Under the pieces are notes generated by a model that saw only the letters and a program-made list of their open reading frames with translations, was not told where the DNA came from and did no database searches. Below, one piece after another: positions 1 through 64,000 of a stretch of DNA of 64,000 nt. The translations under genes and the position numbers were made by a program. The stretch lies in assembly GCA_965203445.1 (NCBI GenBank), contig OZ241883.1:480001-544000 (forward strand), written 5' to 3'. Source of the DNA: Candidatus Oxydemutator sp. Its GTDB lineage: Bacteria > Pseudomonadota > Gammaproteobacteria > Poriferisulfidales > Oxydemutatoraceae. Within the stretch, counting starts at the first letter, position 1; the number at the start of each line of letters is the position of its first letter.

Positions 1-1779
1 CCAGCCGCATTGTATGCGGAGGAGCACACGGCGCAGATCGAAAGTGACGAAGCACGCAAAAGACAGGATCGGTTCAAAGACGGAAAAACGCATTTGCTCA
101 GTTCCTCGACGACGTTCGAGGTCGGCGTCGACCTCGGTGATTTGGAGGTCGTGTTCCTGCGCAACGTCCCACCGGAACCGTTCAACTATACCCAGCGCGT
201 CGGGCGAGCCGGACGCCGCGAGACACCGGGATTGGCGGTCACCTATTGCCGCCGCAACCCGCACGACCTCTACCACTTCAAGAGTCCGGAGGAACGGGTC
301 ATAAAGGGCAAGGTGCGACCACCACGGTTGCAAATGACGAACATGAAAATCGTGATCCGACACATGGTCGCCGCAGCTTTGTCGACATTCTTTAAGGAGA
401 ATAGTACGCGCTTCGCAAAGGTAGAGGCGTTCGTTGGAAATTGGGCGACCCCCTCCGCCGTTTCCGACTTGAAACGATTCTGCAAAAACAATGCTGAATT
501 AAGGAACACGCTTCGCCAGATCGTGCCGAAGAACATGTACCAGGACACGGGGCTTGTCGGCGACGACTGGATTGACAACGTTGCGGGACCGAAGAGCCGT
601 TTCGCCGATATGGAAGAGGAAGTGTGTGCGGATTACCAAGCAATGAAGACGGCTAAGGACTCTCTTATTGAGCGGCAGCCCCGGGGGTGGACTGAAAAAG
701 TGAAACAGTTGGAAAGTCGGATGGAGACCATCGCCGGCGAACAGACGTTGCAGTTCCTTTCTCGAAAAGCGGTAATCCCAAAATATGGGTTTCCGGTTGA
801 TGTCGTCGAACTCGATACGCGTCCGCAAGATGGCAAGCCGACAGGTGTCTCGCTCCAGCGGGACCTGTCCCAGGCCATTGCCGAATACGCACCGGAAGGA
901 AAGGTCATCGCCAACAAGCTTGAATGGCAGTCCTATGGTATCAAAGCGATCCCTGAAAAAGCATGGCCCGTCCGACACTATGAATATGATGAAGCACGGA
1001 ATTTCAGACAATGGATTGAAGGCGACCCGGGGGCTTCCCCTAATAGCCGGAAATACCTTTCTCCTATATTTGGTTTCGTGACCCAGCTTTTCAAGCAGCC
1101 CAAGAAGCCCCGTGGGCGGGCGCGACGCCTGTACACAACACGACCGTTTTTCCAAGGATTCGGAGGCGATAGCCAGCCCGAAAGCAAGACCATCCTCGGC
1201 GTGCAAGTCACCAAAGCGACGCCGGGAACTCTGGTCATACTCTGCGAAGGCAGGAACAAGAAAGGTTTCTGGATATGCCGTTCTTGCGGTGCCCACATGG
1301 CGGAACCAGCAGACACGCACAATTCCCCCTCGAACTCCACCTGCCGAGGCACACTCGCACGGTTCTCGCTTGGGCACGAATTGGTGACAGATGTCGTGCG
1401 TTTGCAGTTTCCGCAACTGATTGAGGAGTGGCACGCATACTCCGTTGCATACGCCGTTCTACTCGGTGCGGCGGAAACGTTGGATGTTCCGAATACCGAT
1501 CTGAACGTGACAATCACTGGTAGCGGCAGTCGGGATGAGTCCGCGGTAGTGTTGTACGATAACGTTCCCGGTGGAGCCGGACTGGTCGCGCAATTGGAGG
1601 AAGCCAACGTTTTCGAGGAAGTCCTCGAAAACGCACGAAAGCGCGTTCAGGGAAACTGCGGTTGCGATTCCAGTTGCTACGGCTGCCTGCGCAGCTACCG
1701 CAATCAGTTTGCGCACCCGTATCTGCAAAGGCAGACAGCACTGGAATTTCTCTCAAGGCCAGGGTTACCTGGTTTGTGA
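1..1779 (+). CDS. SF2 helicase C-terminal part with DUF1998 Zn-binding domain (DruE/DrmAB/MrfA-like), 5'-truncated by window edge
   Basis: Helicase_C motifs EEHTAQ, SSTTFEVGVDLGDL and YTQRVGRAGRR. C-terminal LYDNVPGGAG and CGCDSSCYGCL are typical of DUF1998. Frame is open from position 1. Confidence 0.85.
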   Translation, partial: PAALYAEEHTAQIESDEARKRQDRFKDGKTHLLSSSTTFEVGVDLGDLEVVFLRNVPPEPFNYTQRVGRAGRRETPGLAVTYCRRNPHDLYHFKSPEERVIKGKVRPPRLQMTNMKIVIRHMVAAALSTFFKENSTRFAKVEAFVGNWATPSAVSDLKRFCKNNAELRNTLRQIVPKNMYQDTGLVGDDWIDNVAGPKSRFADMEEEVCADYQAMKTAKDSLIERQPRGWTEKVKQLESRMETIAGEQTLQFLSRKAVIPKYGFPVDVVELDTRPQDGKPTGVSLQRDLSQAIAEYAPEGKVIANKLEWQSYGIKAIPEKAWPVRHYEYDEARNFRQWIEGDPGASPNSRKYLSPIFGFVTQLFKQPKKPRGRARRLYTTRPFFQGFGGDSQPESKTILGVQVTKATPGTLVILCEGRNKKGFWICRSCGAHMAEPADTHNSPSNSTCRGTLARFSLGHELVTDVVRLQFPQLIEEWHAYSVAYAVLLGAAETLDVPNTDLNVTITGSGSRDESAVVLYDNVPGGAGLVAQLEEANVFEEVLENARKRVQGNCGCDSSCYGCLRSYRNQFAHPYLQRQTALEFLSRPGLPGL

Positions 1780-1862
1780 AGCGTCAAATTGATACAAAAC
1801 AGCACTATTCACTATTCTCCCTTGCCTCTGGGTGAGGGCCGTTTGAGGGCCGTTGCATAACC

Positions 1863-1931
1863 TTCTCACCCTCACCCGGCCTGCGGCCACCCTCTGCCGT
1901 CCCTTGCTCCCTCTCCCGGAGGGAGAGGGTT
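1863..1931. repeat. REP-like palindrome (CCCTCTCCC-gga-GGGAGAGGG) between convergent genes
   Basis: Perfect 9-bp stem at 1909-1929. The flank CCTGCGGCCACCCTCT recurs inverted at about 19304-19319. Confidence 0.7.
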
Positions 1932-4900
1932 TTATCGGGAGGTGCTCCAGTCGTCGGCGAAGAGTTCGGCTTGTTGCAGGATGTTGTCGGTCGCCGTTTC
2001 CTGCCCGTCGGGCGGGTAGCCGTATTTTTTCAACAGTCGCCGGACGATGTTTCTCAGTCTGGCGCGCACGTTTTCCTTTATCGTCCAGTCTATCGAGGCA
2101 TTCTCCCGCACCCGTTGCACCAGGATTTGTGCGAGTTCCCGCAGGGTCGCATCGCCCAACACCTCCATGGCGCTTTCGTTCATCGCCAGCGCGTCGTAAA
2201 ACGCGACCTCGTCGGGCGACAGCCCCATGCCGCCGGCTCTTTCGTCGGCAGTTTTTATCTCCTTCGCAAGTTCGATCAGTTCCTCGATGACCTGCGCCGT
2301 GGTCAGCAGGTTGTTCCGGTATTTTCTGATCGCCGCGGCCAGCATCTCGGAAAACTTTCTGCTCTGGACGAAGTTCTTTTTCGTCCGGGTTTTTATCTCG
2401 TCGCTCAGGATCTTCTTCAGCAGTTCCAACGCGAGGTTGCGGTGTTTCAGGCCCCGGATCTCGGCCAGGAAGTCGTCGGAAAGAATGGATATGTCCGGCT
2501 TTTTGATGCCGGCGGCGTCGAACACGTCCATCACGCCGTCCGCCACCAGCGCCCGGTCCACTATCTGCCGGATCGCGGTCTCGATCTCGACGCTGCCGCC
2601 GCCGCCACTCCGTGACTCGAACTTGGTCAGGCGCGCTTTTATGGCCTGGAAAAACCCGACGTCCGCCTTTATTTCGAGCGCCTTGGGATGCGGCACCGCA
2701 AGCGCGAACGCCTTGCCGAGCAGCGTCACCTCTTTGACAAACCTTTCCTTGCCGTTCTCCAGGCCGAGGATACGTTCGGCGCCCTCCAGAATCAGCCTCA
2801 TCTTCTCGCCGGTGCCGGCGGCGAAGTATCCGCGGTAGTCGAACTTGTCGAACATCGCGTCGACCACTTCGTGTTTCTCCAGCATCTGCTCGACCGCCCG
2901 TTCCTGCGCGAGCGCCGGCGTCCCGCGCACGTCGTTTCTGGTGTACTCCGCGAGCGCGTGCTTCAAGTCCGACACAATGCCGATGTAGTCCACCACCAGG
3001 CCGCCGGGCTTGTCCTTGAACACCCTGTTGACGCGGGCTATCGCCTGCATCAGGTTGTGGCCGCGCATGATCTTGTCGACGTACATCGTGCTCAGGCACG
3101 GCGCGTCGAAGCCCGTCAGCCACATGTCGCACACGATGACCATTTGCAGCGGATCATCCGGGGCTTTGAAGCGTTCGCCGAGCGCTTTTCTCTCCTGCTT
3201 TGTGGTCACGTGCCTCTGCCACTTGGCGGGGTCGCTCGAGGCAGCGGTCATGACGACCTTTATGCGGCCCTTGTCTCTGGCGTCGTCGTGCCAGCGCGGG
3301 CGCCGCGCGATGATCGCGTCGTAGAGGGCGACCGCGATGCGGCGGCTCGTGGCGACGATCATCGCCTTGCCTTCGACGGCTTCGCGCCTCGCCGCAAAGT
3401 GTTCGAGCAGGTCCTCGACGACCTTCTGTATGCGCTGCTCGTGGCCGACGATGGCCTCCTGCCGCGCCCATTTGGCCTTCGTTTGCTCGGTCGCCGTCGC
3501 CTCCTCGCTTTCGGCGACGCTCTCGATCTCGGCGTCCAGCCGCTCCCGCTCCTCGTCTTTCAAATGCACCTGCACCAGGCGCGACTCGTAGTAGATCGGC
3601 ACGGTCGCCCCGTCCTCGACCGCCTGCTCGACGTCGTACACGTCTATGTAATCGCCGAACACCTTGGGCGTCGAGGCGTCCTCCTTCTCAATCGGCGTGC
3701 CGGTGAAGCCGATGAAGGAGGCGCCGGGCAGCGCGTCTCTCAGGTATTTGGCGAAGCCGTAGTTTGTCCTCACCCCGTCCTTGACAAAGAACGTTCTGGC
3801 GCCGAACCCGTATTGGCTGCGGTGCGCCTCGTCGGCGATGACGACGATGTTTCTCCGTTCCGAGAGCAGCTCGAAAACGTCGCCGCCGTCGTCGGGCAGG
3901 AATTTCTGGATGGTCGAAAACACGACACCGCCGCCCGCGGTTTTCAACAGGCGCTTCAAGTCGGCGCGGCTTTGCGCCTGCTTCGGTTCCTGCCTGAGCA
4001 GGTTTTTGCCGGCGACGAAGGCGCCGAACAACTGGTCGTCCAGATCGTTGCGGTCGGTGATCACGACGATGGTGGGGTTTCCCATCTCGCGGCTGGCCAC
4101 GAGCAACCCGGCGTAGAACACCATGGACAACGACTTGCCGCTGCCCTGCGTGTGCCAGACCACCCCGGCTTTGCGGTCGCCCTCGGGCTGGTCGCGGACG
4201 TCCGGCAGGCCGTACGCCGCCGGCTTTTCCTTTATTTGCCCGCGCCCGCGCGCCGCCCGCAGCGTGGATCGGACGGCCTCCTTCACCGCGTGATACTGAT
4301 GATACGCGGCGATCTTCTTGACCGTCGCAATCGTCGTCTGACCGGTTTGTGCATCGGTAACTTTCTCTCTATCGAAGATCGTAAAGTGGCGGATGAGATC
4401 GAGCAGCACGTCCGGCCTGAGCATTCCCCGGACGAGAGTTTCTATCTGGGGCACGGTCGCGGCGTCTTCCATTCTTCCGTCCACCGTCTTCCACGCCATG
4501 AAACGGTTCCAGCCGGAAGTCAGCGAACCGGCCGCGGCGTTCAGACCGTCCGATGCGACCAGCACCCCGTTGTAGCAGAACAGGCCGGGGATGGTTTGCC
4601 TGTAGGTTTGCAGCTGATCAAACGCCTTGCGCACCGTCGCGTTTTCGTCCGCCGGGTTTTTCAACTCGATGACCGCCAAAGGCAGGCCGTTTATGAAGAG
4701 GACCAGATCGGGGCGCCTGGTTACGTTGTTCTCCGTCACCGTGAACTGGTCGCAGACGACGAGGTCGTTGTTCAACGGCTCCTCGAAATCAATCAAATGT
4801 ACTCTGGCGCCGGCCGTCTCGCCGTTCTTCTGATACTCCTCGGCGACGCCGTCGGTCAACATCCGGTGGAAGGCTTCGTTGCTTGCGGCCAGATTGCGTC

Positions 4901-5123
4901 CGGACAAGGCGATCACCTGGCGCACGGCCTGCTCCCCGACCGCTGCCGGAACCTTCCGATTGAGATTGACGACCGCATCCCGGAGGCGCCCGCGCAGGAC
5001 GACATCGGTGACGTGCTCCCTCTCGGCCTCCTGCCGTTGCCGGGAGAGATGCGAGTAGCCCTGCTCTGTAAGCAGCGCTATCGCGTGCCTTTCGACGTCC
5101 GACTCGTACATGGCGGCGGTCAT
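1932..5123 (-). CDS. hsdR: Type I restriction endonuclease subunit R
   Basis: PD...IELKNP nuclease motif, HTQGSGKS Walker A, DEAH box, MWLTGFDAP and QAIARVNR; 1063 aa. Confidence 0.97.
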   Translation of the reverse strand: MTAAMYESDVERHAIALLTEQGYSHLSRQRQEAEREHVTDVVLRGRLRDAVVNLNRKVPAAVGEQAVRQVIALSGRNLAASNEAFHRMLTDGVAEEYQKNGETAGARVHLIDFEEPLNNDLVVCDQFTVTENNVTRRPDLVLFINGLPLAVIELKNPADENATVRKAFDQLQTYRQTIPGLFCYNGVLVASDGLNAAAGSLTSGWNRFMAWKTVDGRMEDAATVPQIETLVRGMLRPDVLLDLIRHFTIFDREKVTDAQTGQTTIATVKKIAAYHQYHAVKEAVRSTLRAARGRGQIKEKPAAYGLPDVRDQPEGDRKAGVVWHTQGSGKSLSMVFYAGLLVASREMGNPTIVVITDRNDLDDQLFGAFVAGKNLLRQEPKQAQSRADLKRLLKTAGGGVVFSTIQKFLPDDGGDVFELLSERRNIVVIADEAHRSQYGFGARTFFVKDGVRTNYGFAKYLRDALPGASFIGFTGTPIEKEDASTPKVFGDYIDVYDVEQAVEDGATVPIYYESRLVQVHLKDEERERLDAEIESVAESEEATATEQTKAKWARQEAIVGHEQRIQKVVEDLLEHFAARREAVEGKAMIVATSRRIAVALYDAIIARRPRWHDDARDKGRIKVVMTAASSDPAKWQRHVTTKQERKALGERFKAPDDPLQMVIVCDMWLTGFDAPCLSTMYVDKIMRGHNLMQAIARVNRVFKDKPGGLVVDYIGIVSDLKHALAEYTRNDVRGTPALAQERAVEQMLEKHEVVDAMFDKFDYRGYFAAGTGEKMRLILEGAERILGLENGKERFVKEVTLLGKAFALAVPHPKALEIKADVGFFQAIKARLTKFESRSGGGGSVEIETAIRQIVDRALVADGVMDVFDAAGIKKPDISILSDDFLAEIRGLKHRNLALELLKKILSDEIKTRTKKNFVQSRKFSEMLAAAIRKYRNNLLTTAQVIEELIELAKEIKTADERAGGMGLSPDEVAFYDALAMNESAMEVLGDATLRELAQILVQRVRENASIDWTIKENVRARLRNIVRRLLKKYGYPPDGQETATDNILQQAELFADDWSTSR

Positions 5124-5528
5124 TTCATTCTATCGTTCGCACAGAAAAGCAGAACTTCGTTCATCATCCCACAGACGCGCTGGCGTTGGAGTGATAGGCG
5201 TTTTCCGGCGTTTGTGCCTCGTCAATCAAGGCCAGCAGGGATTCCTTGCCGATTTTGAGGGAGGCGTATTCCCTCAGCAAACACTGGATTCTGCCGCGAC
5301 GGGACAGAGAGGTTGGCATAGCGTAATTTTACATGTACTCACGGAGAAATATAACCATGAACAATCACACTCTATCTGGTGCGATTTGATAACGGCCAGG
5401 AAAGAAAGTACGACATTGCCCCGTTGCCGACAAAGAAAATGTTTGCCCCCTTGAAAGCCCCGCTTTGTTCCAATACATTGCAGTGGAGCAAGAGTGTTAC
5501 TATCCTTACTGTCAACCAAAGGAGCTGA

Positions 5529-5750
5529 ATGATGAAAAAGAAACAATCCGCCCAGGGACAACCTCCTCGCGGCGGGCGCGCGCAAAATTGCAGCGCCATA
5601 CTGAAAAAGGCGTTGTCCCGGCCGGGAGTGCGTGAGTTTATGGAGGTATATGGCCAGTGGCAGGAGCGGGACAAAGGGCTTGACTCGTATCGGGCGGCGA
5701 CGAAAGAATCTCGTCAGATTATTACCACGGATCACGCCAACCCCTCGTAG
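5529..5750 (+). CDS. Small hypothetical protein (73 aa)
   Basis: AAGGAG RBS upstream of the ATG; ORF lies directly upstream of the HTH-DUF4065 gene. Confidence 0.55.
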   Translation: MMKKKQSAQGQPPRGGRAQNCSAILKKALSRPGVREFMEVYGQWQERDKGLDSYRAATKESRQIITTDHANPS

Positions 5751-5770
5751 CCGCTTAAACTGTATAAACC

Positions 5771-6538
5771 ATGCTTCACCAGTTCATCCATCAACAGCGC
5801 GTAAAACGCGGGATAACCCAGGAATACCTTGCATCGGCGCTCGATGTTTCGCGCCCGACGTATATCCAGATCGAGCGCGGCAAGCGGGAGCCGACTATAT
5901 CCGAAGCCAGAAAACTCGCGGCAATTTTCGACTTGTCGTTGGAGGCTTTTCTGGCCGAGAGAGAACCGAAGCACGAGATCATCGTCGAGCAGGAGCCGGC
6001 GGGCGGTGCCGACGATCTGCAAATTCGCGTGACCAGAAAAAACCTCGACAAGTGTAAGCAGGTTTTGCTGTACGTGCTGACCAAAGTAGGCGCCAAACCG
6101 AACGTCGGCGAAACGGTGCTGCATAAACTGCTCTACTTCATTGACTTCGACTACTACGAAAAATATGAGGAAAACCTGATGGGCGCAACCTACATCAAGA
6201 ACCATCACGGCCCCACTTCGGTGGAGTTCGCAAAGGTCGTCGGCGACATGCAGAAACAAGGGGAACTGCAAGCCGTAAAAAGCAAACATTTCCAATACCG
6301 GCAGAAAAAATACCTGCCGCTGACCTCGCCCAAACTCGACCTGCTCTCGGCCCGCGAAGCCGCCCACATTGACGGCGTGCTCGCCCGCCTCTCGGACAAG
6401 AACGCCGCCGAGATAGAACATTACTCGCACGGGGACATCCCGTGGCAATCCGCACAACACGGCAAACCGCTTTCCTACGAGAGCGTCTTCTACCGCGACG
6501 AAAAATACTCCGTAAGAAGCCACGACGATGCGCTTTGA
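5771..6538 (+). CDS. XRE HTH + DUF4065 (Panacea/SocA/GepA-like) antitoxin
   Basis: N-terminal TQEYLASALDVSRPTYIQIERG HTH. LHKLLYFIDF, HGP and SHGDIPW are DUF4065 motifs. Confidence 0.85.
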   Translation: MLHQFIHQQRVKRGITQEYLASALDVSRPTYIQIERGKREPTISEARKLAAIFDLSLEAFLAEREPKHEIIVEQEPAGGADDLQIRVTRKNLDKCKQVLLYVLTKVGAKPNVGETVLHKLLYFIDFDYYEKYEENLMGATYIKNHHGPTSVEFAKVVGDMQKQGELQAVKSKHFQYRQKKYLPLTSPKLDLLSAREAAHIDGVLARLSDKNAAEIEHYSHGDIPWQSAQHGKPLSYESVFYRDEKYSVRSHDDAL

Positions 6539-6582
6539 TGGGGTGGCGGAGTTTCAGGTTTGGCTTTGTGCGGCTGGCAACC

Positions 6583-7359
6583 ATGATGACATTGATCAGG
6601 CAATTTTGGGATAGGTTCATAATTCCCCTAATTATGGGAGATAGGCCACACAGAAATAACGTTGAATCGAAGCCAAGCCGCAAACCATATGGCCCGTCAC
6701 GCTTCGCTGATTTATTGCAAGCCTATACGGGGTCTTTGGAAAAATCTGATGGTGAGCCAAAGACAGCAGGTGAGTTAATCTCGGAACTCACTGATGGAGC
6801 AAACTTAGTTGATGGAAAACATACTTGCGAATACGCCGATGACAACAAGCACGACATTGAATGCATGAAGAAGTGTTGTGATGCTGAGATAAAGACTATG
6901 GAAATAATTGGGCTGGTTGCAGCGCCATACTATTTCCATCGAGTGGCAGTGCTCTCCCGAAAAATAAAAAACTATCGCCAAGAAGTTTATTACTGTGAAA
7001 CTTACATCCGATTAGTTGAAAACTATTACGCCGAACATGGAACGAAGGGCATAGCCGATGTAAGAAAAGGCCCGCGTTTCCAAGCGATAGTTAATCGCCT
7101 TCCCAAAGCAAAAGAGCTGTTGGCCAAAAAGCGCCCGCGCCACCCGATGCCCGCCTTCGTCAGACAGGCCCTGCAAAGCCACAACCTGATGGACACTTAC
7201 AATCAGCGCCCGGCCTATCAGCGAAACGATTATCTCGGCTGGATCAACGCCGCCAAGCGCGCCAAGACGAAAGAAAAGCGGCTGCGGCAGATGTTGGACG
7301 AGCTGAGGGCAGGCGGCATCTATATGAAAATGAAACACCCGCCATCGTCGAAACGCTAA
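6583..7359 (+). CDS. Hypothetical protein with C-terminal YdeI/OmdA-like domain (start could be 6634)
   Basis: C-terminal RHPMPAFVRQAL...PAYQRNDYLGWINAAKRAKTKEKRLRQMLDEL resembles YdeI/OmdA. The N-terminal part is AT-richer and unrecognised. Confidence 0.6.
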   Translation: MMTLIRQFWDRFIIPLIMGDRPHRNNVESKPSRKPYGPSRFADLLQAYTGSLEKSDGEPKTAGELISELTDGANLVDGKHTCEYADDNKHDIECMKKCCDAEIKTMEIIGLVAAPYYFHRVAVLSRKIKNYRQEVYYCETYIRLVENYYAEHGTKGIADVRKGPRFQAIVNRLPKAKELLAKKRPRHPMPAFVRQALQSHNLMDTYNQRPAYQRNDYLGWINAAKRAKTKEKRLRQMLDELRAGGIYMKMKHPPSSKR

Positions 7360-7402
7360 CGGGAACCTCATATTACCTACCAAGATTCCTGGCGAAACAA
7401 AA

Positions 7403-7483
7403 TCAACTCAACAGACGATAGGTGCGTTTGCGGTTCACCACCAGCCCTTCGGCAACCAGCATCTCGTGCAGCATCAGATACCC
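7403..7483 (-). pseudogene. IS3-family transposase OrfB fragment
   Basis: Translates to GYLMLHEMLVAEGLVVNRKRTYRLL, matching the GYRRL...EG..VNHKRVYRL segment of IS3 OrfB. Confidence 0.6.
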
Positions 7484-7537
7484 TTAGTGTTGAAACTTGG
7501 CATTCTCTCTCTCCAATTGCCTTAGGGGATAGGTCAA

Positions 7538-10500
7538 TCAGTCATTTCGCTTGGCGACAGCGGTAGAGGCTGATGGATGGTTGACCTCCGAGCTAACAGG
7601 GGCAGGTAAGATCCCCAATCTATCAATAATTTTCTGTCGATCCCTATAGTTAATAGTATGCGTACGAGAATGTCCGACTATTTCAAAGTCTAAGATTCTC
7701 CTTGCTATTACAGAGAAGTCCTTTTTATTTCTCCTTTCAGCAATAGATTCTATTTGTAAATTTTTGCTGTACCACATCAATATTCCATGTTTTATGATAA
7801 AAGAAGCTGGAGTATTCCTCTTATCACATACTGCTTCGACAATATTTATTAACTTATCTGAACCTAAGGAATGTACTATTTTGTAGAGTACTCCATAAAT
7901 AAGAAGAAAATTTATATTCCAAAAAATAATCCTCGATACTTTTTCTAATTCTTTCCGGCTTGGTCTTTTCTTTTTGCTCTCCGCGAATATTTCTAATCTA
8001 TCGGAAATAAATTTCACCAACTCTTCTTGCTGATATTCTTCTCTTATTAATTCAAAAAATGATGATAAAAACCTCAATTGAATATCCATTGCCTTCTCAA
8101 ATGTTTCTTTAAGATATTCTTTTTCAAGCGAGCCAGCACGATTCTTTATAATCTGTCCCATAACCTCCGCCGTTTTGATGCCTTTTCTTAACTCATTTTC
8201 AAACTCATCTTCCACTTCGCCACTTTCAAAACCTTTTTCCTCCATCTCTTTCGCTTCTTCAATGACATCTTGAGACTTTAGTTGATCATGTCTGGTTCTT
8301 TCTGGCGTTTGATCCGTGGGCAGAGCGGCTGTGACTATATCATTAGCGTGTTTATCAAAAAAATTAAGTTCTTCTTTGCCTAATGATGCTGGCTTATAGT
8401 TCTTAAATATATCGTCAGCGTTAATAAAGGCTTTCTTTAAGACTTGAATATTTTTAGAGTGATGAAATACAAATACCGCAATATAAGCATTTTCATTTGT
8501 ATGAAGATTACTGATAATTCTGCTAATGCTTTTCTCACACTCATTCAAATGCTCTGCTATATATCTAGCAGCAAAAAAATAGTACAAATATAGATAACAA
8601 AAAGAGTAGTTCCCAAGGCTATCTCTACATAATATTTGTGTTCTCTGTAAATTTTTTAGTAGGGTATCTTCTTTCACGGGGAAATTATACTTCTGTAAAT
8701 AATCTCTCATAAAATTCCGATAATCATTCTGTGATACTTCTCGTTTCCTATTTTTAAAAAAATGAAAGGCAAATACAGTTAGAAAATTGATATAAGTGTC
8801 TATTTCATCGTTTCCTATTCCTTGTTTCCGCAACGCACAATATATTAGCGCTTGGTAACAATACCCTTGTGATGTGATTTCCTCGTTTAGTGGTTTAAGT
8901 GTTTCATAAGTACAAATCGCCGATAAAATAAAGAAAGGATACGCTGGCATTATTCCACTGCCTAGAATCTTGCCCAAAATGGAGTCCACTAATTCTGTTG
9001 TTTTATCAATATTCTCATAATGATCATTCATGCCACCGCTATCCTGACCTGCTAAATCTGTCCATCTGCCAATTAACTCACTCCTCAAAGATGGCTTTAA
9101 TTCCTCAATCTGAAAATGAGGGAATGACCTCGTCAGGCTTTCATCTTTCAGATTCAAGCTGAAAATATCATCAACTATGATTATTCTATTTTTGTACAAA
9201 GATAACCGATTAATATGTTTTTCTTTGTTTGTGGCCAAATGAAAATCATCAATAATAGGAACGATTCTGTTTGCGCCAATCTCATCAATTGAAGCAGCGT
9301 TGTACTGCTTCTTAAAAGCAGCGGCTATCCTGTTTTCTACTACTCCAGCAAGACGCTTATTTTCATCATGAACGTAAACAGGTACTAACCCTTTTTCTCT
9401 CAATACTGTGAATAGTTTTTTGCACAAAGTAGTTTTTCCTGATTGATTCTCTCCAGCAATCAACACGGCAGAATATTCTGTGATGTTCTTTATTAGGACC
9501 TCAGAACTAATATACTCTCTCTTATCTTTTGAACGATCATACTTTGATAATGTCGGATAAATGAAAATATCGTCCAAGCGTAGTGTTTCTTTGCCAGAGT
9601 GAGCGCGTGTCAATAGTTCCGCGCTGCCTAAAAAATCTTGGAAACTATCTTTAATTACTAGTTGTTTGCATTTGTTCTCACTCACAATAACTTTCTTCAA
9701 CTCTTCATAAACAGAATGCCATGCGGTGTCAGAAGTTTCAAAACTCGAAACAGGCTTTCCATCTTTGGGCAAGGCTAACAACTCGAAAATATCACCATCA
9801 TCTTTCCAGCCACATTCTTTTAGAATTATTGGCACGACTGAAATACCCTTTTTATTTTTGAGCTCAATGGCTCGTTTCTTCTCATTAATACACTCGTCCG
9901 AGGCAAGAAACTCTGCTGATATAAATAGACAAATAATATCTGCCTGCTCGAGATTATTATGTATATGATCTCGAAATATCGCACCGGGTAATATTTTTCT
10001 GTCGTACCAATCTTCAATTAATCCCTTTTGCTTAAGTGGATCAATATGCTTAGTAAACTTCTCAATATCAGCTTCATCCTCATGGCAATAGCTGATAAAT
10101 AGTTTTAACTTTTGAGTTTCACTCATAAAATTTCTCCTTTGTTTGTCTTTTCGTCTGACCCTAACTTTGGCGTCCATCAATTTTGGTAACAGGGTGTCTC
10201 GTAGGTTTTCAAGTGCATAAATGTGGCAGGAATTGGAGGTAATTCTTTCGTCAATAGACTTTATGTTGTCTTGAAATTTTTGAATTAAATCAGAAGGTGG
10301 CAAGACGATTTCGATATTCCCGAAATCATTTTTGCTTATGGAACCGAATACCGTTCCTTCTTGATCAAATTGTCTGATTTCACCCATCAGTGATTTTGTC
10401 TTGTAGTAGGTGTAACTATAGAAATCTTTATTCTTCTTGTATCGCAGGGAGGCTACACCTCGGCCTATGCAGCATTTTTCTTGTGCCATGTTTAATTCAC

Positions 10501-11605
10501 CAACCGGGGCGCGGACGCTGATCAGCGTATCATATTTTTCCGCAAGTCTTTTAGGTTCGGTAGTATAGACTCGGTTTTTCGGAAAACGAAAGCCAAAATC
10601 CGCATTCCCTTGAAATAGAGGAGTGCCTTGTCTTACCTCATTATAAGATTTTCCAGGCGGAGATTGTCCCATTGTAAGATTAAATTCGCCAGACAATGCG
10701 CTGGTATCCCACCTCTCATCCGCTTCCTCGACAAACCATTGGCGGAAGAGGGTTTGGGCTAGGTTCTCGAGGGTTTTGTTCTGGCGGTGGAGCAGGTCTA
10801 TTTTGTCGTCGAGGGATGAGAGTACTTGGGCGATGGCTTTTTGTTCGGGGAGCGGGGGCAGAAGAATCTGTAAATTTTCAATATCGGACGGTCTTAATGA
10901 CGGGTAGGCAGATGTTGCCCCTTCTGCTATCGAATCAAGTTTTTCTACCGTGTCATTAGATGTTAAGAAGAAATAAATAAACATGGGTTCCGCTTTCCTC
11001 TTGTCTGTTTCAATAACTGAAAATCCAGTTGACACGACAAGGTTTGCCGGAGGGTTTTTTATGAAGCCATAATGGCGCTGAATAGGTCTCACTGTTGAAT
11101 AAATTATGTCATGGTTTTTTACCAACCGTTTTGCCCTACTCGGCGCGTCCGGTAGTTCAAATGTTTGGTAAGATTCTGTCCTTCCTTCACATATCGAGCC
11201 CGTATCCAAGTATCGGATTTTGATATGTTCATAGTTCTTATCTACGCTCCGTTGATTAGATTTGACGATCTTCCCCAACTTCACCTCCCGCCAGCCTGCC
11301 AACTCCGTCTTTTCCTGCAACACCACGTATTTTTTCCTGATGTTATCTTTGAAATCTTCGGGGATGTCTTCCCATACGAGAAGTTGGACGGTAAAGGGCA
11401 GATTGCTTTCCACGAAGGCCTCTTTTGCGTTGGCGACTTCCATGTCCGTCGCATTCCAGACAACCAAGTCAAGATCCGAAGCAGGATCGGCTTTCCACTT
11501 CACGCGGGAACCATAGGCCCATACCGTTTTATCGGTCAGGTAAGTGCCCAACAGTTCGCGCAACAGGCGCAAGTGCCTGTTTTCAAGGTCTATCAAGCGT
11601 TCCAT
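7538..11605 (-). CDS. hsdS: Fusion ORF: MNT nucleotidyltransferase + HsdS (2 TRDs) + TIR + STAND-type P-loop NTPase
   Basis: aa 1-97: YGSRVKWKADPASDLDL (GSX10DXD). HsdS conserved helices PPLPEQKAIAQVLSSLDDKI and LRDTLLPKLM. From M494: LFISYCHED...WYDRKILPG...SDECINE (TIR), then GENQSGKTT Walker A and IIDDF Walker B. Confidence 0.85.
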   Translation of the reverse strand: MERLIDLENRHLRLLRELLGTYLTDKTVWAYGSRVKWKADPASDLDLVVWNATDMEVANAKEAFVESNLPFTVQLLVWEDIPEDFKDNIRKKYVVLQEKTELAGWREVKLGKIVKSNQRSVDKNYEHIKIRYLDTGSICEGRTESYQTFELPDAPSRAKRLVKNHDIIYSTVRPIQRHYGFIKNPPANLVVSTGFSVIETDKRKAEPMFIYFFLTSNDTVEKLDSIAEGATSAYPSLRPSDIENLQILLPPLPEQKAIAQVLSSLDDKIDLLHRQNKTLENLAQTLFRQWFVEEADERWDTSALSGEFNLTMGQSPPGKSYNEVRQGTPLFQGNADFGFRFPKNRVYTTEPKRLAEKYDTLISVRAPVGELNMAQEKCCIGRGVASLRYKKNKDFYSYTYYKTKSLMGEIRQFDQEGTVFGSISKNDFGNIEIVLPPSDLIQKFQDNIKSIDERITSNSCHIYALENLRDTLLPKLMDAKVRVRRKDKQRRNFMSETQKLKLFISYCHEDEADIEKFTKHIDPLKQKGLIEDWYDRKILPGAIFRDHIHNNLEQADIICLFISAEFLASDECINEKKRAIELKNKKGISVVPIILKECGWKDDGDIFELLALPKDGKPVSSFETSDTAWHSVYEELKKVIVSENKCKQLVIKDSFQDFLGSAELLTRAHSGKETLRLDDIFIYPTLSKYDRSKDKREYISSEVLIKNITEYSAVLIAGENQSGKTTLCKKLFTVLREKGLVPVYVHDENKRLAGVVENRIAAAFKKQYNAASIDEIGANRIVPIIDDFHLATNKEKHINRLSLYKNRIIIVDDIFSLNLKDESLTRSFPHFQIEELKPSLRSELIGRWTDLAGQDSGGMNDHYENIDKTTELVDSILGKILGSGIMPAYPFFILSAICTYETLKPLNEEITSQGYCYQALIYCALRKQGIGNDEIDTYINFLTVFAFHFFKNRKREVSQNDYRNFMRDYLQKYNFPVKEDTLLKNLQRTQILCRDSLGNYSFCYLYLYYFFAARYIAEHLNECEKSISRIISNLHTNENAYIAVFVFHHSKNIQVLKKAFINADDIFKNYKPASLGKEELNFFDKHANDIVTAALPTDQTPERTRHDQLKSQDVIEEAKEMEEKGFESGEVEDEFENELRKGIKTAEVMGQIIKNRAGSLEKEYLKETFEKAMDIQLRFLSSFFELIREEYQQEELVKFISDRLEIFAESKKKRPSRKELEKVSRIIFWNINFLLIYGVLYKIVHSLGSDKLINIVEAVCDKRNTPASFIIKHGILMWYSKNLQIESIAERRNKKDFSVIARRILDFEIVGHSRTHTINYRDRQKIIDRLGILPAPVSSEVNHPSASTAVAKRND
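10124..10140 (-). promoter_or_regulatory. Internal Shine-Dalgarno and ATG for a stand-alone TIR-STAND protein (7538-10126, 862 aa)
   Basis: Minus strand reads AAAGGAGAAATTTT-ATG; the ATG at 10126 is in frame with the fusion. Confidence 0.7.
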
Positions 11606-12021
11606 TCTTCACCTGTCATGGCTTCGTAAAGATCAATAGCGTCCGCAATGAAATCGGGGACAAGCTCCAGGGTTGCGTTTGCCTTCGCTTCATCATGCTT
11701 ATAGCTGGTATCGTTTCTTTTGTCGGTGTATTGAAGCCAGGCTTCCGCGTCATTTATTACCCGGCTTTCAAATCCCGACCGGAATAGGGATTTCGGCCTT
11801 ACATCTCGCAGACCGGAAACCCCTTCTTCCTGAAGATACTTTTTCAGGTGTTTGTGTGCCATATCGAAGCAGACTTCAAAGCGCTGAATGCAGGACTCTC
11901 GGAATTTGTCCCGGTCGGAATCCCGCAACTCCGGCCGGTTCGGGCATTCCAGCCATGCCTCATGGCCTTCTTGAAGCAGAGCCAAGGCTTTTTTCAGTCT
12001 TTCATAGTTTATCTCGCTCAT
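11593..12021 (-). CDS. HEPN-like nucleotidyltransferase substrate-binding protein (HI0074 family), copy 2
   Basis: ESCIQRFEVCFDMAHKHLKKYL, PKSLFR and RNDTSYKH; overlaps the start of the MNT-HsdS ORF. Confidence 0.85.
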   Translation of the reverse strand: MSEINYERLKKALALLQEGHEAWLECPNRPELRDSDRDKFRESCIQRFEVCFDMAHKHLKKYLQEEGVSGLRDVRPKSLFRSGFESRVINDAEAWLQYTDKRNDTSYKHDEAKANATLELVPDFIADAIDLYEAMTGEEWNA

Positions 12022-12075
12022 GCTTCCACCTCCCGCCAGCCTTCCCGCCTCGGTTTTCCCTGCGATGCTGTGTCT

Positions 12076-12411
12076 TTATTTCTGGTTTTTAAGCTCATCT
12101 TTTGTGAACAGGGTCTTGTTGCAATCTTCAATGCGTTCTTTCAGGGGCCGATAGCTGATCGTCTGCCAGGCGGTGACGTCGACTTTGTACGGCAGGCTGC
12201 TTTCCAGGAAAAGTGTATACAGCCTGCGAACGGCGGCTTCGTCCACGTTCCCGTATATCACCAAGTCAATATCGGAGTGGCTTTTACGGGTTCCGTCCGC
12301 GCGGGAACCGAACAGCGCCACCCTTTCGGCACCGGGTGCGCCCTGGTTGATGATGGATTTTATCTTTTGTAGTTGAGACCGGCTCAACCCGTGATCAAGC
12401 GCCGTCCGCAT
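12076..12411 (-). CDS. Minimal nucleotidyltransferase (MNT) antitoxin
   Basis: LFGSRADGTRKSHSDIDL (GSX10DXD) and LPYKVDV. Confidence 0.88.
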   Translation of the reverse strand: MRTALDHGLSRSQLQKIKSIINQGAPGAERVALFGSRADGTRKSHSDIDLVIYGNVDEAAVRRLYTLFLESSLPYKVDVTAWQTISYRPLKERIEDCNKTLFTKDELKNQK

Positions 12412-12832
12412 GGATGTCTTCCTCCGCCAGTTTTTCGTATAGCTCATCGAAGCAGAGCAGGTATTTTTCGCCTATCTGTTCTATCACCGTCTCGAATCTC
12501 TTGAAGTTGTAGGTGTGGCTCATTTCATTGCGGGCGTCCAGCAGGTTCATCCACTCTTCCCCGCGCTCGATGAGTTTTGCGGCGACCGCCTCTTTTATCA
12601 CGGCTCTCGGCGTAATTTGCGCAAACACCACGTTCTGGCTCTCCAGATAGTCTTTCATCGTTTTCCAGGAGAGTTCGGTGCAGTATTCAAAACGATGCAC
12701 CATGCCCTCCCTGCCCAGTTGATCCAGTTTGTTTTCATGGTGCAGTTCATTGGCCTCCTGCAACAGAAAGAAGGCTCTTTTGAAATTGGCGAAACGGTAT
12801 TGCCAGCGCTGTTTTTCCTGCTGGATGGTCAC
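12395..12832 (-). CDS. HEPN-like nucleotidyltransferase substrate-binding protein (HI0074 family), copy 1
   Basis: RWQYRFANF, GMVHRFEYCTELSWK, TPRAVIK and RNEMSHTY (RX4HXY). GTG start overlaps the upstream TGA. Confidence 0.88.
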   Translation of the reverse strand: MTIQQEKQRWQYRFANFKRAFFLLQEANELHHENKLDQLGREGMVHRFEYCTELSWKTMKDYLESQNVVFAQITPRAVIKEAVAAKLIERGEEWMNLLDARNEMSHTYNFKRFETVIEQIGEKYLLCFDELYEKLAEEDIHADGA

Positions 12833-13818
12833 TTGTACTTTCCGCTCAACAGCAATACGATCAGGCCGATCATCTGTTCTTTGTCCCCCGGTTTGGATTC
12901 GGCAATCAGCAAAGTCAACGCGGTCAGGGTCTCCGGCGTGATTCTTTCCCGAAAGCGGAACCCCGCCTTTTGCAGAAACCAGATAAAACAAAAGGCCCCG
13001 GTGCGCTTGTTGCCGTCGTTAAACGGATGGTTTTTTATCGTGAAGTAAAGCAGATGGGCGGCTTTTTCCTCTATGCTCGGATAGGCGTCTTGACTGAAAG
13101 CGGATTGCAATACACTGGCCAAAATCGCCTCCATGCTGCCTTGTGTTTTTTCCTGGGCGAACAGTTCCGTCGCCTCGTCTTTCCGCAGTAGTTCCACCTT
13201 GAGTGTGGCAATCGCCGCGTACAAGTCTTCCGACTGAATGGCCAGCGTTTTTTTGCTCAACCCCTTTTGCGGGAACATTTGCCGGTCATAGGATTCCAAA
13301 GAAAACCAGACACCAGCAAAAGTTTTGATCAGACCCAGAACGTCGCTTGTCTTCAGACCGGTGTTGCCGACGGAAATTTTTTTGATGTCTTCTACGGTCT
13401 GTAAAAACTTTGCATAATTCGTGCCGATGCGTTTTCTGTTGATGGTGTAGCCCTGGAGCAAATGCCGCTTCAGGGTCTTGGTCGCCCAAATGCGGAACTG
13501 TGTGGCCTGCTTGGAATCTACGCGGTAGCCAACCGAGAGAATGAGATCCAAGTTGTAGTATTCAATTTCGCGTGATATTTGCCGATTTCCTTCCTTTTGA
13601 ACTGTTGCAATTTTTGCAACAGTTGCCTCGGCTTCCAGCTCACCAGACTGAAATACATTCTTGATATGGCGTGAAATAACCGATTTATCTCTGCCGAATA
13701 ATTCGGCAATCTGGCTCAGATTGCCCCAGACGGTGTTGCCGTCCACGTCGCCGCGAAACTCTATCCGCCCGCTTCTGGCCTGGTAAATGACCATCTTTTC
13801 CCGCCGTTTATTTTTCAT
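12829..13818 (-). CDS. RhuM-family DNA-binding domain + Fic/Doc domain protein
   Basis: IAELFGRDKSVISRHIKNVF, YYNLDLILSVGYRV and QFRIWAT (RhuM); HPFNDGNKRTG (Fic/Doc). Confidence 0.92.
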   Translation of the reverse strand: MKNKRREKMVIYQARSGRIEFRGDVDGNTVWGNLSQIAELFGRDKSVISRHIKNVFQSGELEAEATVAKIATVQKEGNRQISREIEYYNLDLILSVGYRVDSKQATQFRIWATKTLKRHLLQGYTINRKRIGTNYAKFLQTVEDIKKISVGNTGLKTSDVLGLIKTFAGVWFSLESYDRQMFPQKGLSKKTLAIQSEDLYAAIATLKVELLRKDEATELFAQEKTQGSMEAILASVLQSAFSQDAYPSIEEKAAHLLYFTIKNHPFNDGNKRTGAFCFIWFLQKAGFRFRERITPETLTALTLLIAESKPGDKEQMIGLIVLLLSGKYK

Positions 13819-15370
13819 GGCCAATTTTTCCCAGGTCAATTTTGTCCAGGTTCGCCAATATGCGTTTGTTCAGCGTTTTCTCTTCTTTTATCTGCGCCTC
13901 GAACTCGGCCTTCAATTCGGCGAACCGCTCGCCGAAGTCGAAGTCGTCTTCCTCGTCGGGCAGGCCGACGTAGCGCCCCGGGCTCAGCACGTAGTCCAGC
14001 TCCTTGACTTTCTCTATCGGCGCCGCGTTGCAGAAGCCGGCGACGTCCTCGTAGTTTCCGTCCTCCTTGCGCCACCGGTGGTAGGTGTCGGCGATCCTGG
14101 CGATGTCCTCGTCGGAAAACTCGCGCGTGCGCCGGTTGATCAGGTGCCCCAGTTCGCCCGCGTCTATGAACAGGATTTCGCCGGCGCGTTTGCGGTCGCC
14201 GTTGTAGCCGTGCCTTTTGTTCGAGACGAACCACAGGCAGGCGGGGATCTGGGTGTTCAGAAACAGCTTGGCCGGCAGGTTGACGATGCAATCCACGAGG
14301 CCCGCGTCTATGATGTTTTTGCGGATGACGTCCTCGTTGGACGACTTGGAGGTCAGCGAGCCCTTGGACAGTACGAAACCGGCCGCGCCCTTCGGCGAGA
14401 GGTGGTGGATAAAATGCTGCACCCAGGCGAAGTTGGCGTTGCCGCGCGGCGGCGCGCCGTATTTCCAGCGCCCGTCCTCGCGCAACTGTTCGCCGCTCCA
14501 GTCGCTGTCGTTGAACGGCGGATTGGCGAGAATGAAATCCGCCTTCAGGTCGGGGTGGGCGTCGCGCAGAAACGAGCCTTCCGCGTTCCACCGCACCCGC
14601 GAGCCATCTATGCGGCGGATGGCCAGGTTCATCCGGCAAAGCCGGTAGGTGGTCTGATTGCTTTCCTGGCCGTAGATGGAAATGTCGTCGACCTCGCCCT
14701 GGTGCGCCTTGATGAATTTCTCGCTCGAGACGAACATGCCGCCGCTGCCGCAGCACGGGTCGAAAACCCGCCCCCGATACGGCTCTATCATCTCCACCAG
14801 CAGTCTGACGATGGAGGCCGGAGTGTAAAACTGCCCGCCTTTTTTGCCTTCGGCCAACGCGAACTGGCCGAGGAAATACTCATAGATTTTTCCGAGAACG
14901 TCCTTTGATTTTGCGGGGGCGCCGCCGAGAGCGACGTCGCCGAACAGATCCATCAGTCCGCCGAGGGTCGCGGCGCCGACGTTGGGCCTGGAAAACCCTT
15001 TCGGCAGGATGCCCTTGAGGCCCTGGTTTTCCCTTTCTATGGCCTCCATCGCCTCGTCCAATACCGCGCCGATATTCGTTTGTTTCGACTGCGAATGCAG
15101 TGCTTTCCACCTGGCCTCGGGCGGCACCCAGAACTCGTTTTCCGCATGGTATTCGTCCCGCTCTTCGGGATCGGCGTATCGCTCGTTTTTCAGTTCCTCG
15201 TAACGGGCCTCGAAAGAGTCCGATATGTATTTGAGAAACAGCAGGCCGAGCGCGACGTGCTTGTAGTCCGCCGCGTCCATGTTTTTGCGCAGCTTGTCCG
15301 CCGCCTTGAACAGCGTGGCCTCAAGGCTCCCCGTTTTTGCGGTCTTATTCTTTGGCACGGGTTGTTTCAT
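13808..15370 (-). CDS. hsdM: Type I R-M methyltransferase subunit M
   Basis: AADKLR, GGQFYTP, DPCCGSGGMF and ANPPFN. Confidence 0.97.
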   Translation of the reverse strand: MKQPVPKNKTAKTGSLEATLFKAADKLRKNMDAADYKHVALGLLFLKYISDSFEARYEELKNERYADPEERDEYHAENEFWVPPEARWKALHSQSKQTNIGAVLDEAMEAIERENQGLKGILPKGFSRPNVGAATLGGLMDLFGDVALGGAPAKSKDVLGKIYEYFLGQFALAEGKKGGQFYTPASIVRLLVEMIEPYRGRVFDPCCGSGGMFVSSEKFIKAHQGEVDDISIYGQESNQTTYRLCRMNLAIRRIDGSRVRWNAEGSFLRDAHPDLKADFILANPPFNDSDWSGEQLREDGRWKYGAPPRGNANFAWVQHFIHHLSPKGAAGFVLSKGSLTSKSSNEDVIRKNIIDAGLVDCIVNLPAKLFLNTQIPACLWFVSNKRHGYNGDRKRAGEILFIDAGELGHLINRRTREFSDEDIARIADTYHRWRKEDGNYEDVAGFCNAAPIEKVKELDYVLSPGRYVGLPDEEDDFDFGERFAELKAEFEAQIKEEKTLNKRILANLDKIDLGKIGHEK

Positions 15371-15457
15371 CTGCCGGATTGTACATACAATATGAAGAAA
15401 CGCGCCATCTCACCGGCGGGCGGCCAGGAAAGAGCGCGCGTTTTGCACGGAAGGCAC

Positions 15458-15721
15458 ATGATGAAATCCGAATACGATTTGTCCTCGATGAAGTCCAGGA
15501 AAAATCCGTTCGCCTCGAGGCTGACAAAGCAGGTGACGATACGGGTGGGCGGCGACGTCGTCGAGTATTTCAAATCCATGGCGAATGATACGGGCATTCC
15601 CTATCAGAGTCTGATCAACCTGTATCTGAGGGATTGCGCGGCGCGCAACAGGAAAATTGACCTGCGCTGGCGTCGCCCCCCGAACAAGCGCGCCCAGGCG
15701 TCGCGCAAGACGCGCGGTTGA
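15458..15721 (+). CDS. BrnA/CopG-like antitoxin (no BrnT toxin visible)
   Basis: MKSEYDLS...KNPFA...KQVTIR...VEYFK...GIPYQSLINLYLRDC. Confidence 0.85.
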   Translation: MMKSEYDLSSMKSRKNPFASRLTKQVTIRVGGDVVEYFKSMANDTGIPYQSLINLYLRDCAARNRKIDLRWRRPPNKRAQASRKTRG

Positions 15722-15726
15722 GCATC

Positions 15727-15918
15727 ATGAAATACAAAATCATACTGACGGCCTCCGAGGAGGGATACAGCGTTTCCTGCCCTGAACTTCCCGGGTGCTG
15801 GTCGCAAGGCACGACGGAAGAAGAAGCCATCGAGAATATAAACGAGGCGATTCAAGACTATCTGGCGGCCGTTGCCGCGTCCGCCGAGGGACGGGATGTC
15901 CCCTCTGAACAATTATGA
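15727..15918 (+). CDS. HicB-family antitoxin (no HicA visible)
   Basis: EEGYSVSCPELPGCWSQGTTEEEAIENINEAI. Confidence 0.88.
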   Translation: MKYKIILTASEEGYSVSCPELPGCWSQGTTEEEAIENINEAIQDYLAAVAASAEGRDVPSEQL

Positions 15919-17018
15919 ATGAACATTTTTTGCAGTCCATGAAGATCGAGAATTTCCGCGGGATCAAATACGCGGAAATTAACGATCTGGCGCGAGTCAA
16001 TCTGTTTTGCGGCAAAAACAATTATGGCAAAACTTCGATTTTGGAATCGTTGTTCCTGCTAAGCGGTATTTCGAACCCGGAATTGATGGTCAGGCTTCAA
16101 ACCTGGAGAGGGCAAACGCTTAGTACGGCTGTTGACTGGAAGAGCTGCTTCCACAATTACAATCATAAGAAAGCAATTATGCTCTCCGGGAAGCAGCAGC
16201 AGGGAAAGAGAAAACTTACTATCTCTCCGATGTCTGACCATCTGCCCATCGCGTATGGCCCAGGCACCCCGGCGGTTGCGGGAAGCGGCAGGCCCATTAC
16301 CCAAGCTCGGGCTGAGACCTCTGCCATAGAGAACGCACCCACGGGACTTCGATATGATTTTACCGTTGATGGCCGGAACTATCAGGCAACGATCAGCCAG
16401 GCGATTGGCCAAGAGGGGATGGGCCAAATAAACTGGAATAAACCGCCCGGGTACGAAGAGCGATTAGCAAGTGTTTTTTCATTACCAACGAAAAAATACA
16501 ACCCTGCCTTTGTTGACAAAATGCTCCAGGCAAAGCGCAAAGACATACTCATAAAGGCACTGCAATTTGTGAACCCTGAAGTCCGGGACGTTCAGATGAG
16601 CGCGACGGGAGTTCTCTCCGCCGATACAGGGCTCGATTATTTTCTGCCCGTTGACTTGCTGGGCAGCGGCACTGGTAATGTTACCAACATAATTTCCAGC
16701 ATTGACGGGGCCGAGGGTGGTTTGTTAATGATGGACGGAATCGAGCGCGGGCTTCATGTCTCCGCCATCAAACCTGTATGGGGAATGATTCTGGAACATT
16801 CCGCCGCGTGCGACACCCAGATATTTGCGACCACCCACAGCAAGGACGTTATCAAAGCTTTGACGGCAGTATCGAACGAGAAACTGCTTTCAGATGATGA
16901 CGGTAATGAAGTCGCATGTTTCGCGCTGGAAAAATTGGACTCCGATGAGACAAAGGCATATAAATACTCCGTTGAAGACTTGATAAAATCCGAGGAAGCC
17001 AACGTAGATATTCGATAG
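15915..17018 (+). CDS. ABC-type AAA_15/AAA_21 ATPase with degenerate Walker B
   Basis: IENFRGI, GKNNYGKTS, LMMDGIERGLH and FATTHS; ATGA overlap with the hicB-like gene. Confidence 0.8.
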   Translation: MNEHFLQSMKIENFRGIKYAEINDLARVNLFCGKNNYGKTSILESLFLLSGISNPELMVRLQTWRGQTLSTAVDWKSCFHNYNHKKAIMLSGKQQQGKRKLTISPMSDHLPIAYGPGTPAVAGSGRPITQARAETSAIENAPTGLRYDFTVDGRNYQATISQAIGQEGMGQINWNKPPGYEERLASVFSLPTKKYNPAFVDKMLQAKRKDILIKALQFVNPEVRDVQMSATGVLSADTGLDYFLPVDLLGSGTGNVTNIISSIDGAEGGLLMMDGIERGLHVSAIKPVWGMILEHSAACDTQIFATTHSKDVIKALTAVSNEKLLSDDDGNEVACFALEKLDSDETKAYKYSVEDLIKSEEANVDIR

Positions 17019-17117
17019 CAGGGTTTGTCGGCGAATTACTGATCTTATACAGGAACGGCAGACCGGGCCGTCCGCCCCCCTCTGCTATAATCCCTCATTC
17101 GCCCCGAACAACCCACC

Positions 17118-18221
17118 ATGTCCCAACCAGAAACTCAACTGAGCACCCGGGCCGTCGAGCAGGCCCTGCAGGAAATCGTCGACCCCAATACGGGCAAGGA
17201 CCTGGTCTCGTCGAAGGCGGTGCGGGATCTTGCGGTCGAGGGCGGCGCGGTGCGCGCGCGTCTGCTTCTCGGTTATCCGGCGAAGAATTTTCTGCCGCAG
17301 TTGATCGCCCGGGTCGAGGCCGCGATTCGCGCGCTCGACGGCGTCGAGGAGGTCGAGGTCGAGGGCGAATGGAAGATCCAGGCGCATTCGGTGCAGAAGA
17401 GCCTGAAGCCGATGGAGCACATCCGCAACGTCATCGCGGTGGCGTCCGGCAAGGGCGGCGTCGGCAAGTCCACGACGGCGGTCAACCTGGCGCTGGCGCT
17501 GGCGGCGGAGGGGGCCGCGGTCGGTCTGCTCGACGCCGACATCTACGGCCCCAGCCAGCCGACGATGCTGGGCATACGCGGGCAGCCCGACACCAAGGAC
17601 GGGCAGACGCTGGAGCCGCTCGACTCGCTCGGTTTGCAGGCGATGTCCATCGGTTTTCTGATTGACGAGGAGACGCCGATGATCTGGCGCGGGCCGATGG
17701 TCACGCAGGCGCTCGAGCAGCTGCTGAACAACACCAACTGGCGCGACCTCGACTATCTGGTGGTGGACTTGCCGCCGGGCACCGGCGACGTGCAGCTGAC
17801 GCTGGCGCAGAAGATTCCGGTCAGCGGCGCGGTCATCGTGACGACGCCGCAGGACATCGCGCTGCTCGACGCGCGCAAGGGCATCCGAATGTTCGAGAAA
17901 GTGGACGTGCCGATACTCGGCATCATCGAGAACATGAGCATCCATATATGCAGCGAATGCGGCCACGAGGAGCATATCTTCGGCAGCGGCGGCGGCGACA
18001 AAATCGCCAAGGACTACGACGTCGAACTGCTGGGGCGCCTGCCGCTCGACAAGGCGATCCGCGAGCAGACCGACGGCGGCCAACCGACGGTCGTCGCCGA
18101 ACCGGACGGGCGCCTTGCGCAAATCTACGTCGAGACCGCGAGAAAGACCGCGGCGCGCCTGGCGGTGCGCGCCAAGGATTATTCGGCGAAGTTTCCGAAG
18201 ATCGTCATCCAGAACGACTGA
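17118..18221 (+). CDS. apbC: Fe-S cluster carrier ATPase Mrp/ApbC
   Basis: SGKGGVGKST, DADIYGPS, WRGPM, DLPPGTGD and ENMS..ICSEC. Confidence 0.97.
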   Translation: MSQPETQLSTRAVEQALQEIVDPNTGKDLVSSKAVRDLAVEGGAVRARLLLGYPAKNFLPQLIARVEAAIRALDGVEEVEVEGEWKIQAHSVQKSLKPMEHIRNVIAVASGKGGVGKSTTAVNLALALAAEGAAVGLLDADIYGPSQPTMLGIRGQPDTKDGQTLEPLDSLGLQAMSIGFLIDEETPMIWRGPMVTQALEQLLNNTNWRDLDYLVVDLPPGTGDVQLTLAQKIPVSGAVIVTTPQDIALLDARKGIRMFEKVDVPILGIIENMSIHICSECGHEEHIFGSGGGDKIAKDYDVELLGRLPLDKAIREQTDGGQPTVVAEPDGRLAQIYVETARKTAARLAVRAKDYSAKFPKIVIQND

Positions 18222-18263
18222 ATCCCGACGCCCGCCCAAAACCCGCCCGACGACGACAACACG

Positions 18264-18830
18264 ATGGCGATCAAATCCGACGCCTGGATACGCAGGATGG
18301 CGCGCGAGCACGGCATGATCGAGCCGTTCGCGCCGCGGCAGGTGTCGCGTCGGGACAACGGCAAGGTCGTCTCCTACGGCACCTCGAGCTACGGCTACGA
18401 CGTGCGTTGCAGCAACCATTTCAAGGTGTTCACGAACATCCATTCGGCCATCGTTGATCCCAAGGCGTTTGACGAGGAGAGTTTCGTCGCGATGGATACG
18501 GACGTGTGCCTCATCCCGCCCAACTCGTTCGCGCTGGCGAGCACGGTCGAGTATTTTCGCATCCCGCGCTCGGTGCTGACGGTGTGCGTCGGCAAGTCCA
18601 CCTACGCCCGCTGCGGCATCATCGTCAACGTGACGCCGCTGGAGCCGGAATGGGAGGGGCACATCACGCTGGAGTTCTCGAACACGACGCCGCTGCCGGC
18701 CAGGATCTACGCCAACGAGGGTGTCGCGCAACTGCTGTTTTTCGAGTCCGACGAGACGTGCGAGACGTCGTACAAAGACCGCGACGGCAAATACCAGAAG
18801 CAGACCGGGGTCACGTTGCCGGTCGCCTGA
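18264..18830 (+). CDS. dcd: dCTP deaminase
   Basis: [19 protein letters not shown] and TPLEPEWEG. Confidence 0.98.
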
Positions 18831-19217
<387 letters not shown>

Positions 19218-19243
19218 CGGCGCGCGCGAAAGGCTTTCGGCCC

Positions 19244-19330
19244 ACCCTCTCCTATGGGGGAGAGGGTTACGTTACGGGCCGGCGGACGACTTCTCCCGGA
19301 GGGAGAGGGTGGCCGCAGGCCCTCGCCCCT
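19244..19330. repeat. Pair of REP-like palindromes between convergent genes
   Basis: ACCCTCTCC-tatggg-GGAGAGGGT at 19244-19267 and TCTCCC-gga-GGGAGA at about 19292-19306. Confidence 0.7.
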
Positions 19331-19829
19331 ACCAGCGCGCCTTGTCCCACATTTGCGGGTTGGCCCAGAAGCGGCTGCTGAGCCATTCGGGGACGTCCTT
19401 GTAATCGAAGATGTCGAAGTAGTACAGGCGCCCGCCCGCGGCCGCGCCCTCGTCGGGGTAGGTGCGCAGCAGGCGCAATCCGAGCGCGCGCACGCGGCGG
19501 TCGTCTTGAACCGATACCGCTTGCGGCCGGTACAGATAGACGCGCTCGCAATCGAGGTCGCGCAGGCGCGAGATCAGCTGCTCGAACGACGCCGGCGCGA
19601 CGTCCGTCGCGCCGCAGGCGACGATGCCTACCGAGAATTTGCGCGCCGCGCGCGGCGCCTCGAGATACTCCGCCGGACCGCGCCAAGCCAGTTTGTCGCG
19701 CCCGCTGCGCGCTTCGCAAAGCCGCGACGCCCATTCCTCGCGCGCGCTCAGCAACAACGCGCGGGCGTGCGGCGCGGCCAGGGTGTCGGCTATGATGCGC
19801 CGCAGATCATCGCGCGCGCCGCGCGTCAC
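19329..19829 (-). CDS. DUF6231-like conserved hypothetical protein
   Basis: C-terminal FDIFDYKDVPEWLSSRFWANPQMWDKARW; GTGA overlap with the rnd stop. Confidence 0.75.
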   Translation of the reverse strand: MTRGARDDLRRIIADTLAAPHARALLLSAREEWASRLCEARSGRDKLAWRGPAEYLEAPRAARKFSVGIVACGATDVAPASFEQLISRLRDLDCERVYLYRPQAVSVQDDRRVRALGLRLLRTYPDEGAAAGGRLYYFDIFDYKDVPEWLSSRFWANPQMWDKARW

Positions 19830-20929
19830 GTTTCCTCGAGCAAGGCCGCAACCCGCTCCCCGAGCAGATGCGTCCGCCAGCCGTGCAGCAGCGGCGCGTC
19901 CGTGCGCGCTTCTTCCGGGCGCACCAACTGCGTCAGTTGCCTGCGCGTCGCCAGCAGCGACGGTTCGATCGTATGTTCGGCCGCGATCTCGCGCACCAGC
20001 CGCACCAATTCGTCCACCAGCACCTGGCGTTTTGCATCGTACTTCTTCGGCGGCGTTTCGTCGCCGTCGCCGACCGGTGCCAGCAACGCCTCGATTTCGC
20101 GCGCCCACGCCCCGAGGCGCCGGCTGCGGCACGCGGCGATCTTTTCTATCGCAGCCGCTTTCGCCGGGCGCATCAGCGCCAGTTCGATCAGGCAGTCGTC
20201 GCTCATCAGCCAGCGTCGCGGCAAGTCGGCTTTTTGCGCCTTTTGCTCGCGCCACTGCGCCAGCAGCCGCAGGCGGCGCTGGTCGGAGGGGCGTTTTAAG
20301 CGCCCGCGCCCGCCGACCTTCTGCCATACGTCGTCGGTGCCACGCTCCGCCGCGGCTTGCAGATTGCACCGGCTCTCCTCGGCAAACCACTCCTGCTTGC
20401 CTTGGCGGCGCAGCCGCCGCTCCAGGTCTCGTTGCAGCGAACGCAGATGGACGACGTCGCAGGCCGCGTAGCGCATTTGTTCCGGCGACAACGGGCGTTG
20501 CAGCCAGTCGGATCGAGTGCAGTCTTTGTCGACGCCGACGGCGAGACACGCCATGACCAGCTGCTTGTAACCGACCTGGTAGCCGAGACCGACGAAGGCC
20601 GCGGCCAGTTGCGTGTCGAACACCGGCGCCTTGACCGGGCACTCGAGGCGTTCGAGCACCTCGTAGTCCTGTTGCGCGCCGTGGATGATTTTCAGGATTG
20701 CGCCGTCGGCCAGCAAGCGGCGCAACGGCGACAGATCGGACACCGCGGTGGGATCAATCAGCGCCACTTTTTCGGCGTTTTCGCCGGTCGCAATCTGCAC
20801 CAGCGCCGGGCGCGGGTAATAGGTTTTCTCGCGCACGCACTCGGTGTCGAGCGCAAGCCACCGCGTGCGCGCGGCAAGGTCGCAGATTTGTGATAACGCG
20901 GCGCCGTCGTCGACAAAAGCGATCCGCAT
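19826..20929 (-). CDS. rnd: Ribonuclease D
   Basis: ALDTE..REKTYYP, FDTQLAA, SDWLQRPLS, YAACDV and HRDC region. Confidence 0.95.
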   Translation of the reverse strand: MRIAFVDDGAALSQICDLAARTRWLALDTECVREKTYYPRPALVQIATGENAEKVALIDPTAVSDLSPLRRLLADGAILKIIHGAQQDYEVLERLECPVKAPVFDTQLAAAFVGLGYQVGYKQLVMACLAVGVDKDCTRSDWLQRPLSPEQMRYAACDVVHLRSLQRDLERRLRRQGKQEWFAEESRCNLQAAAERGTDDVWQKVGGRGRLKRPSDQRRLRLLAQWREQKAQKADLPRRWLMSDDCLIELALMRPAKAAAIEKIAACRSRRLGAWAREIEALLAPVGDGDETPPKKYDAKRQVLVDELVRLVREIAAEHTIEPSLLATRRQLTQLVRPEEARTDAPLLHGWRTHLLGERVAALLEET

Positions 20930-20976
20930 GAACTGGGGCCCCAAAGAAGGACGCGACGTGTATCGTTCGCCGGCCC

Positions 20977-21132
20977 TTACTTGATCTTGGCTTCCTTATA
21001 GAGGACGTGTTTGCGCACGACGGGATCGTATTTCTTGATCTCCATCTTCTCGGCGTTGGCGGTCTTTTTGCGGGTCGTCGTGTAGTAGTGGCCGGTGCCG
21101 GCGCTGGAGACGAGTTTGATCTTGTCGCGCAT
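20977..21132 (-). CDS. rpmG: 50S ribosomal protein L33 (not in ORF track)
   Basis: Manual translation [19 protein letters not shown]...[19 protein letters not shown], 51 aa. Confidence 0.97.
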
Positions 21133-21139
21133 GGCGCCG

Positions 21140-21376
21140 TCAGACCTTGACGCCGCGCTTGCGCAGATCGGCGAGCACGGCCTGTATGCCCTTCTTGTCT
21201 ATGATGCGCATGCCCTTGCGCGAGACGCGCAGTTTTACCCAGCGTCCTTCGTCGGGCGCCCAGAAGCGGTGCACGTGCAGGTTCGGCAAAAAGCGCCGCC
21301 GCGTCTTGTTGTGCGCGTGCGACACGTTGTTGCCGCTCATCGGCTTTTTCCCGGTTACCTGGCAGACTCTGGACAT
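21140..21376 (-). CDS. rpmB: 50S ribosomal protein L28
   Basis: [33 protein letters not shown]. Confidence 0.98.
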
Positions 21377-21446
21377 GGTTTTGTTCCGCTGAACGCGTGA
21401 GCGTGCAAGCATACCGTATATCGGCGCTTGCCGCCAGTTCTTCTCC

Positions 21447-21470
21447 GCCCTCTCCTTAGGGGGAGAGGGC
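21447..21470. repeat. REP-like palindrome
   Basis: GCCCTCTCC-ttaggg-GGAGAGGGC. Confidence 0.65.
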
Positions 21471-21532
21471 TACATTATGGGGCGGCGGGTGGGGACGGCG
21501 GACGGTTATACTGCTCCGAAGGTATCGCGCGC

Positions 21533-22834
21533 GTGAACAAGGCTTCCTCATCCCCGAACGTATCGGCGCCGTCCGCGTGGCGGGGCGGTCGGTCGAAACC
21601 GGCGTTGTCGTGGGCGTTGTACGACTGGGCCAACTCGGCCTTTGCGGTCGTCGTGATGGCGGGCATCTTCCCGATATTTTTCCGCGATTACTGGGCGCGC
21701 GGCCTCGACGACGGCGACGTCACGCTGGCGCTCGGCGTCGCCAACTCGCTGTCCAGCCTGCTGCTGATACTGTCGGCGCCGCTGCTCGGATCAATCGCCG
21801 ACGCGATGGGCGTAAGAAAGAATCTGCTGGCCGCGTGCGCCGTGGCCTCGGCGGCGGCCACCGCCGGCTTCGCGTTCGTCGTACAGGGCGCGTGGGTCGG
21901 GGCCGCGGTGCTCTACGTGCTCGGCGTGTTTCTGTTCATGCTCGGCAACGTTTTCTACGACGCGCTGCTGGTGGACGTCAGCGAACCGCGCCGCTACCAC
22001 CGGGTATCGTCGCTCGGCTACGCGCTCGGCTACCTCGGCGGCGGTCTGGCGCTGGCGTTTTGTGCGTGGATGATCCTGCAAGCCGAGACCTTCGGCTTCG
22101 ACGACGAAAGCGACGCGATCCGCTCGTGCTTCGCGCTGGTCGCCACGTGGTGGCTGGTGTTCAGCGTGCCGCTGTTGCTGTGGGTGCGCGAGAGGGGCGG
22201 CGCCGGCGGCGGCGCGCGCGCCGGTCTCGGGCGTTTTCTAGAGACCCTGCGGCTGTTGCGCCGTCATCCGCAGGCGGCGTGGTTTCTGCTGGCCTACTGG
22301 CTGTACATAGACGGGGTGGACACCGTCATCCGCATGGCCGCCAACTACGGCCAAGTTCTCGGTTTCGGCGTGCCCGATCTGATCGCGGCGCTGCTGCTGG
22401 TGCAATTCATCGGCTTTCCCGCCACCATCGTCTATGGGCGGCTGGCCGAACGTTTCGGCGCGCGGCGGCTGATCACAGCCGGCATACTCGTGTATCTGCT
22501 GATCTGCGCGTGGGGCGCGATGGTGCAGTCCACCGCCGGTTTTTATTCGCTGGTCGTGCTGATCGGATTGACGCAGGGCGGTATCCAGGCGCAGAGCCGG
22601 TCGTTTTACGCGCACCTGGTGCCGGCGCAATACTCGGCGCAACTGTTCGGCGTCTATAATCTGCTCGGCAAGTTCGCGGCGCTGATAGGACCGCTGCTGC
22701 TCGGCATCGTCGGCAGCATCAGCGGCAGCCCGCGCCTCGGGCTGTTGTCGGTCGGCGTGCTGTTCATCGCCGGCCTGGTCGTTCTCGTGACGCGCGTGCC
22801 GCGCGACGCGGGCGAGGTGCGCGGCGCGGACTAG
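21533..22834 (+). CDS. MFS transporter, ATG22/UMF1 family
   Basis: SWALYDWANSAF, NVFYDALL, SSLGYALGYLGG and about 12 hydrophobic helices. Confidence 0.9.
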   Translation: MNKASSSPNVSAPSAWRGGRSKPALSWALYDWANSAFAVVVMAGIFPIFFRDYWARGLDDGDVTLALGVANSLSSLLLILSAPLLGSIADAMGVRKNLLAACAVASAAATAGFAFVVQGAWVGAAVLYVLGVFLFMLGNVFYDALLVDVSEPRRYHRVSSLGYALGYLGGGLALAFCAWMILQAETFGFDDESDAIRSCFALVATWWLVFSVPLLLWVRERGGAGGGARAGLGRFLETLRLLRRHPQAAWFLLAYWLYIDGVDTVIRMAANYGQVLGFGVPDLIAALLLVQFIGFPATIVYGRLAERFGARRLITAGILVYLLICAWGAMVQSTAGFYSLVVLIGLTQGGIQAQSRSFYAHLVPAQYSAQLFGVYNLLGKFAALIGPLLLGIVGSISGSPRLGLLSVGVLFIAGLVVLVTRVPRDAGEVRGAD

Positions 22835-22877
22835 GCGCGGATCAGGCGCCGCGTTCGGCGTCGGCGGCCGTCTCGAA

Positions 22878-23615
22878 CTATACTTCCGCATCCGGCCCCA
22901 GCGGCCGCTCCAGGACGCGGCCGTCGAACAGGCAACGGTCTTCCCGCATCGTGATCCTGCCGCTGCAACAGAGCGCCACGGCCTGCGGGTAGATGCGGTG
23001 TTCCTCGCGCAACACGCGCGCGGCGAGTTCCGCCGGCGTCTCGCCCGCCACCACCGCTATTTCGCTTTGCATGATCAGCGGCCCGGCGTCGAGCGCGGCG
23101 GTAACAAAGTGCACGCTGCAACCATGGCGGGTCTCGCCGGCTTCGAGCACGCGCCGGTGCGTGTCCAATCCCTTGTAGGCGGGCAGCAGCGAAGGATGGA
23201 TATTGACGATGCGCCCGACGAAGCGGCGCACGAAGTCCGCGCTCAACACGCGCATGAACCCGGCCAGCGCGATGACGTCGACGCCCGCGGCGGGCGCTCC
23301 CGATGTCGCTTCGGGCGACGCTCCCGACGTCGCTTCGGGCGACCCTCCCGGCGGCTCTCCAGGCGAGGCGTCGTCGAGGCGCGCCGCCAGCGCGCGCTCA
23401 AAATCCGACCGCGAAACGAACTCCGAGGCCGCGACGACGTGCGCAGGAACGCCGCGCCGTCTTGCCTCGTCCAGGCCGGGCGCACCGCGCCGGTCGCTGA
23501 TGACTTGGCTGATGCGCCCGCCCAGACGCCCGTCTGCGGCCGCCTCCATCAACGCGCGCGCGTTGCTGCCGCGTCCCGAGAGCAGGATTGCGACTTGCCT
23601 GCCGCGCTCAGTCAT
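22878..23615 (-). CDS. purN: Phosphoribosylglycinamide formyltransferase with low-complexity insertion
   Basis: SGRGSN, LAGFMRVL, NIHPSLLP and GCSVHFV..LDAGP. Confidence 0.96.
   Translation of the reverse strand: MTERGRQVAILLSGRGSNARALMEAAADGRLGGRISQVISDRRGAPGLDEARRRGVPAHVVAASEFVSRSDFERALAARLDDASPGEPPGGSPEATSGASPEATSGAPAAGVDVIALAGFMRVLSADFVRRFVGRIVNIHPSLLPAYKGLDTHRRVLEAGETRHGCSVHFVTAALDAGPLIMQSEIAVVAGETPAELAARVLREEHRIYPQAVALCCSGRITMREDRCLFDGRVLERPLGPDAEV
23295..23366. repeat. In-frame 24-bp tandem repeat (2 near-perfect copies + 1 degenerate) inside purN
   Basis: CGCTCCCGAYGTCGCTTCGGGCGA twice, encoding SPEATSGA repeats. Confidence 0.85.
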
Positions 23616-24666
23616 AAAGGACGGACGGCCGTTCCTCGTCGCCCTTCTCGATCTCGCCGATCACGCGGGCCGCAAACCCTCGTTGCCCGACGTCGCGCAC
23701 CACGCCGTCGCAGTCGTCGCCCGCGACGATGAGCGCCATGCCGATGCCGCAGTTGAAGACGCGCAACATTTCGGCTTCCTCGATTTGCCCCTCGCGTTGC
23801 AGCCAGTCGAATATGCGCGGGCGCGTCCACGCCTTGGTAAAAACGCGCGCGTGGTGAAACGGCGGCAGCACGCGCGGCAGATTGGCGCTTACGCCGCCGC
23901 CGGTGATATGCGCCAGCGCGCGCACGCGCCCCTGCTCGATCAGCGGCAGCAGCGCCCGCACGTATATATGTGTCGGCGTGAGCAGGGTCTCGCCCAAGGT
24001 GGCGCCAGTGGCGTCGTCGAAGGGCGCGTCGAGGCGCGCGCCGTTGTCGTCCATAATTTTGTGGATCAGCGAGAAGCCGTTCGCGTGCACGCCGCTCGAC
24101 GCGACGCCGACGACGGCCTGGCCCGCGGCGACGCCCGCGGGCGTCGGCAGGCGGTCTTTCTCGGCCAGACCGACGGCGAAGCCGGCGAGATCGTATTCGC
24201 CGTCCGGATAGCATCCGGGCATCTCGGCGGTCTCGCCCCCGACCAGCGCGGCGCCGGCCATGCGGCACCCTTCGGCGATGCCGGCAACGACCGCCTCGGC
24301 CGTCACCACGTCGAGCCTGCCGCACGAGAAGTAATCGAGAAACAGCACCGGTTCGCCGCCCTGCGCCAGGACGTCGTTTGCGCACATCGCGACCAGGTCT
24401 ATGCCTATGGTGTCGTGCCTGCCGAGACGTTGCGCCAGTCTCAGCTTCGTGCCGACGCCGTCGGTCGCGGTCAGGATCAGCGGCTTGCGGTAGCGCCCCG
24501 CGGGCGGCTCGAACACCGAGGCGAAACCGCCGATGCCGCCGACGACGCCCGGCCTGCGGGTGCTTTCGCACAGCGGGCGGATGGCTTTTACCAGCGCGTC
24601 GGCGGCGTCGAGACGCACGCCGGCGTCGCGGTAGGTCGTCGCTCGTCGGGATTGTTTCGCGGTCAT
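23608..24666 (-). CDS. purM: AIR synthase
   Basis: TDGVGTK, DLVAMCAND, GGETAEMPG, HITGGG and FNCGIG. Confidence 0.98.
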   Translation of the reverse strand: MTAKQSRRATTYRDAGVRLDAADALVKAIRPLCESTRRPGVVGGIGGFASVFEPPAGRYRKPLILTATDGVGTKLRLAQRLGRHDTIGIDLVAMCANDVLAQGGEPVLFLDYFSCGRLDVVTAEAVVAGIAEGCRMAGAALVGGETAEMPGCYPDGEYDLAGFAVGLAEKDRLPTPAGVAAGQAVVGVASSGVHANGFSLIHKIMDDNGARLDAPFDDATGATLGETLLTPTHIYVRALLPLIEQGRVRALAHITGGGVSANLPRVLPPFHHARVFTKAWTRPRIFDWLQREGQIEEAEMLRVFNCGIGMALIVAGDDCDGVVRDVGQRGFAARVIGEIEKGDEERPSVLYD

Positions 24667-24875
24667 TTCGCCGGATGTTGCCGGATGTTGCGTTTGGGGG
24701 CTACAATGCCTATCCTGCGCGGTGCCCGCCTTAGGTCCATGCAGCGCGACGCCGCGATGAACCCGTGTTTGAGCAGCCTGACTTTCGTTTTATCACCGCC
24801 CGTTCCGGGCACGCAAGCCCGCGCGAGTTGCGAATTATATAGGCAAATCAACTCCCCCGGCGGCTTAGACACAAA

Positions 24876-25465
24876 GTGTTCCAGGCAAGACATATCCCGA
24901 ACCTGATAACCGGCTTGCGGCTCGCGCTGACGCCGGTGCTGGTGTTCCTGCTGCTGGATCGGAACTTCCGCGTCGCGTTCCTGCTGCTGTTGCTGCTCGG
25001 TTTGTCCGACGCGCTCGACGGTTTCCTGGCGAAACGCCGAGACTGGCGCAGCCGCATCGGGGAGTTCCTCGATCCGGTGGCCGACAAACTGATGCTGATC
25101 GGCGCCTTTGTGGCGCTCGCGTGGGTCGAGCTGCTGCCGCCGTGGCTGGCGGTGTTGGTGCTGGCGCGCGACTTTATCATCATCGCCGGCGGCGTCGCCT
25201 ACCATTTCTTCATCGGGCCGTTTCAGGCGCGGCCCTCGTACATCAGCAAGATCAACACGTTTTTGCAGCTCATCCTGGTCGGCGTCGTGACGTGCGCGCA
25301 GTTCGCGGCGGTGCCCGCCCTGGCGGTGCCGGCCCTGGTCACCCTGGTTACGATGGCGACGCTTTGGAGCGGCGTCGCCTACGTCGTCGTCTGGGGGACG
25401 ATGGCCAGGAACCCGCCGCGTCGCGCCCCGCGCCGCGCCCCGCGTCGCGCCATGGGCGCCGGGCG

Positions 25466-25469
<4 letters not shown>
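24876..25469 (+). CDS. CDP-alcohol phosphatidyltransferase
   Basis: PNLIT..R and SDALDGFLAK...GEFLDPVADK. Confidence 0.92.
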
Positions 25470-26790
<1,321 letters not shown>

Positions 26791-26859
26791 TCAGCATTGC
26801 ATTGTCCTACTTTTGGCGGGGCGTTTTCAAGACGCCGCGCCGGATCGGGGAGTTCCATC

Positions 26860-27261
26860 GTGCCAATCTACGAATACGAGTGCAGCGATTGCGGACACCG
26901 CCTCGAGGTGTTGCAGTATTCCGGCGAACCCACGCTGACCGAGTGTCCGGCCTGCGCCCGGGGCACCCTCAGAAAACTGATGTCGGCGGCGGGTTTCCGG
27001 CTGTCGGGCGGCGGCTGGTACGAGACCGACTTCAAGACCGGCGGCAAACGCAACCTGGCCGGCGACGCCAAGCCCGAGGCCCAGTCCGAACCCAAGTCCG
27101 ACGCCAAGTCCGACGCCAAGTCCGAAACCAGGGGCGCGGATGCCCGACCTTCCGACAAGGGCGGTGGCGCCGGCGAGCCGAAAAAAACCTCCGGTGCGCC
27201 CGCGGCGCCGGCGAAGCCGGCGGCCAGGCCGTCGCCGTCTCCGGATAAGGGCACCGGTTGA
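26860..27261 (+). CDS. FmdB-family zinc-ribbon protein
   Basis: PIYEYECSDCGH...CPAC...GGGWYETDF; lies upstream of aspS. Confidence 0.9.
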   Translation: MPIYEYECSDCGHRLEVLQYSGEPTLTECPACARGTLRKLMSAAGFRLSGGGWYETDFKTGGKRNLAGDAKPEAQSEPKSDAKSDAKSETRGADARPSDKGGGAGEPKKTSGAPAAPAKPAARPSPSPDKGTG

Positions 27262-27291
27262 GCACGCCGCCTTCGCTTTCTTATCTTGTCC

Positions 27292-29076
27292 ATGCGCACC
27301 CATTACTGCGGCGAGGTTGACGAGACGCTCGTCGGCCGCGAAGTAGTCGTCTGCGGCTGGGTCAACCGCCGCCGCGACCACGGCGGCGTCATCTTCATAG
27401 ACCTGCGCGATCGCGGCGGGTTGTTGCAGATCGTGGCCGACCCGGCGCGTGCGCACGTGTTCGCGCTGGCCGAGAGCGTGCGCAACGAGTTCGTGCTGAA
27501 GGTCGCGGGCCGGGTGCGGCTGCGCCCGCCGGACACCGCCAACGCGGAGTTGCCGACGGGGCGCGTCGAGGTCGCCTGCGAGCGGCTCGAAATCCTGAAC
27601 GAAGCGGCGACGCCGCCGTTTCAGATGGACGACGACGACGTCAGCGAGGAAGTGCGCCTGCGTTACCGCTACGTGGATTTGCGCAAGCCGCAAATGCAGC
27701 GGCGCCTGGCGACGCGCGCCGCAATCGCGCGCACGCTGCGCGCCTTTCTCGACGACAACGGCTTTCTCGAGATCGAGACGCCGATGCTGACGCGCGCGAC
27801 GCCCGAGGGCGCGCGCGATTACCTGGTGCCTAGCCGCACCCAGGCGCACTCCTTCTTCGCGCTGCCGCAATCGCCGCAACTGTTCAAGCAACTGCTGATG
27901 ATGGGCGGTCTCGACCGCTACTACCAGATCACGCGCTGTTTCCGCGACGAGGATCTGCGCGCCGACCGCCAGCCGGAGTTCACGCAGCTCGACGTCGAGA
28001 CTTCGTTCATGGACGAGGCGCACATAACCGGCTTGATGGAGGAAATGATCAGGCGTCTGTTCCGCGACGTATTGGACGTCGAATTGCCCGATCCGTTCCC
28101 GCGCGTGACCCACGCCGAGGCGCTGCGACGCTACGGCAGCGACCGCCCCGATCTGCGCGTTCCGCTGGAGCTGACCGAGATCACCGAGTGGATGCGCGAA
28201 GTCGAGTTCCAGGTCTTCTCAGGCCCGGCCAACGACGCCGACGGGCGCGTCGCCGCGTTGCGGCTGCCCGGCGGCGCGCGCCTGACGCGCAAGGAGATTG
28301 ACGACTACACCGAATACGTCGGTCGCTACGGCGCCAAGGGTCTGGCCTACGTCAAATGCACGGAGCCGGCGCGCGGGCGCGACGGCTTGCAGTCGCCGAT
28401 CATCAAGTTTTTGCCGGACGACGTGCTCGCGCGCCTGCTACAAGCCACCGCCGCGGGCGCCGGCGACCTGCTGTTCTTCGGCGCCGGTCACCGCGACGTC
28501 GTCAACGATTCGCTGGCGGCGTTGCGCGTGCGTCTCGGGCGCGATCTCGGGTTGGCGGAGTCCGGCTGGCGTCCTTTGTGGGTCGTGGATTTTCCGATGT
28601 TCGAGTGGGAGCGGCGCGAGAAGCGCTGGCTGTCGCCGCACCATCCGTTCACCGCGCCGCGCACCGACGACCCGCGCCGGCTGCTCGACGATCCGGGCGC
28701 CTGTACGTCGCGCGCCTACGACGTCGTGATAAACGGCGTCGAATTGGGAGGCGGTTCGGTGCGCATCCACAAGCGCGCGATGCAGCAGGCCGTGTTCGAC
28801 GTGCTCGGAATCTCGCGCCGGGAGGCCGACGCCAAGTTCGGCTTTTTCCTGCGCGCGCTCGAACACGGCTGCCCGCCGCACGGCGGCATCGCCTTCGGCT
28901 TCGACCGCATGGCGTTGCTGCTGACGTCCGGGCGCTCGATCCGCGACGTGATGGCCTTCCCGAAGACGCAGACCGCCTGCTGCCCGCTGACCGAAGCGCC
29001 AGCGCCGGCGGCGGCGGAACAGCTGCGGGAATTGCACCTGAAACTCGACCAGCGTCCTGGCGATGGGAGCGGTTAG
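27292..29076 (+). CDS. aspS: Aspartate--tRNA ligase
   Basis: MRTHYCG, RRRDHGG (His typical of non-discriminating enzymes), PQSPQLFKQ and [12 protein letters not shown]. Confidence 0.98.
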
Positions 29077-30190
29077 CCCGCCATCGCGCGACGCTCCGCA
29101 AGTCACCGTGCTGATGCCGGTGTACAACGGCGAACGCTTCCTCGGCGCGGCCGTCGAATCCATACTCGGCCAGACCTTCGGTGATTTCGAGCTGCTCGTC
29201 ATGGACGACGGTTCGAGCGACGCCTCGCTGGCCGTCGTCCGCGGCTACGCGGCGCGCGACTCGCGCATTCGCGTCGTTTCCAGGGAGAACCGCGGGCTGG
29301 TCGCGACGCTGAATGAAGGCATAGACCTTGCGCGCGGCGCCTATCTGGCGCGCATGGATTGCGACGACCTGAGCTTCCCCGGGCGCCTGCAAACGCAGTT
29401 CGATTTCATGCGCGCACATCCGGATCACGCGCTGTGCGGAAGCAACGCGCACGTCATCAACGCCGGCGGCCGCGTCATCAAGAAATGGTCGGTGCCGGTC
29501 GAGGACGCGCAAAGCTTCCGCGTTTTCAGTTGTTTCTCGGCGCCGTTTGCCCATTCGAGCGCGTTCATCGCCCTGGCTTGCCTGCGCGCTGGAAATTTTC
29601 GCTACAGCGAGCGTTACCCCCGCGCCGAGGACCTCGAATTGTGGGGGCGCATCTCGCGCCGCCATCCCTGCGCGCTGCTGGCCGAGCCGTTGATCGCGTG
29701 GCGCAATCACGACGACGGCGTCTGCACCAGCTTTTCGGATGAACAGATAGACGAACTCGCGCAAATCGTCGAGAACAACGTCGCCGCCGAATGGCTGAAA
29801 CTTCCCGACGACGCGTACGTCCGGCTGCTCGCGCGCGCGCGCCCGATTACGCGCGACGACGTCATCGGCGCGGCCGAGGTCTCCAATCGTCTGAGCGAGG
29901 CGTTCGAGGACTTGCCGCCGCGCGCGCGCCGCGCCGCGCGTTTTGCGTTCGGGGTTTTTCTGAGCATCATGGTCGCGGGAATCGCCCACCGCCGGGGGCT
30001 TGCCTGGGCGCACGACTTCGGCGGCCGCCTGTCGTGCCGGGGAGCGCTGGGACTGCGCCCACGCCTGTTGTTGGCGATGCCCCGATGGTTGCCCGACGCG
30101 CTCGCCTACCGCATAGAGGCGGCCGCCGTGTTCGTCTATCGCAAGGTTCTGCCGCAGGCGCGGGCGCGCCTTCAGGGACCGCGCTCGTAG
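29063..30190 (+). CDS. Glycosyltransferase family 2
   Basis: [22 protein letters not shown] and AEDLELW. Confidence 0.9.
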
Positions 30191-31032
30191 GCGACGAATC
30201 CCCTTATCCTGCCGGCGGCGGACGCCGCGTAGCGCAGCGCTTCCCTGGGCCTGAAGCGCAGCAGTTGCACGAACGCGCCCGCCAGCGGTTGCAACAGCGA
30301 CAGCGCGGAATAATACAGCGCCCACAACGGCCTTGCGCGGCAGTGCTTTCTCAGCATCGCCCCCCGCCCGACGCCGTACGTGTAGTGTTTTTTTATCCAG
30401 ACCCGGAGCGCCGCCTTGCGGGCGTCGACGTCCGGATGGCGCACGCGCAGATCCGGGTGATAGACGACCGGCTTGCCGCGTTCGAGCAACCGCAGCACGA
30501 GGTCGCTCTCTTCGCTGCCGCCGTATTTCGCGCCTATGCCGAGTTGCTCGTCGAACAACCCCACTTCCACCAGGTCCTCGCGTTTGACTATCATGGACGC
30601 CAGCAGGCAGCAGTCGAAGCGGTAGAAGGTGACGGGCGTCTCCAGGGCGCCGGTGTGCCTCGAATAAGCCCGCCTGCCGTCCGGCAGCGTCACCAGGCCG
30701 CAGATGCAGGCGTGGTCGGGGTAGCGCTCGGTCAGCGCGTGTGCGGCGGCAAGGCTGCCTTTCTCGAGTATGGCGTCGTCGTCCACGAACAGCAGCCAAT
30801 CTCCCCTGGCGTGGCGGATCGCGTGATTGCGCGCCGCCGCCGCGCCTCTCGTTTCCATTGGCAGGTAGCGGTATTCGCCCCGCCGAGGCGGGACGATTTC
30901 GTGCCTGGGGCGCGACTGGTCCGCGATGATGGTCTCGAAAGGCCGCCGATAGTCCTGGGCGTCAATCGAGGCGACGAGCTCGCTCACGATCCGGTAACGG
31001 TCGCAGGTCGGTATAATGATCGAAAATTTCAT
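30172..31032 (-). CDS. Glycosyltransferase family 2
   Basis: SIIIPT..R, AAARN, FVDDD, GLFDE and SEESDLVLR. Confidence 0.88.
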   Translation of the reverse strand: MKFSIIIPTCDRYRIVSELVASIDAQDYRRPFETIIADQSRPRHEIVPPRRGEYRYLPMETRGAAAARNHAIRHARGDWLLFVDDDAILEKGSLAAAHALTERYPDHACICGLVTLPDGRRAYSRHTGALETPVTFYRFDCCLLASMIVKREDLVEVGLFDEQLGIGAKYGGSEESDLVLRLLERGKPVVYHPDLRVRHPDVDARKAALRVWIKKHYTYGVGRGAMLRKHCRARPLWALYYSALSLLQPLAGAFVQLLRFRPREALRYAASAAGRIRGFVAYERGP

Positions 31033-31205
31033 CGGCGACGGGGTGGTTCGGCGCCGCCGATTATAAGTCTTTTGTTCGGGCCTTTTGTTTCGTTCGGACC
31101 TTTTGTTCGGGCGCTGCATACTGAGCTGGCCCCGGCACCAGGGCCGCCGTTTTCGCGCCTCGTACGGTCGTTTATGACTTCCCCCCATGTACCCATCGGC
31201 CCACA

Positions 31206-32159
31206 ATGAACGTTTTGGCGTCTGAGTCGGACGCCGCCGCGGTTTCCGTCTCGGTCGCGTCGCTGCTGGGCCTGGCGCACGCGGCGCGCGGCCTGTCGCT
31301 GCGCCGCAACGTCGCGCGCGCGCGCCACAGCGACGTGCGCCGTTCGCCGTTCAAGGGACGCGGCATGGAGTACGACGAGTCGCGCCCGTACCAGCCCGGC
31401 GACGACGTGCGCCATCTCGACTGGCGCGTGACCGCGCGCACCGGCAAGGCCCATACCAAACTGTTCCGCGAGGAGCGCGAGCGCCCGGTGTTTTTGTGGG
31501 TGGATTACCGCGCGCCGATGTTTTTTGCGACGCGCGGGCGCTTCAAATCGGTGGCCGCGGCGCAGCTCGCGGCGCTGCTGGCGTGGAGCGCGGTGCACGA
31601 GGGCGACCGTCTCGGCAGCGTCGTCTTCAACGACGGCGATCACAGCGAGATCAAGCCGCAGCGGGGCAAGATCGGCGCGCTGCGCCTGTTTCACGAACTC
31701 GCCCGGTTAGGGGCCGGCGGCGGCGCCGCCACGGTCGAAGCCGAGGCCGGCGACGACCCGCGACGCGCGCCGTCGCAGGCGCTGTCGCGCCTGGCGCACA
31801 TCGCGCGCCGAGGCAGCCTGATCTTTCTGATCAGCGATTTCCGAGGGCTCGACGAGGCCGCCCACACGCGCTTGCTGCAACTTGCGGCGCACAGCGAGAC
31901 GATGCTGGCGTTCGTCTGCGACCCGCTCGAGCGCCGTCTGCCGCCGCCGGGACGCTACCGCGTCAGCGACGGTCGGCGCGACCTCGACTTCGACGCCGGC
32001 GACGCGCGCCTCGCCGCCGACTACGCCGCCGCTTACGCCAGGCGCGTCGGGCGCCTGCGCGCGTTCGCGCGCAAGGCGGGAGTCGGCTTTTTGCAGTGCC
32101 ACACCGACGACGAGCCGCTCGCCGTGCTGCAACGCTATTTCGGCACGCGCCGCCGTTGA
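31206..32159 (+). CDS. DUF58 protein (MoxR/VWA bat-like operon)
   Basis: GRGMEYDESRPYQPGDDVRHLDWRVTAR and LISDF. Confidence 0.93.
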   Translation: MNVLASESDAAAVSVSVASLLGLAHAARGLSLRRNVARARHSDVRRSPFKGRGMEYDESRPYQPGDDVRHLDWRVTARTGKAHTKLFREERERPVFLWVDYRAPMFFATRGRFKSVAAAQLAALLAWSAVHEGDRLGSVVFNDGDHSEIKPQRGKIGALRLFHELARLGAGGGAATVEAEAGDDPRRAPSQALSRLAHIARRGSLIFLISDFRGLDEAAHTRLLQLAAHSETMLAFVCDPLERRLPPPGRYRVSDGRRDLDFDAGDARLAADYAAAYARRVGRLRAFARKAGVGFLQCHTDDEPLAVLQRYFGTRRR

Positions 32160-32284
32160 TCGCCTCGCCGCCGATCCCATTCATCTCCCCAAACGGGGCG
32201 TTTCGTCGGCCGTTTTTGAGACCGCGATCCGGCGTCCGTTAGCCTCGGGCACATTCCATTGACCCTACTCGAAGGAGAGAAAAC

Positions 32285-32821
32285 ATGAAAAAACTACTGG
32301 CAATCGCGGCGCTTTCGATGATCGCGTCGGGCGCCACAGGTGCTGGGCCTGAGCGGGGAATTGATTCCGTGGGCATGACGGCGGCGGCGCATACGCCGGC
32401 TTCGCCGGAAAGTCAGAGTCCCCCGGTGTTGTCGCCCAGCCGCATGCCCTCGACGTTCGACGGCCTCGCCACGGCCGCGGGCGGTTTCCGCCTGGCGAAG
32501 GCCAGGGACGCGAACGGGGATTACCTGCTCCTGATGAAGGACAACAACCACGTCTGCGACTTCCGGAGCGGCAAGACCTGCCGGCAAGCGGGGAGCGCCG
32601 GCCAACAACGGCGAAACGGCTGGTACGGAAGCGACGGCGAACTGGGATTCACCGGCGCTACCTATACGTTGACCTGGGACGGCCTGGTCGGATCCAAAAA
32701 CTTCAGGGAGCGAATGCCGACCGACAGAGCGACCTGCTACGCATCGGGGAACTACCGGGCTTGTCGGCGCTACCAGCTGACCCGGATCAGGAACGAGCCG
32801 ATAAACCACGAATGGCAGTGA
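32285..32821 (+). CDS. Hypothetical secreted protein
   Basis: GAAGGAG RBS, signal peptide MKKLLAIAALSMIASGATG and 4 Cys. Confidence 0.65.
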   Translation: MKKLLAIAALSMIASGATGAGPERGIDSVGMTAAAHTPASPESQSPPVLSPSRMPSTFDGLATAAGGFRLAKARDANGDYLLLMKDNNHVCDFRSGKTCRQAGSAGQQRRNGWYGSDGELGFTGATYTLTWDGLVGSKNFRERMPTDRATCYASGNYRACRRYQLTRIRNEPINHEWQ

Positions 32822-32921
32822 CGCCTGAGCGGCAACGACGGGGCGCGCGGATCAACGCACGCGGCGAGGCGCGCGGGCGACGGCCCGAAGCGACGCGCGT
32901 GTAATTTCGGAGTTAATATAC

Positions 32922-32949
32922 TTGACACCACTAAAAACATATATAAAAT
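32922..32949 (+). promoter_or_regulatory. Sigma70-like promoter inside the IS left end
   Basis: TTGACA-16 nt-TAAAAT. Confidence 0.6.
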
Positions 32950-32983
32950 GGTCTCTATCTAATCAACAAGCGAGGTAGAGACC

Positions 32984-33466
32984 GTGAAAGAATATGACAG
33001 TCTGACGGATCTGCTCAAGGCGTTTCCAACAGAGGCCGCCTGCGTTAAGCATTTGGAAGGCGTGCGGTGGCCGGTGGGGGTCGTCTGCCCCCACTGCACG
33101 AGCGCGCGCAAGATTTACCGCGTGTCGCGTGGACACGGCTACAAGTGTGGTGATTGTAAGAAAGGGTTTTCCGTCCGCAAAGGAACCATCTTCGAGGAAA
33201 GCCGCCTGCCCCTGCAAAAGTGGTTCGCAACCATTTGGATGGTTACCACCGATCGCAAGGGGATCAGCAGCCACCAGTTGGCCCGCGAGATTGGCGTAAC
33301 GCAAAAAACCGCATGGTTCATGCTTGGCAGATTGCGTGAGGTTGCAGACGGCATTAACAACGGGGATGGCCTGATGGACGGAGTGGTTGAGGTTGATGAA
33401 ACATGTATCGGTGGTAAGGAGAGAAACAAAGGGAACCGCCTTAGCTACCACGACCTGAACAGTTGA
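32984..33466 (+). pseudogene. IS1595-family transposase with internal deletion
   Basis: Zn ribbon CPHC..YKCGDC, GTIFE.S.LPL.KWF, GISS.QL and VEVDET. It then jumps to the C-terminal GNRLSY, so most of the catalytic domain is missing. Confidence 0.85.
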
Positions 33467-34281
33467 TGGTTGATAGCCCACTGCATATTCCGATGGGGTT
33501 TCACGACCTGCTGGCCGAGACAGTTGGTCGTGTGCGCCCGTCGCTGATGAAGCGCTGGCTGAACAAGGTGCACAAAGGCGACTGCCTGAAAATCATGCCG
33601 CGTATGCCGGCGGAGTCCGTCGGGTTGATAGTTACCAGTCCGCCTTATAACATCAAGAACAGTACGGGCAACGGTCTGAAAAACGGCAGCGGCGGCAAGT
33701 GGCCAAATGCCCGGCTGATGGAAGGCTACGAGGAACACGACGACACGATGCCACACGACGAGTACGTGCAATGGCAGCGTGACTGCCTGTCGGCGATGAT
33801 GCGCGTGTTGCGCCCCGACGGGGCAATTTACTACAACCATAAGTGGCGCGTTCAGAATGGTCTTTTGCAGAACCGTGAGGATATTGTCAGAGGGTTTCCG
33901 GTGCGTCAGATTGTTGTATGGAAACGCGCGGGCGGGATAAACTTCAATCGAGGTTATTACCTACCCAACTACGAAGTGATTTATCTGATTGCAAAGCCGC
34001 AATTCAAATTACGTCCGAAAGCAAACGCATACGGCGCCGTGTGGGAGATACCCCAAGAAACGAACAACCCGCACCCTGCACCATTCCCCGTTGAGTTGGC
34101 GCAACGTTGTATTCAATCCACAACTGCTGACATCATCCTCGACCCATTCATGGGCAGCGGGACGACGGCCATCGCGGCGGAAGCGTGCGGACGCGAGTGG
34201 ATTGGCATAGAGAGAGGTGGCGGATATTGCAAATTAGCCCGTGAGCGTATAAACGCGGCACGTCGTTTCACTCTACTATGA
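33466..34281 (+). CDS. Site-specific DNA methyltransferase (N4-C/N6-A, beta class)
   Basis: GDCL, VTSPPYN, HPAPFP and LDPFMGSGTT. Confidence 0.93.
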   Translation: MVDSPLHIPMGFHDLLAETVGRVRPSLMKRWLNKVHKGDCLKIMPRMPAESVGLIVTSPPYNIKNSTGNGLKNGSGGKWPNARLMEGYEEHDDTMPHDEYVQWQRDCLSAMMRVLRPDGAIYYNHKWRVQNGLLQNREDIVRGFPVRQIVVWKRAGGINFNRGYYLPNYEVIYLIAKPQFKLRPKANAYGAVWEIPQETNNPHPAPFPVELAQRCIQSTTADIILDPFMGSGTTAIAAEACGREWIGIERGGGYCKLARERINAARRFTLL

Positions 34282-34394
34282 ACAGGCAGAGTTGTTTGAG
34301 CGGTTGCGCGAAGTGTTGCGCAAGAGAAACTACACCAGGTATATTAACCCCATAATTTCATTCCGAACCCGTTGCAGGAACCCGAACCGGGCCT

Positions 34395-34916
34395 ATGGAT
34401 CCAACCAGCGATTTGCTTGTCGGTTTGCGCGACATTCATCTGCCGGACGCGGTGCCGTGGTGGCCGCCGGCGCCGTCGTGGTGGCTGCTGGCGGCGGCGG
34501 TAGCGCTCGCCGCGGGCTACTTCGTCCTGCGCCGCCGGCGCGCGCGCGCCACGCCGCCGGAGTCGGCGCGACGCGCCGCGTTGCGCGAATTCAATTCGTT
34601 GCGGCGGCGGTTTTTTACCGGCGGCGACGCCCATGCGTTGCTCGCCGGCTTGTCGACTTTGTTGCGACGCACCGCGATGAGTATGGCGTCGCGCCGCGAG
34701 GTTGCGGCGCTGACCGGGGAGCAGTGGCTGGCGTGGCTCGACCGGCAGGCGGGGTGCGAACTGTTCGCGCGCGGCGCGGCACGCGCGATTGCCGACGCGC
34801 CGTATCGGGCGCAGAGCGACGCCGACGTGCGCGAGGTGTTGCGCGCGTGCGAGACGTGGCTTGATCTGGTGTCGCGCCACGAGCAGACCCCCGGGCCGCC
34901 CCCCGGGCAAGACTGA
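34395..34916 (+). CDS. DUF4381 membrane protein
   Basis: LRDIHLP.V.WWPPAP.WW and LTGEQWL.WLD. Confidence 0.9.
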   Translation: MDPTSDLLVGLRDIHLPDAVPWWPPAPSWWLLAAAVALAAGYFVLRRRRARATPPESARRAALREFNSLRRRFFTGGDAHALLAGLSTLLRRTAMSMASRREVAALTGEQWLAWLDRQAGCELFARGAARAIADAPYRAQSDADVREVLRACETWLDLVSRHEQTPGPPPGQD

Positions 34917-34996
34917 CGCGCCGGCGCCTGGCGTCGGTTGGCGGCGATGCCGCGGCCATGCTCCGGCGCCGTTTTCGGCGTGCTACAGTACGCCGG

Positions 34997-35974
34997 ATGA
35001 TCCACTTTGAATGGTCGTGGGCCTACGCGCTGTTGGCTTTGCCGTTGTTGTTCCGCTGGTTGTTGAAGCCGGTGCAGAGCACGCGCCAGGCCGCGTTGCG
35101 CGTGCCTTTCCTGTCTGATTTCGAGCGCCCGCACCAGCGCCGCGGGGGCTTGTCGCGCCGTCTGCTGCCGGCGTTGGCGGCACTCGCCTGGCTGCTGTTC
35201 ATCGCGGCGCTGTCGCGCCCGCAATGGCTCGGCGAATACGCGCAGGCGCCGGTCAGCGGGCGCGATCTGATGCTCGCGGTGGACGTCTCCGGCAGCATGA
35301 AGGAGAACGATTTCGTCATCGGCGGCACGCGCGTGAGCCGCATGGAAGCGGCACGGGTGGTCGGCGGCGATTTCATCCGGCGGCGCGAGGGAGACCGCCT
35401 CGGCCTGATCGTGTTCGGCGGGCGCCCGTATCTGCAAATGCCGCTGAGCTTCGACGTCAAGGCGGTCGGCAAAATGATAGACGAGGTTTTCATCGGCCTG
35501 GCCGAGGAGAAGGAGACCGCAATCGGCGACGCCATCGGCCTGGCGCTCAAGCGCCTGCGCCGCCAGCACGGCGAGCGCGTGCTGATTCTGCTGACCGACG
35601 GCGCCAACAACGCCGGGCGCCTGTCGCCGCTGGTCGCGGCCGACCTCGCGGCCAAGGAGGGCATGAAGATCTACACCATAGGCATCGGCGCGGACGCCGG
35701 GATGCCGGGCAATCTCGGCTTCTTCGGGCGCAGCCGTCTCGACGAGAAGACGCTGAAGGCTATCGCCGATAAGACCGGCGGACGTTACTTCCGCGCCAGG
35801 AACACGCCGGAGCTGGCCGAGATCTACCGCGTGCTCGATCAAATCGAGGTGGTCGAGCACGACCCGGAAACGTTTCGCACGCGCCGCGCGCTCTACCCGT
35901 GGCCGCTGGCCTCGGCGCTGCTGGTCGCGGCGCTCTTGTTGTTGTTGCGCAAAGGACGCCCGCGCGCGTCATGA
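34997..35974 (+). CDS. VWA-domain protein (BatA-like)
   Basis: MIDAS DVSGSM, TAIGDAI and LLTDGANN. Confidence 0.92.
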   Translation: MIHFEWSWAYALLALPLLFRWLLKPVQSTRQAALRVPFLSDFERPHQRRGGLSRRLLPALAALAWLLFIAALSRPQWLGEYAQAPVSGRDLMLAVDVSGSMKENDFVIGGTRVSRMEAARVVGGDFIRRREGDRLGLIVFGGRPYLQMPLSFDVKAVGKMIDEVFIGLAEEKETAIGDAIGLALKRLRRQHGERVLILLTDGANNAGRLSPLVAADLAAKEGMKIYTIGIGADAGMPGNLGFFGRSRLDEKTLKAIADKTGGRYFRARNTPELAEIYRVLDQIEVVEHDPETFRTRRALYPWPLASALLVAALLLLLRKGRPRAS

Positions 35975-37698
35975 TCGCCCTCGACGACTTTCATTTTCTG
36001 CGCCCGGCATGGTTCGCGGCGTTGCTGCCGCTGGCGGCGCTGCTCGCGTGGCTGGCGCGTGGCGGCGTCTCGGGCGGCGGCTGGGAGAAGTTCTGCGACC
36101 GCCATCTGCTGCCGTTCATCCTGGTCGGGCACTCTCTCGCCCGGCGGCGCTCCTCGCTGGCCGTGATCGCGCTCGCCGGCGTCGTCGCCATCACGGCGCT
36201 GGCCGGGCCGGCGTGGGAGCGCCTGCCGCAGCCGGTGTTCCGCGACCGCGCCGCGCTGGTCATGGCGCTCGACCTGTCGCGCTCGATGGACGCGACCGAC
36301 GTCGCGCCGAGCCGGCTCGCGCGCGCGCGTTTCAAGATCAGCGACCTGCTCGCGCGCCGCAAGTCCGGGCAGACGGCGCTCGTCGTCTATGCCGCGCGGG
36401 CGTTCGTCGTCGTGCCGCTGACCGACGACAACGACGCGCTCGCGCTCTACCTGCAATCGCTGAGCACCGACCTGCTGCCGGAACAGAGCAGCCGCCCCGA
36501 CCGCGCGTTGCAGGAGGCCGGCGCGCTGCTGATGCAATCCGGCGTGCGGCGCGGCGACGTGCTGCTCGTCAGCGACTACGCCGACGCGCGCGCCCACGCC
36601 GAGGCGCGCCATCTTGCCGCCAAGGGCTACCGGCTGTCGGTGTTGGGCGTCGGCACCGACGACGGCGCGCCAGTGCCGCTGGCGTCGGGCGACTTCCTGA
36701 CCGAGGGCGGCCACCCCGTCGTCTCGACGTTGGCCGAAGACGAGTTGCAGGCTTTGGCGCGCGCCGGCGGCGGTATCTATCGGCACCTCAATCTGGCGGG
36801 CGACGACGACGCGATGGATTTGGCGGCGTGGCTGAAGTCGGCGCCGCAACCGCAGGGAGAGGAACCCGTCGCCGAGGACACCGCGGTAACCGACGTCTGG
36901 CGCGAGCGCGGCCCGTGGTTGTTGTTGTTGCTGGTGCCGCTGGCGGCGGCGTTTCGGCGCGGCGTGTTGGTCGTCGCCGTCGCCGCGTTGCTGCCGTGGC
37001 CACCGGACGCCCGGGCGCTCGACTGGGACGGCTTGTGGCTGCGCCCCGACCAGCAGGCGGCGCGCGCGTTGGAGGAAGGCGACGCCGAGAGCGCCGCGCG
37101 GCTGTTCGAGGACGCGCGCTGGAAGGCCGCCGCGCAATATCGCAACGAGGACTTCGGAGAGGCCGCGCGCACGCTGGCGCCGTTCGACGCCGCCGACGAC
37201 CTGTACAACCGGGGCAACGCGCTGGCCAGATCCGGCGCGCTCAAGGAGGCCGTCGCCGCCTACAAAGGCGCGCTCGAACTGCGCCCGGACATGGAGGACG
37301 CGCAACACAACCTGCGCCTGGTCGAGCAGCTGATGCAACAGATGCAACAGCAGCAGCAGCAGCAGCAGCAGCAAAGCGGCGGCGAGCAGCGCCAGGACCA
37401 GGAACAGCGGCAACAAGAGCAGCGACAATCCGACGACAAGCAGCAACGGGAAGGAGCACAACAACCAAGCCCGCCCGCCGACGCCGCCGCCAAACGACGG
37501 CAGGCCGCCGAGGCCGAGGGAGACGCGGCCGAGGCCGACGCCGCCGCGCAGACCGTAGGCGAGGACGAGCAGGCCATCGAGCAATATCTGCGCCGCATCT
37601 CGGACGACCCGCGCCGCCTGCTGCAACGCAAACTGCACCACATGAGTCGGCAGAAGCAGCGCCAGGGCGACGGCACCGCGGGGGATTCGCCGTGGTGA
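35971..37698 (+). CDS. VWA + TPR protein (BatB/C-like)
   Basis: DLSRSM, TPR YNRGNALA...DAQHNL and a Q-rich linker. Confidence 0.9.
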   Translation: MIALDDFHFLRPAWFAALLPLAALLAWLARGGVSGGGWEKFCDRHLLPFILVGHSLARRRSSLAVIALAGVVAITALAGPAWERLPQPVFRDRAALVMALDLSRSMDATDVAPSRLARARFKISDLLARRKSGQTALVVYAARAFVVVPLTDDNDALALYLQSLSTDLLPEQSSRPDRALQEAGALLMQSGVRRGDVLLVSDYADARAHAEARHLAAKGYRLSVLGVGTDDGAPVPLASGDFLTEGGHPVVSTLAEDELQALARAGGGIYRHLNLAGDDDAMDLAAWLKSAPQPQGEEPVAEDTAVTDVWRERGPWLLLLLVPLAAAFRRGVLVVAVAALLPWPPDARALDWDGLWLRPDQQAARALEEGDAESAARLFEDARWKAAAQYRNEDFGEAARTLAPFDAADDLYNRGNALARSGALKEAVAAYKGALELRPDMEDAQHNLRLVEQLMQQMQQQQQQQQQQSGGEQRQDQEQRQQEQRQSDDKQQREGAQQPSPPADAAAKRRQAAEAEGDAAEADAAAQTVGEDEQAIEQYLRRISDDPRRLLQRKLHHMSRQKQRQGDGTAGDSPW

Positions 37699-39035
37699 GG
37701 CGCGCGCTTGCGTCGCTGTGCCTCGGCGCGGCGTGGCTGGGCGCCGGCGCCCAGCCGGGCAAAGACATCTATCTCGAGACCGAAATCCGCCCGCCGACTC
37801 CGTACGTCCAGCAGCAGGCGCTGTTCATCCTGCGCGTGTTCACGGCCAAGGCGCTGAACGGTTCGGTCACGCAGCTGGCGCCGCAAGGCGACGCCGTCGT
37901 CCACCAGGCCGGCAAGATGCAACGTAGCCGCGCCAACGTGCACGGCAAAAATTACCAGGTGTTCGAGCAACGCACGCTGTTCTTCGCGCAGAAAAGCGGC
38001 GTGCTACAGTTCGCGCCGATCATGCTGAGCGGCAACTACGTCGAGAACAACCGGCGCTTCGGCGTGCGCGAGCAATCGCAGCCGGTGCGCGTCGCCGTGC
38101 GTCCGGCACCGGCGTCCTTCCCCGGCGGTTTCTGGCTGCCGGCAAAATCGGTGCGCCTCGAGGAGCAGTGGTCGGGCGACCCGGCGGCGTGGCGCGCGGG
38201 CGACCCGCTGACGCGCACGCTGTCGCTGCACGGGCGCGGCGTAGCCGCCAACCAGCTGCCCGAGATCGAGTGGCCGCAGCTTCCGCGCTTCAACGTCTAT
38301 CATGAGAAAGCGCGTCTCGACGAGCGTCTCGACGGCGAGGACTTCGTCGGCGAACGCCGCCGCAACGTGGTGATGATCCCGTCGCGCCCGGGCCGCCACG
38401 TGCTGCCCGCGATCCGGCTGCCGTGGTGGAACACGCTGAGCGACCGCCTCGAATACGCCGAACTGCCGGCGCGCACCATCGAGATCGCCGAGGGCGAGGC
38501 GAGCGTGGTGGTGGCGATGCAGGAGACCCCCGGCGTCGCCGCCTCGCGCACCTCGCCGCCGCCCGCGGCGCGCGCGCACGGCGCGTGGCCGTGGGTAAGC
38601 GCCGCGCTGGCCGCGGCGTGGCTTGCGACGGTCGCGTTTTTTTACCGCACCGCGTGGCTTGGGGCGTGGGCCGCCTTGTTTGGAGCTGGGCGCGGACGCG
38701 GTGCGGGAAGCATCGGCGCGCGCCGCCGCCTCAAGCGCGCGTGCCTTGCGGGCGACGCGCCGGGCGCGGCGCGCGCGCTGGCGGACTGGGCACAACTCGC
38801 CTGGGCACTGCCGGCATCGGCGACGCCGGCGACCATCGCCGCCCACGCCGCGGCCGCGGGCGACAACGATCTGCAACGCGCGCTGGCGGCCCTGGACAGG
38901 GCCCTCTACGGCAACGACGGGCAATGGTCGGGCGCGTCCTTGTGGCGGGCTTTTTGTGCTTTCCGCCCGGAGCGCGCGACGCCGCCCAATCGAAAACCCG
39001 ACGAAGGCGGCCTGGAGGCATTGCACAAACTGTAG
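37695..39035 (+). CDS. BatD-family protein
   Basis: Signal peptide, PYVQQQ, GDPLTRT and LPAIRLPWWN; last gene of the bat operon. Confidence 0.85.
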   Translation: MRRALASLCLGAAWLGAGAQPGKDIYLETEIRPPTPYVQQQALFILRVFTAKALNGSVTQLAPQGDAVVHQAGKMQRSRANVHGKNYQVFEQRTLFFAQKSGVLQFAPIMLSGNYVENNRRFGVREQSQPVRVAVRPAPASFPGGFWLPAKSVRLEEQWSGDPAAWRAGDPLTRTLSLHGRGVAANQLPEIEWPQLPRFNVYHEKARLDERLDGEDFVGERRRNVVMIPSRPGRHVLPAIRLPWWNTLSDRLEYAELPARTIEIAEGEASVVVAMQETPGVAASRTSPPPAARAHGAWPWVSAALAAAWLATVAFFYRTAWLGAWAALFGAGRGRGAGSIGARRRLKRACLAGDAPGAARALADWAQLAWALPASATPATIAAHAAAAGDNDLQRALAALDRALYGNDGQWSGASLWRAFCAFRPERATPPNRKPDEGGLEALHKL

Positions 39036-39128
39036 GGTGCCGCACGTGTTCGCTCATTCGCTGACAAAAGATCCCTGGTTTGTCTCGGCGTTTTGCCGTC
39101 GAGCGCCTGGCGCGGACAGGCCGCGGCG

Positions 39129-39830
39129 ATGACCGATTTCAGCTCGGCGCTGACCACGGCGCTGTCGCTGGTGGCGAGTCTTGACGCCGCCCTGATCGAG
39201 ATTATCGCGCTGTCGCTGAAGGTGAGCCTGAGCGCGGTGGCGGCGGCGGCCATAATCGGGCTGCCGGCGGGCGCGCTGCTTGCGGTCGGGCGTTTCCCCA
39301 CGCGCCGCTTCTGGATCAACCTGTTGAACGCCTTCATGGGGCTGCCGCCGGTCGTCGTCGGGTTGACGGTGTATCTGATTTTGTCGCGCGCCGGGCCGCT
39401 CGGGCCGCTGGGGCTGCTGTACACGCCGGCGGCGATGATCATCGCCCAGACGCTGCTGATCCTGCCGATCATCGCGGCGCTCACCTGCGCCACCGTGCAG
39501 GCCCTGGACGACGAGTACCGCGAGCAACTGCAATCGCTCGGCAGCCGCACGCTGGCGACCGCGCGCACGCTGCTGTGGGAGGGACGCTTCGGGCTGCTGA
39601 CGGCGGTGCTCGCCGGTTTCGGGCGCGGCAACGCCGAGGTCGGCGCGGTGTTGATCGTCGGCGGCAACATCAACCATTCAACGCGCGTGATGACGACGAC
39701 GATCGCGCTGGAGACGAGCAAGGGGAACCTGTCGCTGGCGCTCGCGCTCGGCCTGATCCTGATCCTGATCTCGCTGCTGGTGGCGTCGGCGGCGCAGTGG
39801 CTGCACGGCAGCGCGGTGCGCACGGCCTGA
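39129..39830 (+). CDS. tupB: Tungstate ABC transporter permease
   Basis: NAFMGLPPVVVGL, AEVGAVLIVGGNI and TRVMTTTIALET. Confidence 0.9.
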   Translation: MTDFSSALTTALSLVASLDAALIEIIALSLKVSLSAVAAAAIIGLPAGALLAVGRFPTRRFWINLLNAFMGLPPVVVGLTVYLILSRAGPLGPLGLLYTPAAMIIAQTLLILPIIAALTCATVQALDDEYREQLQSLGSRTLATARTLLWEGRFGLLTAVLAGFGRGNAEVGAVLIVGGNINHSTRVMTTTIALETSKGNLSLALALGLILILISLLVASAAQWLHGSAVRTA

Positions 39831-39835
39831 GGGCG

Positions 39836-40537
39836 ATGCGGCTCGAGGTCGAACGCCTCGCGTACCGCGCCGGCGGGCGCGCGCTGATCGACGACGTGTG
39901 CTTCACCAGCGCCGGCGGCGACTGCACCGCGCTGCTCGGCGCCAACGGCGCCGGCAAGAGCCTGTTGCTGCGTTTGTGTCACGGCCTGTTGCAGCCGCAC
40001 GGCGGCAGCGTGCGCTGGGACGGGCGCCCGCCGCGCGCGCTCGGCGCCTCGATTACGATGATCTTTCAAAAGCCGGTGACGTTGCGGCGCAGCGTGCGCG
40101 CCAACGTGGCCCACGCGCTGTACCTGCGAGGCACGCCGCGCGCGCGCCGCGCCGCGCGCGTCGAGGCGGCGCTCGAGCTGGTCGGACTTGCGGATTGCGG
40201 CGACCGCCCGGCCGGCGTGCTGTCCGGCGGCCAGCAGCAGCGCCTGGCGATCGCGCGCGCGTGGGCGCTGAAGCCGTCGGTCATGCTGATGGACGAGCCG
40301 ACCGCGCGCCTCGACGTGCGCTCGGCCGAGCGCGTCGAGGGGATCATCCGCGGCCTGCACCGCGCAGGCATCAAGATCGTCGTCACCACGCACGATCTGG
40401 CGCAGGTGCGGCGGCTGTGCGACGAGGTGGTCTTCGTGCACGAGGGACGCCTCGTGCAGCACGCGCGCATGGACGATTTTTTCGCGCGTCCGGCAAACAA
40501 CGTCGTATGCGAGTTCATCCGGTCGCAGACGTTTTGA
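39836..40537 (+). CDS. tupC: Tungstate ABC transporter ATPase
   Basis: GANGAGKS, LSGGQQQR and MDEPT. Confidence 0.88.
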   Translation: MRLEVERLAYRAGGRALIDDVCFTSAGGDCTALLGANGAGKSLLLRLCHGLLQPHGGSVRWDGRPPRALGASITMIFQKPVTLRRSVRANVAHALYLRGTPRARRAARVEAALELVGLADCGDRPAGVLSGGQQQRLAIARAWALKPSVMLMDEPTARLDVRSAERVEGIIRGLHRAGIKIVVTTHDLAQVRRLCDEVVFVHEGRLVQHARMDDFFARPANNVVCEFIRSQTF

Positions 40538-41361
40538 GGCGCGGCGGCGCGGCGCTGGCGGCCGCGCTTTGCACCGCGGCCGCGACGCCGCCGCCGGCGG
40601 TGACGCTGGCCTCGACCACCTCGACCGACAACTCGGGTCTGTATGACCATCTGCTGCCGAAATTCACCGCCGCCACCGGCATCGCGGTGCGCGTGATCGC
40701 GGTCGGCACCGGGCGCGCGCTCAGCATCGGCAGGCGCGGCGACGCCGACGTATTGGTGGTGCACGACCCCGAGGCCGAGCGCGAGTTCGTCGCCGCGGGC
40801 CACGGAGTGGCGCGCGTGCCCTTCATGTACAACGACTTCGTCGTCGTCGGGCCGCGCGCCGACCCGGCCGGCGTGCGCGCCGCGGGCGACGTTTTGGACG
40901 GCCTGAGAATGATCGCGCAAGGCCGCTCGCCGTTCGTCTCGCGCGGCGACGACAGCGGCACGCACAAGAAGGAACTGCGCTTGTGGCGCGCCGCCGGCCT
41001 GGCGCCCGCCACGCCCGCCGCGGCCTGGTACCGCGAGGCCGGCGCCGGCATGGGCGCGGTGCTGAACCTCGCCAACGAACTGCCCGCCTATACGCTGACC
41101 GACCGCGCGACGTGGATCAGTTTTGAAAACCGCGACGCGCTGGTGCTGCTGATCGAAAACCAACCACCGCTCTACAATCCATACAGCGTCATCCGCGTCA
41201 ATCCGCGTCGCCATCCGTCGGTCAACCACGCCGGCGCCGAACGTTTCGCAAAGTGGCTGCGCTCTCCGCGCGCGCACGCCTTGATAGCCGATTACCGCGT
41301 GCGCGGCGTGCAACTGTTCCACCCGCTGGCGAGCGACGCCCCCTCGAGCGCGCCGCGCTGA
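40534..41361 (+). CDS. tupA: Tungstate-binding periplasmic protein
   Basis: ASTTSTDNSGL, GTGRAL, MYNDF, SRGDDSGTH and TDRATW. Confidence 0.92.
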   Translation: MRRGGAALAAALCTAAATPPPAVTLASTTSTDNSGLYDHLLPKFTAATGIAVRVIAVGTGRALSIGRRGDADVLVVHDPEAEREFVAAGHGVARVPFMYNDFVVVGPRADPAGVRAAGDVLDGLRMIAQGRSPFVSRGDDSGTHKKELRLWRAAGLAPATPAAAWYREAGAGMGAVLNLANELPAYTLTDRATWISFENRDALVLLIENQPPLYNPYSVIRVNPRRHPSVNHAGAERFAKWLRSPRAHALIADYRVRGVQLFHPLASDAPSSAPR

Positions 41362-41483
41362 GGCGCCCCGTCCCCGGTTATTGCCGCCCGTTTTTCACCA
41401 AGCTCCCGCTTTCGCGGCTGATTCCCGAACGGCTTTCGGCGCACGCGCCGCCGGCCGGCGCGACCTGGCGTACAATTCCCCCG

Positions 41484-42287
41484 ATGTTGTTCTTTCCGCT
41501 GTTCGACGACAACCCGACCGACCGGCGCCCTCTGGTGTCGTGGCTGATCATCGGCGCCTGCGTCGCGGTGTTCTTGTGGCAGGTCGCCCTGCCGCCCGGC
41601 GCCGCGCGCGCCGCGGTGCTCGCCTTCGGCGTGATCCCGGCGGTGCTGCTCGGCGACGCCGCGCCGCCGCTGGCGGGCGCGCTGCCGGCGTGGCTGACGG
41701 TGGTGTCGTCCATGTTTCTGCACGGCGGGTGGATGCACCTGATCGGCAACATGGTGTATCTGTGGATCTTCGGCGACAATGTCGAGGACAGCATGGGGCG
41801 CGGGAGATTCGTGCTGTTTTATCTCGTCTGCGGCCTGGCCGCGGCGCTGACCCAGGCGCTGGTGGATCCGACCTCGCGCGTGCCGCTGATCGGCGCCTCG
41901 GGCGGCATCGCCGGCGTGCTCGGCGCCTACCTGGTGCTGCATCCGCGCGCCAACGTGCGCGTGTTCATGTGGTTTTTCATCATCATCCAGACGATCAACG
42001 TGCCCGCCTTCCTGGTGCTCGGCGTGTGGATCGTGATGCAGCTGGTGAGCGTGCCGCAGGCGCTTTCGGCGGACGGCGGCGTCGCCTATTTCGCGCACGT
42101 CGGCGGCTTCGTCGCCGGCATGGCCCTGGTGCCGTTCTTCCGCCGCCGCGGCGTGCCGCTGTTGGACGCGCCGCACAGCCGCAGCTGGAGCCACGGCAAG
42201 GTCACCCGCGAAGAACTGACCTACACGGTGGCGAAGGACCGCACCCACCACCGCCCGCCACCCCGCATCCATAACGGCGGCGAGTAG
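41484..42287 (+). CDS. Rhomboid intramembrane serine protease
   Basis: MFLHGGWMHLIGNM, GASG and AHVGGF. Confidence 0.94.
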   Translation: MLFFPLFDDNPTDRRPLVSWLIIGACVAVFLWQVALPPGAARAAVLAFGVIPAVLLGDAAPPLAGALPAWLTVVSSMFLHGGWMHLIGNMVYLWIFGDNVEDSMGRGRFVLFYLVCGLAAALTQALVDPTSRVPLIGASGGIAGVLGAYLVLHPRANVRVFMWFFIIIQTINVPAFLVLGVWIVMQLVSVPQALSADGGVAYFAHVGGFVAGMALVPFFRRRGVPLLDAPHSRSWSHGKVTREELTYTVAKDRTHHRPPPRIHNGGE

Positions 42288-42355
42288 CCGGAGCGCGGGC
42301 CGGGTAAGCGTTCACCGATGCGCTGAACAACTTTCAGGCGCAGCGTCCCAACCAA

Positions 42356-42371
42356 TCCCGCGAAAGCGGGA
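42356..42371. terminator. GAAA-loop hairpin between convergent genes (REP-like or terminator)
   Basis: TCCCGC-GAAA-GCGGGA. Confidence 0.45.
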
Positions 42372-42412
42372 ACCCGGTGCGGCCATTCGCGCGCGTCCGC
42401 GCGGCCGCGCCT

Positions 42413-43423
<1,011 letters not shown>

Positions 43424-43613
43424 TTATAGGGGGATTCGCCGGTGCGACGGCGGACGGCTGAAACTTCGGATGCTTCTACCCGGGAAACCCCGGGGTTCAG
43501 GCCTGCCCGAACGCACGGTAGAATTGTCCGGACAAGGGGATACAGGAGGGATACAGGGGATATTCAGAGGGTATTCAGGCGCCCGGTTGTTGCCCGCCTA
43601 CGGCCTTGTCCGC

Positions 43614-43964
43614 CTACGGCCAGGGGATGAATTTATAGGCGCCCGCGAACAGAATCGCCGCCGTGATCAATCCGTAAAGCCAGCTGATTCTCTGCGCCTG
43701 CTTATCCACCCTCTCGGGCAACGCAACGAGAAGTTTCAGCAGTCCGCTTACCTCGGCCTGACTCGCATGTATCTCGGCAATGGCTTGTTCCATCCGCTTT
43801 TGCCCCTGCCCCAATTCAGAAATGTTCCCCTCGACGTGGGACATGCCCGCCCCCAGAACTTTTAGCTCGGCCTGGAGTGCGACGATGTCGGCCTGGATTT
43901 TGGGAATGGCCTTGATCTCGCTCTCAATGGCGGCAAGGCGGTCGTTGATTTCCTGGTTTTCCAT
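43614..43964 (-). CDS. Coiled-coil protein with C-terminal membrane anchor
   Basis: Heptad-like pattern followed by WLYGLITAAILFAGAY; TTGACA-16-TATTAT promoter at 43998-43971. Confidence 0.65.
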   Translation of the reverse strand: MENQEINDRLAAIESEIKAIPKIQADIVALQAELKVLGAGMSHVEGNISELGQGQKRMEQAIAEIHASQAEVSGLLKLLVALPERVDKQAQRISWLYGLITAAILFAGAYKFIPWP

Positions 43965-44003
43965 ATCGCAATAATACCACACGCGCCGCCGTTGTCAAAC
44001 TAT

Positions 44004-44837
44004 TGTATGAGGCCACCACATTCTGGACAAATGGGGTAGTTGTTTTTGGATGGCTAGTCACGGGGTGATATTCCCCAGGCTCCGGTGCGGGCGCTCGCCG
44101 TTGTAGCGTTCCAGATACCTGAACAACGCATCGTTGAAGGCATACAGATCATCAAATAATCTGTCTTCCCGGTAGTCCACGAACTCCTCCTGCACGGTTC
44201 TGTTGAAGCGCTCGCCCAGTGTTCATCTTTGGGCGTTCCTCTTCGGACAACGCGGGTAAGTGTAACAGTGTTCTATACCCGCACGCTTCAGGTATTCGTC
44301 GAACTCTCCCTGATACTCACTGCCATTGTCCGTCAGCACTTTCTCGATGCGCCCTGGAAACAAGGGTTCCCTTCGCAAGCCTTGGGCTTGCTTGCCTCTT
44401 CGCAACTCCGGATGAGGAGCGTTCAATGGCTGCGGCGCGACTGCTGGCGCGGCGACTGGCCAGCGCCAACGCAGGACGACACTTCGGGAACGCCCGTGGG
44501 GGCGTTCCCTTGCCTTGGGGCGCCATCAGGCGAGAGGGCGATCCCGCGCCGCACTCGAGGCGCATCCTACCTGCATTCGCGGTAGCGCTTGCGCCATGCA
44601 TACAGGGTGCTGCGCGAAACCCCGAAGGCGTCTTGGGTTGCAGGTAAGCCATGATTATCCCAGAATATCAGGGCGTCGTATTTGCGTTCGGCACTCGTTG
44701 CCATGATAGCCTCCATTTTGAAAGCGTAGGAAGCTATTTTACGCAACCCTGGGACGCGGTAGCCGACGTGCTTTATTTGCATGTCGGCTACCTTTCTGCG
44801 GCTAAGATATTGTCCAGAATGTTTCTGGCCCTATACA
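44004..44837 (-). mobile_element. Degenerate IS481-family element
   Basis: TGT...ACA ends with imperfect TIRs sharing ACATTCTGGACAA. Broken transposase: HTH GVSRSTLYAW, VLTDNGSEY, ERFNRT and YNGERPHRSL. Hairpin GGTAGCCGAC..GTCGGCTACC spans the start codon. Confidence 0.85.
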
Positions 44838-44878
44838 CTGGGGGGGCTACCGGGCGAATGAGAGTAGCCGAACTACAC
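44838..44878 (+). repeat. Left copy of ~41-bp inverted repeat
   Basis: Core CCGGGCGAATGAGAGTAGCCGAACT at 44850-44874 is the exact reverse complement of 54533-54557. Confidence 0.9.
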
Positions 44879-44994
44879 GGGACGGTTCAGCCGCCTTAGG
44901 GGAGAGGGTTCAGTGAAACGCGGATTAGTGTATATAATTTCCGTCGGTAAAATGAGCACCAAATTTTAATCATCATTTCCCAGAGCTACCTGTA

Positions 44995-47900
44995 ATGGCC
45001 GACAAACAAGCATTGCAAGCGCTGTTCGCCGACGCCTACGACCGCGACCGCTGGCTTAAGCAACTGCATGAGATTTTTGCCGGGCGCCTCGAAGTGTTTT
45101 CGGTGCCGCGCGCTTTACCGGCGAGAAAGGGCGAGGATGCGACCGACCGACAACCCGAAAGCCACCATCTCGGCAACCTCATCACCGGCGATGACAAAAA
45201 ACTGGGCGTCTATGAAATACGGGTGGGAACCAACGCCCGGCTTGCCCGCAACCGGGTGCAGCTGCGCAACCTCGTGGCGCGCCAAGTGCAGGCTGATACC
45301 CTGGACGGCGCCCTGGCCGTCTATCCCGATGACTACAACCGCTGGCGCTTCAGCTACATCGCCGTTACCAGAAAACTGGATGAGCAGGGCGCCATCACCA
45401 GAGAAGAAACCGCCCACAAGCGCTATACCTACTTGTTGGGCGAAGGCATGCAAACCCGCACCGCGGTGGAGCGCTTTGCCGACTTGCCGACGCCCCCCAC
45501 TCTCGAACAACTCGACTATGCCTTTGCGACGGAGCCGCTCAACAGGGAGTTCTACTCGAAACTCTATCATTGGTACGATCACGCCAAAGGCCAGGTAACC
45601 TTCCCCAACGATGAAAGCGTGGAGCAGGAAGTCCACAACGCCAACAGTCTCATTCGCCTGCTCACGCGCCTTTTGTTTGTCTGGTTCATGAAAGAGAAGG
45701 GGCTGGCCAACCCCGACCTGTTCGATCTCGGCCAGGTCAAGCAACGGATTGATTGGGAAAGACCGAGCGGCTACTACAAAGCCATCCTGCAAAACCTGTT
45801 TTTTGCCACCTTGAACCGCGAGATAAAAGACCGCCAGTTTCGCACCACCACCGACGGCAAAGCCAACGGCACCAACTATCAGATAACCAATCTCTACCGT
45901 TACCAGGACTATTTCAAAGACAGAAACAAAAAGAAAATTATCGAGCTGTTCGCCCAAACCCCGTTCCTGAACGGCGGCCTGTTCGAGTGCCTGGATCGGC
46001 AAGCCGACAAGGAAGAGATCGCCGCCTATGAACGGAACAAATCCATCCGCAAAGAGAGAAAAGAAAAACGGGCAATCCGCATGGACGGCTTTTCCGACCG
46101 CAAAGACAATGTGCTTTGCGTGCCCAACGACCTCTTTTTCAACGACGACGAGAACCAACCCGGCCTCATCAACGTGCTTTCCCAATACCAGTTCACGGTA
46201 GAGGAAAGCGCGCCTCTGGACGTCGAGGTGGCCCTCGATCCGGAGCTGCTGGGGCTGGTATTCGAGAACCTGCTGGCCGCGTATAACCCGGAAACCAAGG
46301 CAAGCGCGCGCGACGAGACCGGTTCCTACTACACCCCGCGCGAGGTCGTCGCCTACATGGTGGACGAAAGCCTCAAGGCCTACCTGGTGCAGGCCGTGCC
46401 GCCCGAGGACGGCGACGCCGTCTTCTACCGGGAGCGCCTGGATGATTTGTTCGGCGGGGCTTCCAGAACCGGCGAACTGAGCGAACTGGAAAAAGAGGAC
46501 GGAACGGCCTGTATCTACGAGCAGGAAATCCCACGCCTCATCGAGGCAATCAGCCGCATAAACATCCTCGACCCCGCCGTCGGCAGCGGCGCCTTCCCGA
46601 TGGGTGCATTGCAGCGCATGGTCAGTCTGCTGGCTATTCTGGACCCGGACAATGAACGCTGGAAAGAACAGCAACTCGCCCGACTGCCCGACCTGCAAAG
46701 CATAGAACAGGACCTCAAAACCGCCGGAAAAATCAGCGACCGCGAGGCGCGCCGCAAAGCCGAGGAAGAACTGCACAAGCGCAAGCGAGAAATCCAGACC
46801 CTGTTCGCCGGACAAGACCACGACTATCTGCGCAAACTGTATCTGATAGAAAACTGTCTGTTCGGCGTGGACATCCAGCCCATCGCCATTCAGATTGCCA
46901 AGCTGCGCTTCTTCATCTCGCTGGTGATCGAGCAAAAAGACCCGACTGCCGACAAGGATGACAACTACGGCATACTCGCATTGCCGAATCTGGAAACCAG
47001 ATTTGTCGTCGCCGATACCCTGATCGGGCTGAGCAAGCCCGAGCAATGCGCATTACGCTGCCTGGACATTGATGCCAAAGAAAAGCAACTACAGGAAGTC
47101 CGCCACAAACACTTCAACGCCAAGACCCTGAGAACAAAAAGAAAGTACCGCGAACAAGACGAACAGCTGCGCGGGGAGATTGCCGAACTGTTACGGGATG
47201 ACGGCTGGCAGGACGCCGACGCCGGCAAAATCGCCCACTGGAATCCCTACGATCAAAACGCCTCAGCCGCCTGGTTCGACCCCGAATGGATGTTCGGCGT
47301 CAAGGACGGCTTTGACGTGGTCATCGGCAACCCGCCCTATGTGCGGCAAGAGAACATCGGCCCCAAAAAACCGATTCTACTCGAACAATATGCCGACGCC
47401 GTCTCTGCCCGTTCAGACCTGTACTGCTACTTCTATGTCCGCGGCCTGCAACTGCTGCGCGATGGCGGAATGCACGTTTTCGTCTGCTCCAACAGCTGGC
47501 TGGACGTGGGCTACGGCGCGAAACTCCAGGAATATCTGCTGAAAGATACCCATGTACAAGCCATTTACGAAAGCGCCATTGAGCGGCAGTTTTCCACGGC
47601 GGACATCAATACCATCATCAGCGTCATTCGCAAGACGACCGGCGATGACGACGACGCCACCCGGTTCGTACATCTGCTGGAGTCTTTTGAAGCCGCCGTC
47701 GCCGAACGCGGCCGGCGTCGAGAAATCGTCAAAAGCCGGGCGGAACTGCTGACGGCGGGCACCAGCGAGCGCAAGTTTGTGGGCGACAAGTGGGGCGGCA
47801 AATACCTGCGTGCGCCGGACATCTATCACGCGATTCTGAACAAGTGCGCCAACAAACTGGTTCGCTTGGGCGATATTGCGACGGTCAGGTGTGGTATCAA

Positions 47901-48630
47901 GACCGGTGCCAACGACTTCTTTTATCTCACGCCGAAAGTCATTGCGAAATGGGGGATCGAGCCGAAGTTCTACCGACCGGTGATGACCAGCCCACAGGAA
48001 TCCCGCCGCATCGCCGTTAACCCGGCGAACCTGCGTCACCAACTGTTTATGTGCCCTGAGGACAAGGCGGCACTATCCGGCACGGGAGCATTGGCGTATA
48101 TCGAATGGGGCGAAAGGCAGGGCTACCACCGCCGGAGCAGCGTCGCCTCGCGGCGACGATGGTATGACTTGGGCGATAACCTTGATACTAAGCTGGCTTT
48201 GGGTTGTCGGGTGGACACGACAAGCCGTACACTGCTAGCAGTCGACGGCCTATGCTTTGACAAGGCATTTTACAAGATAGATAGCGGGAAGTTACCGACT
48301 GTGCAGACATGCGCGGTGCTGAACTCGACAATGACCCAACTGATGATTAACATAGAGGGGCGGGTAAATTTCGGTGGAGGTCTGTTGGAAATTATGGTCT
48401 ATGAAACGGCACATTTGGCTGTTTTGCACCCGTCGCTACTGCCAGTGCTGGATTCGGATCTATTCGCGTCATCGGATTGGGATGTGCTGACGCCATCACC
48501 GGAGCGTCGGCAAATTGACGACGCCGTGTTCGATGCGCTGGGGTTGACGGCAGGGGAGCGCGAGGCGGTATATACTGGCGTAACCGAGTTGGTCGAAAAC
48601 AGGAAACAACGAGCGCAGAGTGTCGGATGA
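44995..48630 (+). CDS. Type IIG (Eco57I-like) restriction-modification enzyme / N6-adenine MTase
   Basis: PFLNGGLF, TGSYYTPRE, LDPAVGSGAF, GVDIQP, IGNPPYV and C-terminal TRD; 1211 aa. Confidence 0.9.
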   Translation: MADKQALQALFADAYDRDRWLKQLHEIFAGRLEVFSVPRALPARKGEDATDRQPESHHLGNLITGDDKKLGVYEIRVGTNARLARNRVQLRNLVARQVQADTLDGALAVYPDDYNRWRFSYIAVTRKLDEQGAITREETAHKRYTYLLGEGMQTRTAVERFADLPTPPTLEQLDYAFATEPLNREFYSKLYHWYDHAKGQVTFPNDESVEQEVHNANSLIRLLTRLLFVWFMKEKGLANPDLFDLGQVKQRIDWERPSGYYKAILQNLFFATLNREIKDRQFRTTTDGKANGTNYQITNLYRYQDYFKDRNKKKIIELFAQTPFLNGGLFECLDRQADKEEIAAYERNKSIRKERKEKRAIRMDGFSDRKDNVLCVPNDLFFNDDENQPGLINVLSQYQFTVEESAPLDVEVALDPELLGLVFENLLAAYNPETKASARDETGSYYTPREVVAYMVDESLKAYLVQAVPPEDGDAVFYRERLDDLFGGASRTGELSELEKEDGTACIYEQEIPRLIEAISRINILDPAVGSGAFPMGALQRMVSLLAILDPDNERWKEQQLARLPDLQSIEQDLKTAGKISDREARRKAEEELHKRKREIQTLFAGQDHDYLRKLYLIENCLFGVDIQPIAIQIAKLRFFISLVIEQKDPTADKDDNYGILALPNLETRFVVADTLIGLSKPEQCALRCLDIDAKEKQLQEVRHKHFNAKTLRTKRKYREQDEQLRGEIAELLRDDGWQDADAGKIAHWNPYDQNASAAWFDPEWMFGVKDGFDVVIGNPPYVRQENIGPKKPILLEQYADAVSARSDLYCYFYVRGLQLLRDGGMHVFVCSNSWLDVGYGAKLQEYLLKDTHVQAIYESAIERQFSTADINTIISVIRKTTGDDDDATRFVHLLESFEAAVAERGRRREIVKSRAELLTAGTSERKFVGDKWGGKYLRAPDIYHAILNKCANKLVRLGDIATVRCGIKTGANDFFYLTPKVIAKWGIEPKFYRPVMTSPQESRRIAVNPANLRHQLFMCPEDKAALSGTGALAYIEWGERQGYHRRSSVASRRRWYDLGDNLDTKLALGCRVDTTSRTLLAVDGLCFDKAFYKIDSGKLPTVQTCAVLNSTMTQLMINIEGRVNFGGGLLEIMVYETAHLAVLHPSLLPVLDSDLFASSDWDVLTPSPERRQIDDAVFDALGLTAGEREAVYTGVTELVENRKQRAQSVG

Positions 48631-48783
48631 GACGGTAGCGGAAGGTATCTGGATCACGGATATGCAGATGAAGCGAAGGTCACAGATGGCACGAAGGAAA
48701 TGACAGATGTGGAGAGGTTGAATCCGTGCAATTCTTTGACCGCGCCAAGCCGTGATTCAGACAAGAAAACTGGAGGAGATACG

Positions 48784-51700
48784 ATGAATAATCAACAGAA
48801 TGAGCAGAGAGAGGCCTCCAGAACGGGAAGGTTCCCAAATAGTACCCACATCGTTCATGCCGCCAACCTTGAAGGATATGCAGATAGCATAAACAGCCAA
48901 ACCGTAATACCAGAGTTGATCTGCAAGCTTGTGAAGCTGTCTGTCTTCGAAGCCTCTGAGATCCGTATTCCCTACGGAGATGCAGTCAATCAAAGCGGTT
49001 GGGATGGGATTGTGGAGGCAGAATCGGCTTTTCTAGAGTTTGTTCCGGAGGGACGGTCGTATTGGGAGATTGGCACAGGGAAACATCCTCAGAACAAGGC
49101 GACCAGAGACTTTGAAAAGAGAACGCGGCAACTTTCCGCTGAGGACCGGGCTCGGAGTACCTTTGTTTTTGTAACACCTCGTTACGCTGGCTGGGGAGGG
49201 ACGAAACGGGAGGAGTTGCTGACGCGCGGAAAAGCTGAAGGCTGGAAAGATGTTCGCATTATTGATGGTGTCAAGCTCGCCGATTGGTTGCGGGAATTTC
49301 CCGCTGTGGGCAAGTGGATGGCGAAAAAGATGGGCTTGTTGGAAAAATTAGACGGAATTTCGACGCTGGGGGAGCATTGGAAAAATATCGTCTCTGTGAC
49401 TAACCCAGGCGATCCTCCTGTTCCACCGACACTATTCACTGAAGGGCGCAGCAATGCATGCAATGCGCTTCAGGCACTGTTTGAAGGCACCTCGCAAAAG
49501 TTGCGGTTGCTTGCAGAGGGCAAGCAGGATGTTGCCGATTTTGTTGCGGCTTACATCGGGACTCTTGATGAGGATACCGCACAGGATTACGCCAACCGAT
49601 GCCTCTGTATCGCTGAAGAAGACGCTTGGCGTATGGTTGTAGCAAGGCGGAAATCACACGTTCTGGTCGCTGATCCTCGGCTCAGTTCGGTGTTGTTGTA
49701 CGAGCAACCCGATCTCCTGACAAGCGCCATGCTAAAAGGACACGCGGTGATAGTTTCTCTTTGCGGTGCATATCCAGAAGGAGATCCTAAGATCATCAAA
49801 CTGCAAAGTCCGTCTCAGTCTCAGATGGAACAGATGCTGCAAGAGGCAGGTTACTCGATTGTGCGTGCGCGAGAACTAGCGGTCGATACAGGTGGCCGAC
49901 TGTCCGCTTTGCTCAGATCTTTACGTGAACTGGGAGCTGTGCCGCCCTATGCAACATGGGAAAACGTGAGACGCCTTGCACAAGCGGGACTCGCCGGAAA
50001 ATGGAATGGAAAAAATGTGGCGGATCGGAAAGCTTTGAAGAATTTGTCGGGGAAAAAATATGGGGAGTGGATCGAGGACTTGGCACACCGCACTGATCGC
50101 TCGGACTCTCCCCTGATGCAACGCAATGAAAAATGGCGATTCGTCGAGCGAGGGGAAGCATGGAGAGCGTTGGGGTACAAAATAAGGGATGAAGACCTTG
50201 AACGGCTCGAAGAGACCGCCGTTGCGGTTTTAGGGGAAAGGGATCCAAAGTTTGACTTGCCCAAAGAAGAACGATTCATGGCAAACATTCACGGCAAAGA
50301 ATTGAAACATTCCCGTATGCTCCGAGAAGGCATGGCGGAAACACTCGCGCTTGTTGGCAGTCGCCCAGAAGCACTTTCCAAATGTTCGTTGCATAAAGCC
50401 GAATACACGGCTGTTTGTACCGTCCGACGACTTTTGGAGAATGCTGAATGGGACCGCTGGGCCAGTTTGAATTCGCTGTTGCCACTTCTGGCTGAAGCGG
50501 CTCCCGATGAGTTTCTCGACGCCGTCGAGTCGGCATTGGAAGATTTGGCCCAATCTCCATTTCATGAAGTTTTTGCCCAAGAAGGTAGTGGCATGGGAGG
50601 GTGGAACTACATGAGTGGCCTGTTGTGGGCTTTGGAAACCCTTGCCTGGCATCCTGATTTCCTTTCGCGGGTAACCGGGATTCTATCCGATCTTGCTTCG
50701 ATTGATCCCGGAGGGAAGTGGGTAAATCGGCCGTTAAATTCCCTCATTGATATTTTCCTGCCTTGGCATGTGCAGACAAATGCCTCGCTCGAGAAACGAA
50801 AGGCGGCTGTCAAAAACGTGCTCCGAGAGCAACCGAAAACAGGTTGGCAGTTGATTATCGGTCTATTGCCACACACTCACGGTTCCACTTCTGGATGCCA
50901 TCAACCGACTTGGCGAGACTACATTCCGAGAGACTGGAAGGATGGAGTCTCGGCATTAGAGCATTGGGAACAGATAACGACATACGCCGGGATGGCAATA
51001 GAACTCGCAAAGACGTGCACTGAGAAATTGGGCGAGTTAATCAACCATATGTCCGATTTGCCCAATCCGGCACTCGAGAATCTTCTGGAACACATGGCCT
51101 CAAAAGAGATTATGGCTTTCCCCGAGGCTGATCGCGTTTTAATCTGGGAAAAATTAGATGGTTTAGTGCGCCGACACCGAAAATTTGCGGATGCCAGATG
51201 GGCAATGCCTGAAGGTACAATTTCAAAAATTGAGATTGTGGCAAACACCCTGGCACCCGAGGCTCCAGTATTGAAATATCGTTATCTGTTTAATGGTCGA
51301 GATGCGGACCTTTTTCCTGATAAGGGAAATTACGAGGAACAGCGAAAACACCTTGATAAAGTTCGGCAGGATGCTGTGCAGGAGATTTTTGATACGGGAG
51401 GCGTGTCTGCTGTACTGGATTTCGCTCAGAGTGTTTCTATGCCTGGCAATGTCGGATATGCTTTGGGTGAGATCGTAAGTGAAGATATTGAGACGGAAAT
51501 TCTCCCGTCTCTGCTTGATACTGAAGACGAAACTGAGGAATGGGTTGTATCCGGATTTGTTCAGGGGCGATTCCAGAAATCGAGTTGGACCTGGGTTGAT
51601 CAGGTTCTCGGGAACTCCTGGAACGACACCCGGAAAAGTGCGTTCCTGACTTTGCTTCCATTTGAGGAGGATGTCTGGAGGCGAGTAGAGAAACACCTCG

Positions 51701-52650
51701 GCAAAGAGAATGAAAGGCTCTACTGGCTGAAGGTTGCCGTAAATCCGTATGGGCCAGAGCGAGACTTGACTTCAGCGATTGAGAAGTTGCTTGAATATGA
51801 ACGGGGGGCCGAAGCCGTCCTTTGTGTTTCTTGCACAGTCAACAACAGAGAGAAATTTAAGGAAGACCTTGCAATTCGGGCACTTCTCGCGATGCTGAAG
51901 CAGCCTGATGTCGACGTTCGGCCAGACCAATATCAGATTGTCGAGGTGATAAAACGCCTTCAGGAATCCTCCTCCGTTGACCCGGACGATCTTTGCAAGA
52001 TCGAATGGTACTTCCTGCCGCTCCTGGAGCATTTCTCACCTGAATCTGGATCACCCGCTACACTCGAAAAACGTCTCGCTTCGACCCCCGCCTTCTTCGC
52101 TGATATAGTAGCTTGCGCCTTTCGTTCAGAGAACGAAGCTGAAAGCGAGGGCGAACCGAGCGAAGAAAGGAAGGCGAAGGCCTCCAATGCCTACGAGCTC
52201 CTATACGCATGGAGAAGGTGTCCCGGCAAACTTTCCGATGATTCCTTTGATGAAGAAAAATTCACGCATTGGTTGAAGGAGGCAAAGCGAATTACGAAAG
52301 AGACTGGTCACAGTGAAATTGCTCAGGAGCGGATCGGTCACATATTGGCATACGCACCAGAAGATCCCGACGGTCTATGGATACATCGGGCAGTTGCGTC
52401 GGCATTGAACGAAAAAGGTGCAGAAGATATGCGCTCCGGCTTTACGATTGAGCTTTTCAATCAGCGGGGCGTCGTCCACGGCTTCACTGCCGGGAAAGAA
52501 GAACGAGAACTGGCGCAACAAAATCGCAAAAAGGCAGAAGCGCTTGAGACAGCAGGTTATCCAAGATTTGCAACTGCAATGCGCAAGTTTGCAAAAAGCT
52601 ATGAACAAGATGCGGAATTTCTCGCACAGATAAACCCATTTGATGAGTAA
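48784..52650 (+). CDS. Large protein with putative N-terminal PD-(D/E)xK nuclease and long helical region (1288 aa)
   Basis: GGAGGAG RBS. GWDG...SYWEIG...KATRDFEKR and FVFVTPR suggest a restriction-endonuclease fold. No clear Walker A. Confidence 0.6.
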   Translation: MNNQQNEQREASRTGRFPNSTHIVHAANLEGYADSINSQTVIPELICKLVKLSVFEASEIRIPYGDAVNQSGWDGIVEAESAFLEFVPEGRSYWEIGTGKHPQNKATRDFEKRTRQLSAEDRARSTFVFVTPRYAGWGGTKREELLTRGKAEGWKDVRIIDGVKLADWLREFPAVGKWMAKKMGLLEKLDGISTLGEHWKNIVSVTNPGDPPVPPTLFTEGRSNACNALQALFEGTSQKLRLLAEGKQDVADFVAAYIGTLDEDTAQDYANRCLCIAEEDAWRMVVARRKSHVLVADPRLSSVLLYEQPDLLTSAMLKGHAVIVSLCGAYPEGDPKIIKLQSPSQSQMEQMLQEAGYSIVRARELAVDTGGRLSALLRSLRELGAVPPYATWENVRRLAQAGLAGKWNGKNVADRKALKNLSGKKYGEWIEDLAHRTDRSDSPLMQRNEKWRFVERGEAWRALGYKIRDEDLERLEETAVAVLGERDPKFDLPKEERFMANIHGKELKHSRMLREGMAETLALVGSRPEALSKCSLHKAEYTAVCTVRRLLENAEWDRWASLNSLLPLLAEAAPDEFLDAVESALEDLAQSPFHEVFAQEGSGMGGWNYMSGLLWALETLAWHPDFLSRVTGILSDLASIDPGGKWVNRPLNSLIDIFLPWHVQTNASLEKRKAAVKNVLREQPKTGWQLIIGLLPHTHGSTSGCHQPTWRDYIPRDWKDGVSALEHWEQITTYAGMAIELAKTCTEKLGELINHMSDLPNPALENLLEHMASKEIMAFPEADRVLIWEKLDGLVRRHRKFADARWAMPEGTISKIEIVANTLAPEAPVLKYRYLFNGRDADLFPDKGNYEEQRKHLDKVRQDAVQEIFDTGGVSAVLDFAQSVSMPGNVGYALGEIVSEDIETEILPSLLDTEDETEEWVVSGFVQGRFQKSSWTWVDQVLGNSWNDTRKSAFLTLLPFEEDVWRRVEKHLGKENERLYWLKVAVNPYGPERDLTSAIEKLLEYERGAEAVLCVSCTVNNREKFKEDLAIRALLAMLKQPDVDVRPDQYQIVEVIKRLQESSSVDPDDLCKIEWYFLPLLEHFSPESGSPATLEKRLASTPAFFADIVACAFRSENEAESEGEPSEERKAKASNAYELLYAWRRCPGKLSDDSFDEEKFTHWLKEAKRITKETGHSEIAQERIGHILAYAPEDPDGLWIHRAVASALNEKGAEDMRSGFTIELFNQRGVVHGFTAGKEERELAQQNRKKAEALETAGYPRFATAMRKFAKSYEQDAEFLAQINPFDE

Positions 52651-52728
52651 CCCGTCTCATGTCTTAAGACCACCGCTACAATTATGACGGCAAGGGTCGA
52701 AAGAAACCGCCGCCGCTGATTGCGAGGC

Positions 52729-53300
52729 TTGCCTGAAAAAAGAAGCTGATTCCGTTCGGGTGGTACGGTGGCAAGTTCTCGCACCTGGACTGGCTGTCGC
52801 CGCTGTTGTTGCAGTGTCATCATTACTGCGAACCGTTTGGGGGCTCCGCCGCCTTATTGCTGAATCGCGCGCCCGCCCCCGTAGAAACGTACAACGATCT
52901 CGACGGCGAGGTCTGCAATTTCTTTCGCGTGCTTCGGGACGAATCCAAGGCATTGACCCGGCTGATCGGGCTGACCCCCTTTTCGCGCGAGGAATTCGGG
53001 ATTGCCTGCACGCTCGACCCGGACGCCTCTCCGGTAGAGCGGGCGCGAAGGTTTTACGTCAGGGCGAGACAGGTGCGCACGGGTCTGGCGCAGACCGCCT
53101 CGATGGGCCGATGGGCAAATTGCAAAAACACGACCAGGGCCGGGATGAGCGGCGTTGTCAGTCGCTGGTTCAAGCACGTTTCCCCGCCAAGAACCAACCA
53201 CGCGACAAAAGGCAAGCGGATCGAGGTGCCGTGGACGAATTACGATCTGCGAAAAATTCTTTCCCGACGGGAGATACAGGAAAAGCTCGAGCTGGCCTGA
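52729..53300 (+). pseudogene. Dam/D12-class adenine methyltransferase pseudogene
   Basis: PFGWYGGK...EPFGGSA..ETYNDLD. The start is out of frame at an A6 run, and the DPPY region is absent. Confidence 0.8.
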
Positions 53301-53316
53301 TGACGGAGACGCCGCC

Positions 53317-54273
53317 TCAGGTAGCGGGTGTGCGCGGCCCAACAAACGACGCGCTTTGTCCTTCGTAGATTCGAACGTCGCCAAGCACCCGGTATTTTGT
53401 CCACAGGCGCCAGAGCTCCTGCCATTGTACGTCGCAGTGGGCCTCTGCCTCCCTGACGGGCAAACCGAATCCTTTGGCATCCTTGCCGGAAATAGTGGTG
53501 CCATGGCTTTGCGTATCGCCGATCAGCGGCCCTTCCAGCGCCTTTGCCAGTTTTCCCACGTCCTCCGGGCTGCGTTCCTCTACACACGACAGCGCCTCCT
53601 TTACCTGGTCGCTTGTTCGAGCAAGAGCATCGCGCGCCTGTTGTACCGTCATTGCAGAGATGTCGGCAAGCAACGCTGCGTGGAGCGGATAAGTCTGAGG
53701 ATTGGCCTGTATCCGTTTTTCGGCATCTTCAACGGCTGCGATGATCGCCTTTGCCGCTCCCAGATCGCCGTCGGCCAGTATGAATTGCGGGTCCACCGGC
53801 CCCAAATCGCTCGTCGGGCCCATGTAGATCCGGTGTGCGCCGAGAACAAACAGCGTGCCCGCGCTCTTGGCTGCGTCGGGCACGACAACCGTGAGTTCCC
53901 GGCACCGGCATTGAGCCTGGCGGATAAGCCGAATGGCCGTTTCGCCGTCGCCGCCGGGCGTCGCCAGCATGACGTGAAGGTCCTGGGAAGGGTCCGCGTC
54001 ATACAGCGTCTCCTCGAATAAGGCGACACTGTCCGGAAAGATGTCGTCGGACACTATGACCAGACGGCACCGATATTTTTCCTGGTATCGGCGGATCAGC
54101 TTCTGGCGCTCATAGCGAGGCGCATTGTGCGCCTCGTATAGCGGACTTCGCGCTGGTGTTGCTGCGGCTTCAGGAATTGTATCAGTCGCCGAACTTGATA
54201 GGACGAGACGTCCGGAACGTAATCGGTTTGCCTTTCCGTGCCTTCTTGGCATCCTCGCGTACCAGCTTGGCAA
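53317..54273 (-). CDS. SDH_sah / ClpP-fold serine protease (start uncertain)
   Basis: TPGGD, AKSAGT, SDLGPVDPQ and SHG. Confidence 0.85.
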   Translation of the reverse strand: MPSWYARMPRRHGKANRLRSGRLVLSSSATDTIPEAAATPARSPLYEAHNAPRYERQKLIRRYQEKYRCRLVIVSDDIFPDSVALFEETLYDADPSQDLHVMLATPGGDGETAIRLIRQAQCRCRELTVVVPDAAKSAGTLFVLGAHRIYMGPTSDLGPVDPQFILADGDLGAAKAIIAAVEDAEKRIQANPQTYPLHAALLADISAMTVQQARDALARTSDQVKEALSCVEERSPEDVGKLAKALEGPLIGDTQSHGTTISGKDAKGFGLPVREAEAHCDVQWQELWRLWTKYRVLGDVRIYEGQSASFVGPRTPAT

Positions 54274-54373
54274 TCTCGATCTTCTTGCGCCAGTTCGGGT
54301 CGTATCTCAAAGTGGGTGCCTCGAGGGCGGGTTCACCGCTTGCGGCGACGGTATTATTGTTTTTTCTTTTCAT
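54182..54373 (-). CDS. Small basic hypothetical protein (63 aa)
   Basis: Strong GGAGGT RBS 5 nt before the ATG; abuts or overlaps the protease gene. Confidence 0.55.
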   Translation of the reverse strand: MKRKNNNTVAASGEPALEAPTLRYDPNWRKKIEIAKLVREDAKKARKGKPITFRTSRPIKFGD

Positions 54374-54527
54374 TGTTCACCTCCCTGCTCATGAGGGCGG
54401 GCGCGCCATTCTGGTTGCCGATGCCTTTGCTTCCACGTGCGACGAACGCACGGGCGACCCGCCAGGGTTAATACTTGACAATTATACACAATCAAGTCTC
54501 CGGAAAAGTCGGGACGGTTCACCGGTT

Positions 54528-54569
54528 GTGTAAGTTCGGCTACTCTCATTCGCCCGGCAACCCGCCCAG
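54528..54569 (-). repeat. Right copy of ~41-bp inverted repeat
   Basis: Reverse complement CTGGGCGGGTTGCCGGGCGAATGAGAGTAGCCGAACTTACAC differs from the left copy by 3 mismatches and 1 indel. Confidence 0.9.
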
Positions 54570-54598
54570 GAGCTTTCTGGCCTTATACGACGCGAGTT

Positions 54599-55513
54599 TT
54601 ACTCCGCGGCGAGCCAGTTTTTTGGTTTCAGATAATCGCGGTGCAGTTCTTCCTCGGGGCTGCCCGCTTGCGGCTTCCAGCCGTAGCGCCATTTTGCGTG
54701 GGGCGGCAGCGACATCAGGATGGATTCGGCGCGCCCGCCGGATTGCAGGCCGAACAGCGTGCCGCGGTCGTACACCAGATTGAACTCCACGTAGCGGCCG
54801 CGGCGGTAGAGTTGAAACTCGCGCTCGCGTTCGCCGAACGGCGCGTCGCGGCGGCGCTCGGCAACCGGGCGGTAGGCGGGGATGAAACTGTCGCCGACGC
54901 TACGCAGAAAGGCGAAACACCGCGCAAAACCCCAGTCGTTCAGATCATCGAAGAACAGACCGCCGACGCCGCGCGTCTCGTCGCGGTGGCGCAGGTAGAA
55001 GTAGTCGTCGCACCAGGCCTTGAAGCGCGGATAGACGTCGTCGCCGAACGGCGCGCAGGCGGCGCGCGCGGTGCGGTGCCAGTGCAGGACGTCCTCGAGA
55101 AACGGATAGCACGGCGTCAGGTCGTAACCGCCGCCGAACCACCACAGCGGTTCGTCGTCGGCGCGCGCCAGCGAGAAAAAGCGCACGTTGCAGTGCGCCG
55201 TCGGCACGTACGGATTGCGCGGGTGAAACACCAGCGACACGCCGGCGGCCTCGAACGCGCCGCCGGCCAGTTCCGGACGCGACGCGCTCGCCGCCGCTGG
55301 CAGGCGCGCGCCGCGCACGTGCGAGAAGTTGACGCCGGCCTTCTCGAACAGGTCGCCGGCGGCCAGGATGCGGCTGTCGCCGCGGCCTTCGGGACGCCGC
55401 CAAGTGTCGCTTACAAAACGCGCCGCGCCGTCGAGCGTCTGCGCGGCGTCGCAGATCGCGTCCTGCAAACCCGCCAGGTACGAGACGACCGCGTCGGTGT
55501 CGCCGGTTGCCAT
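54599..55513 (-). CDS. hemF: Oxygen-dependent coproporphyrinogen III oxidase
   Basis: [32 protein letters not shown] and [10 protein letters not shown]. Confidence 0.98.
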
Positions 55514-55539
55514 CAAAACGGCGCCGCGCAGGCCCGGCG

Positions 55540-56109
55540 TCAGCGGATGCCGCGCCCGGTCACGGCGTCACGGATCGAGGTCGGCGCGTGCATGCCGCCG
55601 GTGTCGCCCGCGACGATGCAGTCGAGTTTGTCGCCGAACGTCTCCCCGACCTGGCGCGCGTTGCGCGCCGCCGGCGCGTCGCTCAGGTTGGCGCTGGTGG
55701 AGACCAACGCGCAGTTGCAGGCGTCACACAGCGCCGCCGCCACCGGATGCGCGGTAACCCGCACCGCGATCCCGGGGTGCTCGCCGCGCAGCCACGGCGG
55801 ACACGCCGCAGCCGCCGGAAACACCCAGGTGTACGGCCCCGGCCAGCTTTCCTTGACGCGCCGCCACGCGGCGCCGCCGATTACGCCGCAGAACGGTTCC
55901 AGTTGCAAAAAGTGGTTTGCGATCAGAATGAAGCCCTTGCCGACCGGCCTTTTCTTCAACTCCGTCAGGCGCGCGACCGCCCGCTCGTTCAGCGGGTCGC
56001 AACCGAGGCCGTACACCGCCTCGGTCGGGTAGGCGACGATGCCGCCGTCGCGCACCGCTTTGCGCGCCGGTTCGACGTTCGGAAACTCGACAAGATGCGC
56101 GTCGCTCAA
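55540..56109 (-). CDS. tsaC: Threonylcarbamoyl-AMP synthase (YrdC/Sua5)
   Basis: [19 protein letters not shown] and STSAN. Confidence 0.95.
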
Positions 56110-56136
56110 GATTCACTTCGCCGCCGTCGGGAGCGG

Positions 56137-56212
56137 TGGTGGAGCCGAGGGGATTTGAACCCCTGACCTCGACAATGCGAATGTCGCGCTCTCCCGGCTG
56201 AGCTACGGCCCC
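56137..56212 (-). tRNA. tRNA-Ala (anticodon CGC)
   Basis: GGGGCCGTAGCTCAG...CGACA-TTCGCAT-TGTCG...GGTTCAAATCC...CTCCACCA; 76 nt with G3:U70. Confidence 0.96.
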
Positions 56213-56244
56213 GATGCGCCCGGCATTGTACGGCTTACGCGGCG

Positions 56245-57219
56245 TCAGGCCAAATCGCCGGATCCCGGGTTCAGGCCGTGGCCGGCGCCGCGCAATTCCT
56301 TCGGCAGCGGAAAGGTCACCCTTTCCTCGATGCCGACGGCCTCGTCAACGCGGCGCGCGCCGTGCTTTTGCAGTTCGCGCACGACCTCCCGCACCAGCGT
56401 CTCGGGCGCCGACGCGCCCGCCGTCAAGCCGACTCTGCGCTTGCCGGCAAGCCATTCCCGGCGGATTTCCGCGGCGCCGTCTATCAGATGGGCCTCGACG
56501 CCCCGCTTCAGCGCGATCTCGAGCAGCCGGTTTGAGTTCGAGCTATTGCGCGAACCGACGACCAACACCAGGTCGCAAGTCTCGACCAGTTGCTTGACCG
56601 CGTTCTGCCGGTTCTGGGTGGCGTAGCAGATGTCGTCCTTGCGCGGCTTGTGCACGTTCGGAAAGCGCTTTTCGAGAACGGCGACGATGCCGGCGGTGTC
56701 ATCCACCGACAACGTCGTCTGCGTTACGAACGCGACTTTGTCCGGGTCGTGCACGCGCACCGTCTCGGCGTCGGCGACGGTCTCGACCAGGTGGATGGCG
56801 CCGTCGCCCGGCGGTGCGCACTGCCCCATCGTGCCGGCCACCTCGGGGTGCCCGCGATGGCCGATCAGGATGGTCTCGAAGCCGCGGCGGCCGTTGCGCG
56901 CGACCTCGAGGTGCACCTTGGTCACCAGCGGGCAGGTCGCATCGAGCACCGTCAGGCCGCGCGCCGCGGCTTCTTCGCGCACCGCGCGCGACACGCCGTG
57001 GGCGCTGAAGATGACGACGGCGCCGTCGGGAACGCCGCCCAACTCCTCGACGAAAACCGCGCCTTTGGCGCGCAGGCTGGCGACGACGAAGCGGTTGTGC
57101 ACGACCTCGTGGCGCACGTACACCGGCGGCCCCAGCATCGCCAGCGCGCGTTCGACAATCTCGATCGCGCGGTCGACGCCGGCGCAGAAGCCGCGCGGGT
57201 TAGCCAGCAGCACTTCCAT
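56245..57219 (-). CDS. ispH: 4-hydroxy-3-methylbut-2-enyl diphosphate reductase
   Basis: [25 protein letters not shown] and TAGASAP. Confidence 0.98.
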
Positions 57220-57674
57220 CGGTTCCCTCCTTTGCGATCAGCGCGGCATAGACGATCAACAGCGCGCCGACGGTGATGCAGGCGTCGGCGACGTTGAACG
57301 TCGGCCAATGATAACCGCGATAATACACGTCGAGGAAGTCCACGACGTGGCCGCGAACCAGGCGGTCCATCGCGTTGGCGGCGGCGCCGCCCAATATCAG
57401 CGCGATGCCGGCGGCCGAGACGCGCTCGCCGGGGCCGAGCTTGACCAGCCACGACCACAGCAGCGCGCACACCGCAAGCGCGACGCCTATCAGAAACCAC
57501 CGCTGCCAGCCGCCGGCGTCGGCGAGCAGACTGAAGGCGGCGCCGGTGTTATAGACCAGCGTCAAATTGAGCGACGGCAACAACGGCACCGGCGCGTACG
57601 GCGCGAGCCAATAGTCGGCGGCGAGCTTGGTCGCGTGGTCGACGACGACGATTGCGAGCGCCAGCGCGATCCAG

Positions 57675-57682
<8 letters not shown>
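57200..57682 (-). CDS. lspA: Signal peptidase II
   Basis: NTGAAFS, N..DR, VVDFL and FNVADA. Confidence 0.95.
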
Positions 57683-60500
<2,818 letters not shown>

Positions 60501-60514
60501 CGTCGTTCAGCCGT

Positions 60515-61489
60515 TCACACCGGTGCGCCCGCCGCGCGCGGCGTCGTCGCGCGTTCGTCGAAGCAGCGCCGCGCCGCGGCCACGTCGCGCGCGACGTTGT
60601 CGCGCAATTCCGCGAGCGACGCGAATTTTTTCTCGTCCCGAAGCTTGCGCAGCGGGTGCACCGTCAGGCGGCGTCCGTACAGATCGCCCGCGAAATCGAG
60701 CAGGTGCGCCTCGAGCCGCCAGGCGCCGCGACGCGTACCCTCGACCGTCGGCCGGAAGCCGGCGTTGACGACGGCATCAAACGTCTCGCCCGAGTCGCCG
60801 GCGACGGCCGCGGCATAGACGCCGGCCAGCGGCGGCGGGCGCCGTCCGCACGCGACGTTCGCGGTCGGAAAACCAAGTTGCGCGCCAAGCCCGCGACCGG
60901 CGACGACGCGACCGGCGACGCCGAAACTCCGTCCGAGCAGGCGGTTGGCCAACGCAACGTCGCCGGACAGCAGCGCGTCCCTTATGCGCGTGCAGCTGAC
61001 GCGCGCGCCGGCGTGCTCGACCGCCGCGACCTGCTCCGTCTCGAAGCCGTAACGCGCGCCGCTTTCGCGCAGCGTCGTGAAGTCGCCGCCGCGGTCTTTG
61101 CCGAAACGAAAATCGTGGCCGACGACCAGCGCGCGCGCGCGCAGCCCGCCGACCAGCACGCGCTCGATGAAGTCGCGCGCCGGGCAGTCGGCGACGGCCT
61201 GAGAAAAACGCAGACAGACGAGGCAATCCACGCCCAAACCCGCAATGATGCGCGCGCGTTCGCGCAACCGGTACAAGCGCGGCGGCGTTTCCCCGGCGCG
61301 CGCGAAAAACTCCGTCGGCAGCGGCTCGAACAACACGACCGCAACCGGCAGGCGGCGCGCGCGCGCGGCCCGCCGCAAGCGCCCGATGATCGCCTGATGC
61401 CCTATATGCAACCCGTCAAACCCGCCCACCGTGACCGCGCAGGGGCCGGCCAGACGACGCAACCCGCCCTCTCCGCGTATCCAGTCCAT
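60515..61489 (-). CDS. ribF: Riboflavin kinase / FAD synthetase
   Basis: GGFDGLHIGH, GHDFRFG, GFPTAN and EAHLLDF. Confidence 0.97.
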   Translation of the reverse strand: MDWIRGEGGLRRLAGPCAVTVGGFDGLHIGHQAIIGRLRRAARARRLPVAVVLFEPLPTEFFARAGETPPRLYRLRERARIIAGLGVDCLVCLRFSQAVADCPARDFIERVLVGGLRARALVVGHDFRFGKDRGGDFTTLRESGARYGFETEQVAAVEHAGARVSCTRIRDALLSGDVALANRLLGRSFGVAGRVVAGRGLGAQLGFPTANVACGRRPPPLAGVYAAAVAGDSGETFDAVVNAGFRPTVEGTRRGAWRLEAHLLDFAGDLYGRRLTVHPLRKLRDEKKFASLAELRDNVARDVAAARRCFDERATTPRAAGAPV

Positions 61490-61497
61490 GGGAATGA

Positions 61498-62061
61498 TTA
61501 TAAGGGGAATGACGCGGCGTCGGCGTCTTGCCCGAGCAGCGCGTCGGCGACCGCGGCGAGGTCGTCATAGACCGGCACGTCGCCGGGGAAGTCTTTTTGC
61601 CGCAGCGTCTCCGATCCCTTGCCGGTGCGCACCAGCACCGGGCGCGCGCCCGCGGCCTTCGCGGCCGCCACGTCGTTCATCGTGTCGCCGACGAACGGCA
61701 CCCCGCGCAAGTCCACGCGCAGCCGCCTCGCCAGGTCCTCGAGCAGGCCGGGCGACGGCTTGCGGCAGCGGCATCTTTCGTCGGGGTGATGGGGGCAGAA
61801 GAACAGGCCCTCGACCTGGCCGCCGAGTTCATGCAGCAGGCCCTGCATTTTGGCCTGCATTTCCCCCAGCGCCTCGACCGTGAACAGGCCGCGCCCGATG
61901 CCCGACTGGTTCGATACGACGTACGCGCGCCAGCCGGCGTGGTTGAGACGCGCGATGGCCTCGAGGCTGCCCTCGAGCGGCAGCCATTCGTCGGCGCTCT
62001 TGACGTAGTCGCGGGCGTCGTGATTGATGACGCCGTCGCGGTCGAGCAGGATCGTCTTCAC
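61498..62061 (-). CDS. gmhB: D-glycero-D-manno-heptose-1,7-bisphosphate phosphatase
   Basis: LDRDGVIN, NQSGI and CPH...CRCRKP. Confidence 0.95.
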   Translation of the reverse strand: MKTILLDRDGVINHDARDYVKSADEWLPLEGSLEAIARLNHAGWRAYVVSNQSGIGRGLFTVEALGEMQAKMQGLLHELGGQVEGLFFCPHHPDERCRCRKPSPGLLEDLARRLRVDLRGVPFVGDTMNDVAAAKAAGARPVLVRTGKGSETLRQKDFPGDVPVYDDLAAVADALLGQDADAASFPL

Positions 62062-64000
62062 GCCGCCTTGGCGGGGGTTTCCAATTTCGAGAAGTCGGCG
62101 ATGCACGTGAACAGCGAGCGGACTTCGCGCAGCAACCCGATGCGGTTGCGGCGTTCGGCCTGGTCCTCCGACATCACCAGCACTTCGTCGAAAAAGCGGT
62201 TGATCGGCTCGTGCAACTCGACCAGCACGTTCAACGCCTCGAGATATTCGCGCCGCCCGGCGAGGTGCGCGACGCGCTCGCGGCGTTCGCAATACGCGCG
62301 GTAGAGGCCGTTTTCGGCGGCGTGGCGCAGCGCGCGCGCGTCCACGCCGGCGACGTCCTCGCGCGCGTCTTTTTCGAGGATGTTGCGGATGCGCTTGTTG
62401 GCGGCGGTCAGGCTGCCGGTCTGCGGCAGCGCCTTGAAACGCCGCACCGCGGCCAGACGCGCGTCGAGATCGAGCAGTTGCAGCGGGCGCACCGCCACCG
62501 CCGCTTCCACCTCGTCGACGCCGCAGCCGCGCTCGGCGTAATAGCCGCGCACGCGGTCTAGCAGGTAGCCGGGCAGACGCGCGACGTTCTCGGGATCGAG
62601 CGCGCCGCGGTAGCCGTCGGCGGCGCGCGTCATCCATACGCCCAGGTCGAGATCGAGACGCTTTTCGAGCACGATGCGCACGAGCGCAAGCCCGGCGCGC
62701 CGCAGCCCGTACGGATCCTTGCTGCCGCTCGGGTGCTCTCCGGAACCGAAGATGCCGGCCAGCGTGTCGAGGCGGTCGGCCAGCGCCAGCAGCACGCCGG
62801 CGGCGCTTTGCGGCAGTTCGTCGCCGGCGCGCCGCGGCAGGCGATGCTCGGCGACGGCGCGCGCCACCGTCTCGGACTCGCCGTCGGCGCGCGCGTAATA
62901 GCCGCCGATGACGCCTTCGAGTTCAGGATACTCGCGCACCACGTCGGTCGTCAGGTCGGCCTTGCACAGTCTGGCCGCGCGCGTCGCGTCGCCCGAGGCG
63001 ACGCCGCCGACGCTTTCGGCGAGCAGCGCCGCCAGGCGCTCCAGACGCCGCGTCTTGTCGGCGAGGCTGCCGAGCTTCTCGTGGAACAGCACGTCTTCGA
63101 GTTCCGCCACGCGGCTCGCCAGGCCGCGCTTGCGATCCTGATCAAAGAAAAAAGCCGCGTCCGCCAAGCGCGGCGACACGACGCGCTCGTAACCGAGGCG
63201 CACGCTCTCGGGCGACGCGCTTTCCACGTTGGCGACGGCGACGAAATCGGACGTCAGGCGTCCGGCCCCGTCCTCCAGCGGAAAGAATTTCTGGTCGTGC
63301 TCCAGCACCTCGACGATGACTTCGGCGGGCAGCGACAGAAAAGACGGGTCGAAGCGCGCCACCATGGCCGAGGGCCATTCGGTCATCGCGGTCACTTCGT
63401 CCAACAGCGACTCTGCGCCGCGCCGCGCCGCGCCCGCCAACGCGCGGCCCGCGGCGGCGCCCGCGACCTGCGCCTCGACGCGGCGGCGGCGCTCGGCGAA
63501 CGACGCGATGACTTTGCCGCGCCGTTCGAGCACGTCTTCATAAACGCCCGCCTTGGCATCGGGCACGCGCAGCGGCCCCGGGCAATGCCGGCGGTGCCCG
63601 CGCGTGTCGCCGCCCGAGCGCACGCCCATGACCTCGAGCGCGAGCGGCTCGTCGCCGTAGAGCGCGAGCACCCAGCGCACCGGGCGGATGAATTCGTACG
63701 GCGCGTCGCCCCAGCGCATCCGTTTCCCGACCGGCAGCGCCAGCAGCGCGCCGCGCACCTTCTCCTCCAGCAGCGCCTGCACGGTGGCGCCGGCCTCGCG
63801 ACGCCGGAAGCAGACGCGCTTGCCGTCGTCCGAGACTTGCAGGTCGCCGACCGCGACCCTGCACGCCCGGGCGAAGCCTTGCGCCGCCGGCGTCGGTTGC
63901 CCGGCTTCGTCGTAGGCGCGTTCGAGCGCCGGCCCCTTGCGTTCGATCACGCGCCCGGCCTGGCTCGCGGACAGCCCGGTTATGCGCGCCGCGAGCCGCC
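62058..64000 (-). CDS. glyS: Glycine--tRNA ligase beta subunit (5'-truncated by window edge)
   Basis: KRMRWG..FIRPVRW, PRLADAAFF, KADL...EYPELEG and GSKDPYGLRR. Confidence 0.97.
   Translation of the reverse strand, partial: RLAARITGLSASQAGRVIERKGPALERAYDEAGQPTPAAQGFARACRVAVGDLQVSDDGKRVCFRRREAGATVQALLEEKVRGALLALPVGKRMRWGDAPYEFIRPVRWVLALYGDEPLALEVMGVRSGGDTRGHRRHCPGPLRVPDAKAGVYEDVLERRGKVIASFAERRRRVEAQVAGAAAGRALAGAARRGAESLLDEVTAMTEWPSAMVARFDPSFLSLPAEVIVEVLEHDQKFFPLEDGAGRLTSDFVAVANVESASPESVRLGYERVVSPRLADAAFFFDQDRKRGLASRVAELEDVLFHEKLGSLADKTRRLERLAALLAESVGGVASGDATRAARLCKADLTTDVVREYPELEGVIGGYYARADGESETVARAVAEHRLPRRAGDELPQSAAGVLLALADRLDTLAGIFGSGEHPSGSKDPYGLRRAGLALVRIVLEKRLDLDLGVWMTRAADGYRGALDPENVARLPGYLLDRVRGYYAERGCGVDEVEAAVAVRPLQLLDLDARLAAVRRFKALPQTGSLTAANKRIRNILEKDAREDVAGVDARALRHAAENGLYRAYCERRERVAHLAGRREYLEALNVLVELHEPINRFFDEVLVMSEDQAERRNRIGLLREVRSLFTCIADFSKLETPAKAA

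Follow-up and report, generated by a model that had tools for sequence, protein, structure and literature searches.

A layering of immunity and suicide has been described for hsd operons in the accessible parts of two sources (10.1101/2023.04.06.535777; PMC3632139). In the first system, Ronin, hsdS and hsdM are accompanied by the 61-aa RonA, which is triggered by Ocr, ArdA or Aop1, and ronA is described in the accessible part of that report as always linked to hsd genes (10.1101/2023.04.06.535777). In the second, the effector PrrC is held by the Type I complex, according to the accessible part of Makarova 2013 (PMC3632139). The locus described here, located in a window of 64,000 nt, resembles PrrC-EcoPrrI and Ronin in that an abortive-infection-type effector gene lies inside an hsd operon and adjoins hsdS. 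It differs from them in three respects: neither is a TIR-NLR, PrrC being an anticodon nuclease of the ABC-ATPase/HEPN type and RonA a membrane protein; both are separate polypeptides, whereas here the effector is fused to HsdS; and their dependence on the restriction-modification (R-M) complex was shown by experiment, whereas in the present case it would be hypothetical.

The effector itself has a different set of relatives. Avs and other NLR-like STAND proteins, as well as plant TIR-NLRs such as RPP1, share its order of N-terminal effector, P-loop STAND and helical sensor. The structure model of the TIR-STAND half matched the folds of NLRC4, NLRP9, RPP1, NLRP3, NOD2 and Avs4 (E 2e-6 to 1e-4), with global TM-scores of only 0.1-0.19 on a model of mean pLDDT 62.6 (80-89 over the TIR, residues 10-160 of the model), and no sequence similarity to solved STANDs was detectable. 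DS-8 (NF053861) is a validated single-protein defence found with DefensePredictor, and mutation of its effector or of its NTPase is stated, in the accessible part of the report, to abolish it (10.1101/2025.01.08.631726). Its NTPase and C-terminal region (profile positions 278-994 of 994) align with aa 621-1332 of the window protein (NCBIfam DS8, E 1.5e-142), the N-terminal metallophosphatase effector of DS-8 being replaced by a TIR. Identity with DS-8 was rejected on that replacement and on a score of 476.5 bits against an equivalog cut-off of 790; judged by sequence, the TIR-STAND is a predicted DS-8 paralogue with a swapped effector. Residues 494-1355 also share profile and domains with PDC-S60/TIR-nSTAND4, a PADLOC candidate single-gene defence (PDC-S60 profile over aa 631-1332, E 2.7e-71); unlike every other member examined, the one in the window is read in frame from hsdS. 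No mention of PDC-S60 was found in the literature search, and we are aware of no experiments on this TIR-nSTAND4/PDC-S60-like subfamily.

The four-part frame and its operon

A single ORF of 1355 aa at 7538..11605 on the minus strand (read from 11605 to 7538) starts with ATG, contains no internal stop and joins, in this order, a minimal nucleotidyltransferase (MNT), a two-TRD HsdS, a 10-residue linker, a TIR, a P-loop STAND and a helical tail. The initial annotation had claimed this stop-free frame, leaving its strand unstated, together with the same domains; both claims are borne out, the domains by profiles, motifs and the structure model, with profile scores for the MNT that are borderline. 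The features of the frame are:

11306..11563, minus strand: MNT domain at the N-terminus, aa 15-100 (Polbeta and NTP_transf_2 just below their cut-offs; MntA E 2.1e-5)
10145..11296, minus strand: complete two-TRD HsdS, aa 104-487 (Methylase_S twice; PADLOC Specificity_I)
10127..10156, minus strand: linker RRKDKQRRNF, aa 484-493, ten stop-free codons
10124..10126, minus strand: native start of the TIR-STAND, ATG of M494, to which residue 1 of the relative P0002 aligns
9647..10102, minus strand: TIR domain, aa 502-653 (TIR_2, ThsB-like; family-invariant E575)
9131..9493, minus strand: P-loop NTPase core, aa 705-825 (Walker A at aa 718-726, Walker B region at aa 783-789)
8570..8740, minus strand: nSTAND_NTPase4 signature, aa 956-1012 (PF24406, 42.3 bits against a cut-off of 27)
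7541..8569, minus strand: all-helical C-terminal region, aa 1013-1355, presumed sensor (PDC-S60 and DS8 profiles; helical in a low-confidence model)
7538-7540, minus strand: stop codon

The MNT is borderline by profile, scoring 26.2 bits against 26.9 with Pfam Polbeta (aa 26-100), 20.8 against 21 with NTP_transf_2 and 24.3 against 60 with NCBIfam MntA. It carries the motif GSRVKWKADPASDLDLVV at aa 32-49, of the GS...DxD type, and the same domain is found in relatives: by our own count, at least 39 of the 120 HsdS relatives listed are MNT-HsdS fusions. Pfam Methylase_S matches the HsdS in two stretches (80.3 bits), and Specificity_I aligns with it over profile positions 3-401 of 403 (E 2e-97), so nearly full coverage by one model indicates a complete HsdS with two TRDs. 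Its C-terminal conserved helix carries the LLPKLMSGxVRV-like motif LLPKLMDAKVRV (aa 472-483), whose residues L369, P371 and L373 are invariant in a 34-row alignment. The TIR scores 50.7 bits with Pfam TIR_2 over aa 503-600 (cut-off 28) and E 1e-36 with the ThsB-like profile. The Glu said to be retained in SDECINE (aa 569-575) is indeed there: the first Glu of the motif is not invariant, whereas the second, E575 (E82 of P0241), is present without exception in the 27 aligned family members and, by comparison with other bacterial TIRs, is presumably the catalytic one. Within the NTPase core, the G, K and T of Walker A (GENQSGKTT) are invariant in the family, and the first D of the Walker B region (PIIDDFH) is kept in at least 90% of it.

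The frame lies in an operon ordered hsdM, hsdS-TIR-STAND, hsdR, with other genes in between, so that the TIR-STAND is embedded among the hsd genes:

13808..15370, minus strand: hsdM, opening the operon; Type I methyltransferase of 520 aa (N6_Mtase 4.6e-104, HsdM_N 1.2e-26)
12829..13839, minus strand: RhuM/Fic-family gene inside the operon (Virulence_RhuM 5.8e-24, Fic 2.4e-13)
12395..12991, minus strand: HEPN-like gene (NTase_sub_bind 9.1e-37, aa 66-189), whose true start is probably downstream of the listed TTG
12076..12447, minus strand: stand-alone MNT (Pfam Polbeta 1.5e-12)
11593..12021, minus strand: second HEPN-like gene (NTase_sub_bind 3.8e-25)
1932..5123, minus strand: hsdR, Type I restriction subunit of 1063 aa (HSDR_N, SWI2_SNF2, T1RH-like_C)

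Both hsdM and hsdR are intact, with full domain sets, and share the strand of hsdS; two plus-strand genes separate hsdR from the 1355-aa ORF. Thirteen nt are shared between the second HEPN-like gene and the start of this ORF, which pairs that gene with the HsdS-fused MNT. The extra defence cargo of the operon thus comprises two HEPN/MNT pairs, the RhuM/Fic gene and the TIR-STAND. The hsdS is the only full-length one of the genome adjoining hsdM and hsdR, the one other Methylase_S match being a 239-aa frame elsewhere.

The hsdS/TIR-STAND junction

Residues 494-1355 constitute a full-length member of a large stand-alone family, TIR-nSTAND4, with hundreds of proteins of about 860 aa in bacteria and archaea, composed of TIR_2 and nSTAND_NTPase4. 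The closest relative among the matches listed, P0002 (861 aa, 85% identical), begins exactly at M494, and the linker preceding this residue is the counterpart of the TIR-STAND gene's untranslated leader, with the ribosome-binding site inside it. The internal initiation site, reported earlier as AGGAG plus ATG at 10126, reads AAAGGAG (10140-10134), a 7-nt spacer and ATG (10126-10124) and is intact, so that both a full-length and a stand-alone product are possible, as was suggested. With the TIR-STAND joined in frame to hsdS, the former leader would be translated as a 10-residue linker, and six of its ten codons are one substitution short of a stop. The composition break noted earlier was also found: GC is 0.352 in the TIR-STAND, 0.432 in the HsdS and 0.502 in the MNT, against 0.596 in hsdM, 0.621 in hsdR and 0.613 in the whole window.

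A missed stop or an indel introduced by sequencing or assembly could have produced the same picture. The junction region is AT-rich with short A-runs, and, read in the +1 frame, the leader terminates in a TGA overlapping the ATG of the TIR-STAND, so that an indel of one base would suffice to part the two genes. Against such an artefact, a Logan contig of run X2 (9223 nt, depth 32.7) covers 9900-10400 with no differences and no indels, and X3, another run of that sample, covers 10043-10250, again with no differences and no indels; 10110-10200, the stretch singled out for checking, is stop-free in both. These are contigs rather than raw reads and come from one sample, probably the source of the deposited sequence, and so agree with the junction without being independent biological support; their agreement excludes an assembly slip, and we regard an artefact as very improbable. 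Homology to fragments of another metagenome run, X1, ends at 10162-10167. Its hsdS fragment, about 91% identical, diverges from the window at 10167 and, on a manual reading of its loose end, has its own stop eight codons further on, overlapping an ATG.

HsdS proteins usually terminate where this one continues. All 18 relatives inspected end 1-12 residues past the C-terminal motif, no more than 3 past it in 14 cases. The MNT-HsdS fusions P0121 and P0122 (487 aa), 61-65% identical to the N-terminal 490 aa over 98% of their length, stop 2 residues past the motif, whereas the window protein goes on for 872 more. The HEPN partner gene directly upstream is a point of likeness to them. Among about 120 close HsdS relatives listed, no large C-terminal addition was seen except in P0242. 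Such uniform ends are what would be expected if the junction were harmful, a step of decay in which read-through cripples HsdS or blocks oligomerisation of the TIR-STAND, with loss of one of the two systems. The HsdS could be damaged through its C-terminal helix, which pairs with the central conserved helix and contacts HsdM, and, with a sole full-length hsdS beside hsdM and hsdR, damage would be unbuffered. However, hsdM, hsdS, hsdR and the TIR-STAND are free of frameshifts and stops, the internal start remains available for making free TIR-STAND, and the N-terminal MNT shows that HsdS tolerates appended domains. Circularly permuted HsdS is functional, implying exposed termini. On this balance a harmful junction seems unlikely.

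Searches for a second fusion and the place of hsdS

The initial annotation knew of no such architecture, and, among the matches listed, the searches contained no second protein combining HsdS with TIR-STAND. A search spanning the junction (aa 290-700), built to rank fusions first and yielding candidates of 745-2372 residues, found PF01420 together with TIR only in the window's own protein among the best 120 of 396 matches. With the TIR-STAND as query, the best 120 of 757 matches comprised, besides the window's own, 119 proteins of 814-877 aa, none containing Methylase_S. A second search designed to put fusions at the top, with phmmer and aa 161-1355 as query, was run exhaustively on 1.84 billion representatives, and its best 150 matches were all one-sided, covering either HsdS or TIR-STAND; three of the four TIR-STAND-side matches longer than 1000 aa were scanned (P0404 was left out), and these RelA_SpoT+TIR, SIR2 and multi-TIR proteins contained no HsdS. 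Among 301 genomes of the phylum, two of the best 150 of 452 Methylase_S matches lay in frames of more than 700 aa, both ordinary nuclease-methylase-TRD single-chain enzymes. The locus is absent from 40 of 40 genomes of relatives at species or genus level, and the frame is not open from hsdS into the TIR-STAND gene at any of the 160 family loci (80 from genomes and 80 from metagenomes, with more than 1200 nt upstream at 99).

In Type I operons the TIR-STAND gene recurrently follows hsdS immediately. This arrangement, on the same strand, was found at six of the 160 loci (L017, L031, L033, L035, L072 and L156), spread over several phyla; there the ribosome-binding site lies within the HsdS tail, and the stop is 0-23 nt before the TIR-STAND start or overlaps it. 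The window shows the same arrangement minus the stop. It arose or persisted at three to four separate places on the family tree, which hints that the pairing exceeds chance co-location, and a functional link between the TIR-STAND and Type I R-M is conceivable. Type I genes were found within the fetched flanks of 17 of the 160 loci, so the sensor cannot in general rely on HsdS, in contrast to the constant hsd linkage given for ronA.

These data bear on the initial proposal of a guard mounted on the R-M complex. According to it the fusion would be functional and selected, a covalent version of the PrrC-EcoPrrI and Ronin logic in which a TIR-STAND tethered to HsdS/HsdM triggers abortive infection when Ocr or ArdA bind or block R-M. 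It would fit the precedent of Type I-held effectors, as given in the accessible parts of the sources (Ronin, 10.1101/2023.04.06.535777; PrrC, PMC3632139), the tight coupling of hsdS and TIR-STAND at those six loci with at least three tree positions, and the intactness of both halves. A further point in its favour is P0242, a 967-aa MNT-HsdS-HNH-TPR protein and the other case of a defence-like protein fused to the C-terminus of an HsdS. P0242 comes from the same MNT-HsdS lineage, with 50% identity across aa 2-483, and its frame likewise stays open past LLPKLM..KV into a downstream partner that is defence-like and begins with internal Mets; such fusions may therefore exceed isolated accidents. 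Unlike the window protein, its partner is a weak HNH match followed by seven TPR repeats, with neither TIR nor STAND, and it is a metagenome singleton (one member, one contig). Against a guard, the fusion is a singleton among the matches listed in three large searches and at the 160 loci, the linker is a retained leader with its ribosome-binding site rather than an evolved linker, Type I genes are near so few family loci whereas ronA is given in its source as always hsd-linked, and clustering of the hsdS-abutting label on the tree is within chance (190 of 500 shuffles were equally low). The unique fusion, the M494 start, the stops of HsdS relatives and the six stop-separated pairs leave the guard without comparative support, and we consider it a decidedly unlikely reading.

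Proposed origin and action of the fused protein

The evidence favours instead the alternative that had been offered beside the guard, in which the hsdS stop was recently lost or the two genes were otherwise joined in frame. At the DNA level the four-domain protein is real, and it most likely stems from a junction that arose once rather than from a new type of immune machine. Domains, composition break and internal start hold from the initial account; the deliberate guard finds no comparative support, although recurrent adjacency to hsdS preserves a weaker form of it.

We propose that an AT-rich, recently acquired TIR-NLR cassette was probably joined in frame to hsdS, by recombination at the hsdS 3' end or by loss of its stop. 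The cassette would sit in a Type I operon as PrrC or Ronin does, in place of the separate gene of about 860 aa that the other lineages examined keep, recurrently in translational coupling with hsdS. The predicted products are a read-through protein of 156.7 kDa and, probably, the native TIR-STAND of 99.8 kDa initiated at M494; a look for RNA runs returned none. The helical C-terminus would sense a phage cue, as in bacterial NLR-like proteins, the NTPase would then drive oligomerisation, and the clustered TIRs would consume NAD+ or make a signal, leading to abortive infection, presumably independently of attachment to HsdS. The fusion itself would be a young accident, probably neutral or mildly costly; since both halves are intact and without decay, there is room for selection on the fused form. 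As the RelA_SpoT+TIR+nSTAND4 architecture of P0427 indicates, the TIR-nSTAND4 family tolerates additional sequence on the N-terminal side of the TIR.

The 1355-residue frame and its operon

The stop-free frame that the initial annotation had described, 1355 aa long and starting with ATG, is present on the minus strand (11605..7538), and its order of MNT, HsdS, TIR and P-loop NTPase is backed domain by domain in profile searches, the MNT match being borderline. The features of the protein, all encoded on the minus strand, are the following:

aa 15-100: MNT, borderline (Polbeta, 26.2 bits against a cut-off of 26.9; MntA, E 2.1e-5)
aa 104-487: complete HsdS with two TRDs (Methylase_S in two stretches; PADLOC Specificity_I, E 2e-97)
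aa 472-483: HsdS C-terminal motif LLPKLMDAKVRV
aa 484-493: linker RRKDKQRRNF, followed by M494
aa 503-600: TIR (TIR_2, 50.7 bits; ThsB-like over aa 502-653, E 1e-36)
aa 569-575: SDECINE, in the TIR
aa 718-726: Walker A, GENQSGKTT
aa 783-789: PIIDDFH
aa 956-1012: nSTAND_NTPase4 signature of the P-loop NTPase (42.3 bits)
C-terminal ~700 aa: PDC-S60, a PADLOC candidate single-gene defence system (E 2.7e-71)

In an alignment of 27 family sequences E575 and the G, K and T of Walker A are invariant. The internal start noticed ahead of the TIR-STAND part is also found, with AAAGGAG 7 nt ahead of the ATG at 10126-10124. The GC content drops stepwise along the operon, from 0.596 in hsdM to 0.502 in the MNT, 0.432 in HsdS and 0.352 in TIR-STAND, the window standing at 0.613. 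The host genome is one contig of 2,378,814 bp that matches the bacterial SSU model at full length with 1554 bits; the host is a bacterium.

The genes of the operon are, in order:

15370..13808, minus: hsdM
11593-13839, minus, between hsdM and hsdS: a RhuM/Fic-family gene, a HEPN-like gene, an MNT gene and a second HEPN-like gene, the last overlapping the start of the large frame by 13 nt
11605..7538, minus: the MNT-HsdS-TIR-STAND frame
5771-7359, plus: a 255-aa HTH_3 and SocA/Panacea antitoxin-like gene, overlapping a 305-aa ORF with a C-terminal OmdA
5123..1932, minus: hsdR

Because of the 13-nt overlap, the second HEPN-like gene is paired with the MNT domain fused to HsdS; two HEPN/MNT modules thus lie within one Type I operon. 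Between positions 7300 and 12200, 9 promoter-like sites were found where 10.6 ± 3.9 were expected, that is, without enrichment, and a promoter-like site upstream of the junction (10303-10276, minus) is not counted as evidence. All 6 terminator-like sites of the same interval are on the plus strand, with none on the coding strand between hsdS and TIR-STAND.

Relatives of the two halves

A homology search with aa 494-1355 gave 757 matches. The 119 proteins from outside the window among the 120 listed are 814-877 aa long and contain a TIR plus nSTAND_NTPase4, and none of them carries Methylase_S. The closest match listed, P0002 (861 aa, 85% identical), aligns its residue 1 to M494, which makes M494 the native start and aa 494-1355 a full-length stand-alone member of the family. 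The family is spread over many phyla, bacterial and archaeal. It matches 18 plasmid records, all below 60% identity, with no hsdS nearby in the two of these contexts that were read; no phage match was found.

The nSTAND4 NTPase-sensor chassis is combined with interchangeable N-terminal effectors (loci L060, L062 and L069; proteins P0294, P0296, P0299, P0307 and P0427); besides the TIR they are the following.

N-terminal effectors on the nSTAND4 chassis
NTase-conflict: L060, P0299
SIR2: P0307
Mrr_cat: P0294
PGAP1-like hydrolase: P0296
RelA_SpoT plus TIR: P0427
Metallophosphatase: DS-8

DS-8, a DefensePredictor system, is described in a preprint (10.1101/2025.01.08.631726) as experimentally validated, with effector and NTPase both essential. 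It places its metallophosphatase on the same chassis on which the window protein carries a TIR instead. The C-terminal ~700 aa match the NCBIfam model DS8_antiphage at profile positions 278-994 only, with 476.5 bits against a cut-off of 790. Since the score is below the cut-off and the effector differs, the C-terminal half is not a DS-8 equivalog; by its profile matches it is a PDC-S60-like TIR-nSTAND4 protein. In an AlphaFold2 model with a mean pLDDT of 62.6, the TIR, P-loop and winged-helix regions are well predicted and the C-terminus poorly. The model matches the folds of NLRC4, NLRP9, RPP1, NLRP3, NOD2 and Avs4 (E 2e-6 to 1e-4), so that the term NLR-like is fair at domain level despite global TM-scores of 0.1-0.19. 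A sequence search of the PDB gave no close solved relative and, for the TIR, a weak match only (Cat1, E 2e-4); where the P-loop region hit designed pentatricopeptide repeats, the matches were rejected as spurious.

On the other side of M494, MNT-HsdS fusions of 462-556 aa are common (39 of 120 listed matches by our count), the best being 61-65% identical across 98% of the query. The 18 HsdS relatives inspected end 1-12 residues past the equivalent of V483, 14 of them within 3, while the window's frame continues for 10 further codons and then reaches M494. The MNT-HsdS half lacks one defining HsdS feature, the end after the C-terminal motif.

A search for further proteins of this architecture, as had been proposed earlier, showed the window's own alone among the matches listed. 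It was scored on aa 290-700 only, with candidates of 745-2372 aa, which excluded ordinary HsdS, and was designed so that a protein matching both halves would rank first; among the 120 listed of its 396 matches there was no second protein with PF01420 and TIR. An exhaustive phmmer search with aa 161-1355, run on 1.84 billion cluster representatives, produced 57,200 matches. None of the best 150 matches both sides: they lie either at query positions up to 328 (HsdS; proteins of at most 582 aa) or from 319 onwards (TIR-STAND). Four of the TIR-STAND-side proteins are long; a domain scan of three (P0427, P0307 and P0379) found no HsdS, and the fourth, P0404 (1921 aa), left out of that scan, is multi-TIR by its matched stretches.

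At the level of loci, 160 TIR-STAND genes (80 from species-representative genomes and 80 metagenomic) were read with their flanks, and at none is the frame open from HsdS into the TIR-STAND gene. The upstream frame closes within a few codons in all but four, namely L022 (89 codons, without an HsdS match) and three loci with another effector domain. As a background, 301 genomes of the phylum contain 452 Methylase_S matches; of the 150 listed, two are in frames longer than 700 aa, both ordinary nuclease-methylase-TRD single-chain enzymes. None of 40 genomes of relatives contains the junction DNA (9700-10700), and an exact-pattern scan with the 24-nt leader and start gave no match in metagenome or viral contigs. 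In the titles and abstracts of the papers listed, no account of an HsdS-TIR-STAND protein or of an hsdS/TIR-STAND gene pair was found.

The junction and the recurrent gene pair

A Logan contig of sequencing run X2 (9223 nt, depth 32.7) spans 9900-10400 with 0 differences and 0 indels, and a further run on that sample, X3, is identical over 10043-10250. These are contigs rather than raw reads, probably from the assembly's own source sample, and add no independent biology. They agree with the stop-free junction across 10110-10200, where a check had been advised, and argue against an assembly slip. The four-domain architecture exists in this genome and is unique within the databases searched.

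Run X1, a metagenome of another study, holds related DNA. One contig of 778 nt matches 10167-10398 at ~91% and then diverges; in a manual reading of its loose end, hsdS runs on for 8 codons and then stops, its TGA sharing bases with an ATG. The other piece is 151 nt long at depth 2, which is not enough to tell whether that copy is fused; it matches 10054-10162 with 3 differences in 109 nt and contains the TIR-STAND 5′ end with a 36-nt leader, upstream of which lies dissimilar GC-rich DNA. Homology ends at 10167 in one and at 10162 in the other, two points no more than 6 nt apart in the A-K-V-R-V codons, which hints at recombination between a conserved hsdS 3′ end and a cassette carrying its own leader. 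A point mutation of the former stop is also a possible origin, and 6 of the 10 linker codons are one substitution from a stop. So is a 1-nt indel: the leader read in the +1 frame ends in a TGA overlapping the ATG (ATGA), compatible with such an event, and the contigs contain no indel.

The same two genes are neighbours elsewhere. In 6 of the 160 loci (L017, L031, L033, L035, L072 and L156) hsdS lies directly upstream on the same strand, its tail encoding the ribosome-binding site (e.g. ...VRVRKE, ...VRVEKE, ...VRVKKE) and its stop lying 0-23 nt ahead of the start or overlapping it (ATGA in L072). Several of these loci have hsdM upstream and hsdR downstream, as in the window, which has the same arrangement minus the stop. 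Any Type I gene occurs in the fetched flanks of 17 of 160 loci, a lower bound because an upstream flank longer than 1200 nt is available for 99 of the 160 loci. A FastTree phylogeny was built from 66 full-length members, 16 of 82 candidates having been dropped as partial or with another N-terminus. On it the hsdS-abutting state changes 4 times, at least 3 of them forced by well-supported branches, and clusters no more than shuffled labels (190/500); several lineages thus gained or kept the arrangement. In each of the five genomic loci of this kind that were checked (L017, L031, L033, L035 and L072) the TIR-STAND gene is lower in GC than both hsdS and the whole locus, for example 0.353 versus 0.506 in L072, and the family is AT-rich whatever its host. 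That hsdS-to-TIR-nSTAND4 coupling recurs inside Type I operons is the general and more solid, if more modest, finding.

In the window, the HsdS and TIR-STAND modules are intact, as are the internal ribosome-binding site and ATG. The explanation with the best support, which we consider probable, is that a TIR-NLR cassette, acquired horizontally and translationally coupled to hsdS, was recently joined to it in frame. The initial annotation had kept a recent accidental loss of the hsdS stop as its main alternative, and the evidence favours that alternative, as stop loss or an in-frame junction. The broader picture is of a TIR-nSTAND4 defence gene, widespread and uncharacterised, that in several phyla has repeatedly been inserted behind hsdS in Type I operons, with translational coupling so tight that a single event can weld both genes. 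A striking multi-domain architecture seen once is accordingly a warning to check relatives first.

Predicted products, possible guarding and the defence locus

Ribosomes starting at the MNT ATG would read through into a 156.7-kDa protein, and initiation at M494 would give the native 99.8-kDa TIR-STAND. For the latter, the most likely mode of action is that of other bacterial NLR-like proteins: the helical C-terminus would bind a phage cue, nucleotide-dependent oligomerisation would then gather the TIR domains, and the clustered TIRs would degrade NAD+ or produce a signal, leading to abortive infection. Such action would need no attachment to HsdS, since ~90% of the relatives' loci lack an hsd gene in the fetched flanks.

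The alternative is that TIR-nSTAND4 genes behind hsdS are guards of the R-M system and that the window's fusion is a working integrated version. The helical sensor would then read the state of the HsdS/HsdM complex or bound anti-restriction proteins, and, in analogy to the integrated decoys of plant NLRs, one polypeptide would specify restriction and also, once restriction is blocked, trigger abortive infection. What speaks against pure chance is P0242, a 967-aa protein of the same MNT-HsdS lineage, known from one metagenomic contig, which runs stop-free from LLPKLMSSEIKV into a downstream protein different from TIR-STAND (seven TPR repeats and an HNH match that at E 5e-4 is weak and under the cut-off). 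P0242 suggests that HsdS has been fused by read-through at its C-terminus more than once, and on the guard reading would itself be such an integrated version. Two singletons in one lineage could mean that defence modules appended to this C-terminus are tolerated or even beneficial, this being the ground for integrated guarding; they may also just reflect the ease of fusing tightly coupled genes. A complex prediction of HsdS with the C-terminal region (residues 520-862) of TIR-STAND scored 0.00, run without controls, and speaks neither for nor against binding. We regard integrated guarding as improbable. If the fused protein were made and working, it would be the first NLR-like immune sensor built into an R-M specificity subunit and a natural handle for testing whether TIR-NLRs guard Type I complexes.

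The nearest precedents by logic are PrrC-EcoPrrI and Ronin, which share with the window the embedding in an hsd operon. Ronin is described in a preprint (10.1101/2023.04.06.535777) as hsdS and hsdM with the 61-aa RonA, its triggers being Ocr, ArdA and Aop1. Unlike in these systems, TIR-STAND has no family-wide obligate hsd linkage, and the guard-type interaction is here only putative. With PrrC, Ronin and the rlo genes, the TIR-NLR is one more abortive-infection gene that sits inside a Type I locus. That Type I operons carry accessory defence and toxin-antitoxin genes is well described, PrrC-EcoPrrI being the case that has been studied (Makarova et al. 2013, PMC3632139), and the present locus is a Type I operon loaded with such genes. 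The HTH-Panacea gene and the OmdA ORF, placed in opposite orientation between the TIR-STAND gene and hsdR, may form a Panacea-type toxin-antitoxin pair.

The operon is flanked by a helicase C-terminal domain with an MrfA Zn-binding (MZB) domain (10-1779, plus, cut by the window start) and, just past hsdM, by a 367-aa AAA_15/AAA_21 ATPase (15915-17018, plus), which places it in a wider defence island. The window's sole Rfam match at gathering score is a tRNA gene (56140-56212, minus). The only other Methylase_S match in the genome (G000:C1:57048-57506, outside the window) lies in a 239-aa open frame that may be a half-size or orphan specificity gene.
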